A stretch of 64,000 nt of DNA from a virus: positions 11,724 through 75,723 of the IMG/VR virus record IMGVR_UViG_3300028563_000016. The stretch is one strand, 5' to 3'. A program made the position numbers and the translations under genes. The first letter of the stretch is position 1. Every line of letters begins with the position of its first letter. Of the stretch, positions 1-64,000 are shown one piece after another. The notes below the pieces were generated by a model that worked only from the letters and a program-made list of their open reading frames with translations, ran no database searches and had not been told where the DNA came from.

Positions 1-542
1 CACAGTGTGGGACGCGATATTGGACGAAAATTTGATTTGTAAAAAGTGTGATTTCCAACGAATTGTTTGTCATAGTGAACAACGTTTTGGCATCTCACAC
101 CGACATGTGACACTGACTCGTGATTTATGTGTTTAGGTGTCGATAAACTATCATAACGTTTAATGTCATTGACATCATATTCTGGAAGTCTAATACAGTT
201 TACGTCTGGATTTTTATCCATGTATGACACGGCGTCTGCAACAAACGTTCCATCGTACACGACAAAATCATCGTACATGTATGCAAAATATTTACATTTT
301 AACGATTTTGCGCGCAGTAATGCAACGTAATGAGCTACAACATCAACCCATTTGTTATTCGCATTAAAATATTCATAACACGTGTTAACAACTGAACGTG
401 TTGGAGCGGCGTTATCAACGACTATGATGTGTGCGTCGTTTATTGTTTTAAGCGATTGATATGATTTTTCCCAAATATCAAGTCGCTTAGCACGATTTAC
501 GTCTGTCAAGTACGACAACCACGATATGACGATTTTAGACAT
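1..542 (-). CDS. GT2-like glycosyltransferase (partial, runs off window start)
   Basis: Not in ORF track; own translation from ATG 542: MSKIVISWLSYL...HIIVVDNAAP...YFAYMYDDFVVYD, open to base 1; IIVVDN and acidic YDD motifs of the GT-A fold. Confidence 0.65.
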   Translation of the reverse strand, partial: MSKIVISWLSYLTDVNRAKRLDIWEKSYQSLKTINDAHIIVVDNAAPTRSVVNTCYEYFNANNKWVDVVAHYVALLRAKSLKCKYFAYMYDDFVVYDGTFVADAVSYMDKNPDVNCIRLPEYDVNDIKRYDSLSTPKHINHESVSHVGVRCQNVVHYDKQFVGNHTFYKSNFRPISRPTL

Positions 543-1344
543 GTGATAACACCGATCCGATAATTGTACTCGACGTCATGTATTTTTCCCATGTGTACAC
601 ACAATATTCGCTTCGAATTTTATAGTCATCACAAACTAAATCGACATAATTTGGCACGTCACCAGGTGTGTATTCAATACAACATTCCAATATTTCTTTC
701 TTCCAATACGAAGACGGTGGCACAAGTGATGGAATTCCCAAACACAGCGCTTCGTATGTTCCATGACGTGGACCTATGCCATGCGGTTGCAACGTAAAAT
801 AAGAATTCATTAGTTCTTGAACGTAATTGTTTGTTCGCAATCCACTCATTTCAACAAACGTATCACCATACGCTGCTTTCGCTGAATTCACGTCCGCTTT
901 GCGATCGTAAGCGTAGCAAGATGCATATCCGCCAAAGAACGCAACGAGGTGCTCACCACTTAAATTTTCTCGAAAAGCATGACGATTGTTTATGATGTGT
1001 GAGTACGCATCGTAATACGACCACGGAAAACACGTTAATAGCTCGCCTTTTATTTCGTCAATTTTCTCGTAAAAGTGTTTGCTACACGTCGGTGATAAGT
1101 TTGGCTTCACGTAAAAGAATTTTTTGTACCTGTTTCGTGCAGCGATGCACAAATCAAGTCTTTCAGTGCTCTCAACCTGACTGTCTAACACGCCGTCATG
1201 ACACTCCCACCAGACTTCACAAGTTGGCATGTCCCACAACATCGTCTTTGCGACTATTTCTTGTCGTTGTTGCCATTCTTTGGGAATTGATGGTAGGAGA
1301 TAATTGAAACGATGTGATGAGACGTAACAGATGTTATGCTGCAT
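535..1344 (-). CDS. Exostosin/GT47-like glycosyltransferase
   Basis: C-terminal YVQELMNSYFTLQPHGIGPRHGTYEALCLGIPSLV resembles the exostosin F-x-L-x-P-x-G...YEAL..GCIPV motif. Confidence 0.6.
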   Translation of the reverse strand: MQHNICYVSSHRFNYLLPSIPKEWQQRQEIVAKTMLWDMPTCEVWWECHDGVLDSQVESTERLDLCIAARNRYKKFFYVKPNLSPTCSKHFYEKIDEIKGELLTCFPWSYYDAYSHIINNRHAFRENLSGEHLVAFFGGYASCYAYDRKADVNSAKAAYGDTFVEMSGLRTNNYVQELMNSYFTLQPHGIGPRHGTYEALCLGIPSLVPPSSYWKKEILECCIEYTPGDVPNYVDLVCDDYKIRSEYCVYTWEKYMTSSTIIGSVLSHV

Positions 1345-1390
1345 TATTTTTAATTTAATTTATTATCGTAATTTTGTATACATATAACAC

Positions 1391-2507
1391 ATGATTATTT
1401 CGATATCTAATGTTGAACTATCTGGCACATTGACTGGTGATTTTAATGACACAACCACATTTCCAAAATATGATTTGCCATCAACAAACATTGTAATTTC
1501 TGCATCAATGGGTACTGATTTTTATCTTAACAAAGGATACGTTAACAACATCAAGTTATGTAACAATTTTGCCAATTGGATCGCTTGATAAACAAATAAT
1601 TTCATTTTTAATCAATGACACAACGTATCAATATGACATTATCAATTCCGGAACGTTAAACACGAACACACTTTTTAGTAGTCATGTCAATGCACCCGTG
1701 AAAGTTGACGTTCAATTTAACGGAACTGACTGGGAATTAAATTCGTTTAAAAATTTATCATATACAAATTATACTGCACCTTCAATTGATCCTACAAGTA
1801 TTTCAGGACTTGTTCATTGGTATCGTTCAGATCAACTTGTTACATATGATGAAAATGGTATATCGTCATGGGACGATCTTATTGGAAATGCAAACGGAAT
1901 TCAAACAAATAACAACAATAAACCAACGTTTTATTCGTCATCAAGTTTAAATGGCCATCCAAAAATTAGATTTGGAGAAGGAACACCAATTATTAATCAA
2001 TCGACAATGGACGCTTTAAATTTTTCAATAACATTAGCACAACCATATACAATTATTTTAGTTTGGCAAAGATGGAATGATGTTGGATATAATAATAATG
2101 ATGGTAGCACGGTACATTGGTCTATAATCGGCAGTTCAACTGGAGACATTGCATTACAAGAATATACCGACGTTCATACACGATGGAATTGTGGTGCAAA
2201 TCTAACATATTCTTCATATTTAAATGATGCATATGATGTAGGTATTGACACATTTGGTGTAACAACACTCATTGGAAATGGAACGTTATCAAAAATCATC
2301 AATAATGGAACAATACTTGCAACTGGTGATGCTGGAAATGCTGCATTTAATGGCTCAACTTATGCATTAAGTCTTGGTTCAAGAGGTGACGTATGGGGAT
2401 GTAGTTACATTGACGCTGTTGAGATGTGTATTTTCAATAAATCATTAAATGATGCTGAAATTAGTGTATTACAACAAAATTACTTTCATGTTCGTTATGG
2501 CATCTAA
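1391..2507 (+). CDS. LamG/concanavalin-A-like domain protein, split by a 1-nt frameshift near 1519-1529
   Basis: ORFs 1391-1588 and 1569-2507 join if one base is removed at T5 1519-1523; GLVHWYRSD...WDDLIG and EMCIFNKSLNDAEI...Y...RYGI are typical LamG-like boundaries. Confidence 0.6.
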
Positions 2508-3406
2508 TATCTGATAATAGATTTATAATATTTTTTTTCATATCATGATATTTCATTAAACATGATGTATAACGTACAATTCTATTTTCATATTCTCGTA
2601 AACCAACATCAATTACATCACATAATTCTTTAAATGAAAACAATTGATTGTCTTCACCAATTACAATCATTGATTTTTTCATTTCGTTTTCCATATATGA
2701 GGGAACATCTCCGACAGGAAGACACCATGACATACCAAATTCTGCATATTTTGGTACAAATCTATCCCTCCACCCAGCTTTACACACACTGCCTAATTTA
2801 CATTGATCTAATATTTCAAAATATTTTTCACCAAAAACTTGATGTGTTGCTTCAGAAATTGAATTTCCTGGATGTAATATTACGCCCACCTTGTATCCAT
2901 TATACCTTTTTTTTTTGTAAACTAAACAAATTAAATATCTGTGTACGAACAGGATACGCAACATTGTCAAGTTGACCAGAAATCAAAATATCGTATTTTT
3001 TTTCTTTCCGTGGGCGTAATGATTTAATTGATAATGGACATTTTAAAACATGTAATCCATGACTTTGTAAATCTTCAATGTTTCGCTTTGAAGGAAACGT
3101 TATTATGACATTTTTACAGTCAATTTGATTCAAAAGCTCATAAACTGTTCGAAATAATATTCCATCACTTTTACTTTCGTCTATGACGTAGATGTATTTA
3201 TGACATTGTAAATTACGTAATTTTTCCTTTGAAGATTGATGTTCAAATGAAATAAAGACAACAATTGTGTCAGAATCATTGAAATTTAATTCATTAAATT
3301 CTTTTTCAGAAAGAATTTTAACACCATTTATTATCAATTCTTCAAATAATCCGTTAAAATTCCAAATATAATTAAATTGATTGTCTTTGTGAATAAAATA
3401 TATCAT
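2461..3406 (-). CDS. Glycosyltransferase-like (GT-B) protein, frameshifted at an A10 tract
   Basis: ATG 3406 overlaps upstream stop (ATGA); KKYDILISGQ...YPVR continues as KRYNGYKV...GEKYFEILDQCK...PKYAE in the next frame if A10 (2907-2916) were A9. Confidence 0.6.
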
Positions 3407-3849
3407 TTTACAACTTCTATATTTGAATAATAACCTTTGGTGATGTTTGCGACACCATGAATTATGGCATTTTCTACAATCAATCCACAACTAATATGTG
3501 CATTGCCACCAATTACCGCATTCGCGCCAATGTAGCCTCCATATACTTTTGCATTTGTTGAAATTCTTGCATTTTCTACAACGATTGCAAATCCAAAAAC
3601 TTGTCCGCAATTGTACACCCACACATGTCCACGAAGAACTGCTTGACCATACACTTTTGCGTCACAATTGACGACAACGTGATCTTCGACGATCGCTTCA
3701 TCAAACACTAACACATTCCTGCCAACGAATGCTGTTTTTGCAACGTATGCAGTGTCAGCAACCCATCCACCAAGAATTCCTGATTTCACATGTCGATGTG
3801 CACGAACAAGTCCGTGTCCATCACCAAAATCGTAAAAACATTGTGTCAT
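3403..3849 (-). CDS. Hexapeptide-repeat (left-handed beta-helix) protein
   Basis: Repeats such as DAKVYG/QAVLRG/CGQVFG/NAKVYG/NAVIGG/NAHISC. Confidence 0.75.
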   Translation of the reverse strand: MTQCFYDFGDGHGLVRAHRHVKSGILGGWVADTAYVAKTAFVGRNVLVFDEAIVEDHVVVNCDAKVYGQAVLRGHVWVYNCGQVFGFAIVVENARISTNAKVYGGYIGANAVIGGNAHISCGLIVENAIIHGVANITKGYYSNIEVVK

Positions 3850-3855
3850 AATTTC

Positions 3856-4818
3856 CTAAATCGATTGTAATAACGTGCGGTACTTTTCAAACCCGCGTGG
3901 TATTTTCCAATCGTCAGGAACGACAGGAATTGTGGGAACACACTGCAATAAGTTCGTTGATATCGCGCTTTGTGGCAACACATCTTCAGCGATTCCAACG
4001 GGAGTAGAAATTGTCGGAACTTCACATAACGAAGTTTCCAACAAAGCTTGCGGCCCACCTTCATAACGAGCAGAAACTACGTATAAATCTAAACAATTGT
4101 ATAGCTCATTGATTGTTTCAATCTTTGGTAGCTCGATGTACGTATATGGTATGTTTGCAAATTGTAAACGATTAATCACATATTGGCGCCGCCAACCTGC
4201 AAGTAACACATGAACGTTTGGATGAACTATTGCTTGCGATATCACATAGTCACAAAATGTGTCAGGACCTTTTTCCCACTTTCCGGTGAAATCTCCTGAC
4301 GCTATCGAAGAACCTTCGGTATCTCGTTGAAAACTGCCTATAACGTATGCGTCGTGTGGAACGTTATATTTTTGACGAAGAGAAAGTTTTTCATCAATGG
4401 GTTTAAACAAAAATTGATTTGCCCAATAAGGCAGCACATGTACGTCTTTTTTGGGAAGTTTGAGATTTTCTTGAATTTCTTTTACTTGCTCTAACGTGTG
4501 ACGATTGAAAACGTGATACGCATGAGTGAATTTGTCACGAGCAATAAAATCAAGAGCTTCTGCTCTTCCAAATTTAGTGGGTACAATATGGTGTATTGTT
4601 GTTAAAACTCGCTTGTTAACAAGAAGTCCTGCGCGCGCAAGACCATACCAACACCAATCTGCAAGTAAACAAATTATATCTGCTTGTGCTGGACTTGGGA
4701 CACACATATCTTGATTTCCTTCAAAAAACTCGCGTGACATGCGATCACATATCCAATTTTCATTTGACGGCAAAACGTAAACTTTTTTATATGCGTGAAA
4801 GTGCTGCATTTTCATCAT
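3856..4818 (-). CDS. GT4-family glycosyltransferase
   Basis: IGSFQRD, EKGPD, LYNCLDLYVVSARYEGGPQALLE (E-x7-E) motifs. Confidence 0.85.
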   Translation of the reverse strand: MMKMQHFHAYKKVYVLPSNENWICDRMSREFFEGNQDMCVPSPAQADIICLLADWCWYGLARAGLLVNKRVLTTIHHIVPTKFGRAEALDFIARDKFTHAYHVFNRHTLEQVKEIQENLKLPKKDVHVLPYWANQFLFKPIDEKLSLRQKYNVPHDAYVIGSFQRDTEGSSIASGDFTGKWEKGPDTFCDYVISQAIVHPNVHVLLAGWRRQYVINRLQFANIPYTYIELPKIETINELYNCLDLYVVSARYEGGPQALLETSLCEVPTISTPVGIAEDVLPQSAISTNLLQCVPTIPVVPDDWKIPRGFEKYRTLLQSI

Positions 4819-5425
4819 CCTTTAATTCACGATCAGTAATTCTGATAAGACGTAATTCTTTTAGAGTAAAATATGCGTCACATAATCTATCACGATCATA
4901 TTTTGATTTTTATGGACCTGTACAAAGTTGTTCATATGGTCTGTCAAGACCATGCCAATATAATCCATCAAGCTGTACATATGTATTACAACTTTTTACA
5001 TAAAAATCAATACGATAATTATTTACACTTATGTGATGTATTACGTCTTCACAACCAAAACGTTGTATTAAAAGTTCATAAAGTCTTTCTTCAGGTCTTG
5101 AAGACCACAATTTACCGTTACGTCTAATTGTTTCAAATCGTTTTTTTACCGCGGCGGGTGAATTTGAACGTACACTTGTTTTCTTTGCAGCACATGAACG
5201 ACATGTCATATACCCGGATTGTGTTGATCGTTTTACGTTACGAATAATACCACATTCTAAACACGTGACAGTTTTTCTTGATCGTTGTGAATTTAAAATT
5301 CTTTTAGAACAACTTCTACATTTTCTTTGTACTTGAACGCCTAATTTAAAATCAATTTTTTCTTGTTTAAACAAGTATTTTACTTCTCTGGAAGAGTTAC
5401 AAACATCACAATATACGATATGCAT
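4787..5425 (-). pseudogene. Vsr/DUF559-like homing endonuclease with in-frame TAA at 4910-4912
   Basis: CxxC fingers; SRPE...IDFY...QLDGLYWHG; reading through TAA gives KSKYDRDRLCDAYF...LRLIRITD, matching the C-termini of paralogs at 33632 and 45116. Confidence 0.75.
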
Positions 5426-5439
5426 ATTAACTTTACTTT

Positions 5440-5655
5440 CTACATCACCAAATCGTACACGTTATACTTTCCAAATTCGTTTTCACGTTCTTCAACAAAC
5501 TTTAAATCTTGACTTGCATAAACATGAGCCACATTTCCGAGTTCAGTTTTACAAAAAGAATATTGACCATCACAATGTCTGAACCAGACATATGTTGAAC
5601 CATCGGTTGTCAAACAGTTTATCATCGAATTCTGTGGAATTTCATATAGTTTCAT
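5440..5655 (-). CDS. Hypothetical protein
   Basis: 71-aa ORF in operon orientation with GTGTAA-N18-TACGAT upstream. Confidence 0.6.
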   Translation of the reverse strand: MKLYEIPQNSMINCLTTDGSTYVWFRHCDGQYSFCKTELGNVAHVYASQDLKFVEERENEFGKYNVYDLVM

Positions 5656-5680
5656 GATGTTTCATCGTAATACACACGTA

Positions 5681-6130
5681 TCAAACGTTACACACTATAT
5701 TCGTCTTGTCGTTAATTTTTTGAATTATCTTTCGTAAGTCACTTGGTAATATGTTCATGAAATCAACAATTTCAATGTCTTTTGCGTCTTTGCACCTTAT
5801 AACCATATCATTCGTGCCTTTACACTCTTCTAAATTCTTCGGGTAAACAAAGTAGACGCACATGTCGACGGGATTTGAAATAACGTGTTCGCGCTCTAAC
5901 ATTTTAATGTTTCTCAAAATTCCCGCAGCGTGGTTGTGGATTGTCCAACTTGCAGGATAATCACGAACTGTCATGCCCATCATCTTTGCGCACTCGCTCG
6001 CAAGTTTATCTGCGCCTCGGCAGTAACCCGTTATGACTGTCGTACACTTGCATTTCGGGAAGTAATCAAGAAAATTGATGATGTAATCTTCGTAACTGAA
6101 ATCGCGACTTCCACAAACGAGAATTTTCAT
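5681..6130 (-). CDS. SLOG-family (DUF2493/YspA-like) protein
   Basis: MKILVCGSRDF, ITGYCRGADKLA, AGILRNIKML, KGTNDMV. Confidence 0.8.
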   Translation of the reverse strand: MKILVCGSRDFSYEDYIINFLDYFPKCKCTTVITGYCRGADKLASECAKMMGMTVRDYPASWTIHNHAAGILRNIKMLEREHVISNPVDMCVYFVYPKNLEECKGTNDMVIRCKDAKDIEIVDFMNILPSDLRKIIQKINDKTNIVCNV

Positions 6131-6209
6131 TTTTTATTCTTTCGAAAAAATATTTCAATGTGATTAGCAGAAAATAAAAGTAACACAATGATTACACAAA
6201 AAACATTTA

Positions 6210-7892
6210 TCATTTTGTCTCTCGCTTTGTCACAATAATTCTAAATTCTGGAAAATACAACGCGTCGATGTCTGTCCCAAGAAAACACCTAACGGCGTCA
6301 TCTGGGCTGTCTACGATGGGTGAACGATCATTTTGGCTCGTGTTTAGTAGAATTGGCACTCCTGACTTTTGCTCCCACAACGTCAAGAATTTGTGCCAAA
6401 ATGGATTTGTTTCTTTTTCGACCGTTTGAAGCCTTGCTGTTCCGTCGACATGAATTACAGCAGGAATTAAATTTCTCTTTTCTTCTTTTACATTTGCCGT
6501 AAATCCCATGTATGGACTATCAATTGTGCCTTCAAACCACTCATTTGCTTTTTCTTTTAATACACTCGGAGCAAACGGGCGGAACGCTTGACGATGTTTC
6601 ACCTTCTCATTTATCAAATCCTTCATCGACAAGCTTCGTGGATCAGCTACGATAGACCGATTTCCCAAAGCCCTTCGTCCACACTCTGATCGTCCTTGAA
6701 AAATTGACACAATCTTTTGATCGAGCAACATGTCTATCACAAGATCGTCAGTTGTTCTATTAAACTTCAACACGCCTTTGCTTACTGTACAGCAATTTGC
6801 TTTAGTTCGTAGTACATGTGAATTTACCTCAACTTTGTCTTTATAAAAGTCTAAGGCCTTCAACACATCGCTTTCAGTGTAGCTATTTCCCATGTAAGGT
6901 GAGAACGAGTGCGATGTGTAGATGCGTGGGTTGTCAAGGATGTGGTGCCAATGATACGAGCAACATCCCAAACACAGTCCCCCATCATAGGGCACCGGCG
7001 GCACGAACACGTTCTTCACGTTCGGAAACCATTTTTGTATCTTGCCTGTCATCAACGAGTTCAATGCAACACCGCCGCTGACACAGACGTTTTCAACTTT
7101 TTCTACGCCTGCATGTAACATGATATTGTAGATGTACTCTTCGGTTGCAAGTTGAAGCGAGGCTGCGATGTTACACGTCTCTTCGAACGAAGACTTTGCG
7201 ATGTATTCAAACTTTCCTATGTATGGGTGTTTTGGTGAACGTGGATCTTTTGCACTCATCCCTTTCACGTGACCCTCAGGAGCCTGGCACACGCGTCGAT
7301 TGGTTTCTCCATTGAACCACGTGCGAATTTCACCGATGTACTTCTGTGAATCACCGAATGCGGCAAGCGCCATCACTGTGCCGCAGCAATTTCCCTGCGG
7401 GAAGCCTGATTCTAAGCGAAATATGAAACGCGTTGCACGTGACCATACTGTCCCAACGTTCACACCCGGGAAGTGTCCGACAAAATCTATTTTGTTGTCG
7501 TGTCCATGATACACGCCAGTGGTGATTTCATTTCCATGCTCATCGTCTATGCCACCGCCATCAATTGTAAAAATCAGTGCGTCCTTCATCTGTGATGAGT
7601 AAAATGCATGCGCAGCGTGAGCCAAGTGATGTGAGTACAGGTGAACTTTGTCTATTCCTATCGTGTCGAGCACGCTTGTGATGTGTATGTCACGTGACAG
7701 GTGTTGCGGGTAGCATGACACTGCGACGTCAGGCTTCACGAACTCACGCTCGAACATGTACGCGTGAATGGGATTTCCCATGGGCTCTTTCGTACGTAGA
7801 ACTCTTTCGAGCTCAACGTGCTTCGTGACGATGCCATCTTCGAGCGTGCACCAGGACGCATCGTGATGGTGATGATAGCCAATGATCTTCAT
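6210..7892 (-). CDS. Carbamoyltransferase, NodU/CmcH family
   Basis: HDAS, ELER, HHLAHA, DGGG, SGGVALN, GRRALGNRS, RPFAP, HVDGTARLQTV, LLNTS; start placed at MKIIG. Confidence 0.92.
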   Translation of the reverse strand: MKIIGYHHHHDASWCTLEDGIVTKHVELERVLRTKEPMGNPIHAYMFEREFVKPDVAVSCYPQHLSRDIHITSVLDTIGIDKVHLYSHHLAHAAHAFYSSQMKDALIFTIDGGGIDDEHGNEITTGVYHGHDNKIDFVGHFPGVNVGTVWSRATRFIFRLESGFPQGNCCGTVMALAAFGDSQKYIGEIRTWFNGETNRRVCQAPEGHVKGMSAKDPRSPKHPYIGKFEYIAKSSFEETCNIAASLQLATEEYIYNIMLHAGVEKVENVCVSGGVALNSLMTGKIQKWFPNVKNVFVPPVPYDGGLCLGCCSYHWHHILDNPRIYTSHSFSPYMGNSYTESDVLKALDFYKDKVEVNSHVLRTKANCCTVSKGVLKFNRTTDDLVIDMLLDQKIVSIFQGRSECGRRALGNRSIVADPRSLSMKDLINEKVKHRQAFRPFAPSVLKEKANEWFEGTIDSPYMGFTANVKEEKRNLIPAVIHVDGTARLQTVEKETNPFWHKFLTLWEQKSGVPILLNTSQNDRSPIVDSPDDAVRCFLGTDIDALYFPEFRIIVTKRETK

Positions 7893-7909
7893 ATGAGTAA
7901 TATAATAAT

Positions 7910-8143
7910 TCACCGACGCAACACGTATTGCATTGATTCTTGAGCCTCTTTCCATTTAACCCAAAACTTTGACGAACGAGTTGCTTCACACTCAGGACAT
8001 GTAAAAGACACGCGATTGTTGTAAACAGTAACTTTCCACCCAACGGGACAACAAAGTTCTAATACACTTTCATTTTCAGCTTCGACAGTTCCTGGAACAA
8101 AATGTGCGCCGCACTCTGCACATGAAATTGTAAATATTACCAT
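7910..8143 (-). CDS. Small zinc-ribbon protein
   Basis: CAEC...CPEC. Confidence 0.55.
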   Translation of the reverse strand: MVIFTISCAECGAHFVPGTVEAENESVLELCCPVGWKVTVYNNRVSFTCPECEATRSSKFWVKWKEAQESMQYVLRR

Positions 8144-8832
8144 GTCTGCTCCTGATTATATAGCTTTCTGAAGTCTTTTTGTTGAATGAAATACGTGCAT
8201 GGAAATTCACCCAACGTTAAAACTCCCCAACCTGTCACAGACCTCGTCTTGTGACCTCGCCACGGGTGATGCCAAATCGTTTTGTAATTTAAACGCAGAA
8301 CAGTTCCAAACTCAACCATTCGTTTTACGTCAGTGTGATCTCGTGAGCAGAAAAAATTATCTGCTCCCGCGGGATTTGTGACGACGACGAGTGAACTATC
8401 AAACCGTTCGTATTTGTTATGTGTTGATAACAAATGAATTTCGTCTCGTAATTCACTCACTCGTTCCGGTAACCCATGTGTCAACGATTTGAATAAGTCG
8501 GATGAAATTACGGGATACAATATTGAATCATAGTCATCAGGGCGCGTATGTAAAATATTTTCTTGATAAAGAAAGTGTGTTTCAACCCCGTTATATGGAT
8601 CAATGCCTGACTTTTCACGTATTTCTTGTGAACAAATACAGTTTCCTAAAGGTTTACCCGTCTTGTCATAGAATTTTCCAAGCCCAAAACAAACTTTACA
8701 CCCATTGTTTTCAACAAACCTCTTGTGAAGAAGTCTCGCAACGTAGTTGTGACTGTTCAAAATCAGTCGCTTCACGTTTTTGAGTTCCTGTTTTTTCTGT
8801 TTCAGGACGTCGTCGATTGTGGTGAGATCCAT
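8137..8832 (-). CDS. Hypothetical protein with CxxCxGxG motif
   Basis: CKVCFGLG...CIC. Confidence 0.55.
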   Translation of the reverse strand: MDLTTIDDVLKQKKQELKNVKRLILNSHNYVARLLHKRFVENNGCKVCFGLGKFYDKTGKPLGNCICSQEIREKSGIDPYNGVETHFLYQENILHTRPDDYDSILYPVISSDLFKSLTHGLPERVSELRDEIHLLSTHNKYERFDSSLVVVTNPAGADNFFCSRDHTDVKRMVEFGTVLRLNYKTIWHHPWRGHKTRSVTGWGVLTLGEFPCTYFIQQKDFRKLYNQEQTW

Positions 8833-8850
8833 TTGTCAATAAACAAATTA

Positions 8851-9807
8851 TCACATTGACGAGTGAATTACACTCTCAAACAATTCAACGTATTTTTTTG
8901 CAACGTTCTTTATCGATACATCAACGTGTGAACCCAAAGACTTGACGTCAGGTAATTGTTTTATCTGCTTCACGTTTAGTGTGGGTGGTAAATCCCAATC
9001 AAAGTACCCGTGTTCAAGTTCATTCTCTTCTTGCAAGACTATCCCAAAGTCTTTGACAATTTCTTTAGTGCCGCCTGAAGATGCACATATCACAGGAGTT
9101 TCTTGAGACAACGCATGAATTACAGTGTTAGGGCAGTGATCACACCACGCACTATGAATAAAATACGTCGACATCGCATAGACTTCAAGACACACGTCAA
9201 GCGATTGACAACCCGCATAAAAAATTCCTGTGTCAGCGCGTAATAAGTCGTAGTTTTGTTGATTGTCGACAGTGCCAAGAACTATCAAACAACTCTTCTT
9301 GTCGGGCGACAAGCTTCGCAGGTGTTTGAACAGCTCAACATTTTCTCGCAATCGCTTTTGTGTGTGCCACATTGCCGAGCAAGAGTACACTATGTCATGT
9401 TCTTGACGAATTCTCTCTAACCCTGTGAACTTGTGTTCACGTATTGGCGTTGCGTCAGTGCCATTGTGAATGACGACGCTTTGCTTTGGCTCGCCAAACA
9501 GCTTCGTGATGACTCCTTTATCAAACTCGCTCTGAAACACGACTGCGTCTGCGAGAACGTACGTTTGTTTTATGTTCCTGTTTTTCTGTTCAAAGTCTTT
9601 TTGCGACGACCATATGCCGTCGAGTCGATGTACAACTTTGTCACACAGCTTTTCTCCCGTTCTCTCAATGAACACCAAGCTCACGTCTGCGTTGCTGTCA
9701 AAGACGACTTCGTGTCCTATCTCAAAGAAAGCCTTTGCGAGACAAGTTCCAAAACAGTTTGGACCGCTTGAACTGCTCAAGTCGATATTATTCAGCTGAA
9801 TTCGCAT
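8851..9807 (-). CDS. GT4-family glycosyltransferase
   Basis: HRLDG, VFQSEF, IHNG, DHCPNTVIHAL, SGGTKEIV. Confidence 0.85.
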   Translation of the reverse strand: MRIQLNNIDLSSSSGPNCFGTCLAKAFFEIGHEVVFDSNADVSLVFIERTGEKLCDKVVHRLDGIWSSQKDFEQKNRNIKQTYVLADAVVFQSEFDKGVITKLFGEPKQSVVIHNGTDATPIREHKFTGLERIRQEHDIVYSCSAMWHTQKRLRENVELFKHLRSLSPDKKSCLIVLGTVDNQQNYDLLRADTGIFYAGCQSLDVCLEVYAMSTYFIHSAWCDHCPNTVIHALSQETPVICASSGGTKEIVKDFGIVLQEENELEHGYFDWDLPPTLNVKQIKQLPDVKSLGSHVDVSIKNVAKKYVELFESVIHSSM

Positions 9808-9975
9808 ATTCGCTCCAACATGCTAAAACTAACCATCTATTAAGATTGTCGCGAACACGTAACACGTAATAACACCCAGTAAAATGCGCATCATACTCTG
9901 AAAAATCTTGCATCCAATTTGACGTGTCACTTCTTTAACAATAATAATTTGACTGTGTTTTTTGACACCTTCATA

Positions 9976-10581
9976 TTACAACCCATGAATTTGTGAAGGA
10001 TCATCATCTGGCTTGATCGCGAGTAACAACTTTTTATTCGCAACGTTTCTTGGAATCACTCCCGCGTTGTTCGTCTCGTCAATGTGACACTCTTTTGACG
10101 CACTAACCCAATCAAAACTCTCACAATAGTGAGTAAAATATTTCCACGTGTGTTCAAAGCCAGCACCGAGTGCCCACGCCATCGAGTGTATTGCTAATTG
10201 CGCGTTTGCAGGAAACTTGTTCCAATTGATGAATGCGTTTGAAATGTATTTCTCGTTCGCCTGAAGTCTCTGCATCACGATATTGTCGATGCTTGCATCA
10301 GTCAACATCAACGTTGCGACTTTTTCTGCGGCTTTGTGACCGCCTTTTGCGAGACTTTTGTTTTCTTTTATCTTATTCCATTCAACAACAATTTCATCCT
10401 TTGTTGCAGGTAACTTCGTGTCTCGATGTATCCATGGCAATTTCAACGCGCGTTCTACGGGATCGATGAGTACACCGACCGCACACGTTATGAGCTGCTT
10501 TACGTCAGCGTACATCACATAAATTCGCCCTTCAAGCTTTGTGGAAAATGAAGGAAAAATGTCTATGACTGATTTATACAT
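9976..10581 (-). CDS. Lysozyme (GH24/T4-lysozyme-like endolysin)
   Basis: E-x8-D-x5-T triad in LEGRIYVMYADVKQLITCAVG; AQLAIHSMAWALG; RN near C-terminus. Confidence 0.75.
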   Translation of the reverse strand: MYKSVIDIFPSFSTKLEGRIYVMYADVKQLITCAVGVLIDPVERALKLPWIHRDTKLPATKDEIVVEWNKIKENKSLAKGGHKAAEKVATLMLTDASIDNIVMQRLQANEKYISNAFINWNKFPANAQLAIHSMAWALGAGFEHTWKYFTHYCESFDWVSASKECHIDETNNAGVIPRNVANKKLLLAIKPDDDPSQIHGL

Positions 10582-10952
10582 TATCGCCTTTTCACAAATT
10601 TGATTATGTCATCAGCAAAGTCTGTTCCATTCAAAAGCATTGCCATGAGAGCGAGTTCTTTGGACGGAATGTTTTCCATCTTTGCTTTCTTTTCAAAAAT
10701 GTTTGGATCAAGTTCTTCCTTACCATTTATCTTCAAAGATCCGTAATAACATTGAGCGATATAATTTGCGCTTTCGTTGTCAAGCTTCACGTTAGATTGC
10801 TTCAATACGTCAGTCAAACAATTAAATATAACGGTGTAAATCTCAACACACGTTGCTTTGTTTAGGCTCCTACCATCCAAAAACATTGACAATCTTTCAC
10901 CTAACAACAAACTAAACACGTCGTTGAACGTCTTCTTTTCACTTTGTGTCAT
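10581..10952 (-). CDS. Hypothetical protein, paralog of 11499-11867
   Basis: Similar length and C-terminal GTxF...RR. Confidence 0.65.
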   Translation of the reverse strand: MTQSEKKTFNDVFSLLLGERLSMFLDGRSLNKATCVEIYTVIFNCLTDVLKQSNVKLDNESANYIAQCYYGSLKINGKEELDPNIFEKKAKMENIPSKELALMAMLLNGTDFADDIIKFVKRR

Positions 10953-11496
10953 TTTCCTGTTTCCTTTTTAACGTAAGCTTCGTTGCAGCGGTTTGAACTG
11001 CTTGTTTTTGACACTCATCAATCCATGAGTTACCCGAACTAATGCCTAATGCGGTCAGGCCCGTTCCAACGCCTGTCGTTATCAACGCGCCGATCATCAC
11101 GCCCTTATTGACTTCCTTTTCAGTGACAGCAAAGCCAGACAGACCAGTGCCAATGCCGGCAGCCGCGATTCCTGCCGAAGTGCCGAAAATGTGCAACGTG
11201 TCAAGCGTGTTACAATGTTCCTGTGAGACAGCGGCGGTTGCAGCTTGTGGGTTCGCAGTGGGTGACACGTCAAAGTGACTAACGCATCCCATCGCCAACA
11301 TCGTCGCCAGGAGAGAAATTTTCTTTGCAAGTGGTAGAGCCCATTCAGGTATTGTCATTTTATTTTTCTCACAAAGTTGTAATGCGAGTGCACGTGAGTG
11401 TTCTGCGTTCTGTGGGAGATCTATGTCACAAAAGTACGCGTAGTCTTTTTGCAGATTTTCAAGCTGATTTTCTATACCCGTAGTGTGAAGAGGCAT
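10939..11496 (-). CDS. Membrane protein with lipobox-like motif and two Gly-rich hydrophobic segments
   Basis: KKISLLATMLAMGC; GTSAGIAAAGIGTGLSG; GVMIGALITTGVGTGLTALG. Confidence 0.6.
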   Translation of the reverse strand: MPLHTTGIENQLENLQKDYAYFCDIDLPQNAEHSRALALQLCEKNKMTIPEWALPLAKKISLLATMLAMGCVSHFDVSPTANPQAATAAVSQEHCNTLDTLHIFGTSAGIAAAGIGTGLSGFAVTEKEVNKGVMIGALITTGVGTGLTALGISSGNSWIDECQKQAVQTAATKLTLKRKQENDTK

Positions 11497-11498
11497 TG

Positions 11499-11867
11499 TT
11501 AATTCTCCAACATTCTTCGTTGATGTTCAGCCAATAGCTTCTCACAAAACGGCGTTCCTTCAAACATTTCGGACAATGACACCACATCGCTGGCGCTAAT
11601 CTGATTTAGTTCAACATCGTTCGTCACTATTAAGTCAACGATCTTAGTGTCAGGTGTCAGTTGAACATTTTTGAATACCTCATTTACTACCCATTGTGCG
11701 CCTGCTACAGAAATTGACGTTGCATACACGCTGTCACGTAGGCACTCCATGAACACGTTTGCGATTAAGTCTCTAACTTCGTGCAGGTACTCAACGTCGA
11801 CTTCTTTGTTATAAAGCTCCGACAATTTCACCGAGAGAACGTTTTCAAATGTTTTTGCAAAAGTCAT
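11499..11867 (-). CDS. Hypothetical protein, paralog of 10581-10952
   Basis: ATGA overlap with upstream stop; ends EGTPFCEKLLAEHQRR. Confidence 0.65.
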   Translation of the reverse strand: MTFAKTFENVLSVKLSELYNKEVDVEYLHEVRDLIANVFMECLRDSVYATSISVAGAQWVVNEVFKNVQLTPDTKIVDLIVTNDVELNQISASDVVSLSEMFEGTPFCEKLLAEHQRRMLEN

Positions 11868-12775
11868 GATGTCAATATTTCCATATAAGATTGTATACAT
11901 TCGTCCCAATCTTGTATTCGATAATCGTTCTGCACGTACTTTTTTCTCAACAAAATCTTCTCAAGCTGCTTCACATTGTCGTACAAGTGTTTTTCGTCTC
12001 CTGCGAACTCGACTGCGCCACCACCATCTGACAACGCGTACGATGGTACCCCACAACTGATACTTTCTAAAAGCGTGTTAGGACCTGGGTCTCGACGACT
12101 CGCAAAAACATAGACATCGTGTTTTGATAATTCACGTCCAAGTGGCTCACCACACAAAGGTTCAACGTGAACGCTGTTCTTAAGCTGAGCTTTTGTCCTA
12201 CCGACGAACGTGAACTCAAAGTCGTCGTGCTTTCCGACAAACTCATCGAGCCACACAAACACGTCCTCGCCCTTCAATGGGTTATCAGACCACGAGTGTG
12301 CGACGACGTAAGTCTTGTCTGACACTCGAGACAATTTGTTGTTGTGATCCTTGAAAATCCCTTTGTCACACCCATTGATTATCACGTGTGTACTCGGGTG
12401 TCTCAGGTGAACAAACTTGTGGTTGGCAAAGTAGCTGCACATCCATTCAGAGACGTACACGACGTGCATGCTGTTCTGCACGACGAATGCTATCTCACCG
12501 TCAACGTTGTTCGTGTTCTTGCGAGCATCGCAATCGTTGACACGGGTGATTATCTTTAACTTCTTGAGACGACCATGAGGCGAGATTGCGTAGTTTATGA
12601 TTTGTGTTGCTGACGGCAAGCCACTGTCACTACCCATGCCTGCGATCAGTACGGTATCAGCGTCGTCAATGCGATCAACAATTTTGTCACCGAGACGTTC
12701 ATAAATGGCATTCACCCACCTGACGCCTCCACCCCATGGGCCATGATAGGGCCGACGATTTACGTATAACTTCAT
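11864..12775 (-). CDS. GT4-family glycosyltransferase
   Basis: GPWGGG, RVNDCDARK, WSDNPLKG, ASRRDPGPNTLLESISCG. Confidence 0.85.
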   Translation of the reverse strand: MKLYVNRRPYHGPWGGGVRWVNAIYERLGDKIVDRIDDADTVLIAGMGSDSGLPSATQIINYAISPHGRLKKLKIITRVNDCDARKNTNNVDGEIAFVVQNSMHVVYVSEWMCSYFANHKFVHLRHPSTHVIINGCDKGIFKDHNNKLSRVSDKTYVVAHSWSDNPLKGEDVFVWLDEFVGKHDDFEFTFVGRTKAQLKNSVHVEPLCGEPLGRELSKHDVYVFASRRDPGPNTLLESISCGVPSYALSDGGGAVEFAGDEKHLYDNVKQLEKILLRKKYVQNDYRIQDWDECIQSYMEILTS

Positions 12776-12793
12776 GACACTAATATAATACAC

Positions 12794-13741
12794 TCACGCG
12801 ACGAGTTTTTCTTTCACCCACTCAGGGCACCAACGAGAGTCCCAACTCACGGTGTTCAGCATATGTTCCCGAGGCACTTCTAACAAATCACGTTTGAACA
12901 ACGTCAGCGGCCTGTGGTTCCATAACGCCTTGTGCTCAACATTGATATAGTTCTTGTTTTCGTAGAAGCACCTGTTGACGTGGCGCTGCACTTGCGTGCC
13001 CTTGACGACGTTGTCTTGTTCACCAAGTCGAGCCACGTTGTACTCGGTGAAGTGACCGCAAAAGTTGGGTTGCGTGAACGACGACGCGTGCATGACGACC
13101 TTGGGATCATTCTTCGACAGGAGCTCCTGAACGAACTGCACGGGCTTTCGCATGTGCTCCATGACTTCGCTAATGAAGTACACGTCAGCGGGAGGAATTT
13201 CGTCGCGGGAGCACACCTCAATGTCTTCACCCTCAAAAAAGCGAGACGCAAGCTTTGTCTGTAAGGTGGCGGACGCACAGTTCTGATAGACTACCTTTGC
13301 CTTCAGCCCGAGCTTCTTGAACAAGTGAGCGATGTGCAAAGTCGACAGGCCGATGCCCGCACCGAAGTCGACGACTGTCTCGACGTCGTTGAACACGTTA
13401 TTAGACAGCTTTTGCGCAGTCTCGAACAGGCTCTCGAAGCGTTGCACGTACGCTCGAGACCAATAGATATAAGTGTTGAAGCAACCGAGCGTGAAAAGAG
13501 GATCAGAATACAACTCTGCTTCTGCTTTTTCGTCCTTTGACGATGAATTCCAACGTTCAAGCAGAAAGTTTCCACACTTCCAATCGTTCGTTATTTTGCT
13601 CCCGTCGAACGACGTCCACTCGTAGACCCATGACAGTGGCCTCTCTAAGATTTCTGCAAATACGGGAGCGTATTCAAGAAATATTTCAGTGCTGTTGTGC
13701 TTGTCAGATAAGTTCATATCAATAGATAAATCTATCGGCAC
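12794..13741 (-). CDS. Class I SAM-dependent methyltransferase
   Basis: VVDFGAGIG motif I; SEVMEH. Confidence 0.8.
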   Translation of the reverse strand: MPIDLSIDMNLSDKHNSTEIFLEYAPVFAEILERPLSWVYEWTSFDGSKITNDWKCGNFLLERWNSSSKDEKAEAELYSDPLFTLGCFNTYIYWSRAYVQRFESLFETAQKLSNNVFNDVETVVDFGAGIGLSTLHIAHLFKKLGLKAKVVYQNCASATLQTKLASRFFEGEDIEVCSRDEIPPADVYFISEVMEHMRKPVQFVQELLSKNDPKVVMHASSFTQPNFCGHFTEYNVARLGEQDNVVKGTQVQRHVNRCFYENKNYINVEHKALWNHRPLTLFKRDLLEVPREHMLNTVSWDSRWCPEWVKEKLVA

Positions 13742-13766
13742 AAAGCGTTACATTCTGTGCTGTGAA

Positions 13767-13850
13767 TTATTCACGTTCTTCGACAGGATGTTCGTACTTT
13801 GCGTCAAAGAACATGTCATCGAGCCAGCTCGGAATTTCTTCACTTTCCAT
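13767..13850 (-). CDS. 27-aa acidic peptide MESEEIPSWLDDMFFDAKYEHPVEERE
   Basis: Own translation; preceded by GTGTAA-N17-TAAACT-6nt-ATG. Confidence 0.45.
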   Translation of the reverse strand: MESEEIPSWLDDMFFDAKYEHPVEERE

Positions 13851-13856
13851 AGTTCA

Positions 13857-13936
13857 AGTTTACCACAAATTGTGAAAATTTACACATTTAATAAATTTTT
13901 TGAGAAAGTGTATAAATAACGAAATTGTGTTATACT
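13857..13936. promoter_or_regulatory. Back-to-back divergent promoters (GTGTAW-N17-TAWACT), each 6 nt from an ATG
   Basis: Minus: -35 at 13880-13885, -10 at 13857-13862. Plus: GTGTAT 13908-13913, TATACT 13931-13936, ATG 13943. Confidence 0.65.
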
Positions 13937-13942
13937 CTATTC

Positions 13943-14632
13943 ATGGCAATGATCAAAAATGCAAAGTCTCTCGAAGAAAAACCCTCAAAGAAAGCTTCTA
14001 AGAAAGAAGAAGTTGAGATTGCGCAGCTAAGCGAGCTCGCAAAGCTCGACGCGCTCATCAAGACTTTGTCTACAATGAAAGCAAATGTCGAGCAAAGCGT
14101 CAAAGAAACAGCTTTCAAAAAGTTCATTGAAGACGCAAAGATTTCTCACAAGAAGGTAGACAGCTTTCGCGGCGTTGACGGTGACACGAGCGCTTCAGTT
14201 GAAATTCGAAAGCGCACGTCAGCTGCAAAGTTGAGCAAAGACGAAATAACATACCTGACTTCAAAAAACATTCCCGTTGAAACAGTCATTGAAGTACAGA
14301 AATTGTATTCTATCAATCCAAAATATGCAAGCGATGACGTGCTCATGGAAAAAATAGAAATTGCATTGGAAACAGCACTTGAAGGAATAGTCGACACGTC
14401 AGATTTTTTTGTAGTTCAAGAAGAACGCAGCAAGGTTGTTGTCGGTGACGAGACGATCACAAAAGCATTCGCTGGAGAAATTGATGAACAAGTAATTCGC
14501 ATGACGACATGTCTTGCAATCAAACCAAAGTGTGACAACTTTGACCTTGTTGTCGCATTGAATTCAGTTTTGGAATCTTGTGAGAGCGTCGAAGAAAAAG
14601 TTGAAACTGAAGAGACTGCGAAGGTTGCGTAA
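13943..14632 (+). CDS. Hypothetical protein (Lys/Glu-rich)
   Basis: Long ORF coupled to next gene by TAATG. Confidence 0.7.
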   Translation: MAMIKNAKSLEEKPSKKASKKEEVEIAQLSELAKLDALIKTLSTMKANVEQSVKETAFKKFIEDAKISHKKVDSFRGVDGDTSASVEIRKRTSAAKLSKDEITYLTSKNIPVETVIEVQKLYSINPKYASDDVLMEKIEIALETALEGIVDTSDFFVVQEERSKVVVGDETITKAFAGEIDEQVIRMTTCLAIKPKCDNFDLVVALNSVLESCESVEEKVETEETAKVA

Positions 14633-15240
14633 TGGAATACGATAAATTCACATATCTCTTTCCACCGAGACCAACCGCACAAATACCCAAAAATCTGTTG
14701 GGCTTTTACGAAAAACAAGGTTATCTTGCACAGGTGAAGAAGAATGGCACTTGCACAGTGATATTCGCTCGAGGACTTGATATTACTTTCATGACGCGAC
14801 ACAACGACTATCACAAGCAGTGGAGCGCACAGGACTTGCACAAACGACCGTTTCAGTCTTCAAGTTTGAAGTACAATGTCTTTTGTGGTGAATTGATACA
14901 CAACAAGACAAAGAACACAAAGAATCAATTATACATTTTTGACATCATTGTCAGAGATGGCACACAACTCGCTGGAACTACGTTCGCAGAGCGGCAGGTG
15001 ATGTTACACTCGATGTTTGGTGGAAAAGACGAGGGTGATCAGACGCGGGTGAACGAATTTGTGACAGTCGCAAACAGTTTCAACAAAAGGTTTGCTGACG
15101 TGTGGAATTCGTTGAGCGATGAAGACGAGGGAATTGTATTGAAGAAGTCAACGGGTAAACTTGAACCTTGCTTCAACCAAAGCACAAATTGTGGATGGCA
15201 ATGCAAGACGCGCAAAAGCACTAAGAACTATTCATTTTGA
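14632..15240 (+). CDS. ATP-dependent ligase/capping-enzyme-type nucleotidyltransferase domain (no OB fold)
   Basis: Motif I QVKKNG, III CGEL, IIIa IFDI, IV DEGIVLK, V WQCK. Confidence 0.75.
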   Translation: MEYDKFTYLFPPRPTAQIPKNLLGFYEKQGYLAQVKKNGTCTVIFARGLDITFMTRHNDYHKQWSAQDLHKRPFQSSSLKYNVFCGELIHNKTKNTKNQLYIFDIIVRDGTQLAGTTFAERQVMLHSMFGGKDEGDQTRVNEFVTVANSFNKRFADVWNSLSDEDEGIVLKKSTGKLEPCFNQSTNCGWQCKTRKSTKNYSF

Positions 15241-15258
15241 TCACAAGATAACACGTTG

Positions 15259-15283
15259 TTGACACGTGAAACACGTGTGTCAA
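15259..15283. terminator. Hairpin between convergent genes
   Basis: TTGAC-ACGTG-AAA-CACGT-(GT)-GTCAA inverted repeat. Confidence 0.55.
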
Positions 15284-15290
15284 TAATGAT

Positions 15291-16076
15291 TCATTTTATC
15301 ACGTCTTCCCAGCGCGCACCCTCACTCACGAAGCCACGTTTTGCGAGGAAATTGGCTTCTTCTTTCTGAAAACGTGCGTCTTCAGTGTGATAGACTTCGC
15401 CACCCTGTTCGTCTATCGTGTACGAGTATGTAACCATCGGCAAGTACCCTGAACATTTTGCTTTGTGTAGAACAGGTAAGTAAAGCGCTCTGTCTCCAGC
15501 GCGTCTGACAAGTTCACCGTTCATGTTCGTGAAGTTTTCGTATGGCACGTCGTTGATGAGCTTTTTGCGAAACGTTTTGAGGTGCGATGAGCGCCATTCA
15601 GATTTATAAGGATTTTTGTCAGTTAGCGAACCACTAATATTTCTACATGATCCCGTCCAACGATGAGCTGTCCAAACACAATCATAGCCACGTTGATACG
15701 ATATGTCTAAAGCGAGCAGCGCGTCACTGTCACAAAGTGCATCGTCACCATCAATTCTACACACGATGTCTTCGTCGGAGCAAAAATTCTTTATCCCGTA
15801 GAGCACGTTCGAAGTCTCGTAACACTTGCCACGATCAATGTCTTCGTTCCAAACGGTGATAATCTTAATTTCTTCTTCTGGTAAAGTTAGAAGTCTGTGA
15901 AATCCTGCAATGATGTCGTCTTCTTTGTCTGCCTCTTCTTTACTCGAACAGTCATCAATTAATATGATTTTCCAATTCGTGTACGACTGACACGCTATTG
16001 AGTGAAGACAACGAGCGAGCGTTTTTGATGCATTGAAGATTGGACAAACGAAAATAAACTTTTCACGTTTCATCAT
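15291..16076 (-). CDS. GT2-family glycosyltransferase
   Basis: CPIFNA, SIACQSYTNW, LIDDCS, RIDGDDAL, SHLKTFR. Confidence 0.9.
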   Translation of the reverse strand: MMKREKFIFVCPIFNASKTLARCLHSIACQSYTNWKIILIDDCSSKEEADKEDDIIAGFHRLLTLPEEEIKIITVWNEDIDRGKCYETSNVLYGIKNFCSDEDIVCRIDGDDALCDSDALLALDISYQRGYDCVWTAHRWTGSCRNISGSLTDKNPYKSEWRSSHLKTFRKKLINDVPYENFTNMNGELVRRAGDRALYLPVLHKAKCSGYLPMVTYSYTIDEQGGEVYHTEDARFQKEEANFLAKRGFVSEGARWEDVIK

Positions 16077-16234
16077 TTTTCCTTAATCACAACAATTTTT
16101 GAAGGCACGATCTTCGGTAATTGTTTCCAATCAATCATCCAAAACGGCCACCTTGCGACTAACTTCGCGCTTTCATCAACACCTTCCCAAAACTTACGAT
16201 GTTCTTCTGTCGATGTATTTCTATAAATTGTCAC
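16073..16234 (-). CDS. Small hypothetical protein (53 aa)
   Basis: Own translation from GTG (GTGA overlap): MTIYRNTSTEEHRKFWEGVDESAKLVARWPFW...; fills operon gap. Confidence 0.5.
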   Translation of the reverse strand: MTIYRNTSTEEHRKFWEGVDESAKLVARWPFWMIDWKQLPKIVPSKIVVIKEK

Positions 16235-16533
16235 GTTAACATCTCCTGCCCACGCATGTACTCTTCACACACGTCAACGATCTTTGCTTGTGGCAATTCT
16301 TCAAGCATGTCACCAATGCCAATTTCTTCCATGCGTCGTTGCATGGCACAATCTTTGCACAAGTATTCGTTTGGACATTGGTGATTGTGAGCACGCAAGA
16401 CGTACATCGCATGTGCTTGGCGAAGCATGTTACTTGATGGACACTTTTCGCTCGTACACTTCAACGTGAAGACTTGTAACAAATCGCGCACCAGAGACAC
16501 GGGATACTGTTTATACCGTTTGATGTCAAGCAT
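16231..16533 (-). CDS. Hypothetical Cys-rich protein
   Basis: CTSEKC, CKDC; operon context. Confidence 0.5.
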   Translation of the reverse strand: MLDIKRYKQYPVSLVRDLLQVFTLKCTSEKCPSSNMLRQAHAMYVLRAHNHQCPNEYLCKDCAMQRRMEEIGIGDMLEELPQAKIVDVCEEYMRGQEMLT

Positions 16534-16789
16534 GTGACAGTCTTTCTTTGACGGTTTCAAGCCAATCACACAAAATTTGTTTATCAATTTCAGAAGTAGT
16601 TTCTGACGTCATTATGACTGAATTCAAAACGTCAATATTGTTTGCAAGCGGTTGACGTTGCTTTACATATTTCTTTTTGCTCCCGTGAGCACGTCTGTAC
16701 TTGCGATTTTCGTGAAAAGGACCACAAACGAATTCATTAAAGTCGTTGTCACAAATTTCTGACGCAGGGAGAATTTCAGGAGGATGCAT
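16526..16789 (-). CDS. Hypothetical protein
   Basis: ORF overlapping neighbours in operon. Confidence 0.45.
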   Translation of the reverse strand: MHPPEILPASEICDNDFNEFVCGPFHENRKYRRAHGSKKKYVKQRQPLANNIDVLNSVIMTSETTSEIDKQILCDWLETVKERLSHA

Positions 16790-16940
16790 TTATAATCCTG
16801 TTCCAACGTAAAATTTCATTTAATTCTTTTTCAGTTATTTCAAGTTCAAGTCGTCGCATTAATTCTTTTCCAACATCAGAACGCAAATAATCAATTTCTT
16901 GAAGAAGTTCATCATTTGTTAATTTTGTGAGATCGTTCAT
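16776..16940 (-). CDS. Small hypothetical protein
   Basis: MNDLTKLTNDELLQEI; operon context. Confidence 0.5.
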   Translation of the reverse strand: MNDLTKLTNDELLQEIDYLRSDVGKELMRRLELEITEKELNEILRWNRIINASS

Positions 16941-16944
16941 ATGT

Positions 16945-17700
16945 TTACCAATCACACGCATCTCTAACAAGATCTTTTTTGATAGCTAAAACTTGACCAT
17001 AATTTATATCTTCATCTGCTAACTGTCTCTCGTCTACAAAAATTCTCCTGTCAAGTCTGATAATTTCAGCTTCTTTATATCCTTCTTTATCCCAATCAAT
17101 CGTGTTGATAAAATCTGCGCATTTAATTCCTGGATCGTCTTTCGACGGGAGATGATAATCATCCATCAACACTGCGCTATTCACAAGCACCTTCGTTCCC
17201 TCCCAATCTGCCTTCGTGCCCTCGAACGAGTGATCAGCATCGATGTACGCAAAGTCGAACTTCTCACCCTTCTCAATGAGCTGTGCCAAGACTGCTTGCG
17301 ACGGGCCCTTGACAAAGGTGATGTTCTCAAACCACTCTTTCGGAAACACGTTCTGAAGCTGTTCAAAGAAGTTCTTGTCAGTTGCGATGTCCATCGTCAA
17401 GATTTTTCCCTTGACGCCCATGTCGTAGAACGCCTTTGCGACACAGAACGTAACGTAGCCGCGGCCCGTGCCGACCTCGAGGAACGACTTGAAACCATAC
17501 TGCTTCACGAGGTAGTAAACGAGAATTCCTCGTTCATAATTGCTTCGATAATAACACCCAACAGATTTATAAAGAGGATCACCGGGTGAACGAGTTCTCT
17601 TGGCTGTAAACTCCGCAATTTGATCGAAGTCGCCAAGACAAATGTCTTCAACATTAACGCAAAGTTCAGCGAGTTTATCTTTAATGTGTACTATTTTCAT
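16945..17700 (-). CDS. Class I SAM-dependent methyltransferase (Methyltransf_24-like)
   Basis: LEVGTGRG, FDFAYIDADHS, LMDDY. Confidence 0.85.
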   Translation of the reverse strand: MKIVHIKDKLAELCVNVEDICLGDFDQIAEFTAKRTRSPGDPLYKSVGCYYRSNYERGILVYYLVKQYGFKSFLEVGTGRGYVTFCVAKAFYDMGVKGKILTMDIATDKNFFEQLQNVFPKEWFENITFVKGPSQAVLAQLIEKGEKFDFAYIDADHSFEGTKADWEGTKVLVNSAVLMDDYHLPSKDDPGIKCADFINTIDWDKEGYKEAEIIRLDRRIFVDERQLADEDINYGQVLAIKKDLVRDACDW

Positions 17701-18212
17701 GTTTGCTCCAACAATTTCAAAATTTCATTGTCACACTCTTCAGAAATTTCATCCCATAGTGACTTATATTTTACGTTGTCCAACGTACGTACAGAACCAT
17801 TTTTGTTCCAAGGTTTGTCAAGCAACACAATTTCAGCGAACGGCACAAATTCATTGTTTTCAATGTATCCGACGACAGCATCTTCGTTCGTTTCATTCTT
17901 ATAAAATGACAAAATGCCAACGTATGTACCAATTTTTGGCCTCTCACTATCAAAATTTGGTCGATACAAACATGAACACTCAACTAACATCAACGTGTTG
18001 TCTGACACTTTTACAACAAAATCGGCGGGAGATTTTTTAGTTTCCCGACAGTACTCATTACATGCGTCTATTAGAACCTCTGACAAGCACTCATACCACT
18101 CACGAATTGAACCACGAAACACGTATCCCGACGATATGATCGTTTCATTTGGTTCTCCCGTGTGTTTATCAACAAAATTACCAGGCTGACACGAAAAATA
18201 CATTTTCTTCAT
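17697..18212 (-). CDS. Stand-alone fragment resembling the central part of a T4-gp23-like major capsid protein
   Basis: YFSCQPGNFVDKHTG...FRGSIREWYECLSEVLIDACNE...ADFVV...VECSCLYRP...VGILS...VVGY recalls, from memory, the gp23-family segment '(R)E(W)Y..L...I...AN.I.R.T.RG.ANFIV....A..L'. Confidence 0.55.
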   Translation of the reverse strand: MKKMYFSCQPGNFVDKHTGEPNETIISSGYVFRGSIREWYECLSEVLIDACNEYCRETKKSPADFVVKVSDNTLMLVECSCLYRPNFDSERPKIGTYVGILSFYKNETNEDAVVGYIENNEFVPFAEIVLLDKPWNKNGSVRTLDNVKYKSLWDEISEECDNEILKLLEQT

Positions 18213-18361
18213 GTACAAAATACTAATCTGTCGATGACAACGGGTACAAAATACGCATCAAAACGCCACTGTATACATGATAAATCCCATTGCACACCAA
18301 ATGCACACAAGAACTATCGCACCAATCAAAAATTGTTTATCGTCTTTTTTCGACAGGAACA

Positions 18362-18667
18362 TTAAATTAGCTCCTCCCTGCACTTCTTACAATTGTCGTT
18401 CGACCACAAGAAGTGTATCCACCCCAACGAAAACGTGCAGTGACAACCATCATAATACAGGTGATAAGAACCCCAATGAAAATATTTCGTGATGCTGATC
18501 AAATAGTTCACTGAGTGATTATCATGCCATTTATTGCCATGCTTTGACTTATGCTGGTGAATGAAACCCGCATAAAATTTCCCGATTTGAAACGTCCACC
18601 TGAACGCTAACGGGTAATATTCACCTATGCGAGTTTCAGGGACTTCTTTAGATTTCCAGAATATCAT
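18362..18667 (-). CDS. Hypothetical protein (His/Trp-rich)
   Basis: ORF with ATGA coupling. Confidence 0.55.
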   Translation of the reverse strand: MIFWKSKEVPETRIGEYYPLAFRWTFQIGKFYAGFIHQHKSKHGNKWHDNHSVNYLISITKYFHWGSYHLYYDGCHCTFSLGWIHFLWSNDNCKKCREELI

Positions 18668-19125
18668 TCTTCCTCGTAGTTGTCAATAGTTTCTTGCACA
18701 AGTTTCCAAAATTCAAGCGTGTCATCGTCATCAAGAGGAATTAGTCTCTTATTTCCGATTCGTTTCGAGTAATAATTTATGATGCGTGTAGTCGCATTCC
18801 GACGTCTGCCATCATCTATTTTTGACATCTTTACTTGAACTTTTTTGAAAGCCTTTTCTTTGTTGAACGATCCTTTGACTTCGTGAAAGTATGCTCTCGC
18901 GAAACTATCAAGAAGTCTGGACACTTCGTTGAACAGCCAATGATCGTAGTCTTGTTGCACACAAAGCGAATTTTTACGTGCCAATCGTGCTTTGTAGAAT
19001 TCTCGTATTGCTCCAGTGAGGTATTCCAATAAATTATCAGTCCACACTTCTTGCGTGTGCGCTTTTTCCATGAGAAGCATTTTCTTAATGGCTTCTCGCA
19101 ACAGCGTCTCTTCATATTTTGTCAT
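18664..19125 (-). CDS. Hypothetical protein
   Basis: Start fixed by GTGTAA-N17-TATAAT-6nt-ATG; N-terminal LLREAIKKMLLME. Confidence 0.65.
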   Translation of the reverse strand: MTKYEETLLREAIKKMLLMEKAHTQEVWTDNLLEYLTGAIREFYKARLARKNSLCVQQDYDHWLFNEVSRLLDSFARAYFHEVKGSFNKEKAFKKVQVKMSKIDDGRRRNATTRIINYYSKRIGNKRLIPLDDDDTLEFWKLVQETIDNYEEE

Positions 19126-19280
19126 GTGAACATTATAAACTAATCGCGACAAAATTACACGTCATTGTATTGCGTGTAGAAGAAAGCCGAGCAAGAAACC
19201 AAACACGCTTCCCACGAGCACTCCCACTACGGGCCACCTGCGAAATATATCTGACAACGACGGTGTTTCAAATGAAAAAC

Positions 19281-19505
19281 TCATGACATTTCGACTTTCT
19301 CATCATTGATGGTGATTGTTTTAAAAAATCGAAAGTCATTGGCATCATACATTGGCGGTGAAATCTCTATAACGTATTGTTTATTGGGAACGCGTTTTAG
19401 TTCAGGCGTAGATGCATCTTGCGCTTCTGATAGGCTACCAACACGAGGTTCTACGTTTGAAAGAATAGAACCCAATACGTTTAATTGTTCATATGTTAAT
19501 TTCAT
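19281..19505 (-). CDS. Hypothetical protein
   Basis: ATGA coupling to upstream gene. Confidence 0.5.
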   Translation of the reverse strand: MKLTYEQLNVLGSILSNVEPRVGSLSEAQDASTPELKRVPNKQYVIEISPPMYDANDFRFFKTITINDEKVEMS

Positions 19506-20236
19506 AATAACTCCTTTTGAACGCTTCCATAATCAATGTTCAAATCTTCTAACTTCTTCTTGTCATAAATCACAAGTTTCATTGTCGGATTTGAATTCCG
19601 AATGTGATCAAGTTTGTCACGTTGTTCCCAACTCCAAAACGCGCCCTTGACGTCGACGTGTTCGTTAGTAGACGGGAGAAAGAAGTCTGGATAGTAAGAG
19701 CGAGTTGCGCCATCGGGAGTTGTGTATGGAAACCTGCCTCGGTGAGCAACGTAGTCAATGTTATTTGCGTCGAAGTAACGAGCGACTGCGACTTCCCACG
19801 TGCCTTGAAGCTTCACTATCTCGCCGGATGGCTTTGTGTGAGCGTACCACTTGCACTTTCCGACGGGCACATTGTCGTACTTGCCGTCTAGCCAGGCTTG
19901 ACGACGTTGCTGAGCATGTTGTTCTCTAAAAATAGGATCATTTGCAAACTTTTCTTTTCGAGTTTTAGATTGTTTTGCGCGAGCATCAGGCTGTTTCATC
20001 CCATTTTTATCGCCGACATTAACTTCGTTTCGAATTAGTCCTTTACTAATATTTTCAGCCCATTCAGGATGTGTGGCTTTTGAACGATAAACTTTACCAC
20101 GTGCAGGATTATTTGTCGAAGCCCACACTTTATAACACATACGATTACAAAAACGACGTTCACGATGTTTGTAGCGTACAAATTCTTTTGTGCCACACAC
20201 TATGCATGTGACCTCGACTTCGGGATGTCTAGACAT
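19502..20236 (-). CDS. PD-(D/E)xK homing-endonuclease-like protein
   Basis: CIVC/FCNRMC finger; QGTWE...YYPDF...VDVKG. Confidence 0.75.
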   Translation of the reverse strand: MSRHPEVEVTCIVCGTKEFVRYKHRERRFCNRMCYKVWASTNNPARGKVYRSKATHPEWAENISKGLIRNEVNVGDKNGMKQPDARAKQSKTRKEKFANDPIFREQHAQQRRQAWLDGKYDNVPVGKCKWYAHTKPSGEIVKLQGTWEVAVARYFDANNIDYVAHRGRFPYTTPDGATRSYYPDFFLPSTNEHVDVKGAFWSWEQRDKLDHIRNSNPTMKLVIYDKKKLEDLNIDYGSVQKELL

Positions 20237-21191
20237 CACGTTTTCTATACGCCCTTCCAACCATTTTTTCCCAATCACGATGTTCAGGTGGTACCAATTC
20301 TAAATTTTTATCTCGTATAGCTTCCATCAACTTTGGTTTCATCCCAACGGCATTTGACATGAAAACCATCGCAGAGAGGTCTTTCGGGAAACAATGGCCG
20401 CGGCCTCCGGGAATGCCATTTTCACCAGGTACATTCATGTGTGTGCCACCAAGACGAGGATCAAGCTTTGCGTATTCAACGATTTTATCGTAATCAACGT
20501 TATATCCTAACTCATCAAGTTTATTTGCTATTTGCCACAGTTCACAACTCAATACAACACGAGCCATGAGTTGAATATTTGTGAAATACTTTACAAATTC
20601 AGCCGTTGAACTACTTGTCTTGATAATTGGTACGTTTGGAAATGCGGTTTGAAATAATTGTTTAACAACATTGATATAAGGACGAGGCCCACCGAGAATT
20701 ATGCGATTTTGATTTCGCATGTCGTCAACAGCGTTCTTTTCTGTTAAAAATTCAGGGCTGAAGCAAATTCGAAGTCCAGTATTTTCATACTTTTTATTCC
20801 ACTTTTCAGTACTTCCAGGAGGAATTGTACTTTTTACAACAACAATATGATTTCCTGGGATGACGGCGAATTCTTCAAGAACACTTTCAACAATTGAAAG
20901 ATCACATTCGCCGTCATCCCACATTGGCGTTGGAAGACAACAAAAATAAATTCCCGAAAACCCTTCCTTCGGTGAACAGCTCTCGACTAACTCTCGAATG
21001 TTTTCAACGTTTCTATAATCAGGAGCTCCTGAACAATCAGTAAAATATCGTATTTGTGCTTTTTCAGCACCCACGGCACACTTGCCTGCTTTGTCGTAGT
21101 TATAAACAGTCAGTCCACGCTCAACTAATACTTGAGCAAGTGAACCACCCACAAAGCCCGCACCTATCACTGCAACCGATGTCTTTGTCAT
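20229..21191 (-). CDS. UDP-glucose/GDP-mannose dehydrogenase family (short form)
   Basis: IGAGFVG, CLPTP, KSTIPPG, SPEFL, AEFVKY, GHCFPKD catalytic Cys; 320 aa, no C-terminal domain. Confidence 0.9.
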   Translation of the reverse strand: MTKTSVAVIGAGFVGGSLAQVLVERGLTVYNYDKAGKCAVGAEKAQIRYFTDCSGAPDYRNVENIRELVESCSPKEGFSGIYFCCLPTPMWDDGECDLSIVESVLEEFAVIPGNHIVVVKSTIPPGSTEKWNKKYENTGLRICFSPEFLTEKNAVDDMRNQNRIILGGPRPYINVVKQLFQTAFPNVPIIKTSSSTAEFVKYFTNIQLMARVVLSCELWQIANKLDELGYNVDYDKIVEYAKLDPRLGGTHMNVPGENGIPGGRGHCFPKDLSAMVFMSNAVGMKPKLMEAIRDKNLELVPPEHRDWEKMVGRAYRKRDV

Positions 21192-21224
21192 GTAGTAGAA
21201 TTTATGCTACACAAGAGCACGTGT

Positions 21225-21734
21225 TCACTTAATTGGCCACCACTCAGGAACTTTTGTTCTTGGCTCCCACGCAGCAAATTTTGCCTTTTCACCCACGTAG
21301 TAGTTTCTGTACGCTTGCACTGCATCATCGTGATTTCTGTACTTTTCCGGCATTGCTTGCGCAAAGGGCGAGTGATGCTTGAAGTTTCCGCATCGATAAA
21401 ATTCTTCACCCGCGAACTCTGACGCGCACTCGATGACGCGCTGCGACGCATGAACCCGCTTGTAGCGACGCGTGTACTCGTCACAGAGCTCGAGCGAGTG
21501 CTTCACAAGCCAGTCAAAGTTGTCAGACGTTGCCATGGCCCACCTGACGCATGGGTGATGCTTGTGCGTCGGTTTGTACAGACAACACGCGTATTCAGAA
21601 TAACGTATGGGATCCCGAAGGTGTATTGCAGTCGACAAGATTTGGGCGCTTTCGCAAACCATTTTCACAACGTGGCGATTGCACTGCATTTGTGCTGCTT
21701 CATGAGGATCTGACGACAAAATAAAAATGTTCAT
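21225..21734 (-). CDS. Pyrimidine-dimer DNA glycosylase (DenV-like) family protein
   Basis: MNIF, HVVKMVCESAQILST, YKPTHKHHPCVRW, EYTRRY, FAQAMPEKY, AYRNYY. Confidence 0.85.
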   Translation of the reverse strand: MNIFILSSDPHEAAQMQCNRHVVKMVCESAQILSTAIHLRDPIRYSEYACCLYKPTHKHHPCVRWAMATSDNFDWLVKHSLELCDEYTRRYKRVHASQRVIECASEFAGEEFYRCGNFKHHSPFAQAMPEKYRNHDDAVQAYRNYYVGEKAKFAAWEPRTKVPEWWPIK

Positions 21735-21810
21735 TTTTTAATTTTATCACGTTTTGCCGATATAATAAACTCGTAAATCACACAAATTACTATTGGCACG
21801 ACGTAGATCA

Positions 21811-21990
21811 TCACAGACCACAGTGTTCGCACTCAGTAATTAACCCATCGCCAGAACTTTGTGATAGAAAGTCTATCGTGATCTTTCTGAGAAGCTTGCT
21901 GACAGACGTGTCCTTTGCTTTTGCGATTGTGACTAATTTTTCATAGTGTTCATCTGATAAACGTAATGTAGCTGAACTTTCATAATTCAT
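21811..21990 (-). CDS. Ribbon-helix-helix (CopG/Arc-like) DNA-binding protein, 59 aa
   Basis: Not in ORF track; MNYESSATLRLSDEHYEKLVTIAKAKDTSVSKLLRKITIDFL...CEHCGL. Confidence 0.7.
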   Translation of the reverse strand: MNYESSATLRLSDEHYEKLVTIAKAKDTSVSKLLRKITIDFLSQSSGDGLITECEHCGL

Positions 21991-22157
21991 GATAATATCT
22001 CTTTCCCTCTACAACATGGGGATAATAACATTCTTACCCGTAGTTTTTCACTGTTTACAAAAAAAATAAAAGATACTAAATATACAACACTTTTGAAACT
22101 TGTCCCTCATACTTATAAAAAGATGCCAGAAATGGCAAGAAAGAAAGAAAAAATAAT

Positions 22158-22859
22158 ATGGCAACAGTACTAACACCCATGCCCGGACAAACAGTCGTGT
22201 CTTCAGACGATAATGACGATCGACGGAACCGTGGTTACGAACATCGCGAGAATTTCGACAAGCGAGAACACTGGATCGACCAGCAAATTCTTGACAACCG
22301 CAAGGCGATTTCGGCTGACAATACTGTCATTCAAACTAATCAGTTTGCAATCGAAGGTCGGTCTTTAGTCGAGGCTGCGAAGAATGCGGCTGCACAGAGT
22401 CTAGAAAGCGCGAAAAACGCTGCTGCTCAAATTTTAGAAAGTGCGAAAAACACTGCGGCTTTGGACGTTCAAGCCGAGAAAAATGCTGCTGCACTAGGCG
22501 TTCAGGCTGAAAAACTGTCAGCGTCGCGTGAAGTTCAAGCGGAAAAAATTGCGGCTGCGTCTCTTGTCAACAGCTTGACCCTGAATTCAGCAACTAACGT
22601 GCTTATTCAGACTAAGGCTGATGCGGCCACGTTGTTTGCTGCACAGAATGCTGCCTCTATCACCGCACAGATGGCGACTTGTTGTTGTGAACTGAAAGAA
22701 GCAATTCGCGATGACGGTGATCACACTCGAGACGACATTGATGACCTCGAAGAGAGAATCAATGCCATTGAAAGTTTGAGGAATGCCGTTGATCTCGTTG
22801 ATGCCAAGAACGAAATCACACTTTTGAAGACGAAGTTACCGACCGGTACTGTCGTCTAA
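22158..22859 (+). CDS. 11-residue-repeat coiled-coil protein with CCC motif
   Basis: AAKNAAAQSLE/SAKNAAAQILE/SAKNTAALDVQ/AEKNAAALGVQ...; QMATCCCELKE. Confidence 0.75.
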   Translation: MATVLTPMPGQTVVSSDDNDDRRNRGYEHRENFDKREHWIDQQILDNRKAISADNTVIQTNQFAIEGRSLVEAAKNAAAQSLESAKNAAAQILESAKNTAALDVQAEKNAAALGVQAEKLSASREVQAEKIAAASLVNSLTLNSATNVLIQTKADAATLFAAQNAASITAQMATCCCELKEAIRDDGDHTRDDIDDLEERINAIESLRNAVDLVDAKNEITLLKTKLPTGTVV

Positions 22860-22869
22860 ACTGACCCGT

Positions 22870-22938
22870 GTGACAGTGGGTTAACTGTCACTAAATAAGA
22901 ATGACAAAGCTCTTGCGAAAGTGAGAGCTTTGTGTTTT
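22870..22938 (+). terminator. Tandem hairpins; the second is a rho-independent terminator
   Basis: GTGACAGT/ACTGTCAC (22870-22891); ACAAAGCTCTTGC-GAAA-GTGAGAGCTTTGT (22904-22933) followed by GTTTTT. Confidence 0.75.
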
Positions 22939-22951
22939 TAATAGAACGACA

Positions 22952-23284
22952 ATGAAAAATAAACAAAAATACGAACCAAGCAAAACATACATTGAACTGT
23001 TGGCATTACGAAAAGAAATCGCCACAATAAAAAATGGACATAAATATCAAAAACAAATCGTCGTAAATAAAAATCCACATCCATGCACGAACGTCATGAT
23101 GAACATTGCGTACGAATTATCTCAACCACAAATTGATGAAACACCAACACAACACATTGAAGAAACTATGAGTTCTGTTTCACCAAATGCATTGCGATTT
23201 TTAACAAAAGATGAACTTGAAACATTGAAAAAAGAAGAAGTCGTGCAACAAGTCAAAAAACGTGGACGAAAACGAAAAGTTTAA
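22952..23284 (+). CDS. Hypothetical protein with basic C-terminus
   Basis: Ends KKRGRKRKV. Confidence 0.55.
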   Translation: MKNKQKYEPSKTYIELLALRKEIATIKNGHKYQKQIVVNKNPHPCTNVMMNIAYELSQPQIDETPTQHIEETMSSVSPNALRFLTKDELETLKKEEVVQQVKKRGRKRKV

Positions 23285-25287
23285 TCTTTCACGCATAGTG
23301 GTTCTTGTTTTGTTACACGAATACATGGCGTTTGAGAACCATCCCAATTTCGATGAAACACCCAACCACCAATTTGTTCAAGTTCTGAAGCGCGGCGTTT
23401 GATCATTTCATCAGTCACTTGTGACCACGAAACATCAAAAAACATGTTATGTTCAGCGTCATCGACGTAACTGTTGTTAGTAAGGACGTTCCAATGCCTG
23501 CTCCAGAAATCACGATATAGGCGAATTTTTCTCTCAATGTCAACCCATGAGTAATGAAACACTCCAGGTAATTCGTTCACGTAAGCATTGAACCACTGTT
23601 CGTATGCAGCTAATGCGTTCTTGTCGCCTTGCAATGCTTTTGCTTGTGCATGTCGTGCATCGTTTGGCACGGCAGTCACGAATGGAACGCGTAGACCGGT
23701 ATCTCTGAACACCATGTCACACCCGTCGCTGCCACCTTTGCAATAAAGGTTTCCTTCATCATCTGTTGCGCGTAATTCGAGAGGGATGCCATGTGTCACT
23801 GTGTGGCATTGATCGTTCATTGACAAGCGCCATTTTTCAGGCGGAATATCTACGCGCACTTTTCCATTTTTCACCGGGCCCCACCATTCTACGACCGGTA
23901 AAGAAATTCCATCAATTCCATTATTTTTCATGTACTCACATAATGGAAGAATTTTCTTTGCATCGTCTTCTGACACGACTTCGTCAACGTCCATCTGCCA
24001 ACAGTAATCACCTGTGCACATGTCACGAGCTTCTGCTTTTTGCATGCCATCGAAGAGTGCAGATTGCTTTGAGTTCCAGTCGCGTGGAATTATCTTGACA
24101 CGCACTTTACCACGTTTTACACCAAACCATTCGTCTGGAAATTCATACGGTTCACCCGTGTTTTTGCAATGTAGCATTGCCTCTGCGTATAATCCTAACG
24201 TAAAGTGACAATCACAATCTCCTGGATATGCGAGCCAAATTAATTCGTTTAATGTTGTGTCGGTTGAACCACCATCAACTACACACACTTCATCACAGAA
24301 TTGTAACATTGAACGAATGCACGCTTCGAAAGGATATTGTTGAGATATACAATTGTACGTTGTGCAATAACCAGAAATTGTTATGTTATTTGTTTCTATT
24401 TCACGAATGTTATCCCAAAATAATTGATGAGCATTTTGAAGATACGTTTCAATGTAATCAATACGTTCGTTAAACCAATGTTCATCCTTGTGTTGAACAA
24501 ACTTGTTCAAAACAAGTTCACAATTTAGCAATTTTCCTTCAATACAAAACCTCGGACATGTATCTGGTCCCGATGGAAGATATACGATACCTTTTGATTT
24601 TGACAATTTCTCCAATAGTTGATCATATGGCAAATTCCAAACAACTTCATATTTAATGTCATTTTTTTCGCAATATTGTTTTGCATTCTCAAAGCCTTTA
24701 ACCCAACTTTGAGAACCCAACACAATCCACGTATCACTTTTTGTGTTTTCTCTTAGTAATTTGATTTTGTCAAGAGTTTTCTGATCAAAGACTGATGACA
24801 ACACATCACTGTTTCGAGACAGCTGGGGAAAATTATCAAGATACACTTGTCTCTGTTTTTCTGACATGAACCATAGTTGTTTTGCATTTGAGAAGAAACT
24901 CGAAATTAATCTCCCGATGTCTTGAGTTGCACAGTCACATTTTCCAGTTTTTTCTATGTGAAGCTGTGGCAAACGATACAGACAAAATTTATAGTCAAAT
25001 TCACAAACAACATATTTCAAAAATTTCGAGATCACCGGTAACAGTTGTGGATTAATTGTCGAGAAATTTCCAAACACAAATATTTTGTTTATGTTGTTTT
25101 TTATGATTTGCTCAGTTATGTCACGAGCATGTAATTTAAAGTAAGCATATGGACACGAAGACATGATTGCCGCTAACGTTGCTTCTGCGCCACCAAAATA
25201 TTCATGTTCAAATAAATCTGATACAAACACGACACGTGTTTCTGGAGGGATCAGCATTGTCTGTTTTGACAAATCAATAAAGTTCAT
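23281..25287 (-). CDS. Fused GT-B plus GT2 glycosyltransferase
   Basis: N-half GGAE, SWVKG, DTCPRFCIEGKL; C-half ISGYCTTYN, VVDGGSTD, WQMDVDEVV. Confidence 0.85.
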   Translation of the reverse strand: MNFIDLSKQTMLIPPETRVVFVSDLFEHEYFGGAEATLAAIMSSCPYAYFKLHARDITEQIIKNNINKIFVFGNFSTINPQLLPVISKFLKYVVCEFDYKFCLYRLPQLHIEKTGKCDCATQDIGRLISSFFSNAKQLWFMSEKQRQVYLDNFPQLSRNSDVLSSVFDQKTLDKIKLLRENTKSDTWIVLGSQSWVKGFENAKQYCEKNDIKYEVVWNLPYDQLLEKLSKSKGIVYLPSGPDTCPRFCIEGKLLNCELVLNKFVQHKDEHWFNERIDYIETYLQNAHQLFWDNIREIETNNITISGYCTTYNCISQQYPFEACIRSMLQFCDEVCVVDGGSTDTTLNELIWLAYPGDCDCHFTLGLYAEAMLHCKNTGEPYEFPDEWFGVKRGKVRVKIIPRDWNSKQSALFDGMQKAEARDMCTGDYCWQMDVDEVVSEDDAKKILPLCEYMKNNGIDGISLPVVEWWGPVKNGKVRVDIPPEKWRLSMNDQCHTVTHGIPLELRATDDEGNLYCKGGSDGCDMVFRDTGLRVPFVTAVPNDARHAQAKALQGDKNALAAYEQWFNAYVNELPGVFHYSWVDIERKIRLYRDFWSRHWNVLTNNSYVDDAEHNMFFDVSWSQVTDEMIKRRASELEQIGGWVFHRNWDGSQTPCIRVTKQEPLCVKD

Positions 25288-25364
25288 AGAAAAAATTATA
25301 TTACAAGAAAAAAGAGACGTTCACAATCACTTTTTCTATACACGTTTCACGTAAACTATTATAA

Positions 25365-25444
25365 TAGCTAATAGCTAAACAAGAGCTAGCAAGAGCTACT
25401 GTTTAATAGAGCTAGCAAGAGCTACTGTTTAATAGAGCTAGCAA
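25365..25444. repeat. AGCTA-rich tandem repeat (26-nt unit x2.4) at the coding-strand switch
   Basis: AGAGCTAGCAAGAGCTACTGTTTAAT at 25382 and 25408, partial at 25434; seven AGCTA in 80 nt. Confidence 0.9.
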
Positions 25445-25486
25445 CGTTTTGTACATTTGCCATTATATTGATTAAACACGATTAAC

Positions 25487-26689
25487 ATGATTAAATTTGA
25501 TGTTGATATTCAAAAAACGATTCTCAAAATTTGTGATGAAATTTCACAATCATTAAAATTCGATAGATTTATTTTACTTGAACAAAATGATAGATTGCTT
25601 AAACAAACAAATTTACAACATATTTTTAATTTCAAGTTTGAATCTGAACTTGATCGTTTGATTTTTCAAACAATTATTACGTATGCGTTAAAAGCTGAAC
25701 AGTTCGCGCCATTTGGCTTTGTTCGAACAATTGATTATTTATTAACTAAATTTATTCATAATCGAAATATTATCGAAACTAACAACTCAATATCGAGTAA
25801 AGCTAAAAAATCTCATATTATTGACGTTATCAAGCATATTTCAAAATCAACATTTGTCACAGAAGTTGCGCTACGTGCTATTGAACTTGCAGGTCATTAT
25901 GGGAAAGTTTTGGTTGAAAAAACACAATCCGACGTAGTGTCAGTAGAGCTTGTTCGTGGTTACACTTTTAGTGTAATACCCTCTTGGAACATGAAATTAC
26001 TTCGTCTTGTGTCACCAAGAGTGATATGTATCGATGGTTTTATTGAGTCAGTTTCCGAAATTAATTCTTTATTAGAAAGTGCAGCAGAAAATAAAGAAAC
26101 AGTTTTATTATTTACGCGTGGAATATCAGAAGAAGTTAAACACACGTTAAAAGTGAATAATGATCGTGGAACATTAAACGTTTATTCGTATATCACTGAG
26201 ACTGATTTGAGTGGATTGAACACGCTTAAGGACATAGCGACTGTGTGTTGTGGCGACGTTGTGTCGTCATTTAAAGGTGAACTAATTAGCACGATATCGC
26301 TTGCAACGTTGCCAATTATTAATGAAGCGACGTTATATTCGAATAAAATTGTCATAAAAAATATGTGTTCAAACAATAACGTTAAACTTTTAGTGAAAGA
26401 ACTTAATGAAAAAAAGAAAGAAAAAGTCGACGATGTGGTTGAACTAATAAACAAGCGTATTAAAAGTTTGTCACCCAATCATGTAGTCATTAGACTTATT
26501 GATGATATTGATTTTGTGATAAATTCACAAAAAATTGATTACATTCTTCGTTCTATAAAATCTTTGATTGAACATGGTGTAACAATCATCGATAACAATA
26601 TTTTGTTGACTGCGACAGAATTGGCTGCACAAAAATGCGCAAATGAATGCTATCTTTATTTACAAGATTTAAGTTGTGTCATTCGTTAG
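25487..26689 (+). CDS. Divergent GroEL/Cpn60-like protein (apical and intermediate domains)
   Basis: VELVRGYTF...IDGFIESVSEINSLLE...EEVKHTLKVNNDRG...LKDIATVCCGDVVS...KRIKSL parallels the GroEL apical region; no GDGTTT. Confidence 0.65.
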   Translation: MIKFDVDIQKTILKICDEISQSLKFDRFILLEQNDRLLKQTNLQHIFNFKFESELDRLIFQTIITYALKAEQFAPFGFVRTIDYLLTKFIHNRNIIETNNSISSKAKKSHIIDVIKHISKSTFVTEVALRAIELAGHYGKVLVEKTQSDVVSVELVRGYTFSVIPSWNMKLLRLVSPRVICIDGFIESVSEINSLLESAAENKETVLLFTRGISEEVKHTLKVNNDRGTLNVYSYITETDLSGLNTLKDIATVCCGDVVSSFKGELISTISLATLPIINEATLYSNKIVIKNMCSNNNVKLLVKELNEKKKEKVDDVVELINKRIKSLSPNHVVIRLIDDIDFVINSQKIDYILRSIKSLIEHGVTIIDNNILLTATELAAQKCANECYLYLQDLSCVIR

Positions 26690-27635
26690 GTTCTTTTAAA
26701 ACATCCATGTCGGCGAGTGCTGCAATTAACCTTGCCGGATCTTTCACACCCAAGTCTTCTAACGCGGGTTTTACTTTGTTTAACACAACACGTTGTGTTT
26801 GATCGACTTGGCGTCCAGGTTTTATTTGTGGTTGTTGTGTTGGTGTCGTACCTGTTTCTTGAGATTCAACATCGTTTTTAGAACCTTGTTGCGATAATTT
26901 TTCTTCAGTAGAATTAGAAATTTCTTTTCCATGTTCAACTGCGTCTTCGGCTGCCGCAACTTTTGTGGTTATATCAGCAATGTTACTTAGTTGTTGCATG
27001 ACTTGTCGACAAATAATCCAAATATCACCCTTTGTCATTTTTGATATGCCGGTAACGAAGTCGTTAACAACAAATCCTTGCAAATATTTCTTTGTCCAAT
27101 TTGTTCCAAGTTTTTGAATTATTCCACTTTGTGGTTTAATTCCCTTTTGAACAATTGCTGTCAACGTATTTTTTCCATTTATTCCAATAATTTCTTCGAC
27201 AGTTTGATCATCGTCGCCACCCATTGCTGAAAGAAATTTGTACATTAACGTAAAAAATGAAAACAACATATTCGCAAAAGCTATCACGTCGACTAACGGA
27301 TTGTCTTTTTCTTTTTTAAAAAGTCCAATGATTTTGTCAAACAAATTTTTAGATCTGTCTTTACCACTAAAAATTTGTTGAAGTTCTGCTATTGCAGATT
27401 TTGTTGCAGTTCGAAACAAAATAAATGGATCAGTGACGTCGGTTGGCGAATGCATTGGCCATTTTATTGCATTTAGTCTTTCAATAAGAGCGATTGCATC
27501 ATTTGCTGTTGTTTGATCGAACACTTCACGTAGTAAAAGTGTCGTATTTGCGTTTCGTATCTTCTCTTGAAGAATTAATTTCTTGTCAATGACGCTAATA
27601 CGTGTTTTTAATTCACTGATTAGAAAACTATTCAT
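26679..27635 (-). CDS. Hypothetical protein (late-type promoter, possibly virion)
   Basis: 318-aa ORF; ATACTTAT 5 nt before ATG. Confidence 0.7.
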   Translation of the reverse strand: MNSFLISELKTRISVIDKKLILQEKIRNANTTLLLREVFDQTTANDAIALIERLNAIKWPMHSPTDVTDPFILFRTATKSAIAELQQIFSGKDRSKNLFDKIIGLFKKEKDNPLVDVIAFANMLFSFFTLMYKFLSAMGGDDDQTVEEIIGINGKNTLTAIVQKGIKPQSGIIQKLGTNWTKKYLQGFVVNDFVTGISKMTKGDIWIICRQVMQQLSNIADITTKVAAAEDAVEHGKEISNSTEEKLSQQGSKNDVESQETGTTPTQQPQIKPGRQVDQTQRVVLNKVKPALEDLGVKDPARLIAALADMDVLKEPNE

Positions 27636-27684
27636 AACACATAAGTATGGAGTGACTTACTATCAAAATATAGGAGTTTTCAAA

Positions 27685-27966
27685 GTGGACGAAAAAACTA
27701 CATTTCAAATTTTAACTTTCATAAAGAATTCACTCGAGGAAAAAATTGCCAATGCAGTAGGTGAAAATCAACTTTTGATCGATCAAAAACAGCTACCTGT
27801 GTTGTTTGCTACGTTGCAAAACGTTGTTGATGCATGCCAGATACCTGTTTCAAGAATGTTAAATGAAGCAAACAAAGCTTATCAAATAAAATTTAACGTT
27901 CCTTATGAGACGACTGAAGAATTTGCTAAAAATCTTTCAAAGAAGTTTTCACGAAAAGAAAAGTGA
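27685..27966 (+). CDS. Hypothetical protein
   Basis: AGGAG at 27672-27676 before GTG 27685. Confidence 0.6.
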   Translation: MDEKTTFQILTFIKNSLEEKIANAVGENQLLIDQKQLPVLFATLQNVVDACQIPVSRMLNEANKAYQIKFNVPYETTEEFAKNLSKKFSRKEK

Positions 27967-27967
27967 C

Positions 27968-28435
27968 ATGTCAAATGGAATGAAACATTTGGTGAAATGT
28001 AGGTGTACATTACCTCAATTCAAAAAGGCGTTTTCACCACCAAATCACCAATTTATTGTATTTTCCGTAATAGACGATAGCGATAATGTAATTCCAAAAA
28101 TTGTTGTTTGTAACAATTGTGGCGTAGTTCACAAAGTGATTGATATCACAAAGTCAGTCATTGTCAACGGGAAAGAAAATATTACAACGCTTGTAACCGC
28201 AGAAGAAATTGCGTGTGGGTTACCTGAAAAGCTTGTTTCAGTTCTTGAAGCAAATAACGTTGACATTCCAACGTGGGAAGCTGTCAAATTTACATTTGAC
28301 AATAAACAGTGGGGTAACATGGTCGTGTTGACGGGTGAAACAATAGACGATGAGAGAACAGGAAAATTTATTGTTCTATTGAGCGAGACAGCTTTTCGCG
28401 TTGAAAACTTCACTCGTAAAGAGGTTGCACAATGA
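27968..28435 (+). CDS. Hypothetical zinc-binding protein
   Basis: KHLVKCRC...CNNCGVVH. Confidence 0.7.
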   Translation: MSNGMKHLVKCRCTLPQFKKAFSPPNHQFIVFSVIDDSDNVIPKIVVCNNCGVVHKVIDITKSVIVNGKENITTLVTAEEIACGLPEKLVSVLEANNVDIPTWEAVKFTFDNKQWGNMVVLTGETIDDERTGKFIVLLSETAFRVENFTRKEVAQ

Positions 28436-28686
28436 TGTACGGCAAACTTAGTTCTGAAAAGTTTTCAGAAGAAAATGAACAGTGTAGGGAAATTCTTGGT
28501 GAAATTGTTAATTTTGGTGTGTCTGATAGACAAAAACTTTTCATAATTTATTTGCTCGCTCTGGAATTAGAAGACGTAGAAAAGATGCAAAACATCGCAT
28601 CTTTTATGAAAGAATTTTATGGTAGCGAAATTTTTCTAACTGAACACTATGAAAGCGAGAACGAAAATGGGACGTCAAGCACTTGA
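28432..28686 (+). CDS. Hypothetical protein
   Basis: ATGA coupling; GAGG upstream. Confidence 0.65.
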   Translation: MMYGKLSSEKFSEENEQCREILGEIVNFGVSDRQKLFIIYLLALELEDVEKMQNIASFMKEFYGSEIFLTEHYESENENGTSST

Positions 28687-29266
28687 GTGTACAAAGAATG
28701 CAACAACAAATAGTTCAGCGCTTGAGAGCATGCTTGTGCAGTCTCAGTCTCCGGACATGCGTGTCATAACGTTATACGGAGACGTTAATGAACAATCAAT
28801 TTCTACTACAATAGAAAAATTAATTTGGCTTGACAGTCAAAGTCACAAAGACATTCACCTCATAACTTCAACGTATGGAGGTGTAATACATGATATGATG
28901 GCTTTGTATGACACGTGCATGTTACTGAAGTCTCATGGAACTCAAGTTTGTACGGTTGGAATTGGAAAGATCATGAGCGCAGGTGTGTTAATTTTGGCTT
29001 GTGGTGCAAAAGGAAAGCGTCTCATTGGACGCACTACAACCGTAATGATGCACGGTGCAAGTAGTGGTACTGTGGGAAACGTGTTTGAAATGGTGAATGA
29101 AGTCACCGAAGCAAAAAGGATTAATGATCTGATGGTTGAATTGTTAGTTGAAAATACAAAGATGTCAAAGTCATACATTGAAGACATGTTCAGTAAAAAA
29201 CTTGACAAGTACATTGATGCAGAAAAAACAATTGAACTAGGAATTGCTGATAAAATCATTGGGTAA
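28667..29266 (+). CDS. clpP: ClpP-family serine protease
   Basis: STYGG, GKIMSAG (Ser), GAKGKR, MMH (His), LDKYIDAEKTIELGIADKI. Confidence 0.9.
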   Translation: MGRQALECTKNATTNSSALESMLVQSQSPDMRVITLYGDVNEQSISTTIEKLIWLDSQSHKDIHLITSTYGGVIHDMMALYDTCMLLKSHGTQVCTVGIGKIMSAGVLILACGAKGKRLIGRTTTVMMHGASSGTVGNVFEMVNEVTEAKRINDLMVELLVENTKMSKSYIEDMFSKKLDKYIDAEKTIELGIADKIIG

Positions 29267-29283
29267 TGTGGTAAAATATTCTT

Positions 29284-30831
29284 GTGAATATAACAATTGA
29301 CGATTGGAAACAGCATTTTCCATATGACAACATTCGTCCTCAACAGGAGGATGCAATTAATTTTGTTCTTGATGCATTTTTGAACAAAAAAAAGAAATTT
29401 TGTGTGTTGGAATGTGCCGTTGGTGTAGGAAAGTCAGCAATTGGAATAACGGTTGCAAGATTTCTGCGTGCAAGTACACATTTGAAAGTTAATTATGCGC
29501 TTGGTTCATACGTTTTGAGCACGCAAAAAGTCTTGGTGTCACAGTATACACGAGACTTTGGACCCAAGAATAGAAATCTAATTAGAGAAATATCGTCCGC
29601 GAGCAATTTTACGTGTGCTCACAATCCTACACAAAAATGCAGTGAAAGCAAACGTATTTTAAAAGCTCTTAAAGAAAAGTTACAAGGGACTGAATTTTAC
29701 AATACGTGTAAAAATAGGTGTCCATATACACTTGCAAAACAAGATTTTTTAAATGCTGACATTGGTGTGACGAACTTTTCGTATTTTCTTGCAGAAACAA
29801 AGTATGCGCATCAACTTGAACCCAGATCGTTAGTCATCGTGGATGAATGTCATTCGCTCGAGAATGTTTTAAGCAGTTTTGTTGAAATAACGTTTTCTGA
29901 AAAGTTCGCTAAAGACGTGTTGAATTGTAAGTTTTCAAAACGTGCAGCAACACAAGAAGAAGTTTTTGATTGGGTGAAGAAAAATTATAAGCCTTCATTG
30001 AGTAGAAAAATCAAAGCGCTTGAAAAGCAAATTGAAATTGAAATTGCAGGTTCAGAAGATTTGACTGTTGAAACTGCAAATAGCAAACAATTTGAGATGC
30101 TTGATAAACACATATGTAAAATCAATCGTTTTATTGAGGCATATGAACCTGATAATTGGGTGATGAACGTAGTTGATGTGCAGGCGGGAGACAAAAAACT
30201 ACGTCGTTATGAATTCAAACCTGTTGATATATCACCGTTTTGTGAAGACTATTTGTACAAGTATGGCACTGATCACGTGTTGCTGATGTCAGCGACAATA
30301 ATGAACAAAGAAGCATATTGTCGATCAGTTGGAATCAAACCTGCTGATGCCGAATTCTACACCGCACCTTCACCGTTCCCGGTAGAAAATAGACAAATTC
30401 ACATAATTCCCGCGGGTAGCATGTCGTATCGTTGTATTGATAACACATTACCCATTCTTGCTGAAGCCGTAAAAATGTTATTAGAACGTCATAAAGACGT
30501 CAAAGGGATGATTCATTGTGTTGATAAAGATACGCTTGTGACAATGAGTAATGGATCATATAAAAAAATTGTAGACGTTAAACAAAATGATAATATTTTA
30601 ACATATAATGAAAATACTTCAAAATTTGAAAATCAATCCGTTATTGATGTTTGGGAAAATGGTATGAAAAATTGTATTGAAATTGAATTTAAAAATGGAA
30701 ATCGTGTTATATGCACACCTGAACATTTGTTTTTAACAAGAAATCGTTCTTGGGTACAAGCACAGTTTATAACTGAATATGATGACGTAATCATATTGAA
30801 ACGTCCCAATTGTGGGATAAACAACGTTTAA
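29284..30831 (+). CDS. DinG/XPD-family Fe-S helicase, N-terminal part plus split intein N-fragment
   Basis: RPQQ, GVGKS, four Cys (C..C..C..CPY), DECH, MSAT, SPF; residue 412 starts intein CVDKDTLV. Confidence 0.9.
   Translation: MNITIDDWKQHFPYDNIRPQQEDAINFVLDAFLNKKKKFCVLECAVGVGKSAIGITVARFLRASTHLKVNYALGSYVLSTQKVLVSQYTRDFGPKNRNLIREISSASNFTCAHNPTQKCSESKRILKALKEKLQGTEFYNTCKNRCPYTLAKQDFLNADIGVTNFSYFLAETKYAHQLEPRSLVIVDECHSLENVLSSFVEITFSEKFAKDVLNCKFSKRAATQEEVFDWVKKNYKPSLSRKIKALEKQIEIEIAGSEDLTVETANSKQFEMLDKHICKINRFIEAYEPDNWVMNVVDVQAGDKKLRRYEFKPVDISPFCEDYLYKYGTDHVLLMSATIMNKEAYCRSVGIKPADAEFYTAPSPFPVENRQIHIIPAGSMSYRCIDNTLPILAEAVKMLLERHKDVKGMIHCVDKDTLVTMSNGSYKKIVDVKQNDNILTYNENTSKFENQSVIDVWENGMKNCIEIEFKNGNRVICTPEHLFLTRNRSWVQAQFITEYDDVIILKRPNCGINNV
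30517..30828 (+). mobile_element. Split intein, N-fragment (104 aa)
   Basis: Block A CVDKDTLVTMSNG; block B ICTPEHLFLT (TxxH); W..A..I...D. Confidence 0.9.
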
Positions 30832-30847
30832 ATGAACTTGGAATATT

Positions 30848-30949
30848 ATGAAAATTAAGTCAAAAAAATATGTCGGATTACGATTAGTTTACGATATGAC
30901 AGTTAATAAAAATCATAATTTCATTGCAAATGAAGTTGTAGTTCATAAT
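30848..30949 (+). mobile_element. Split intein, C-fragment (34 aa)
   Basis: MKIKSKKYVGLRLVYDMTVNKNHNFIANEVVVHN then Cys+1; blocks F and G. Confidence 0.92.
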
Positions 30950-31378
30950 TGTCAAACTTACAAAATTGCAACATTCATAAAAGATTATGTAAATTCTGAT
31001 AGAATTTTGTTACATAATTCTGAAAATCGTGATGCAGTGTTAAAACAACATATGAAATCAAATAAACCAACAATTTTATTGTCTCCTTCGATGGCTGAAG
31101 GAATAGATTTGTTTGACGACAATAGTAGATTTCAAATTCTTTGCAAAATTCCATATCCGTTTTTAAAAGACAAAGTGGTGTTAAAACGAATGGAAAAAGA
31201 CAAAGAATGGTATGCATATCAGACAGCAAAGACAATAGTACAATCTTTAGGAAGATCAGTTAGAAATGAAAAAGATTTTGCGGTGAGTTATATTCTTGAT
31301 AGTGATTGGAAGCGTTTTTACGCTCAAAATAAACATATGTTTCCCACTGATTTCGTGCAACTTCTCATTGCGGAGTGA
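30848..31378 (+). CDS. Split intein C-fragment plus DinG helicase C-terminal domain
   Basis: After HN/C: SPSMAEGIDL, KIPYP, QSLGRSVRNEKD, YILD. Confidence 0.9.
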   Translation: MKIKSKKYVGLRLVYDMTVNKNHNFIANEVVVHNCQTYKIATFIKDYVNSDRILLHNSENRDAVLKQHMKSNKPTILLSPSMAEGIDLFDDNSRFQILCKIPYPFLKDKVVLKRMEKDKEWYAYQTAKTIVQSLGRSVRNEKDFAVSYILDSDWKRFYAQNKHMFPTDFVQLLIAE

Positions 31379-31731
31379 TTATGCCAAGATTAAAACACAA
31401 AGTTTTAAAGTACGATCAAGTCGAAAATGATCCCGACAATGATGATCAGGTGAGCATCATGTCAATGTGGCGTGTCGTTGAAGACACCGTTGCTGCAATT
31501 CGTCTAGATGTTGCAAAATGTGCAAATGGAAGTATAGTTGCCGGCAGACGTTCACGAGTTGGGTTACGTAATATAAAGAACGTCGTTATGATACTCATAC
31601 GTGAGACAAACAAACGAAACAAACAATCAATTAATCGTCGTCGTAAATATCGCGAAGAGAACGGCATTCAGCCGATGAATAGGGTGAAGTATCTCAAAAA
31701 GAAGTCAAAGATTAATGAGGAAAATAATTAA
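31375..31731 (+). CDS. Basic histone-H1-like (Hc1-like) protein
   Basis: DVAKCANGSIVAGRRSRVGLRNIK resembles Hc1 K...GN..AG.R.R. Confidence 0.55.
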   Translation: MIMPRLKHKVLKYDQVENDPDNDDQVSIMSMWRVVEDTVAAIRLDVAKCANGSIVAGRRSRVGLRNIKNVVMILIRETNKRNKQSINRRRKYREENGIQPMNRVKYLKKKSKINEENN

Positions 31732-31734
31732 AAC

Positions 31735-32028
31735 ATGGCAAATTTACGCACCCATCGCGCAGTGTTGGCTGACATAATTGATTTACACCTTGATCCTACA
31801 AAACCACATACAATTGTTGGTAAAGATGGAAGATTAAAAATCTCGAATTTGTGGCATGATGAATTAGTTATCACGCCGACGATTTTTACTGACGAAACAG
31901 TCGAAGCTCCAGTTACTGACGAAACAGTCGAAGCTCCAGTTACTGACGAAACAGTCGAAGCTCCAGTTACTGACGAAACAGGCGTTGTCGTAGTTGGTCG
32001 TCGTAGAAACAAGAAGACTACGAAGTAA
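31735..32028 (+). CDS. Hypothetical protein with TDETVEAPV repeats
   Basis: GAGG upstream; acidic repeat then basic tail. Confidence 0.65.
   Translation: MANLRTHRAVLADIIDLHLDPTKPHTIVGKDGRLKISNLWHDELVITPTIFTDETVEAPVTDETVEAPVTDETVEAPVTDETGVVVVGRRRNKKTTK
31886..31981 (+). repeat. 27-nt perfect in-frame tandem repeat x3.5
   Basis: TTACTGACGAAACAGTCGAAGCTCCAG at 31886, 31913, 31940, partial 31967. Confidence 0.95.
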
Positions 32029-32245
32029 TAAATTTACAAATTTTATTAATAATTTCTTTTTCTTGCTGCCCCGTGCTGATGCGATTATTTCCTATCGCTT
32101 TTCCAATGTCGTGAAGAGTGTGTGGCCCGTTGTTGACGGCAAGTATCATACAATTGTAGTTTTCAGAGAAACTGCACCATTGTTTACATGATGTATTTTT
32201 GCAAGAGACATTATTTGTTGAACAGTTTGAATAACATGTTGTCAT
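32018..32245 (-). CDS. Small Cys-rich protein with sigma-region-4-like HTH
   Basis: C..C..C..C then GPHTLHDIGKAIG..R....QQEK. Confidence 0.55.
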   Translation of the reverse strand: MTTCYSNCSTNNVSCKNTSCKQWCSFSENYNCMILAVNNGPHTLHDIGKAIGNNRISTGQQEKEIINKICKFITS

Positions 32246-32306
32246 ATGGTATAGTTAAATAATAGGATAAGTTGTGCACCGGTACAACAAAGAAAGCAGG
32301 CTCAAC

Positions 32307-33635
32307 GTGGTGAAAACGTACGTTTTAGATACTAACGTTTTACTGAGCGATGCATATGCATTGTTTGCGTTTGAAGACAACAATGTGATCATTCCAATGA
32401 TAGTGTTGGAAGAACTTGATAAATTTAAGACACGTCAGGACGATGTTGGTAAAAATGCGCGCCTTGCAAACAGATTATTAGATGAACTTAGAGAAGTAGG
32501 ATCATTGGTTGATGGCGTGAAACTTCGTTGTGGTGGAACACTTCGAGTTATTTTAACAGATAATGAAATGTTGTGTTGTTTACCTGTTGAAATGCAACAA
32601 CATCCGACCGCAGACAATTCAATAATCGCATTAGCGCTTGCGTTTAAAGATTCGCACCACATGCTAACAATGGTATCAAAAGACATTAACATGCGCATCA
32701 AGTGTGATGTGTTACGAATTAGGTGTGAAGATTATAAACACCTGCGCGTCACGGACGCGGAAGACAAATTATATACAGGCGTAAAAGTTCAAGTCGTTCC
32801 AGATGATGTTGTACAAGCATTTTATGATGACAATTTCTTAGATTTGAGTGACTATTGTTCATTATACCCAAATCAGGCTGTTGTGCTTAAGAGCGAAGAT
32901 GAACAAAAAAAGACGATTAGATCTGTGCTTGCAAAGTGTAAACCAATTGCATCATCAAAAGACGTGATTGTTCCAATTGCAAAAATTGGTGATGTGTATG
33001 GTTTACGATCAAGAAATAAGGAACAAGCGTTAGCGTTAGACATGTTATTGGATAATGACGTAAAGCTTGTGACGTTAGCGGGCAGAGCCGGCTGTGGGAA
33101 AACGTTATTGGCGTTAGCAGCCGGATTACAACAATTAAAGAAAAAATATTCTAAAATTATTGTTACACGTCCAATTCAACCATTAGGAAAAGATATCGGA
33201 TTTTTACCGGGAACCATGGAAGAAAAAATGGCGCCGTGGATCGCCCCAATTAGGGACAATATCGGATATCTGATGAGTGCAAAAAATTCAAAAAATAATT
33301 TAATGCTCGACGCTATGTTGAAAAAGGGCGAAATTGAAATTGAAGCAATTACGTACATTCGTGGTAGATCAATTCCAAATGCGTTTATTATTGTAGACGA
33401 ATGTCAGAATATTACGTTACATGAGCTTAAAACAATTTTGACTCGCGTGGGTGAAGGATCAAAGGTAGTTTTGACTGGCGACGAAAGTCAAATCGATAAC
33501 GTGAACGTTGATATGTTTTCAAATGGTCTTACGCATGTCATTGAGAAGTTCAAGGATCAACAAATTGCTGCACATATTAAATTAATTAAAGGCGAAAGAT
33601 CGCAGCTTGCAAGCCTTAGCGCTGATATCTTATGA
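32307..33635 (+). CDS. phoH: PIN-domain PhoH-family ATPase
   Basis: YVLDTNVLL, VLEELD, SKDINMRIK; GRAGCGKT, GFLPG, IRGRS, VDECQN, TRVG, GDESQID. Confidence 0.93.
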   Translation: MVKTYVLDTNVLLSDAYALFAFEDNNVIIPMIVLEELDKFKTRQDDVGKNARLANRLLDELREVGSLVDGVKLRCGGTLRVILTDNEMLCCLPVEMQQHPTADNSIIALALAFKDSHHMLTMVSKDINMRIKCDVLRIRCEDYKHLRVTDAEDKLYTGVKVQVVPDDVVQAFYDDNFLDLSDYCSLYPNQAVVLKSEDEQKKTIRSVLAKCKPIASSKDVIVPIAKIGDVYGLRSRNKEQALALDMLLDNDVKLVTLAGRAGCGKTLLALAAGLQQLKKKYSKIIVTRPIQPLGKDIGFLPGTMEEKMAPWIAPIRDNIGYLMSAKNSKNNLMLDAMLKKGEIEIEAITYIRGRSIPNAFIIVDECQNITLHELKTILTRVGEGSKVVLTGDESQIDNVNVDMFSNGLTHVIEKFKDQQIAAHIKLIKGERSQLASLSADIL

Positions 33636-34522
33636 CAGTAATTAAAATTGAGAAAAAAGAAAAAACATGTGGTCGAAATATACGATTGATGTGTGATGAA
33701 TGTAAATGTGAATTTATAAAAACATATCAAAAGGTTCAAATAGAAAAAGTGTATCATTTTTGTTCACAAAAATGTCATTATAATGCACAAAAGGATGGTC
33801 ATATATTACAACTTGCGTTTTTAACAAAATATGGTGTTTCAAATAATTTTGCTAGGCAAGACGTTGTTGAAAAAATTAAAGAAACTACGTTTGCAAATTA
33901 TGGCGTTACGAACATATCGCAAGATGAAAATATAAAACGAAAAAAAGAAGAGACGTGTTTTAAACATCACGGAGTTTTATATCCTTCACAAGATCCAATT
34001 ATACTTACAAAACAACGTCAAACGTTTTTTGAAAATAATGGAGTGACAAATTGGCATGATCTTTGTGTTAAACGTGGAACAGTATTTCATGCATACGATC
34101 ATGAAAAAATACGAATAAAAGCATTAGAAACTCGCATTACAAATTCATCATTATTTACGTCAAAAGCAGAAAAAGAATTCATTGAACGTCTTGATATATT
34201 ATTTATTGATAACGTTCATTCAAAACGCGTCAAAATGTGGCCAATTGATTGTTATGTCACATCATGTGATGTTTATGTGCAACATGATGGTGAACATTGG
34301 CACGGATTACAACAAAAATCATTAAAATATGACAAAGTATGTGAACAAGTAAAACGTGATCGTATTCAAGATGAATATTTTACAATAATGAACATGAAGT
34401 TAGTTCGTATAGCAAGTTTAATAGCAAAAAAGATATCAAATGATGAACTACGTGATTTAATCGTGAATGCAAAAGTGGGTGTCACGTACGTTTACGGTGA
34501 CGCAAAAGTTCCCGTTTTGTAG
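33632..34522 (+). CDS. Vsr/DUF559-like homing endonuclease
   Basis: CDEC/FCSQKC; KYGV repeats; SKAE, IDCY, HDGEHWHG, RDRIQD, LVRI. Confidence 0.75.
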   Translation: MTVIKIEKKEKTCGRNIRLMCDECKCEFIKTYQKVQIEKVYHFCSQKCHYNAQKDGHILQLAFLTKYGVSNNFARQDVVEKIKETTFANYGVTNISQDENIKRKKEETCFKHHGVLYPSQDPIILTKQRQTFFENNGVTNWHDLCVKRGTVFHAYDHEKIRIKALETRITNSSLFTSKAEKEFIERLDILFIDNVHSKRVKMWPIDCYVTSCDVYVQHDGEHWHGLQQKSLKYDKVCEQVKRDRIQDEYFTIMNMKLVRIASLIAKKISNDELRDLIVNAKVGVTYVYGDAKVPVL

Positions 34523-34540
34523 CACGTCATACTTATAAAT

Positions 34541-35512
34541 GTGTCAGGTATTTTAGATAATAAGACGCGTATATTAGACACTATTATCACGCAGCAAGGT
34601 CGTGAACAACTTTCAATGGGGAAGTTGAAGATACGATATGTGTCGTTCACCGATTGTCACACTTTTTATAAAGCTGATATTGTTAGCGGAACTCAAGATG
34701 CTGCTTCACGAATATATCTTGAAAGTTGTTGCTTACCACAAGATCAAATTACCTTTGAGGCAGACGATAGTGGCAAAATAATGCCATTTGGAAATTCATC
34801 AAACGTTCAAATAAGAGCAGGCCAAGCGTATCATTTTACACCTGTGACGAGCAGTTTTATTGCAGGTAATTATGCGCCTGTATTTTACACAGGTGACGAA
34901 TTCGCGTCATTAGCCGATGATTTGCTAGCATCATCAATAGATAATTTTACAAAATTACAGTTGGTTGGAACATTTGATAAAGTGTTTGACGAAGACGGGT
35001 TTGGCGTTAGTAACAATGATGTAACGTTCGTAATTAACAACAACAAACCAGTAAAATATGGTTCAGAAACAGTAAATTTAACATCACTCGACAGTTTATT
35101 TAATGATGCAAGATTTAGTAATTTAGAAAATTTTAAATTTTTGCCACCAATCAATAAAATTCAAAGCGCAATAGATAAATCTAACATTAATCAAACAAAG
35201 GATACGTGGTTAGGTCATTATAAACCTTTAGGCAGAATTCAAAATAATTCAATTACGTCAGGACAAATTGAAGGCGAACTTGCTCATTATGAGCAACAAG
35301 GTTTCGCAAGAGAGGTGTATTTTGAACCAACATCAAAAAACAACAGATTAATGTTACAGTTTTTTGAGGTTACAAATGATACAATGAAAAAACTTGACGT
35401 TGTTGATTTTGGTGTTCTTGGTAACAAGAAATATTTTTTTGTTGGAAAAATTTTTACAGATGCAAATAACGTAAACACGTTTGTTCATTTGTTTACAATG
35501 GTGTTTTCATGA
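34541..35512 (+). CDS. Putative virion (baseplate/tail) protein
   Basis: MSGILDNKTRILDTIITQQGREQL resembles N-terminus of 44291; late-type promoter. Confidence 0.55.
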   Translation: MSGILDNKTRILDTIITQQGREQLSMGKLKIRYVSFTDCHTFYKADIVSGTQDAASRIYLESCCLPQDQITFEADDSGKIMPFGNSSNVQIRAGQAYHFTPVTSSFIAGNYAPVFYTGDEFASLADDLLASSIDNFTKLQLVGTFDKVFDEDGFGVSNNDVTFVINNNKPVKYGSETVNLTSLDSLFNDARFSNLENFKFLPPINKIQSAIDKSNINQTKDTWLGHYKPLGRIQNNSITSGQIEGELAHYEQQGFAREVYFEPTSKNNRLMLQFFEVTNDTMKKLDVVDFGVLGNKKYFFVGKIFTDANNVNTFVHLFTMVFS

Positions 35513-37851
35513 CATATTACACTTACGCTAAAACAAAAATGTTAAATGTAGATAATACGTTTGCACATCTTGTTGCAATGAATGATGATACATTAACGTT
35601 TGAATTCACGTACAGCGTGTCACAAGTCGACGTCGTTGTAAACAATGCATTAGCAGTCATTGTTTACGTGTACACACAATCTGTAACACCTAGTTCGATA
35701 CAATCGATAACAAACACACGCAATGCACAACAAGTTGTTTCTTCATTACAATCATACGTGTCAGATGTTAAAAAATCAATAAATGAACAAAAACAATACA
35801 TTATAGCAACAAAAAGATCTGATATATCAGCATATGTTAATAACTCGGTATTATCAGAAATTAATTCAGGTTTTTCAAAGAATGACATATTTTTGCTTCG
35901 AAAGACAAAGTTAGCGCTGGCACAAGATACTTCTTTACCAACAATAACATTTCCACAAGATAGTGAAAAGTACACCACGAATGATGCAATGACATTTATG
36001 AAAAATCTCATTCTTGATGGAATTGATCCAACAAAAGTTTTAGATTTAACAGATTTATCAATTTCGGCACACGATAGTATTGCAGGAACATCTAAAAATG
36101 TTAAAATTGATGAATTGATGACGTTAAAGAAATTACAAGATTTTTATCTCTATTCAGACACACAACAAAAAAGTGTTAACTACGCATTAGTAAATGCTCC
36201 TGATGATACAATTGAAGTTTCAATGTATGTTGCAGTCCCTAGAAACAAAATTAGCTCATCAAAGTTATACGTTAGATTTGATTTAATCAATTCAACAACA
36301 ATGTGCATTGATACTATTACGAGAGATTTTGATGTTACAAAACATATGCAAATATTTTCAATGCCCGTAATTTCACCAACGGTTTTGTTTAAGCGATCAA
36401 CATCTGGCGAATCGCAATTAGAAATAAGACAAAATGATGAAAAGGCAAAAAGTATTAAACTTTATAAGAAAGTAATTTCGACGGTTAGTGCTGATTCAAA
36501 TAACGGCTATTCGTTTTATAATGAATATAAATTAAAAAAAGCTGAAACCATTAAAGTACCCGTTAGTGAATGTGTTAATTCATTTGCAGTTTATAGAGCA
36601 ATTTCAACAGGAGAACAAAATAATATTAGTGATACGTTTACAAACGTTGTTGTTTCACCACGATTTTACGTAAATGAAAAAAATGTTGTTATTAATACTT
36701 TACAAATTGAGAATGGTATAAAGGTTTGCATTAGCAATATTCCAAATCGTGTTGTGTCTGTTGAAATTGTAGTGAGAAATTTATCTTATCATGAGGTTAC
36801 ATACAAAAATGTTGATAAACAAGTTCATTATGTGTCAAAGCTAATGTCTGTTGCAAAAGCAGGAATAGTCAACATTGACAAAAACGTTAATAAAGGAAAT
36901 GTATATGAATATGCGGCAAAACTAACATATTCTACTGGAGAATGGGTAATTACGGGATCTTGTATAGTTGAATATATTAAGTCAGAAACTAACAAAATTT
37001 TTACAAATATTCAAAATGTTAAAATTGATTCAACAAATGTAGATGTGTCATTCGACATATCAACAAAAATATCTGATACCGACAATACGAACGTAAAAAC
37101 ATTATTGGAGGCCGCAGGAATAACACAATATGATGATATGTTAATAACAACTCGTGACGCTCTAAGCGTTTTAATAGCACACAATGTGCAACGCGTTGAT
37201 CTAACATCAGGCGTTAGATCTGATTTTGGAATAATTACGGGCAATAATTTTATTGACAGTGCATTTGCAATAAACAATTCAATTGAAAAATTGCAATCAA
37301 CACATTCATACCGTTACGAAGTAATGCCATTGTTACGATCATCAGACACATTATTTTATGATTTATTAAAATCAGCAGTTGATGTAGAAACAAAAAAATC
37401 ATTCAATTACAGTCCTGCAAAATATTTGAATCCACTCTCACTAGACAACGGAACGTTATATTCGAGCGATGGCATAAAACAACTTAATGCAAAAGATCAA
37501 ATGTCATATGGTGCGATTGGAAATGTAATTACGACAAATGTTGTTTTCAATGAGATAGTTTCAATATCTACATCGATCACGCTAGAACGCACAGATAGAT
37601 ATACAAACGTAATTAACTGGAAAGCTGCAAACGAACTATCAACAATTGATCATTTTATGATAATATTAAATAACATGAACGTCAAAACAATCGTTGGTAG
37701 AGTTCATTCACAATCTGAAAATTGTCAATTTACACACACATTAACAAAACAAAATATTGGAGCGTTACAATATGAAATAGTTCCTGTGTTTAATGATTAT
37801 AGTTTGGGTTCTTTTGTTAATACTGACACAATCTTTATAGAGGACATATGA
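35509..37851 (+). CDS. Putative virion structural protein (beta-rich)
   Basis: 780 aa, S/T/N-rich, FN3-like YEY/YRY strands; ATGA coupling. Confidence 0.55.
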   Translation: MTYYTYAKTKMLNVDNTFAHLVAMNDDTLTFEFTYSVSQVDVVVNNALAVIVYVYTQSVTPSSIQSITNTRNAQQVVSSLQSYVSDVKKSINEQKQYIIATKRSDISAYVNNSVLSEINSGFSKNDIFLLRKTKLALAQDTSLPTITFPQDSEKYTTNDAMTFMKNLILDGIDPTKVLDLTDLSISAHDSIAGTSKNVKIDELMTLKKLQDFYLYSDTQQKSVNYALVNAPDDTIEVSMYVAVPRNKISSSKLYVRFDLINSTTMCIDTITRDFDVTKHMQIFSMPVISPTVLFKRSTSGESQLEIRQNDEKAKSIKLYKKVISTVSADSNNGYSFYNEYKLKKAETIKVPVSECVNSFAVYRAISTGEQNNISDTFTNVVVSPRFYVNEKNVVINTLQIENGIKVCISNIPNRVVSVEIVVRNLSYHEVTYKNVDKQVHYVSKLMSVAKAGIVNIDKNVNKGNVYEYAAKLTYSTGEWVITGSCIVEYIKSETNKIFTNIQNVKIDSTNVDVSFDISTKISDTDNTNVKTLLEAAGITQYDDMLITTRDALSVLIAHNVQRVDLTSGVRSDFGIITGNNFIDSAFAINNSIEKLQSTHSYRYEVMPLLRSSDTLFYDLLKSAVDVETKKSFNYSPAKYLNPLSLDNGTLYSSDGIKQLNAKDQMSYGAIGNVITTNVVFNEIVSISTSITLERTDRYTNVINWKAANELSTIDHFMIILNNMNVKTIVGRVHSQSENCQFTHTLTKQNIGALQYEIVPVFNDYSLGSFVNTDTIFIEDI

Positions 37852-40800
37852 CGTTGCAACAAACATTATCAAGCGGTAATTCTGCATTGACATTAGGAAA
37901 TATTCAAATACAACCCGTAAATGATGTTAGTGGAATTGTATTGTCTGCAAAAACAGTTCCGGCGTTAAATTCATTAGGTGGTGTTGCAGCACATGAAGTA
38001 CCAATTTCTCCGTCAATGCTACATTATAAGAATAATAACATTGAACTCATAAAAAATATTCAATTCAATTCAATAATTGAAGATATTTTGTCAGATGAAG
38101 TCTATGTGTTAGCTCCAATGGAAAGTAAATACAACACAATTTCTTTGGCATTTCCAACTGTAAGTACTTCAAAACAAAAGATATTTTCTGAGAAAATAAA
38201 ATCTAAATATGAAAATTTAACAAATGTTTCGCAAGAACGTCCTGAAATAATATCGATGATAGATTTTTTGCCAATATTTGAGAATGAAAAATATCAACAG
38301 CGAAGTGTTTCAGATAATGATATAACAACATTTATGACATCTGCTGGAAAATTTGTTAATACACAAATGCAGGTTAGAAATTTGTTGTATGATAACATGT
38401 CGGCGATGATTGAAAGTCTTAAAAAAATTAATTCAAATTTGTCGTCAATGTGTGATAAGACAAATTCTGATTTTTATAATCAGTTGTTAGCATTACGCAC
38501 AATATTGCAGACTTTGTACAGAATTGTGTCAAATACAAATAAAATGAAAAGAAGTTTTAGTCTTCATGATGAATCGTACATAATCGATGCGCCAAATATC
38601 ATTGATGCGTATGCTGAAAATTATTCTCAAGTCGCATCAACTGATAATCTAAAACTATTGTATGCAAATTACGAATTTACTGTAAAAAGTTTAGTTGATG
38701 TGTTTACTAAATTGGGATATGTAGAAAAAAACGTTAAAACATTTTCTTCTACAAAAATATGGTTACAATTATTATCAGAGTACAAAACGATATTATCATA
38801 CCACACACCAGGATTACTTGACTTAGATTATACAATTCAAAAAAATGATACCAATGCAACAAACATTAATAATGCAGGTAGTTTGTCGTATTTTTATGTT
38901 GTAAATGATGCAAAAACTGCAACGTTATCTACGTTTCTTGCACAAATTGTAGATACACCAACAGTTACTAATATTTCGCAAATAGAACAAAAATTTGGTA
39001 CATTATATTCAACGTCATTTAAGTCTGATGAAATTAAAATATCTGCATTGTTATTCTTTTTATCAAAAGAATATCGATATTCACTTGGTATTACAGAAAA
39101 TGCTTATGTTTTATTGAACGCGTATAATTACACTGTTATAAAATCTGATTATTCTTCTCGACAACCTGAAAATGTTAAAATGTTTGATGCAATTTTTGGA
39201 AATCAAAAAAACATAACGCAGTTATCGACTAACAAAAATAGTATTTCAACATTATCGCAATTAATTGATTCAAATCAAAAAATTCTAACATTTGAAACAG
39301 AACAAATCAATTTAGCTACAAATTCATTCTTACCCGGATCTGAATACTATTTTAGTGATAACTTGACAGATGTTACAAAAATATCAACATTTTCTGTGAC
39401 AGTTGATCAATATTTACAATCTTTTTGTAAATTATCATCAGTTCTTGATATTTTGTATTCAAACAAATCTAATACTTCTTCGTATTCTGACGCACTCAAT
39501 AATCCTACTGATATATTCAATACTTTTGTTCTGCGATTTCAAAATTATGAAATCGCAGATGATATTTTGTCACCCGTGTTTGCGTTGGCAAACTCTAGTC
39601 TTGAATTAAAGGCTGCATTATTTTTATATGTGATGTCAGTTATTGATATTCGAATGTCATATATTGAATTGTTTGAATGTATTATCAATACAATACAAAG
39701 AAATACAATTGACGTAACAAAAACGTTGAAAACAACACCTAGTAGTGATATGTTGTTGACGAACGAAATGATTGAATCGTCGTTGTTTGATGGTACGAAT
39801 ATTCTTTTATTTTTAAGAGAATTTTTTTCAGACGTTGGTGCAAAATTTAATGTGTTGAATGATTCGTATACTGCATATAGCGGTTTATCAAATTTGACGC
39901 TTTATATGGTGATGTTTGATGTATTTGTCGCATACTGTGCAAAAATGACAACGAAGAAAATTTTGGGTCAGACATACATCAATAACGCAACACAACAATC
40001 TGTTCTTACATATGTATTGGCGTCAACAGGAGCATCAAGCCAAACGCTTAATATGACGATTGTTGGAAAATTAAATCAAGAAATTGCAACTACGCAATTA
40101 TTATTTTATACCGTATATGCAATTTTAACAAATTTACAATCATCAATTAAAAGTTACATAAATAATGTAAAATTTGGTAATGCAGAAGAAACTATAAATA
40201 CAATAACGAATTTCATTGGAAGTGATAAACAAAATTTCCTAATGAGCACGCAACAAATATATTCGTTAAACAACTCGTTAATGAATGTATTTGAAAAATA
40301 CAAAGAAACATCATCGACGTTTAAATCGTTAGATGATTTTAGCGTGTCATCCACATTACGAGATATATTTTTTGGTGTATTTTCAGATCCAACGCTAACG
40401 TCGGCAAAAGGTAATAACAAAAAATTGTTGTCAGTTGGAATCCCATTAGGTTTATCAGATAGTTTAAGACGACAGACAAACATTGAAACATTGGTAACTT
40501 ATGACGATAAGCAAATTGATCTTGTGAATTTATGTGTATACAAAATTGATATCATTAATGATGACATTGTGTATAAACCACAAAAGTTCTTGTTTGATTT
40601 ATCAAGGTTTGTTCCACGTGATGATACGTTATATTTGCAAAATTCAAACAAAACGTTAGTTGATGTCGTAAAAGCGATTCCAACGCGTGACGCATCAATA
40701 GTATATGATAGCACAAATGTTCAGTATTATTCACCATCAAATACGGCGTTGACAGCAGCTTTTGATGCGACATATAGTTTTTTGAGTTATGATCAAAAAT

Positions 40801-41555
40801 ATCAAATTGCAAAAAATCATATTTTAAGCTTTTTTGTTGAAATGTACGTAAAATTTTTGACAGGTGTGTCAGTTTCAGAAGATAGTTTTGTAATGAGTGA
40901 CGTTGGAAAGCTCGTAAACACAGATCTTCTTAGACAAATGATTAATACATACGTGATGTTGGCGACTACGTCTACGTCTGAATCTGAAGAAACAAATTCG
41001 GGTGGCATATTGTTTTCAAATGCATTACAAACAAATAGTGTTCAAACACAAAATGTGTCAATTAGTTCATTAAATACACAACAAGCAATTGTTGATATAA
41101 ACTCAAATTTATCTCAAATTTCACAAAATAATTTTGATTCTGTATTACACGGCGTAAGAACAATAAATGGACTGTCGTACACATTAACGTCATTGTCTGA
41201 TAAGGACAAATGTTCTTCGAAATTGCTCGCGCCCAAAATATTTGACAGGGTTTTTAATCTAATAATAGATCCTGATGATTTTGAAATAGACGTTGAACAA
41301 ACAAACAAATCACCGACAGGCACTCAATCACTACTTCAACTAATTTCAACTGGCGACGTCGTCGCGACAATTGTCAATTCAACAACAAAAGTTCCTACGA
41401 CTTTGGCATCAAACGTCGTGAGAGAGCTCGCTGCCGGAACAGGTAAAGTTGCGTATACGTTCATAAACAAGGATAAAAATGTTGGTGATTCAACGTTTGA
41501 AAAATATTTCGTAACAATAGAAACGTTTAGTCAAAACACCACGATCAATCAATGA
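37848..41555 (+). CDS. Large putative virion protein
   Basis: 1235 aa in structural operon. Confidence 0.55.
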   Translation: MTLQQTLSSGNSALTLGNIQIQPVNDVSGIVLSAKTVPALNSLGGVAAHEVPISPSMLHYKNNNIELIKNIQFNSIIEDILSDEVYVLAPMESKYNTISLAFPTVSTSKQKIFSEKIKSKYENLTNVSQERPEIISMIDFLPIFENEKYQQRSVSDNDITTFMTSAGKFVNTQMQVRNLLYDNMSAMIESLKKINSNLSSMCDKTNSDFYNQLLALRTILQTLYRIVSNTNKMKRSFSLHDESYIIDAPNIIDAYAENYSQVASTDNLKLLYANYEFTVKSLVDVFTKLGYVEKNVKTFSSTKIWLQLLSEYKTILSYHTPGLLDLDYTIQKNDTNATNINNAGSLSYFYVVNDAKTATLSTFLAQIVDTPTVTNISQIEQKFGTLYSTSFKSDEIKISALLFFLSKEYRYSLGITENAYVLLNAYNYTVIKSDYSSRQPENVKMFDAIFGNQKNITQLSTNKNSISTLSQLIDSNQKILTFETEQINLATNSFLPGSEYYFSDNLTDVTKISTFSVTVDQYLQSFCKLSSVLDILYSNKSNTSSYSDALNNPTDIFNTFVLRFQNYEIADDILSPVFALANSSLELKAALFLYVMSVIDIRMSYIELFECIINTIQRNTIDVTKTLKTTPSSDMLLTNEMIESSLFDGTNILLFLREFFSDVGAKFNVLNDSYTAYSGLSNLTLYMVMFDVFVAYCAKMTTKKILGQTYINNATQQSVLTYVLASTGASSQTLNMTIVGKLNQEIATTQLLFYTVYAILTNLQSSIKSYINNVKFGNAEETINTITNFIGSDKQNFLMSTQQIYSLNNSLMNVFEKYKETSSTFKSLDDFSVSSTLRDIFFGVFSDPTLTSAKGNNKKLLSVGIPLGLSDSLRRQTNIETLVTYDDKQIDLVNLCVYKIDIINDDIVYKPQKFLFDLSRFVPRDDTLYLQNSNKTLVDVVKAIPTRDASIVYDSTNVQYYSPSNTALTAAFDATYSFLSYDQKYQIAKNHILSFFVEMYVKFLTGVSVSEDSFVMSDVGKLVNTDLLRQMINTYVMLATTSTSESEETNSGGILFSNALQTNSVQTQNVSISSLNTQQAIVDINSNLSQISQNNFDSVLHGVRTINGLSYTLTSLSDKDKCSSKLLAPKIFDRVFNLIIDPDDFEIDVEQTNKSPTGTQSLLQLISTGDVVATIVNSTTKVPTTLASNVVRELAAGTGKVAYTFINKDKNVGDSTFEKYFVTIETFSQNTTINQ

Positions 41556-41577
41556 TACAAACACCTAATTATTGTTG

Positions 41578-43374
41578 ATGACTATAACGTCTTTACCATC
41601 AGTTGAAATCTATAACGTGACAGTACCTGATGTCTCTGATTTAACTGCGGAATTTTTTTATAATTTCTTTTCTATTGATGAATATACTAATGACAGTGGC
41701 GTAATTGACATTGATAAATTATCTTTAAATTCTTCACAAGCTCCTGATTCAGCATTTTTACAGTACGCTGTGTCTAAAGTTCCAAGAATGATTGTTTTGA
41801 CGTGGACACCTGCAAAATATTCTGTGCCGTCAGAAAAAAGTAAATTCCAGGATGGTGCTCTAATAAAGAAGAATTATACTAACATTATAACAGAAGATAG
41901 TTTATCAAAATTGAAATTTTTGTCGATTTCGTATTTTGACGATGAAGTACAGGATAAAAGATTTACGCTCGTGTCAGGTTCGTATTCATCACGAACGTTT
42001 TCAAATTCTACGCCAACGAACGTTTCACCTGAGAAAATTGCAGCAGGCGCAAACACGATTACGCCATCGACAGTTACGCAAGATTTTTTGTTATCGTCAA
42101 TGACGAATCTCGCAAAGTCTGCCGGCGCGTATTTTGCAAAATCAAAATTAGACAAAAAACAGCCAATTGTCAACGTTTCGACAAGGGGTAAATTTGTAAA
42201 ACAACAACTTGAACGTCAAATGTTTGATCCAGTATCGCCATATAGCATTGATTTAGTTGATGTGTACAAATTTACGCAAGAATTGGATTTTTCTAAATTT
42301 TCTGACGTAACAGATGATGATTACAAGACGTATGTACCGTATTTTGACATCACGTTAGTAGATTCAAGTATGACTCATAACACTCAGCCTGAAATAGTAG
42401 GTTATGTGGTTGATAAATTTGAGATTACTCAAGACGGTGCAATAATCAAACATCCGCAAATAATTTTAGAGGATGCATCACTCAGCAAATATGTTGATTT
42501 TAAAGTGAAATATGGTTCAACGTATTCTTATTCAATAAGAGCGATTACAATATACACGTTGACAGCAATTGATGCTAACACAAATGATGTAGCTTTGCTT
42601 AGAACTTTAGTTGCAGGTAAATTATCAAGTAAAGTGTATGCTCAAGCGATTGACACACAAGCACCCCCACCCCCGGCTGACGTAGATTTTAGGTGGGATT
42701 ATGACAATGATAGACTAGTAATAAATTGGACGTTTCCCGTTAATTCTCAACGTGACATTAAAAAGTTTCAAGTGTTTAGGCGACAGTCATTAAATGATTC
42801 GTTTGAGCTAGTGAAAATGTATGATTTTAATGATTCAAACACAATTGTAGACGACTTAGAGAATAATGTCGACAAATCATTAGTACAAAAGCTAACGTCA
42901 CCGTACAATATTTACTTTGATGAAGATTTTGACAAAACAAAACACCATAATGAGCGTAGTTCATTAATTTACGCACTTGCGTCTGTTGACGCGCATGGGT
43001 ATACGTCAAACTATTCAATGCAATTCGCTGTGTGGTTTGATGTATTTAAAAATAAGGTACAAAAAAAATTAGTAAGTCATTCGGGTGCACCAAAACCATA
43101 TCCAAACATGTACATAGAAGTCGATGCGTTTGTTGATACAATTCGTGTCCACGGGTCAAAGACAACGCATATGAAATTATATTTTAACCCTCAATACTAT
43201 TACATAATTGATAAAAATGGTGCAAAAGATCACGTTATTTCTACGTTACAAGAGCACGGTTCATATAAGCTCAACATAATCAATCTTGACAATCAAAAGA
43301 GTGACGTGATGACAATAAACGTTGATGACAAACACTCGACATTGCTTTTAAGAAACTTAATGCCTGTTAGATGA
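41578..43374 (+). CDS. Putative virion protein with FN3-like domains
   Basis: VKYGSTYSYSIRA, APPPPADVDFRW, FQVFRR, SVDAHGYTSNYS. Confidence 0.6.
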   Translation: MTITSLPSVEIYNVTVPDVSDLTAEFFYNFFSIDEYTNDSGVIDIDKLSLNSSQAPDSAFLQYAVSKVPRMIVLTWTPAKYSVPSEKSKFQDGALIKKNYTNIITEDSLSKLKFLSISYFDDEVQDKRFTLVSGSYSSRTFSNSTPTNVSPEKIAAGANTITPSTVTQDFLLSSMTNLAKSAGAYFAKSKLDKKQPIVNVSTRGKFVKQQLERQMFDPVSPYSIDLVDVYKFTQELDFSKFSDVTDDDYKTYVPYFDITLVDSSMTHNTQPEIVGYVVDKFEITQDGAIIKHPQIILEDASLSKYVDFKVKYGSTYSYSIRAITIYTLTAIDANTNDVALLRTLVAGKLSSKVYAQAIDTQAPPPPADVDFRWDYDNDRLVINWTFPVNSQRDIKKFQVFRRQSLNDSFELVKMYDFNDSNTIVDDLENNVDKSLVQKLTSPYNIYFDEDFDKTKHHNERSSLIYALASVDAHGYTSNYSMQFAVWFDVFKNKVQKKLVSHSGAPKPYPNMYIEVDAFVDTIRVHGSKTTHMKLYFNPQYYYIIDKNGAKDHVISTLQEHGSYKLNIINLDNQKSDVMTINVDDKHSTLLLRNLMPVR

Positions 43375-43408
43375 TACATGTAAGTAAATAATGAATATAC
43401 TAAATTAA

Positions 43409-44287
43409 TTGATGATTATATACTGTCTTACAAACGTTATTAATGGTAAAAAATATGTTGGAATGACAACAATGACGCTTGAACGTCGTGTTGCAGGACA
43501 TTTTGGAAGCGCAAGTAAAGATAGTCGCATGTACGTTTTACGTGCAATTGCAAAATATGGAAAAGATGCATTTAAATCAAGTGTATTACAGGAGTGTGAG
43601 ACATTCGAAGAGTTGATTACAGCGGAAAAATTCTGGATTGCGAAGTTAAACACAATGGATCATGCAATTGGGTATAACTTAACGTTAGGTGGTGAAGGAA
43701 CACCTGGTCATGTGGTGAGTGAAAAGACACGTGATATAATGCGTGAATTACATAAACGTGAAAATTTAAGTTTTAAGACAATTACATTATTGGCACAGGC
43801 TGCAAAAATACGTTATTTTCAAGGCCATGGTGCATTGATGCGATCAAAAAGAAAACGAGGAAAAGATCATTTTTTCTTCGGAAAAGCGTTTGGACGAACC
43901 GGTCCATTGAGTGAAGAAACAAAAAAGAAAATTTCACTTGCACGTTCTGGAATGTTATTATCTAACGAACATAAAGAAAACATCGGAATTGGAGTTAGAA
44001 AATATTATACAAACCACGTTGGACCAAATCTTGGAAAAACATGGTCAGAACAACAATATTTAAATGATTGGCATAATCGATTGTTACGAAAGAAACCCGT
44101 GTTTGGATTTGATGTTGAGGGCGAATGTTGTGTTATGTATTTTTCAGTCGATGATGCCGTAATAGGAACAAATTTGTCATATAGAAAAATATCATTTGTT
44201 AAAAAGAAACCAAAATTTTTCGACGGAATTACTTATTTTAGAAGTGAAAAAACGTTCGCTGAACTAAAATTTGTGAACAGGAATTAA
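43409..44287 (+). CDS. GIY-YIG homing endonuclease with NUMOD3-like repeats
   Basis: IIYCLTNVINGKKYVG, R...H, EKFWI, GYNLTLGGEG, SEETKKKIS. Confidence 0.9.
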   Translation: MMIIYCLTNVINGKKYVGMTTMTLERRVAGHFGSASKDSRMYVLRAIAKYGKDAFKSSVLQECETFEELITAEKFWIAKLNTMDHAIGYNLTLGGEGTPGHVVSEKTRDIMRELHKRENLSFKTITLLAQAAKIRYFQGHGALMRSKRKRGKDHFFFGKAFGRTGPLSEETKKKISLARSGMLLSNEHKENIGIGVRKYYTNHVGPNLGKTWSEQQYLNDWHNRLLRKKPVFGFDVEGECCVMYFSVDDAVIGTNLSYRKISFVKKKPKFFDGITYFRSEKTFAELKFVNRN

Positions 44288-44290
44288 AAC

Positions 44291-45007
44291 ATGGGATTAT
44301 TAAATAATAATACATCAAATCTGCTTCTTGATGCAGTTTTAACTGATCTTGGACGTCAATTCCTTGCTCGCAATGATGGTTCATTTTCAATTGTCAAATT
44401 TGCGCTCGGTGATGATGAAATTGATTATAATATCATTCAAAAATACGGCCGCTCTGTAGGAATAGAAAAAATAACAAAAAACACTCCCGTGTTCGAAGCA
44501 TTAACAAATCCCGCCCATGCACTAAAATATAAGCTTGTTAGCATATCAAACCCAAACTTATTACGCTTGCCAACTCTCACATTGTCTGGAGACTCAAACG
44601 TCGATGGTACTGCGGGAACTGTTACGTTGGGTAGGAATTCACAAAAGTCAGCGACAGTCATCTTACAACAGACAATACAGAACGAGACGACAATAGACGT
44701 CGAACTTCGCGACCAGACGTTCATTGTAGACTTACCTAACTTGTTCTTGCAATTGATTAGTGCAACGCCGGAGAACATTGATGGTCAGCAACGTGCTCAG
44801 TACCTATTGTCAAGGACGCCCACAGAGAACGCATTTGGTGGATCAAGTTGTCAGTTCACGTTGAACACAAAGTCACTAAACGATGCGCTCTTTGCGGTGT
44901 ACGGTAGCACAACAAATAAACAGATCATAAAGTCATATGTTCGTGTAACAGGATTGCAATCAGGTGCAGTCAAAGACATCGCGGTGTATATTAACAAAGC
45001 ATTGTAA
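44291..45007 (+). CDS. Putative baseplate/tail-collar-like protein
   Basis: DAVLTDLGRQFLA...FSIVKFALGDDEIDY. Confidence 0.6.
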   Translation: MGLLNNNTSNLLLDAVLTDLGRQFLARNDGSFSIVKFALGDDEIDYNIIQKYGRSVGIEKITKNTPVFEALTNPAHALKYKLVSISNPNLLRLPTLTLSGDSNVDGTAGTVTLGRNSQKSATVILQQTIQNETTIDVELRDQTFIVDLPNLFLQLISATPENIDGQQRAQYLLSRTPTENAFGGSSCQFTLNTKSLNDALFAVYGSTTNKQIIKSYVRVTGLQSGAVKDIAVYINKAL

Positions 45008-45047
45008 CTTATCTTCTAAATCATCGCTTCAACCATGTGTTGTTGTT

Positions 45048-45075
45048 CCAATGGGCTCAGGCTCATTGGGTTTTT
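45048..45075 (+). terminator. Rho-independent terminator
   Basis: CCAATGGGC-TCAG-GCTCATTGG then GTTTTT. Confidence 0.65.
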
Positions 45076-45115
45076 AAATGACGAGAATTGTGAGGTGAAT
45101 TAAAATTTAGTAGAG

Positions 45116-46021
45116 ATGTATTTGCGAAACACGACTGAAATTTGTATTAATAAACGATGGGGACATGAATACGTTCGTAAATTGTGTGTTTTTGAGTGTG
45201 ATGAGTGTCGTATTGAATTCACGTGTGGATATTCGAAATGTCATGAAGAATGCGGTGCGTTGAAATTTTGTTGTAAAGAGTGCGCGGATAAATCTCGATC
45301 AAGTGGAAAATTTTTACAAAAAGTAAAACAAGTAAATTTAGAACGTCATGGTGTTGAATTTGGTGGACAAGTTCTTGGTGCATCTGAAAAAATGATTGCT
45401 ACACGAATTGAACGTTTTGGTACGTCTACACCAATACATTTTAACGAAGAAATATCTGTAAAGTTTCGTAAAACAATGTTGGAAAATCATGGTGCAGAAC
45501 ATCCTTCGAGAGCAGAAGACGTTAAAGAGAAAAAGAAACAAACATATCTTGAAAGATATGGAATTCCAAGCACGTTTGTAGGTGATTCACCATTTAGATC
45601 TTCAAACGAAGATTATAGTATTTTTGGTGCAAAAGGTTATCGTTCACTTGAGCAAATTTCACAAGGAAATAGTTTATCAAAACCAGAAAAATTATTATTA
45701 GGCTTTCTTGAAGAGAATTATGGACAAGTTAAAAAACAAATAGAAATTTTCCACGATAATTCAAAAAAGCCGTGGTTAATAGATGCGTACGTAACAAGTA
45801 TTGATACGTACGTTGAACTTGATGGTGTATTTTGGCATGGGTTAAACAAAACATATGACGAATTACATCCTGATAAACGGTTGCAATATGATTGCGATAG
45901 AAAAAAAGACGAATGGTTTAAAAACGCGGGTTTAAGACTAATTAGATTTACGGATTTACAAATAAATGAGTGTTCAAAAACAGGAAATTGGGCTTGCATA
46001 ACTGCAACGCTCGGAGGATAA
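45116..46021 (+). CDS. Vsr/DUF559-like homing endonuclease
   Basis: CDEC/FCCKEC; ERHG/ERFG/ERYG repeats; SKPE, IDAY, ELDGVFWHG, LRLIRFTD. Confidence 0.78.
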   Translation: MYLRNTTEICINKRWGHEYVRKLCVFECDECRIEFTCGYSKCHEECGALKFCCKECADKSRSSGKFLQKVKQVNLERHGVEFGGQVLGASEKMIATRIERFGTSTPIHFNEEISVKFRKTMLENHGAEHPSRAEDVKEKKKQTYLERYGIPSTFVGDSPFRSSNEDYSIFGAKGYRSLEQISQGNSLSKPEKLLLGFLEENYGQVKKQIEIFHDNSKKPWLIDAYVTSIDTYVELDGVFWHGLNKTYDELHPDKRLQYDCDRKKDEWFKNAGLRLIRFTDLQINECSKTGNWACITATLGG

Positions 46022-46025
46022 ACCA

Positions 46026-47216
46026 ACGGCAATTTTTAAAGAATTAACCAGTTCAGATATTAAATCTTCTCGATCATATTTGTCGCAACTCGTTGATGTG
46101 TTACAAGAAGATGTAAGTGGATCTGTTTCTAGAAGAAAGTATCAATCTTTCATTACGGGAACAACTACTTCGATTGGCGTCACGTCCAGTCTTTTTCAAA
46201 CAGTTTATGATAGTGATTTTACGTTACAGACGTCTAATGCGATAATGGATATCGCGTTTGGGCTATTACCTAGCGGTTCGACTGTTTTGACAAGTCAACA
46301 AGCAATAGACGTTGCTGGCAAAGAACTATTTCCATCATCATCGTTGATGATGCGCGAAAAAATGGACGTGTATAGACAATTCGCACAGTCGTTATTGGGT
46401 GATGCAACGCAGGCATTCAGTTCACCCTTTGATAGTACTTCTGCGGGAGACAAAATAGACTGCGCTGTATTTATCGCGTTTAAACGCCTGTTTGCAAGAG
46501 ATAAAATTTCACGTGAAACGCTTGCAATGAGATTTTATCAGACAGCGTCAATTAGCATACCAAATTTACAGACAAATTCATTGTCTGGTTCTGCAATATA
46601 CACTGACATGGGTGCCGCAACGAACAAGTTGACAGCGTTCGGCGGTGAGGTTGGAAACGTAATCGACTCTGCGAACACGTCAAAAGGTGTCGGCCTCATG
46701 TTTTATGATAGAGGCATTCTTGTGCTTGATCTTGCAAAGATAACAAAAGCAGACCAGTATGTTAATGGAACGATAGACGCAGTAACGCCAACAGGACAAA
46801 TGACACTTGGAGGTGTAGGCACTGAAACCGCAGGAATATCAAAATTCATACCCGACTTTGTAGTGTCTGCTAGCATTGATAATATCATTGATCACATTGC
46901 AGGTTGTAGGATGGGAAGTGGTAGTAACACTGAGATAACGTTCCAAAATGTGACAAACATAAACTCATCATTAATATTTTGCAGAGCTGCTGCTGATGAG
47001 TTTAATTACAGTTCGAATCCGACGTTTACTGATGACGCGTCGAGGATTGTTGTAATAACACCAGGACAGGAAGATGTGCAAAGTTCTTTTACTTTCATAA
47101 CTTCGATTGGAATGTATGACTCGAATGACAATTTGTTGGCGGTTGGCAAGGTTTCTCGTCCAATAGAAAAAAATAATCAAAGTGATTTAACGTTACGAAC
47201 TCGACTTGATTATTAA
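46026..47216 (+). CDS. Putative baseplate/tail protein; probable ACG start
   Basis: GGAGG 46013-46017, then ACG 46026 in frame with ORF 46080; C-terminal FNYSSNPTF...ITSIGMYD..LLAVGKVSRPIEK..RLDY. Confidence 0.65.
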   Translation, partial: TAIFKELTSSDIKSSRSYLSQLVDVLQEDVSGSVSRRKYQSFITGTTTSIGVTSSLFQTVYDSDFTLQTSNAIMDIAFGLLPSGSTVLTSQQAIDVAGKELFPSSSLMMREKMDVYRQFAQSLLGDATQAFSSPFDSTSAGDKIDCAVFIAFKRLFARDKISRETLAMRFYQTASISIPNLQTNSLSGSAIYTDMGAATNKLTAFGGEVGNVIDSANTSKGVGLMFYDRGILVLDLAKITKADQYVNGTIDAVTPTGQMTLGGVGTETAGISKFIPDFVVSASIDNIIDHIAGCRMGSGSNTEITFQNVTNINSSLIFCRAAADEFNYSSNPTFTDDASRIVVITPGQEDVQSSFTFITSIGMYDSNDNLLAVGKVSRPIEKNNQSDLTLRTRLDY

Positions 47217-47260
47217 TTTCAAAAATGTACACAACGTATTTTTTGATGTAATAAAATGTT

Positions 47261-47728
47261 ATGCGATCTTGTTACGTCAAAATATCATTACAAAGAGCGC
47301 GTGATTTATTGTTATTTCTTCTTGCTTTTTCGTGTGCATCTTCACATCATATTTCGCGCACCGTGACACATGAACAACGTGAGCAAACGTACTCATGTGT
47401 CACGTATAATCGTGAAACAATGATTCCAGGGTTTCAAACGTTGGGTTGTTCTCGTATTGAACAATCTAAGGGTTCATTCACGTTACATCGAGGTGACACT
47501 GGCTCGGGACTGTATGATACACCATGGTGGTGCACAAAATGGTTAGTCAAAGCTGCAATGAACTCGAGAGGGTTTTGCGACGTTAAGTTGTCTGACGACA
47601 ATGTGTTACATGCGTCGTACTGTGGTGACACACAGACTTTTTTGGCACCCACGCGCTTGAAGTGGGTTGTCGTAAAAAGTGAACACAACGTTGACAGAAA
47701 TAAATTTTATGAAAATAACGCGAATTGA
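47261..47728 (+). CDS. Hypothetical protein with lipobox-like N-terminus
   Basis: LLLFLLAFSC. Confidence 0.5.
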   Translation: MRSCYVKISLQRARDLLLFLLAFSCASSHHISRTVTHEQREQTYSCVTYNRETMIPGFQTLGCSRIEQSKGSFTLHRGDTGSGLYDTPWWCTKWLVKAAMNSRGFCDVKLSDDNVLHASYCGDTQTFLAPTRLKWVVVKSEHNVDRNKFYENNAN

Positions 47729-47804
47729 AAATACGTTCAATATAAAGTTCAACGTCGAAGTGATGTGAGACACAATTTTCCGTCGCGACTTACTTATATC
47801 ATCA

Positions 47805-50309
47805 ATGTCACTTCAACGATTATCGCCACAGGACATCGAGGTAGTCTCAGTTCAGACAAACCCGATTAGGCACTATGTTTCGAGTTCAACTGGCACTTCT
47901 GGCTTTGTGCAGTTGTTTCCACGTCAGACGCACATGTTGAAAGATATTTCACCATCAAGCGTATATGTTGACTTGACACATGATGACGCCGATTTATCGT
48001 CTTTATACAATTTTGCTCAGCGCCTAGGACAAGGAGCTGTTTTAAATTCAGGCAGTTATCTTGCAAATGACATTGCAAAATCATTCACTCGCGCGCTAAA
48101 TCAATATCTTGATGGCGTTACTGCACAAATAACGTCTGAAAGAAACAGTAAGGTGTTGGATGTTGTGAGATTTACTCCCGGCGTTGTTTATTCACAAGAC
48201 ACTGTCAGCAAATCAATTGTCAAGAATTTATTGAACAACTATTACAACACAACGTATCCGACTGCACACTGGGGCTTTACAAATTACAATACATTGAATT
48301 TTTTCACCGCCTCGTCAGTTCCATCGTCAAGCGTGTTGATATATCCTAACGTCGATACAGAACACTCTGAATTTCATGAAGGATACGTTAGTGGAACGTA
48401 CACACCGTCTGGATCGTTTAGTTTTGATTTTTATATCAATCCACGTTATAAACAATCTGACACAGACGTTGATTATCATGCAGGAACAATTTTGCATCTT
48501 TCGTCGACATATGCCTTATCATTAATTTCTGGTTCTTTACGAGACGAAAATGGAAAAGCAGCAGCATTTAGATTACAACTTCAATTGAGTCACAGTGCGG
48601 ACGTAAAACCATCACTTGCGAAGCAAGGAAACTATCCACAAGACTTAGTTTTTTTGTCAGATGACAACGGTTTACTATACAACAATTGGCATCATGTTAT
48701 TGTAAGATGGGGAACAAATAACTTTTACGGTGGAACGGGATCTTTTAACATTGACGCAGTAAATGCGGGAACGTTTTGTGTCCCAAGTGGAACTATAACT
48801 CCCAAACTGATGATTCCGGAACCTGACGTATTGTGTGTCGGAAACTATTTTGATGGTGTTGGTTTTGGTGATGCAGCTGCAAGTTTATTTTTTGCGACAA
48901 ATCCTGCAACGAGAGATGGATTACAAATTTTAGTCAATGATGCTGGTGCACATGAGGCTCCCGTTGATTATGCGTTTGATCATCCGCTTAACGCTGAGTT
49001 ACATGATTTGTCAATGCGCAGAAGGTATATGTCTGACACTGACATTGCATTTTCTGCGTCTAAACCACCCACGTCGTTAGACAAGTCATTCATGTTGTAC
49101 ATCCCTCCATTTTTTAGGCCAACGTCACCAATAAGAAAGTTTGTGGGTGATCATGGTGGAATATTACAAACACCATTTTTTGAAGTTGATGGAACAACGA
49201 TCGATCCGTTCAACGTTGCAATGTCATTCGGAGTCGATGGACATTACATGAATATTGAGAATTATGTTCATGACTTTGCAAGTGATCTTGATCCACTGTT
49301 ACATCACATGACTGGATCTGCAATCACAACGACAACTGACGCGTTGTTTGCAAACGACTTTCTCTACGCGCAACCGTTTGTAGTGCGTAGAAATACATTT
49401 ATAATGCCATGTGATGACGGAAATTTCGTTCCTAGTTTTGAATTATTAATGAGTGAAAGCAAGACATATAACAAGTTTGTTGATGACTTGGGACAGACTG
49501 ACTTTACGATGGTGAACTTAGATAACCTTGTAACTCCCGCGTCATTACTTTTTGGAAGTGACTTTGATCAAGGAAACGTTGCTGACACAATTGCATACGC
49601 AATGGCGGATGATGCGATCGGTTTTTCACCTGAAAATGTAGCCGGGCCATTCGGTCCTGCGTATGCGAACTATGCGAGATCATTGGCAATATCAATTGCA
49701 TCAGGTGAGTTTGAGCCTGGCATTCAAGCAACTGCGCCATTGACAATATACCAACGTACCCGCGATCCATCTTCAAACCAAGTAACGTTCTTTAGCATAA
49801 GTAACATATTTTACGGTGATTCAATTAAACCACAAAGTTTTTATTTGAACGACGATAACTTGTCGGGCTCTGCTGGTACAATTTCAATCACGTTGCGAGA
49901 CGACGGGTACGGAAATTTGTATCGTGCTGATTGTTTGACAAAACAAGCAACGTGGAACTCGTGCGGAAATTTGTATTACAATGAGGGTTTGGCTGTCGTC
50001 AAGAATCCTTCGTTGAACTTCTTTGGAAAAGAAAAGTACACGATTGATTTGCGAGGAACTCACAACGTTCACGTAATGAAGATTGACGTGTTTGCACAGG
50101 CAGGTCAGATCAATTCATCTAGCAATCCGACTTATCTAAGTATCCCACCAAGTCTAATGGCGAACGAGTGGGACGACACGTTTGTGCAACTTTCAGGAAT
50201 TAACTTTCATGATGACAACATGAACGTTGTCGCAAAGACATCATTTGCACAGCCCATAGTAAAAAGAGCGAGCGATCGACTCTGCATTCGTACAAAGTTT
50301 GATTTCTGA
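47805..50309 (+). CDS. Putative virion protein with LamG-like domain; C-terminus paralogous to 46026
   Basis: FSFDFYINP, NNWHHVIVRW; INSSSNPTY...INFHDDNMNVVAKTSFAQPIVK..KFDF. Confidence 0.65.
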   Translation: MSLQRLSPQDIEVVSVQTNPIRHYVSSSTGTSGFVQLFPRQTHMLKDISPSSVYVDLTHDDADLSSLYNFAQRLGQGAVLNSGSYLANDIAKSFTRALNQYLDGVTAQITSERNSKVLDVVRFTPGVVYSQDTVSKSIVKNLLNNYYNTTYPTAHWGFTNYNTLNFFTASSVPSSSVLIYPNVDTEHSEFHEGYVSGTYTPSGSFSFDFYINPRYKQSDTDVDYHAGTILHLSSTYALSLISGSLRDENGKAAAFRLQLQLSHSADVKPSLAKQGNYPQDLVFLSDDNGLLYNNWHHVIVRWGTNNFYGGTGSFNIDAVNAGTFCVPSGTITPKLMIPEPDVLCVGNYFDGVGFGDAAASLFFATNPATRDGLQILVNDAGAHEAPVDYAFDHPLNAELHDLSMRRRYMSDTDIAFSASKPPTSLDKSFMLYIPPFFRPTSPIRKFVGDHGGILQTPFFEVDGTTIDPFNVAMSFGVDGHYMNIENYVHDFASDLDPLLHHMTGSAITTTTDALFANDFLYAQPFVVRRNTFIMPCDDGNFVPSFELLMSESKTYNKFVDDLGQTDFTMVNLDNLVTPASLLFGSDFDQGNVADTIAYAMADDAIGFSPENVAGPFGPAYANYARSLAISIASGEFEPGIQATAPLTIYQRTRDPSSNQVTFFSISNIFYGDSIKPQSFYLNDDNLSGSAGTISITLRDDGYGNLYRADCLTKQATWNSCGNLYYNEGLAVVKNPSLNFFGKEKYTIDLRGTHNVHVMKIDVFAQAGQINSSSNPTYLSIPPSLMANEWDDTFVQLSGINFHDDNMNVVAKTSFAQPIVKRASDRLCIRTKFDF

Positions 50310-50341
50310 AATTTCATGATATTTATCGACAGGAGAACATC

Positions 50342-50830
50342 ATGAAATTTCTACCCGTTTTAGCACTTATCATTGCAACTTCATTTACGCCTGCTTGTGC
50401 TATGTTGACGCAGCCACAAACGCCTGTGACGACTATTACAAACGCTGAAACAATTGCTCGCACTACGCTACAAAACGCACAAATTGGGTGGCTTTTTGTC
50501 GTGCCGCTCATCACTGTTTCACATCCTGATAAAGTTCAAGACTTGACTACAAAATACTACGCCGCGGTGCAAAAGGCGTCTGACGCGCTTGATACTCTTG
50601 ATAAAGTAAAAGCTTCTCTCACGAGCGGTGTCACGGTAACTATCGACTTGAACACTGCGTTGAAAGCGGAGTCGCTTGCAATCGTTGAGGTGATGAACAT
50701 AATTGCTGAAGCAAAAGCTGCATCAGGAAAAGCAAAAGCTACGCAAAATAGTCATGCACAAAATCTTGGTGTGCCTGGCTATGACAACGCACTTGCAGGG
50801 TCTGATCAACTTCGTTCAATGGTGAAGTGA
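50342..50830 (+). CDS. Putative lipoprotein
   Basis: MKFLPVLALIIATSFTPAC; AGGAG SD. Confidence 0.6.
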   Translation: MKFLPVLALIIATSFTPACAMLTQPQTPVTTITNAETIARTTLQNAQIGWLFVVPLITVSHPDKVQDLTTKYYAAVQKASDALDTLDKVKASLTSGVTVTIDLNTALKAESLAIVEVMNIIAEAKAASGKAKATQNSHAQNLGVPGYDNALAGSDQLRSMVK

Positions 50831-51250
50831 GTGCCTCGCAGACGTCGCAAAAAGCGTTATCACACCGGAATTCATTTAAGCGATAAATTGACAAGTAAAA
50901 TGAAATACCGCTCTGGGTGGGAGTGTACTTTTGCATGTTTGCTCGACAATGATCCGACAGTAAAATTATATAGCTACGAAAGTATCGTCATTCCTTACGT
51001 GTCAAACAAGACTACACACAAGGTGCGACGATACTTTCCTGACTTTTTCATTACGTATGTCGATGGTTCACGTGTTCTCGTTGAAATAAAACCACGACGA
51101 AAATTGGTTCAAAAGACGGTGCAGAAAAAGCTCGCTGCCGCTAAAAGTTGGTGTTCGTGTAACGACGTGACACTCAGGATCATTACTGAAGTTGAGTTAA
51201 AGGAATATGAACTGTCACAAAAAGAAGCGTCAGAATTGAAATCAATCTAA
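50831..51250 (+). CDS. Head-completion nuclease (T4 gp4/TnsA-like)
   Basis: YRSGWE, LD.DP.V..YSYE...IPY, RYFPDF, LVEIKP, ITE.EL. Confidence 0.8.
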   Translation: MPRRRRKKRYHTGIHLSDKLTSKMKYRSGWECTFACLLDNDPTVKLYSYESIVIPYVSNKTTHKVRRYFPDFFITYVDGSRVLVEIKPRRKLVQKTVQKKLAAAKSWCSCNDVTLRIITEVELKEYELSQKEASELKSI

Positions 51251-51547
51251 AAACTTGACAATGTTTCTTGCGATTGTTTCTATGTCACTAATTTCGTTAA
51301 CAACGGGAACGTATGATTTGTCTTCACGTTGTTTTATTAGATCGATGTAATAACAATTTGATCCGGTGTTGTTGCGAACTAACGTAACGAGTTTATTGTC
51401 ATTTTTTTGTAAATCAACAATTGTCTTTTTGTTCTCACCCACTGCAACGTTGACTACGGAAACAGGAGACATTTTTTGAACTCGCCAAACAATGTTTATG
51501 ATTGTTATGTCGGTGTAATAAATGCTTTGGAGCTCAACGTTGTTCAT
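51242..51547 (-). CDS. Hypothetical protein
   Basis: AGGAG SD; leader nearly identical to that of 50342. Confidence 0.65.
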   Translation of the reverse strand: MNNVELQSIYYTDITIINIVWRVQKMSPVSVVNVAVGENKKTIVDLQKNDNKLVTLVRNNTGSNCYYIDLIKQREDKSYVPVVNEISDIETIARNIVKFLD

Positions 51548-51599
51548 GAAAAGTTCTCCTGTTGATAAATAGGAGAGAATTAATTGTATACAATTTTAA

Positions 51600-52169
51600 C
51601 TAACAATATTCTTTCAACCCCGCCAATGCCACGACATAAGCATCAACTTCATCGTAGCAAAATCCTTCAATCGAAACTTTGCCTTTGTTCTTTCCACGAG
51701 AACACGTGATCGTTGGCCAAACTACGTTCTTGAGGTCATGTGTAGACATGTGGTTGAACACTTGTTGCTTGTGATCGATGCCAACCTTCTTTGCTTGTTG
51801 CATCTTCATTCCACACGCTTTTCGTGCATGTGTGCAAGCGATGAACGTGGGCGTAAATCCCGTTACGTTGCGAGCGATGTAAGATGCAATGCCATTAAAT
51901 TGTGAAAGCGTCGATATTGTCTGTGCAGAACTTGAACCTGCAGAAAATTTCATTGCGATGTTTTCAACAAAAAGATGAGTTATTTTATTGAATAATTTTC
52001 CATTCTGCAAAATTGACTTCAACACTTTTTCAAACTCGTCGGCCTTTTCCCAAGGTCCTTCAAACTTTGACAAGTCGACATGTGCAAGCTCGAATTCACC
52101 CTGCTTTGTGACAGCCGCAACACCGACGACGTGAGTGCTGATGTCGAGCCCAAAAGAAACAGTCTCCAT
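51600..52169 (-). CDS. RuvC-like Holliday junction resolvase
   Basis: GLDIST, FVEN, DEVDAYVVA. Confidence 0.8.
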   Translation of the reverse strand: METVSFGLDISTHVVGVAAVTKQGEFELAHVDLSKFEGPWEKADEFEKVLKSILQNGKLFNKITHLFVENIAMKFSAGSSSAQTISTLSQFNGIASYIARNVTGFTPTFIACTHARKACGMKMQQAKKVGIDHKQQVFNHMSTHDLKNVVWPTITCSRGKNKGKVSIEGFCYDEVDAYVVALAGLKEYC

Positions 52170-52231
52170 GAATGATTAATAAACTACGGAGAATTTTTTG
52201 AAAATTTATCCCTTAATACACATGAACTGCT

Positions 52232-52466
52232 TCAACATGTGTTCTTATACGCTCCTGGTGTTGCTATCACGCTTCCAATCGTTGCACCTTTTCCTGCGTG
52301 CGTGTCAGGCATCGCTGCAATCCATTTATATATGAATGGGAGACGAGAGACTCGTTGAAGCTGTTCGATGGCTTCTGTCTCGAACGCGATGCCCTTATTC
52401 CACAATTTTACGATGTTGTGTTTTTGCAGGGCCAGATATTATCACGTCATAGTCAACATTTTTCAT
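52232..52466 (-). pseudogene. rtcB: RtcB RNA ligase remnant (frameshifted and truncated)
   Basis: Own translation: VKLWNKGIAFETEAIEQLQRVSRLPFIYKWIAAMPDTHAGKGATIGSVIAT matches the RtcB N-terminus (MPDxHxGxGxxIGSV); extra A at 52421-52425; stops before VGVDIGCG. Confidence 0.85.
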
Positions 52467-52472
52467 GTGTTG

Positions 52473-52537
52473 ATTGTAATAATTGTACGTGATGAATTCA
52501 CATTATTGTGTAATTTAGTTGAGAAGTATTTTATATT
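52473..52537. promoter_or_regulatory. Divergent promoter pair (GTGWAW-N17/18-TAYAWT)
   Basis: Minus: GTGAAT-N17-TACAAT-6nt-ATG 52466. Plus: GTGTAA 52508-N18-TATATT 52532-8nt-ATG 52546. Confidence 0.6.
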
Positions 52538-52545
52538 GTTTCACA

Positions 52546-52860
52546 ATGCCAAATTGTGTAACAAATAAAGAACTTGATGATTTAATAGAAAAGACAACTT
52601 CGCCTATAACGTCTGAAACGTACATTTCTGTTTCAGAATTTGCATTAATAAATGATGTACTTCGTGAACTACGTCGTGCAAGAAAAAAGTTATCACAACT
52701 CAATAAAGTTGTGAAAGCATCTGAAGATGCAGTTGACGATTGGGAACGTGGGTTAAAGGCACGTGAGCATGGTACACTGCTCGCTGTACGAAATATACAA
52801 CGAGTTCAAGTGGTGGTCAACGAAAAGCGACAAACATCAAAAATACAGGTTATAAAATAA
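52546..52860 (+). CDS. Hypothetical protein
   Basis: TAATG coupling to RNA ligase. Confidence 0.6.
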   Translation: MPNCVTNKELDDLIEKTTSPITSETYISVSEFALINDVLRELRRARKKLSQLNKVVKASEDAVDDWERGLKAREHGTLLAVRNIQRVQVVVNEKRQTSKIQVIK

Positions 52861-54017
52861 TGGGAAATCGAGCACTTGCACACGTTGAGAAAATTGTTTC
52901 AATATACGAAATTCCTGGCGCCGACAACATCGAGATGGCGCAGGTTTTAGACTTTCATGTCACCGTGAAGAAGGGTGAGTTTTCAGTCGGAGATCTCGCT
53001 ATCTACGTCGAAGTCGACAGCATCATGCCTGAACGTCCTGAGTTTGAGTTTTTGCGCCCAAAGCACTTTCGCATTAAGGCGATGAAACTATCAAAGTTTG
53101 GGATTATTTCACAGGGAATTTTGTTTTCAACAGATTTACTAATCAATTGTAAGAATTCATTTAATGAAGATTATGGAATTATTCGCATTACAGAAGGACA
53201 AAATGTTACTGAAATATTAGCAATCACTCGTGCGATTGAAGATCCTGATGAAGATACACCGCTCACAAACGGGAGCAAGAAAAATCGAAAGTGGTTGATG
53301 AAATTTGCGTGGTACAGTAGACTGTTCAAGAAAAATAATCCAAGTTCAATTGGTCATTGGCCAGAATTTCTGCCATCGAAATCTGACGAAGTCAGCGTTC
53401 AGAATAAATACGGACATATTCTAAAACAATATGTGTATTCATATACAGATAAAGGTGAAGAACAGCCGAAGGGACTGTTCTATGTAAGTGAAAAGTTAGA
53501 GGGGCAGAATTTTTCACTGTTTTTGTACAAAACATCATCATTTTTTGGATTTTTTAAACGTGCAGATTTTGGTATATGTTCACGTAATGGTGTGAAGCAA
53601 GGCATAAATCCATTCACAATTACTGCGAATCGATTGTGTTTTGAACAAAAATTACGTAAAATTAATAAATCAATTGTTATCAGAGGTGAACACTGTGGGC
53701 CTGGAATTCAGGGCAACATTTATAAGTTTGTGGAAACAAAAGTATTTGTTTTTGAAGTCTATGACATTGACAAAAAACGATTTTATACATATGATGAATT
53801 AATTTCTTTTTGTAAAGAAAATGATTTTGACATTGTACCTGTTCTTGACGACAATTTTACACTGCCTGATACTGGAAAAAAGATGCTTGAGATGTCAAAT
53901 GGTAAATCAGTTTTCAGAAACACTGCACGTGAAGGAATAGTTGTGAGATTAAAATCAGATCCAACAATTTCATTCAAGGCACGATCTCCAGAATACTTGG
54001 TGAAACATGGTAAATAA
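52860..54017 (+). CDS. ATP-dependent RNA ligase (Rnl2/DRB0094-like, N-terminal OB fold)
   Basis: IPGADNIE...KKGEF..GD...Y.E.DS, SQG; EKLEG, ICSRN, RGEHCGPGIQGN, FVFEVY, VPVL, REGIV, SFK. Confidence 0.9.
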   Translation: MGNRALAHVEKIVSIYEIPGADNIEMAQVLDFHVTVKKGEFSVGDLAIYVEVDSIMPERPEFEFLRPKHFRIKAMKLSKFGIISQGILFSTDLLINCKNSFNEDYGIIRITEGQNVTEILAITRAIEDPDEDTPLTNGSKKNRKWLMKFAWYSRLFKKNNPSSIGHWPEFLPSKSDEVSVQNKYGHILKQYVYSYTDKGEEQPKGLFYVSEKLEGQNFSLFLYKTSSFFGFFKRADFGICSRNGVKQGINPFTITANRLCFEQKLRKINKSIVIRGEHCGPGIQGNIYKFVETKVFVFEVYDIDKKRFYTYDELISFCKENDFDIVPVLDDNFTLPDTGKKMLEMSNGKSVFRNTAREGIVVRLKSDPTISFKARSPEYLVKHGK

Positions 54018-54377
54018 GTGTTCAAAGATTCTTTACAAATTACGTTCTTTTTTTCAAAACACGAGACAAAGAAACAAACAATAACAGTAAAAATTCGTTA
54101 TTTCATTCTCGATTTAGAGTTCAGACGTTTAAAAAGTTTTGCTGTACAAAACGAATTTATGTTTGAAGAGCTTGAACAATTTGTTGGTGATGGATATGAC
54201 GTTTTTGACATAGCAATTGAGCTTGCAAATTTTGTGATCAATGGAACGCTAAAACAATTTGTACGTGTAAAAAACGTTGGCGACTTTGACAGCATGCTCG
54301 ATTTACATGACGACACAAACATAGACGATATAAGAATCATGTACAAAGTAAATGATCGTAAATTGTGTACAGAATGA
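54018..54377 (+). CDS. Hypothetical protein
   Basis: GTG immediately after ligase stop. Confidence 0.55.
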   Translation: MFKDSLQITFFFSKHETKKQTITVKIRYFILDLEFRRLKSFAVQNEFMFEELEQFVGDGYDVFDIAIELANFVINGTLKQFVRVKNVGDFDSMLDLHDDTNIDDIRIMYKVNDRKLCTE

Positions 54378-54400
54378 TGCGTGATTGATTATAAATCATC

Positions 54401-54676
54401 ATGAACAACGTTCTAATTGTCTACAAGTACGGATTTAACGAACCTGTGCGTGTGTGTGTCGATGGTGAACTTGCGCAGCCATACGTTGACTTGTTTGAGC
54501 TTGCAAATAACAAGTACATTGACGACGTGATAAAGCCAAGCGAGAGCGAAAAATTAGCGATTGATTTCGTCGCGCGCTTTGTTGAATCATCAATTGATGC
54601 ATATGACGTGTTGTCTGACACTGCATCACCGCCAAACGTAACGACGATTTGCACTACTGGCTACTTATACGTGTAA
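54401..54676 (+). CDS. Hypothetical protein
   Basis: 91-aa ORF; TATAAA 5 nt before ATG. Confidence 0.55.
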   Translation: MNNVLIVYKYGFNEPVRVCVDGELAQPYVDLFELANNKYIDDVIKPSESEKLAIDFVARFVESSIDAYDVLSDTASPPNVTTICTTGYLYV

Positions 54677-54682
54677 GATTTT

Positions 54683-54771
54683 GGAAAGCTAACTTGGCAC
54701 AGGAGCCATGCCTTGATTGCTAATCAAGTGAGACCGCAAGGTTGGGCGTTCAACCCGTCAGTTTTCCGCCA
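54683..54771 (+). tRNA. tRNA-Ser(GCU), 89 nt, encoded CCA, apparent 8/4 acceptor/T-stem
   Basis: GGAAAGCT/AGTTTTCC-G-CCA; D arm CTTGGC/GCCATG; anticodon arm CTTGA-TTGCTAA-TCAAG; variable arm GACC-GCAA-GGTT; T arm GGCG-TTCAACC-CGTC. Confidence 0.88.
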
Positions 54772-54780
54772 AAGTATAAT

Positions 54781-55770
54781 GTGATTTCATTATCTGAAAA
54801 ATTAACGTTCATAGAGAGAATTCTTGGTAAAGGTTCACTCTCACGCAATCAAAAGAACTTTGATGTTTATTGTCCATGGTGTGCGTCGAGCGATAAAAAT
54901 AAGCGCAAGTTAGTCATTCGCACTGACGATGACAGGTGGCACTGTTGGGTTTGCACGCACAAGGGCAAGACGCTCGTTCCTTTGATCAAGAAGTGCGGCA
55001 CTCAAGAACAATTACACACGTACATTGACAAGTACCTTTCAGCAACAAAGAAGGGTGACATTCTCTTTGAACAGGAAAGTAAACAGGAGGAGACACTGTG
55101 TTTACCGAGTGAATTCTCGTTATTGGCTTTGCTGGAAGACAGGCGAGATCCTGATTTCAATGCTGCAAAGAAGTACGTGAAGCGCCGCAAGATTGATGAA
55201 GAAGACTTGTGGAGATATAAGATTGGTTTTTGTGACAAAGGTGAGTACTCAAGACGCATAATAATACCATCGTTCGACGGGAATGGAAAGTTAAATTACT
55301 TCACAGGTCGTTCAGTTGACAAGATCAGGATGAAGTATAAAAATCCATCGACGCCAAAAATATCTGTCATTTTCAATGAAATAAACATTGATTGGAAGAA
55401 GCCTCTTGTGTTGTGTGAAGGGCCGTTCGACTTGCTGAAGTGTGGAGAGAATGCAACGTGTTTGTTGGGGAGCGACTTTGATGAAGAACACGCGTTGTTC
55501 ACGGAATTGGTGTTTAACTCAACCCCCGTAGTGCTCGCATTAGATGGCGACATGTGGAACACAAAAATTCCAAAGATCGTCAAGAAGTTGCAGGAGTACT
55601 CAATAGACACAAAAGTGCTCGACACTCGTAGCGTTGAAGATCCTGGTTCGATGACAAAGAAAGAGTTTCAGGATTTATTGAAGAGTTCAACGATGACGTT
55701 CGATTGGGACAGTATGTTTGCCTCTCGAGTAAACAAAATGAGTGACATAAAACTAAACATAAGACTGTAA
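54781..55770 (+). CDS. DNA primase (Zn finger plus TOPRIM)
   Basis: CPWC...WHCWVC; RIIIPS, YFTGR, KYKNP, CEGPFD, ALDGD, DPG; start moved downstream of the tRNA. Confidence 0.88.
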   Translation: MISLSEKLTFIERILGKGSLSRNQKNFDVYCPWCASSDKNKRKLVIRTDDDRWHCWVCTHKGKTLVPLIKKCGTQEQLHTYIDKYLSATKKGDILFEQESKQEETLCLPSEFSLLALLEDRRDPDFNAAKKYVKRRKIDEEDLWRYKIGFCDKGEYSRRIIIPSFDGNGKLNYFTGRSVDKIRMKYKNPSTPKISVIFNEINIDWKKPLVLCEGPFDLLKCGENATCLLGSDFDEEHALFTELVFNSTPVVLALDGDMWNTKIPKIVKKLQEYSIDTKVLDTRSVEDPGSMTKKEFQDLLKSSTMTFDWDSMFASRVNKMSDIKLNIRL

Positions 55771-55771
55771 G

Positions 55772-56599
55772 TTGATTACAATTAAAATGATGGTTAAATG
55801 TGAAGTATGTGGTAAAGAGTTTCTTGTTATAATGTTTTCACACCTTAAATTACATAATTTAACGATGAGTGAATATAAAAACATGTTTCCGGATGTACAA
55901 ATTTATGGAATTCCGATGCGGAATAAAGGAACTCATTTATCTGAATTACATCTACAACATTTACGTGAAAATCATTGGGCTCGTAAACCAATTGAAGAAA
56001 CACAAGAAATTAGAAAAATATGTTCAGAAAATGGTCGACGATCATATGAAAAAATGAATTCTGAGGGTGGTACAGCATTTCGAATGCCAAAGGGATATCA
56101 TACACAAGAATTCAAAGATAATATGAGCATACGACTTAAGGAAATAGAACGTACACCCGAATGGAAAGAAAATACGCGCAAGTCTCACTGGACGCATAAA
56201 TCACCTGAAGAAGTTCAAGAAATAGTTGAACGAATTGCTCAAAATGGTGGAATTTCAAATACAAAACATGGGTGGTTTCATTCGAATAAGATGAATGAAG
56301 ATTTTTTCTTTATGTCTTCTTATGAAGAAAAACGAATGAATTTTCTTGAAAATCATGATGATGTTGTTGGATATACAAATCGACATGGAATATTGATAGA
56401 TTATTGTTGGAACGGAGAAAATCATCGATATATTGTTGATCTTAAAATTATTTTTAAGAATGGTGATATACGTCTTGAAGAAATCAAAGGTCAAGTTGAT
56501 GATCGAGTTTTAGCAAAAGAAAAGGCTTGTATCGAATATTGTAAAGAACATAATTTACAATATAAAATGATTTTTTTAAAAGATCTTGAGGTATTATGA
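55772..56599 (+). CDS. TnsA-like homing endonuclease with C2H2 finger
   Basis: CEVCG...HLKLH; SSYE, RYIVD, EEIKG. Confidence 0.75.
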   Translation: MITIKMMVKCEVCGKEFLVIMFSHLKLHNLTMSEYKNMFPDVQIYGIPMRNKGTHLSELHLQHLRENHWARKPIEETQEIRKICSENGRRSYEKMNSEGGTAFRMPKGYHTQEFKDNMSIRLKEIERTPEWKENTRKSHWTHKSPEEVQEIVERIAQNGGISNTKHGWFHSNKMNEDFFFMSSYEEKRMNFLENHDDVVGYTNRHGILIDYCWNGENHRYIVDLKIIFKNGDIRLEEIKGQVDDRVLAKEKACIEYCKEHNLQYKMIFLKDLEVL

Positions 56600-59500
56600 G
56601 AATTTGTCATATTGCCGACGTACATGTCCGCGGATTAACTCGCCATGACGAATTAAAAGAAGTAGTCGAAGCGTTAGTCATTGATGCAAATAATCGTGGT
56701 GGTGTTGATCACATCTTGATTGCAGGGGACACATTTCACACAAAGACGCAAGGCATAACCCCCGAAGTCGTTGACTTTATTAGTTGGATATTCAAGAAGC
56801 TATTGACAATAAAGTGTTGCACACCTGATAAATGCGTAAAAGTTCACATCACGCTTGGCAATCACGACTTTAACCAGATGAACAAGTCGCGAAAAGACAT
56901 CATAACGTCGATCGTGAATTTATTGAATGACGACAACATCAAGATGTACCGTGATTCAGGTGTGTATCAACTGTCGCCAGGATATAACTTGTGTTCGTTT
57001 AGTTTGTTTGATGAACAAAATTGGGACGTAGTAAAGCCAGTACAAAACGAAGTGAACATCGCAACGTATCATGGGCCCGTCAATGGTGCCCAAATGGAGA
57101 CGACAGATTGGAAGGTAGACACGGGACTTGATGTAGAGTTCTTCAATGATTTTGATGTCACAATGCTTGGTGATCTGCATATGCATCAATATCTTGGAGA
57201 ACGAAAGACTTTATCAGGCGACATTCGCCCGTATGTAGGTTATCCCGGCAGTTTTCTTCAAAACACGTATGCAGAGACATTGAAACACGGGTACTTGTTG
57301 TGGGACATTGAAAATAAAGGCGAATGGAGCGTAACATACTGTGAGCTACCAAATCCAAAGCCATTTTTGACAATTCAATGGATGGGCAACGTAGAGGACA
57401 CTGTTGCACAAGTCGTGCGAAAAGATTGTAGAGTACGCGTCAAGAGCGATGGTTTCATGTCGCATAGCGATGTGTTGGAGTTACAGTCACAACTGAAAAG
57501 AATTACGTCTGAATTAACATTCAAATCAGAAAACGTTGTTGACACAAATTCTGTTTGCATTGGTAACGATACAATCTCAAAGACTGATTTGAAGAATTCA
57601 AGTGTTTTGATAAAGTTGGTCAGTGATTATCATCAAAATACTGACATGTCAGAAGATGAATTTGTTACGATGCGCGAGTTGCTTAGGGGTTACTTACAAC
57701 AAGTCACAGACGACACAAGCATCACACAACGCAACGTTAAGTGGTCACCGAAATGGTTGTCGTTCAATAATATGTTTCAGTACGGTGATGGAAACATAAT
57801 AAATTTTGAAAAGCTTTCCGGTTTGTGTGGTATTTTTGGGCCGAATGGTTCGGGTAAATCGTCAATAATTGGAACTACAATTTATTCATTGTTCAATACG
57901 ACTGATCGCGACGGGTTAGTAAATCTACTCATTCCGAACGAACGAAAGACATTTAGTGACACTCGCATGATTGTAGATGTTAATGGCGTAGACTATGTGA
58001 TTGAACGTAACATAGAAAAGTATGAGAAAAAAGGACGAACGTTTGCAAACGCAAAACTGAAACTTTTTAAGGTGAATGAGATAGTTGCAGAAAATGCGTG
58101 CGAAGAGCAAAGGATCGATACTGAAAAGGTAATTCGCAGCATGCTTGGAACTGCTGATGACTTTATGATGACATCAGTTTGTGTTCAAGGCGACGCTGAT
58201 CGTTTTATAAAGCAAGGGTCGACAAATAGACATAAGATTGTATCAAGATTTTTTGAACTTGATATTATCAATAAAATACACGACTTGTGTAAGTCAGACT
58301 TAAACACTGCAAAAAATACAATAAAAGCGCTACGAGACTGTGATTGGGAGACTGAAATTGCAACGCTGAATGACAATTTGATACATGCAAAACAGGAAAT
58401 TTCTAATAAAGAAGTCGACGTCACAAAGATTGATGAAAAAATTGCAGATTTACGTGTAAGCGTTGCACAATTTGGTGAAGTCGTCGTAGTGACGTCAAAG
58501 CAGGTTGATACACAACAAAGCATAGTCGATCAACTAACATTCAAAGAAAAAGAAATTGTTACTAAAATCGGTGACATTAACAAAAATATAACTGACTTCA
58601 ACGACAAGATCGTAAAAATTGATGCAACATTACAGCTAAATGACATAAAGAAACTACAGGAAAAATTAGATAAGTTGGTGAAGTCAGAAACCGACGTAAA
58701 GATAGCTGAACGATCTAAAACTGAAGAAGCGTCGACTTTAGATAGATACACACACTCTTTACAAGTTTTACAAGACGTGCCATGCGGTGGCGTGAATGAA
58801 TTTGGCGGTTGTGTGTTTATAAAGGACGCAAAACATGACGCTGAAAAAATAGAAGAACAAAAGAAGATAGTTTCTGAAATAGTCGACAAAGTGAAGACAA
58901 TTACTGAACAAGTCGATGAGTTGAAAAAAGAAAACGTAAGAGACAGCATTCAAAAGATTGAAAAGCTTAAGCAACTAAAAAATAATATCACCACAAAATT
59001 GTCAGAACATCGCGTTGACATAGTCAAGCTGGAGACAAAACTTGATGCAATCAAACGTAATAAAACAACTGAAATTTTAAAGTTGGCTGAGCTTGAAGTT
59101 GCATATAAAAATGATAAAAATGCCGAACTTGTTGCACTAAAAACAAAGCTTGAAACTTGCATCGCAAAGTCAAAGACGTTGAACAACGAAAAGAACGAAC
59201 TTTCACGCGAATTAGGCAGAACTGAAACTACTCTCGAAAAGACGTTGCTTGATAAAGAAATGCGTGCAAAGGAGCTAAAGCGAATACGCGCATATGAACT
59301 CGTGATACAAGCGTTGTCAAAAAAGGCGATTCCACTCACAATTTTACGTTCACAGCTACCGGTGATAAACAACGAGATTTCAGAGATCCTAAAGGGAATT
59401 GTCAACTTCACTGTTGAACTTGAGATCGAAGAAGACAGCGATACGCTTGAAATTTACTTGAACTACGGTGACAGGCGACGGGTGATTGAACTTGGATGTG

Positions 59501-59769
59501 GCATGGAAAAGTTCATAGCCGCAATGTCAATTCGTGTGGCGATGATAAATGTTGGAACGTTGCCAAAGTCAGACTTGTTTATCATAGACGAAGGATTTAG
59601 TGCTCTCGATGATACAAACACCGAAGCGTGTAATAGATTTTTGTTGTCTTTAAAACGTTATTTTCGGGTTGTGTTTGTCATAGCTCACAGTGATCAAATT
59701 AAGGATACAGTCGACACTGTAATTGAAATCATGAAAGATGATGAAGACAGTAAAATAATTTTTGAGTGA
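56596..59769 (+). CDS. Fused SbcD/Mre11 nuclease and SbcC/Rad50 ATPase
   Basis: ADVH, AGD, GNHD, HG, GDLH, YPGS; GPNGSGKSS, Q-loop VQG, coiled coil, LGCGME, IIDEGFSALD, IAH. Confidence 0.92.
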   Translation: MRICHIADVHVRGLTRHDELKEVVEALVIDANNRGGVDHILIAGDTFHTKTQGITPEVVDFISWIFKKLLTIKCCTPDKCVKVHITLGNHDFNQMNKSRKDIITSIVNLLNDDNIKMYRDSGVYQLSPGYNLCSFSLFDEQNWDVVKPVQNEVNIATYHGPVNGAQMETTDWKVDTGLDVEFFNDFDVTMLGDLHMHQYLGERKTLSGDIRPYVGYPGSFLQNTYAETLKHGYLLWDIENKGEWSVTYCELPNPKPFLTIQWMGNVEDTVAQVVRKDCRVRVKSDGFMSHSDVLELQSQLKRITSELTFKSENVVDTNSVCIGNDTISKTDLKNSSVLIKLVSDYHQNTDMSEDEFVTMRELLRGYLQQVTDDTSITQRNVKWSPKWLSFNNMFQYGDGNIINFEKLSGLCGIFGPNGSGKSSIIGTTIYSLFNTTDRDGLVNLLIPNERKTFSDTRMIVDVNGVDYVIERNIEKYEKKGRTFANAKLKLFKVNEIVAENACEEQRIDTEKVIRSMLGTADDFMMTSVCVQGDADRFIKQGSTNRHKIVSRFFELDIINKIHDLCKSDLNTAKNTIKALRDCDWETEIATLNDNLIHAKQEISNKEVDVTKIDEKIADLRVSVAQFGEVVVVTSKQVDTQQSIVDQLTFKEKEIVTKIGDINKNITDFNDKIVKIDATLQLNDIKKLQEKLDKLVKSETDVKIAERSKTEEASTLDRYTHSLQVLQDVPCGGVNEFGGCVFIKDAKHDAEKIEEQKKIVSEIVDKVKTITEQVDELKKENVRDSIQKIEKLKQLKNNITTKLSEHRVDIVKLETKLDAIKRNKTTEILKLAELEVAYKNDKNAELVALKTKLETCIAKSKTLNNEKNELSRELGRTETTLEKTLLDKEMRAKELKRIRAYELVIQALSKKAIPLTILRSQLPVINNEISEILKGIVNFTVELEIEEDSDTLEIYLNYGDRRRVIELGCGMEKFIAAMSIRVAMINVGTLPKSDLFIIDEGFSALDDTNTEACNRFLLSLKRYFRVVFVIAHSDQIKDTVDTVIEIMKDDEDSKIIFE

Positions 59770-60064
59770 AATTATGACTTTTGAACCTTATCTAAAAGAT
59801 CGTCTTATTGAGCGACATGAGAACTACGTCGTGATTGTGCCAAAAGATGTAAACCAGACAATGCCTCTTGCGTGTCCTGTGTGTGATTATTTATTCTCTT
59901 CAAAAGAGGACGAAGATAGCTATGAAGAGTTCTCTTGCTGCGAATTTTGTTCAACGACATGGGCATACTCACATCGAAAGCAATGGGAAGAAGGATGGCG
60001 ACCAAGTAAGAATGAAGTTGAAGAAAAAATGAGCGAGAGACAAAGTACGACTGTGATGTTTTGA
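59762..60064 (+). CDS. Hypothetical zinc-binding protein
   Basis: CPVC...CCEFC...W.EGWRP. Confidence 0.7.
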   Translation: MSEIMTFEPYLKDRLIERHENYVVIVPKDVNQTMPLACPVCDYLFSSKEDEDSYEEFSCCEFCSTTWAYSHRKQWEEGWRPSKNEVEEKMSERQSTTVMF

Positions 60065-60073
60065 TATTTATAG

Positions 60074-60460
60074 ATGGTTAACATGAAAAAGATCGATTTG
60101 AGTAGTTTGGAACAATGTATTGATACGTCCTGGGGGCGGTCTTCAACACCACTGACTGCAACAATGTCTGTGAAATACACGCTTGCGGGTGACACGATTG
60201 TTGCGAGTTATCAGGCTCTCGTCACACTTGTCACTGAACGCCAATTGATAGAATTAAAACGTCGTTATAAAGAAGAGAGCGACGCTGTGATTGAGGCGTC
60301 GTTGAAGAACGTTCAGAAGAATTACAAAGAGTTAACTGGACAGACGATAAAATTTACGCAGCTTGCGTATGATGACAGCATTGAAGTGATAAACATGAAC
60401 TCGCATAATTCGAGGCGCACGGCACTTTATCGTCGAAAGTCAGTCTTTGAAATGAAGTGA
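60074..60460 (+). CDS. Hypothetical protein
   Basis: IDTSWGRSST; late-type motif upstream. Confidence 0.7.
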   Translation: MVNMKKIDLSSLEQCIDTSWGRSSTPLTATMSVKYTLAGDTIVASYQALVTLVTERQLIELKRRYKEESDAVIEASLKNVQKNYKELTGQTIKFTQLAYDDSIEVINMNSHNSRRTALYRRKSVFEMK

Positions 60461-60490
60461 TTTTTTTGAAGTGCACGCATACTTATTTGT

Positions 60491-62155
60491 GTGGCAGCTA
60501 AAAAAGTACAGCGTAAAGATCAGGTTGATGAAATAATAAAATGTGGCAAAAATCCCGTTTATTTCATCAACAAGTACTGTAAAATTAGACACCCAGTGAA
60601 AGGAATAATTCCTTTTAGCACATATCCATTTCAGGACGATTGTATTGGTGCGTTTGAAAAGCACCGCATGAATATAGTCTTGAAGGCGAGGCAGTTGGGA
60701 TTGTCAACTGTAACCGCCGCATATGCAACGTGGCTCGCGCTCTTTCACAAAGACAAGACAATATTGGTCATTGCTACAAAGATGAGCACGGCATCACAGT
60801 TTCTTAAAAAAGTGAAAGTGATGCTCGAATATTTACCTGTGTGGCTTGTGTTGCCTGAAGTCACGGTGACAGGAACAGAAATCAAGTTTGATAACGGCTC
60901 AACTGTCGTTGCAATTCCAACGAGTGCAGACGCTGGACGATCTATGGCACTTTCGTTGCTCATATGCGATGAAGCGGCGTGGATACAAAAAATGGAAGAC
61001 ATCTGGACTGGGTTGTCACCCACGATTTCAGAAGGTGGAAACGTAATACTCCTTAGCACACCAAATGGCATGGTTGGAACCGGCGGTTTGTTTTATCGTT
61101 TGTATTCACAAGCTTGCACAGGACTAAATGAATTTAATCCGATATGTCTCCCGTGGAACGTGCATCCAGAACACAATGAGGCGTGGTTCATCAAAGAAAC
61201 GTCAAACATGTCAAAAAAGAAAATAGCACAAGAGTATGTGTGCGACTTTTTGACGTCTGGCGACACTTTCCTTGAGCCCGAAGAAACTGAATACCTTAAA
61301 TTTAGCATATTACAGCCAATAGAAAAACAAAGTATCGTAGACAATTATGGCACAGGAAACGACAGATCGATTTGGATATGGAAACGTCCTGAACTCACAA
61401 AAAAGTACGTACTTTCTGCCGACGTTGCGCGCGGCAACGCACATGATTACTCTACATTTCATGCAATAGATGTAGAGACGTGTGAAGTGTGTGCAGAATA
61501 CATGGGAAAGATACCTCCTGAAAAGTTTTCAGACGTGTTAATCGATTATGGACACATGTACAATGATGCTTTGCTCGTCGTAGAGTTAAATTCGTTCGGG
61601 TATACAACGAACGCAGCAATCCGCGACGCAAAGTATCCACACGTGTTTTACGAAAAAGGAAAGAGTGATCCGTTCAATTTTAAACCGCCTGATGATGGCG
61701 AAGTCATAACACCTGGATTTAATACCAATGGCGCAGTGCGTCTTCCAATGCTCACAAAACTGGCAGAGCTAATTCGAACAAAGAAACTCAAGATTTATTC
61801 ACAGCGCTTTTATGATCAAATTCAAGGTTTCATGTGGATGGGTAATAAACCACAAGCCGCAAAGGATAACTTTGACGACTTAGTAATGAGCCTTGCGATA
61901 GGTTTGTGGCTCGTTGAAACAGTGCCAGTGATAGACGATAACCTCGCTGACATGACGAGAGCGATGTTGAACAGCGTTAGCGTTGAAAAAAGATCGTCTG
62001 AACACATGCCACGAATGAACGAGGTATCACCATTAATAAGCCCTGGAATGATGAACGCTCAGAGCGCGTACAAAGCGCATCACGTTGATACAATGAGGAA
62101 ACAAGTCGTGAATAGATACAGTGAATTGACAAATTTTAGTTGGTTATACAGATGA
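60491..62155 (+). CDS. Terminase large subunit (T4 gp17-like)
   Basis: KARQLGLST, LICDEAAW, STPNG, QEY.CDF, ADVARG..DYS, VELN, DDLVMS. Confidence 0.93.
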   Translation: MAAKKVQRKDQVDEIIKCGKNPVYFINKYCKIRHPVKGIIPFSTYPFQDDCIGAFEKHRMNIVLKARQLGLSTVTAAYATWLALFHKDKTILVIATKMSTASQFLKKVKVMLEYLPVWLVLPEVTVTGTEIKFDNGSTVVAIPTSADAGRSMALSLLICDEAAWIQKMEDIWTGLSPTISEGGNVILLSTPNGMVGTGGLFYRLYSQACTGLNEFNPICLPWNVHPEHNEAWFIKETSNMSKKKIAQEYVCDFLTSGDTFLEPEETEYLKFSILQPIEKQSIVDNYGTGNDRSIWIWKRPELTKKYVLSADVARGNAHDYSTFHAIDVETCEVCAEYMGKIPPEKFSDVLIDYGHMYNDALLVVELNSFGYTTNAAIRDAKYPHVFYEKGKSDPFNFKPPDDGEVITPGFNTNGAVRLPMLTKLAELIRTKKLKIYSQRFYDQIQGFMWMGNKPQAAKDNFDDLVMSLAIGLWLVETVPVIDDNLADMTRAMLNSVSVEKRSSEHMPRMNEVSPLISPGMMNAQSAYKAHHVDTMRKQVVNRYSELTNFSWLYR

Positions 62156-62186
62156 TAACGAGAGAGCATAATATTTATGTGTTATT

Positions 62187-63161
62187 ATGAAGAAATTAAT
62201 TTCTGCGTATGCTATTGAAAATACGGGTACCGCTCACGTCGATGTTAGTGGGTTTGACGTGCCAAAATTGCCTCTTGGCACTGTTCGCGTTGAAAAGATT
62301 GACTTTGTCGATACTTTCAAAAAACAGGTAACAAGAGATGTTTCTTATTGGAAATTTGAAGATAACGTCATAACGGTGAAGACTGCCATTCATGAAGACA
62401 TTGAACTCGTCATTAATCTCGTTCAAGAAGTCGCAATAAAAGTTCTTCAACCACGTTATGAAATGAAGTTTGGACAACGTGGATTGCCAAAAGGTTTCGA
62501 CTTTGGCGTTGTCGTTTGGGGAACAAAGAAAAAAGTAAAAAAGCCGATCACTAACGATGAAAACGAAGAAGATGAATTTGCAGCATTTCGAAATGCTAAT
62601 TTTGAAGCTGATCTTCGTATAAAGACGCAAAAAGCAGCACGAAGAGCAAAACTAAAGGCAGAAAAATCGGGAGAACAAATGGAAAGCAAAAATTCAATCA
62701 CACGTGATCGTCTACAACAGCTCATCAAGGAAGAGTACAACAAGCTCAACGAAGAAATCGATAGCACAGGAATTCGAACCGTCGTCAACTCTGCGTCTAA
62801 GCTTCTTGATGCCATCGCTGCCTTCGAGAAGGATCTTCCACCGAAGTCAGTAGAAGCCACAATCATTCACACAAGTGAACTCAAGAAGTCTCTTGAAGAC
62901 ATGGTGAGCAATCCGGCGAGCTACTTGGTAAAGCCTGTGAAAATGGTCAGTTTGCGTTCAGTAAAAGAAGGCAAAGAAATTGGTAACGATCCAAATAAAC
63001 TTGAAGAAGTTGAACCTGCCGCGTACAAGGCGCTGCCGAGTTCTTACAAGAATGACCATGCGTTGACTTTTTACTACGATGAAAATGGTAGACTGTGTGC
63101 AACACATGACTTGGGCGGAGAATTTTGTTGGAACGGTAAAAAGTGGTCGCGAGCACAATAA
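62187..63161 (+). CDS. Hypothetical, probably head-associated protein
   Basis: Between terminase and portal; ITRDRLQQLIKEE motif. Confidence 0.6.
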   Translation: MKKLISAYAIENTGTAHVDVSGFDVPKLPLGTVRVEKIDFVDTFKKQVTRDVSYWKFEDNVITVKTAIHEDIELVINLVQEVAIKVLQPRYEMKFGQRGLPKGFDFGVVVWGTKKKVKKPITNDENEEDEFAAFRNANFEADLRIKTQKAARRAKLKAEKSGEQMESKNSITRDRLQQLIKEEYNKLNEEIDSTGIRTVVNSASKLLDAIAAFEKDLPPKSVEATIIHTSELKKSLEDMVSNPASYLVKPVKMVSLRSVKEGKEIGNDPNKLEEVEPAAYKALPSSYKNDHALTFYYDENGRLCATHDLGGEFCWNGKKWSRAQ

Positions 63162-63191
63162 CATTATCTTCAACGTGGTTAAATTTATATC

Positions 63192-63602
63192 ATGGCAAAA
63201 ATTTCTCGTGAAGCACTAAAAAACATTGTAAAAGAGTGTTTGATTGAAATTCTTCAAGAAGGTATTGGTGCGTTTCCAAAACGAGTAGTACCTCAACAAC
63301 AAACGGAGATAAGAAAGATAGTTCCACAGCAACGCCCGAAGCAAAGCCCAGCATTGCTGAACGCAATCAAAGAAGTTTCTGGTGGAAACGACATCATGGC
63401 TGAAATATTTGCCGACACCGCAAAGACGACGCTACCAAACATGCTTAGCGAGGGAAGCGAAGGAAATCCATCGTTGAACAACGTTGAACAATTCAATGGT
63501 GCACCTGAAGAAGTCTTTGGCGAGGCTGCGTCTACGTGGGCCGACCTGGCGTTTGCAGCACCAAAGAATCCGGGCTCAGGTGTCAAGATGTTGGATGGGT
63601 GA
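63192..63602 (+). CDS. Hypothetical protein upstream of portal
   Basis: ISREALKNIVKECLIEILQEG; IFADTAKTTL. Confidence 0.65.
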   Translation: MAKISREALKNIVKECLIEILQEGIGAFPKRVVPQQQTEIRKIVPQQRPKQSPALLNAIKEVSGGNDIMAEIFADTAKTTLPNMLSEGSEGNPSLNNVEQFNGAPEEVFGEAASTWADLAFAAPKNPGSGVKMLDG

Positions 63603-63714
63603 GAAAGTAATGCTTCATAAGTCGACGTGTCTTTACGGGCACGTGTGACGTTTAAGGTGACAATAACGACGTGGAGACTTATTTAAATACAATAAGTTTA
63701 TTGGGAATTAAAAG

Positions 63715-64000
63715 ATGAGTAACTCAAAAGACAGAAATTTGTTTCAACAACTGTCAACGCTGTTCAAGAGCGGAAGCGTGGTCAAGCGAAAGATACGAAG
63801 CTTTGACACTGCGATGGCAACACCTGACAAGGTGAAGTCGAGCGGCGTGTTGCTGTTTCAGAAGTCGCTGTCACCGACGTATGCGACGATAACTTCGAAC
63901 GCGTACAACCTCTCTGAGAGGTTAATGAGAATGCAGGATTTTTGTTTATCAGGCGATACGTTGATAGCAACACCTGATGAAAAAGGTTCAAAACGCATTG
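63715..64000 (+). CDS. Portal protein (T4 gp20-like), partial, intein-containing
   Basis: Own translation MSNSKDRNLFQQLSTLFKSG...SERLMRMQDF/CLSGDTLIATPD; open to window end; downstream of terminase. Confidence 0.65.
   Translation, partial: MSNSKDRNLFQQLSTLFKSGSVVKRKIRSFDTAMATPDKVKSSGVLLFQKSLSPTYATITSNAYNLSERLMRMQDFCLSGDTLIATPDEKGSKRI
63943..64000 (+). mobile_element. Intein N-terminus (block A), partial
   Basis: CLSGDTLIATPDEKGSKRI. Confidence 0.8.

Follow-up and report, generated by a model that had tools for sequence, protein, structure and literature searches.

The window, a 64,000-nt stretch of viral DNA, carries an XPD/DinG-like phage helicase that is very probably produced by two genes joined through a split intein, at a locus descended from a fractured gene from which a nuclease gene was deleted. 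ORF1 and ORF2 lie side by side on one strand (Table 1). ORF1 closes with one half of a split intein and ORF2 opens with the other, so that the helicase would have to be joined after translation. A first-pass annotation had described a 104-aa N-intein (IntN) closing ORF1, with its Cys1 and a TPEH block B, and a 34-aa C-intein (IntC) opening ORF2 16 nt later in another frame. Both were present as described, and re-reading of the bases confirmed every one of its coordinates for the ORFs, Cys1, the stops, the spacer and Cys+1.

Table 1. Features of the split helicase locus (window coordinates).
Feature	Coordinates	Strand	Description
ORF1	29284-30831	+	515 aa; N-extein and IntN
N-extein	29284-30516	+	411 aa; helicase domain 1; C-terminal end ...KGMIH
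IntN	30517-30828	+	104 aa; Cys1 and block B CTPEH..T.NR.W
Cys1 codon of IntN	30517-30519	+	TGT
Nuclease-gene 3' remnant	30792-30851	+	third frame: HIETSQLWDKQRLNELGIL then stop
Stop of ORF1	30829-30831	+	TAA; same in contigs from four runs
Spacer	30832-30847	+	16 nt; between the half-genes, inside the deletion scar
Stop in the frame of ORF2	30833-30835	+	TGA; upstream of the ORF2 ATG
ORF2	30848-31378	+	176 aa; frame differs from ORF1; ATG at 30848
IntC	30848-30949	+	34 aa: MKIKSKKYVG..., block F VYDMTV, block G VVVHN
Stop of the nuclease remnant	30849-30851	+	TGA; overlaps the ORF2 ATG as ATGA
C-extein	30950-31378	+	142 aa plus stop; starts with Cys+1 (CQTYK...); helicase domain 2
Cys+1 codon	30950-30952	+	TGT; IntC-extein junction ...GTAGTTCATAAT TGT

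The stretch was found in six rhizosphere-metagenome runs from six studies. Contigs of four of these runs (four studies), one of which may be the source sample of the record, were compared with the window. Two runs (X1 and X2) had contigs across 30252-31327 with zero differences, the third (X3) covered 30429-31376 with differences only beyond 31335, and the fourth (X4) spanned 30655-30999. None of them contained an indel, and all covered 30820-30860, the interval for which the first-pass annotation had wanted sequence support; at the contig level, the stop and the frame change are thus kept in all four runs. Both stops were confirmed, and since each frame is closed by its own stop (30829-30831 and 30833-30835), a single frameshift could not fuse the two ORFs, as had been claimed.

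Joining 29284-30516 to 30950-31378 in silico gave 553 codons, and the product aligned without a gap to an intein-free homolog of 553 aa (L078), with 39 amino-acid differences. The inserted element is therefore 30517-30949 (433 nt). The L078 locus is collinear with the window at ~84% nucleotide identity (blastn), with a break at window position 30509/30950. The nearest protein, P0001, is 94% identical over the N-extein, has exactly 553 aa and contains no intein. The comparison with intein-free homologs that had been suggested thus bears out both the proposed KGMIH/CQTYK junction and the 553-aa product.

Domain searches matched Helicase_C_2 on ORF2 (68 bits) and DEAD_2 (33 bits) as well as ResIII on ORF1. 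The joined protein has Walker A (GVGKS), motif II (DECH), SPSM.EGID and motif VI (QSLGRSVR), so that the domains and motifs of an XPD/DinG-type SF2 helicase (DEAD_2, Helicase_C_2, Walker A, motifs II and VI) are all present. Its structural matches included FANCJ (9ej9), XPD (2vl7, 4a15, 8ebt), Rad3 and CHL1. Four cysteines (C111, C119, C142 and C146), invariant in the homolog alignment (A1), lie at the expected Fe-S place of domain 1 and are candidate ligands of a 4Fe-4S cluster; the N-extein also spans the arch region. The scores against the NCBIfam equivalogs of bacterial DinG/YoaA were 38 bits (cut-off 789) and 32 bits (cut-off 598). Because these lie far under the cut-offs, we call the helicase XPD/DinG-like rather than a DinG ortholog: the DinG/XPD assignment of the first-pass annotation stands at the level of the family but not as DinG orthology. 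DECH is the majority state of motif II in this phage clade, and the idea that it is the footprint of a lost motif-II intein was rejected for that reason. The junction directly precedes the Pfam match to Helicase_C_2, which begins at position 21 of the profile; this would place the junction in the first strand of helicase domain 2. The helicase is apparently a core replication or repair enzyme of the phage; no second copy was found in the 75.7-kb IMG/VR record, which is estimated to be 22% complete. Its homologs sit on contigs of 240-357 kb, and the source, a large soil phage, is therefore probably a jumbo phage.

Profile searches identified both intein halves. Pfam Intein_splicing (PF14890) matched ORF1 residues 419-503 with 44.3 bits (cut-off 35.8), TIGR01445 intein_Nterm matched ORF1 with 43.8 bits (cut-off 24.5), and TIGR01443 intein_Cterm matched ORF2 residues 14-35 with 28.3 bits (cut-off 15.6). 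The intein HMM check that had been proposed thus placed IntN and IntC above curated cut-offs. We aligned 18 IntN (A2) and 18 IntC (A3) sequences of the same-site family. C1, G49, C66, T67, H70, T74, N76, R77, W79, A82 and D89 were invariant in IntN, and M1, V14, D16, H23, N24, H33, N34 and Cys+1 (C35) in IntC; the window has all of them. It shows the features of a class-1 intein, with Cys1 directly after the N-extein, the block B Thr-x-x-His (CTPEH; T67, H70), the block F Asp (VYDMTV), the block G His-Asn and the +1 Cys (VVVHN/C), and an uninterrupted 553-aa host protein, as judged against L078 and P0001, once the intein is removed. The split is canonical in position, with the N-terminal lobe (blocks A-B/N4) on one side of it and blocks F-G on the other.

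The family-conserved core of IntN ends near residue 93 (DDVII). The 11 residues from ~94 to 104 (...KRPNCGINNV) form a tail without family conservation, which is the ORF1 frame read into the deletion scar; alignment of IntN beyond the stop codons of the relatives is not meaningful. The window reads NRSW where most relatives have NRGW; L085 also has the serine. IntN is mildly acidic (net charge -2) and IntC basic (+4). The best PDB match of IntN was NrdJ-1 (8ubs, E = 2.6e-5), followed by Spl DnaX and gp41-1. Sequence, HMMs, the intein-free ortholog and assemblies from separate runs together support the earlier split-intein reading: they show that the gene of this XPD/DinG-like phage helicase is interrupted by a class-1 intein that is naturally split.

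Homologous split inteins occupy the same position of the helicase in about 25 metagenomic loci, and in most of these a nuclease gene separates the halves. Among the best 120 homologs, 15 were split N-halves ending in an IntN (494-524 aa) and ~100 were intein-free. One relative (P0005, 688 aa) is contiguous and has a mini-intein at this position, and another (P0015, 901 aa) combines the split IntN with a second, large intein at motif II (DE/CH). Further loci were found by scanning viral and metagenome contigs for the IntC-extein junction pattern; L079, L080, L086, L088-L091 and others were chance matches of this pattern and were discarded. We grouped the loci by the gap that separates the stop of IntN from the start of IntC. 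The gap was 600-855 nt in ~14 loci (L004/L043/L119, L016/L082, L065/L123, L081, L083, L084, L085, L092, L093, L100, L109, L115, L120, L129) and intermediate in L087 (139 nt) and L097 (269 nt). In 8 loci plus the window (16 nt), the gap was 72 nt or less or the halves overlapped: L071/L099/L101/L126 (47 nt), L105 (52 nt), L106 (72 nt), L114, L127 and L130. A back-translated block-B pattern (CTP[DE]H...T.NR.W) matched 75 IMG/VR loci, in most of which the ORF stops 26-34 residues past the motif; these are split N-inteins of various host genes. Where a separate IntC pattern detected the partner, it lay 675-870 nt downstream. The nearest relatives retrieved share no more than 45% (IntN) and 65% (IntC) identity with the window intein. 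The suggestion that it may be a new pair therefore holds in the sense of a distinct sequence, but the pair is not a lone one, being a member of the ~25-locus family at this site.

In the loci with long gaps, an ORF of 240-294 aa (183 aa in L109) lies between the halves on the same strand and often overlaps the IntC start. A nuclease gene lies between the halves in L004, L016, L065, L081-L085, L092, L093, L109, L119, L120, L123 and L129. One type of intervening ORF matched endonuclease and resolvase families of PHROG and had a weak match to Phage_endo_I of Pfam; ORFs of the L016 type gave no direct match. A comparison by hhalign showed the two types to be homologous (probability 99.5%, E = 2e-22), and the family profile matched T7 endonuclease I structures (1m0d) with E = 9e-11. 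Four invariant cysteines in the N-terminal part suggest a zinc finger.

Between the halves of the window there is no free-standing endonuclease gene, only the 16-nt spacer and a remnant of 19 codons. Of the 19 residues of the remnant, HIETSQLWDKQRLNELGIL, 12 match the C-terminal end of the nuclease of L129, 10 that of L085 and 9 that of L082, whereas no more than 8 matched in 300 shuffles; blastx gave E = 2.5e-4. L016 has the same ATGA geometry between the nuclease stop and the IntC start. The match to nuclease C-termini and this geometry indicated that the nuclease-less state of the window is derived. In three near-identical pairs (L093/L106, L120/L114 and L092/L127), the only difference is a segment of ~765-845 nt with the nuclease ORF, and every short-gap locus kept a fragment of the 3' end of that ORF. 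The spacer had been reported at its correct length and treated as a property of the pair; it is the leftover of a nuclease-gene deletion and not an original feature, the last 19 nuclease codons having survived around it.

Compared with L078, the N-extein gave a dN/dS of 0.047 and the C-extein one of 0.059, with dS ~0.9-1.1. For the intein halves, omega was 0.18 between the nuclease-less lineages L101 and L105 and 0.09 in two pairs that differ by the nuclease. These values point to purifying selection on both exteins and on the intein halves of related nuclease-less lineages. The window's own intein gave dN/dS of 0.16-0.37 against its nearest relatives, a saturated and hence weakly informative comparison.

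The selection data bear on a reading in which the gene is decaying, the nuclease deletion having also crippled the intein, e.g. through an altered IntN C-terminus, and left both polypeptides non-functional. The IntN tail of the window is indeed unlike that of every relative, and a replacement helicase could be encoded outside the genome fragment that the record represents. We nevertheless consider decay improbable: extein omega is ~0.05 over dS ~1, all invariant intein residues are kept, several other lineages maintain the nuclease-less architecture under purifying selection, the sequence is identical in samples of four studies, and IntN lengths of 98-108 aa also occur in relatives retaining the nuclease.

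A two-subunit helicase held together non-covalently, with the intein halves serving as a dimerisation module without splicing, is a little less probable still. There are precedents for fractured genes without an intein that yield an active enzyme from two parts (such as Aeh1 NrdA; cited in PMC2677866). In the present family, however, there is no variation at Cys1, the block B Thr/His, the block F Asp, the terminal His-Asn or Cys+1, which would be unexpected if the chemistry were dispensable, and the junction, which would lie in a conserved strand of helicase domain 2, would have to accommodate ~138 extra residues. That assembly or sequencing errors broke up a contiguous mini-intein, such as the one that P0005 carries at this site, is hardly credible given the two stops that block fusion by a single frameshift, the agreement of contigs from four runs, the family-invariant Met with which IntC starts and the recognisable nuclease remnant in the spacer.

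Under the favoured reading, trans-splicing of a two-gene product, the co-oriented ORFs would be transcribed together, ORF1 giving the N-extein with IntN and ORF2 giving IntC with the C-extein. The acidic IntN and the basic IntC would associate into one HINT fold. An N-S acyl shift at Cys1, trans-thioesterification by Cys+1 and cyclisation of Asn34 of IntC would then join the exteins as ...KGMIH-CQTYK... to form the 553-aa helicase. The ancestor was a fractured gene with a free-standing zinc finger plus T7 endonuclease I-like nuclease gene between its halves; an internal deletion of ~700 nt removed that gene and left its last 19 codons abutting the ORF2 start.

Promoter and terminator scans of 28400-32300 gave nothing above shuffled sequences, and no terminator-like site was found between the ORFs. 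No clear Shine-Dalgarno sequence precedes ORF2; because most genes of this phage lack one too, the survey is uninformative. Co-transcription and translational coupling of the two ORFs are predicted. In the 80 codons on either side of the insertion, windows that were picked after viewing the L078 alignment, synonymous divergence from L078 was 0.65 versus 0.47 elsewhere (p = 0.004) and non-synonymous divergence 0.080 versus 0.030 (p = 1e-4). The raised divergence fits a co-conversion tract left when the intein was gained or lost through recombination with a diverged allele, and is suggestive only.

Previous work has described fractured genes with split inteins in the gp41 helicase, IMPDH, DnaE, NrdA, NrdJ, DNA ligase and terminase; the intervening endonucleases are GIY-YIG or Vsr-like genes, and one locus, gp41-7, is without an endonuclease (Dassa 2009; PMC2677866). 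The window's pair belongs to the NrdJ-1/gp41-type split inteins of such fractured genes. Like gp41-1, gp41-8, NrdJ-1, IMPDH-1 and NrdA-2, it is of phage origin, interrupts an enzyme of DNA metabolism, is a class-1 Cys/Cys intein split at the usual endonuclease insertion point, and has an IntN of ~90-105 aa and an IntC of ~35-40 aa, with the halves adjacent on one strand. The fractured genes likewise carry a free-standing nuclease gene between the halves, as do the relatives at this site, and NrdJ-1 shares the pattern CTPDH..T.NRG.V....LT..DE with the window intein. In contrast, the XPD/DinG-like helicase and the insertion site fall outside the enzyme types named in PMC2677866, the nuclease of the relatives is a putative zinc finger plus T7 endonuclease I-like protein and not GIY-YIG or Vsr-like, and the nuclease gene of the window has been cut down to a 19-codon remnant.

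The Npu and Ssp DnaE inteins are also naturally split, with Cys1/Cys+1, an IntN of ~100 aa, an IntC of ~35 aa and no endonuclease, and they assemble an essential DNA enzyme by trans-splicing, which is predicted for the window. Their halves lie at distant loci of cellular genomes, whereas those of the window are 16 nt apart in a phage; similarity to DnaE was marginal only (1zd7, E = 0.65). Split PolB inteins (MIJ3 PolB with an HNH gene, PMC6892783; Aes123, CP21 and LCGC14 PolB, PMC12707363) resemble the window in occurring in replication genes of jumbo or T4-like phages, with or without an intervening endonuclease gene, but differ in host protein, in their Ser-type (cysteine-less) catalytic residues and in intein lineage. 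The helicase itself shares DEAD_2, Helicase_C_2, four cysteines between Walker A and motif II, and the motif VI QxxGRxxR with the XPD/Rad3/FANCJ/DinG SF2 Fe-S helicases, from which it is distinguished as a short 553-aa phage form with DECH as motif II.

Searches of GenBank phages by blastn gave no relevant match. With tblastn, related IntN sequences appeared only in other host genes (NrdA of Campylobacter phages, the UvsW-type helicase of S16-like phages, a RecA-like gene) and in Lak phages; in the tblastn search with IntN and ORF2, no GenBank phage record had an IntC at this helicase site. The full-length ORF2 matches in PhiW-14 and phiA8-29 are ordinary uninterrupted helicases. The limited literature collection searched contained no description of a helicase of the DinG, Rad3 or XPD type with a split intein. 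Elements of this kind are already known, including a nuclease-less fractured locus; the host protein is new.

Split inteins are workhorse tools of protein ligation, and any further pair that is orthogonal and has a short IntC would be useful; the IntC of the window has 34 aa. The T7 endonuclease I-like, zinc-finger nuclease is a candidate homing endonuclease class. A route to split inteins in which an endonuclease invades and is then lost was proposed in 2009 (Dassa, PMC2677866), and direct sequence evidence for it comes from the scar in combination with near-identical relatives whose only difference is the nuclease gene. A broader reading, to which we give slightly less than an even chance, is that this helicase site is a still-polymorphic natural series of split-intein genesis and endonuclease loss. 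The series would run from the empty site through a contiguous mini-intein and a fractured form whose nuclease is of a class so far unreported in such genes to repeated independent deletions that always keep the nuclease 3' end, possibly because it holds a translation-coupling signal for IntC; the window pair would then be an active, orthogonal trans-splicing tool. For the phage itself, a jumbo-phage helicase would depend on post-translational assembly from two polypeptides.

At four loci with a split intein at the same site as the window helicase (L004, L016, L065 and L129), a nuclease gene lies between the intein halves. The intervening gene encodes an N-terminal part with four Cys residues and a T7 endonuclease I-like domain that matches PDB 1m0d (E = 9e-11). 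This type differs from the nuclease types reported in 2009 for fractured genes, in which a free-standing endonuclease gene separates the intein halves (Dassa, 2009; PMC2677866).

Split N-inteins were marked in IMG/VR loci L003–L077 with the block-B pattern CTP[DE]H...T.NR.W. Dozens occurred in other host genes, for example in ~370-aa ORFs with the ends ...VTGDTKIQIK.../...EEDELVY; for many of these block-B loci, the IntC pattern found no IntC partner inside the locus. N-inteins related to the window IntN (32–41% identity) were also present in GenBank phages (tblastn matches H27–H51): in NrdA of Campylobacter phages, annotated as 'intein' in one record and 'gene has been disrupted' in another. 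In Salmonella S16-like phages and Proteus phage PM2 the host gene is a UvsW-type helicase, and in Yersinia phage TG1 it is a RecA-like gene; Lak megaphages carry such N-inteins as well.

Motif II of the window helicase is DECH, not DEAH (VDECH at 29842–29853), and DECH is the majority state in the phage helicase clade (70 of 119 scored homologs). The 901-aa homolog P0015 contains a split IntN and a second, large intein precisely at DE|CH of motif II, with the motif II Cys as the +1 residue.

The split helicase has a gene for a ClpP-like head-maturation protease on one side and a PIN-PhoH gene on the other (phrog_94, phrog_2765), and the order protease/helicase/PIN-PhoH is conserved in the intein-free, collinear locus L078. 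The window contains a single tRNA gene. Directly downstream of the PIN-PhoH gene is a 296-aa ORF. This ORF matched PHROG homing-endonuclease families, indicating that free-standing endonuclease genes are present elsewhere in the phage.

Features of the window and nuclease genes between the intein halves of related loci
Feature	Location	Strand	Match or tool
ClpP-like head-maturation protease gene	window 28649–29266
PIN-PhoH gene	window 32274–33635
296-aa ORF	window 33632–34519	+	phrog_3339, E = 6e-14
tRNA-Ser(GCU)	window 54687–54771	+	ARAGORN
Nuclease gene	L004 464–1288
Nuclease gene	L016 2235–2969
Nuclease gene	L065 7866–8681
Nuclease gene	L129 4852–5583
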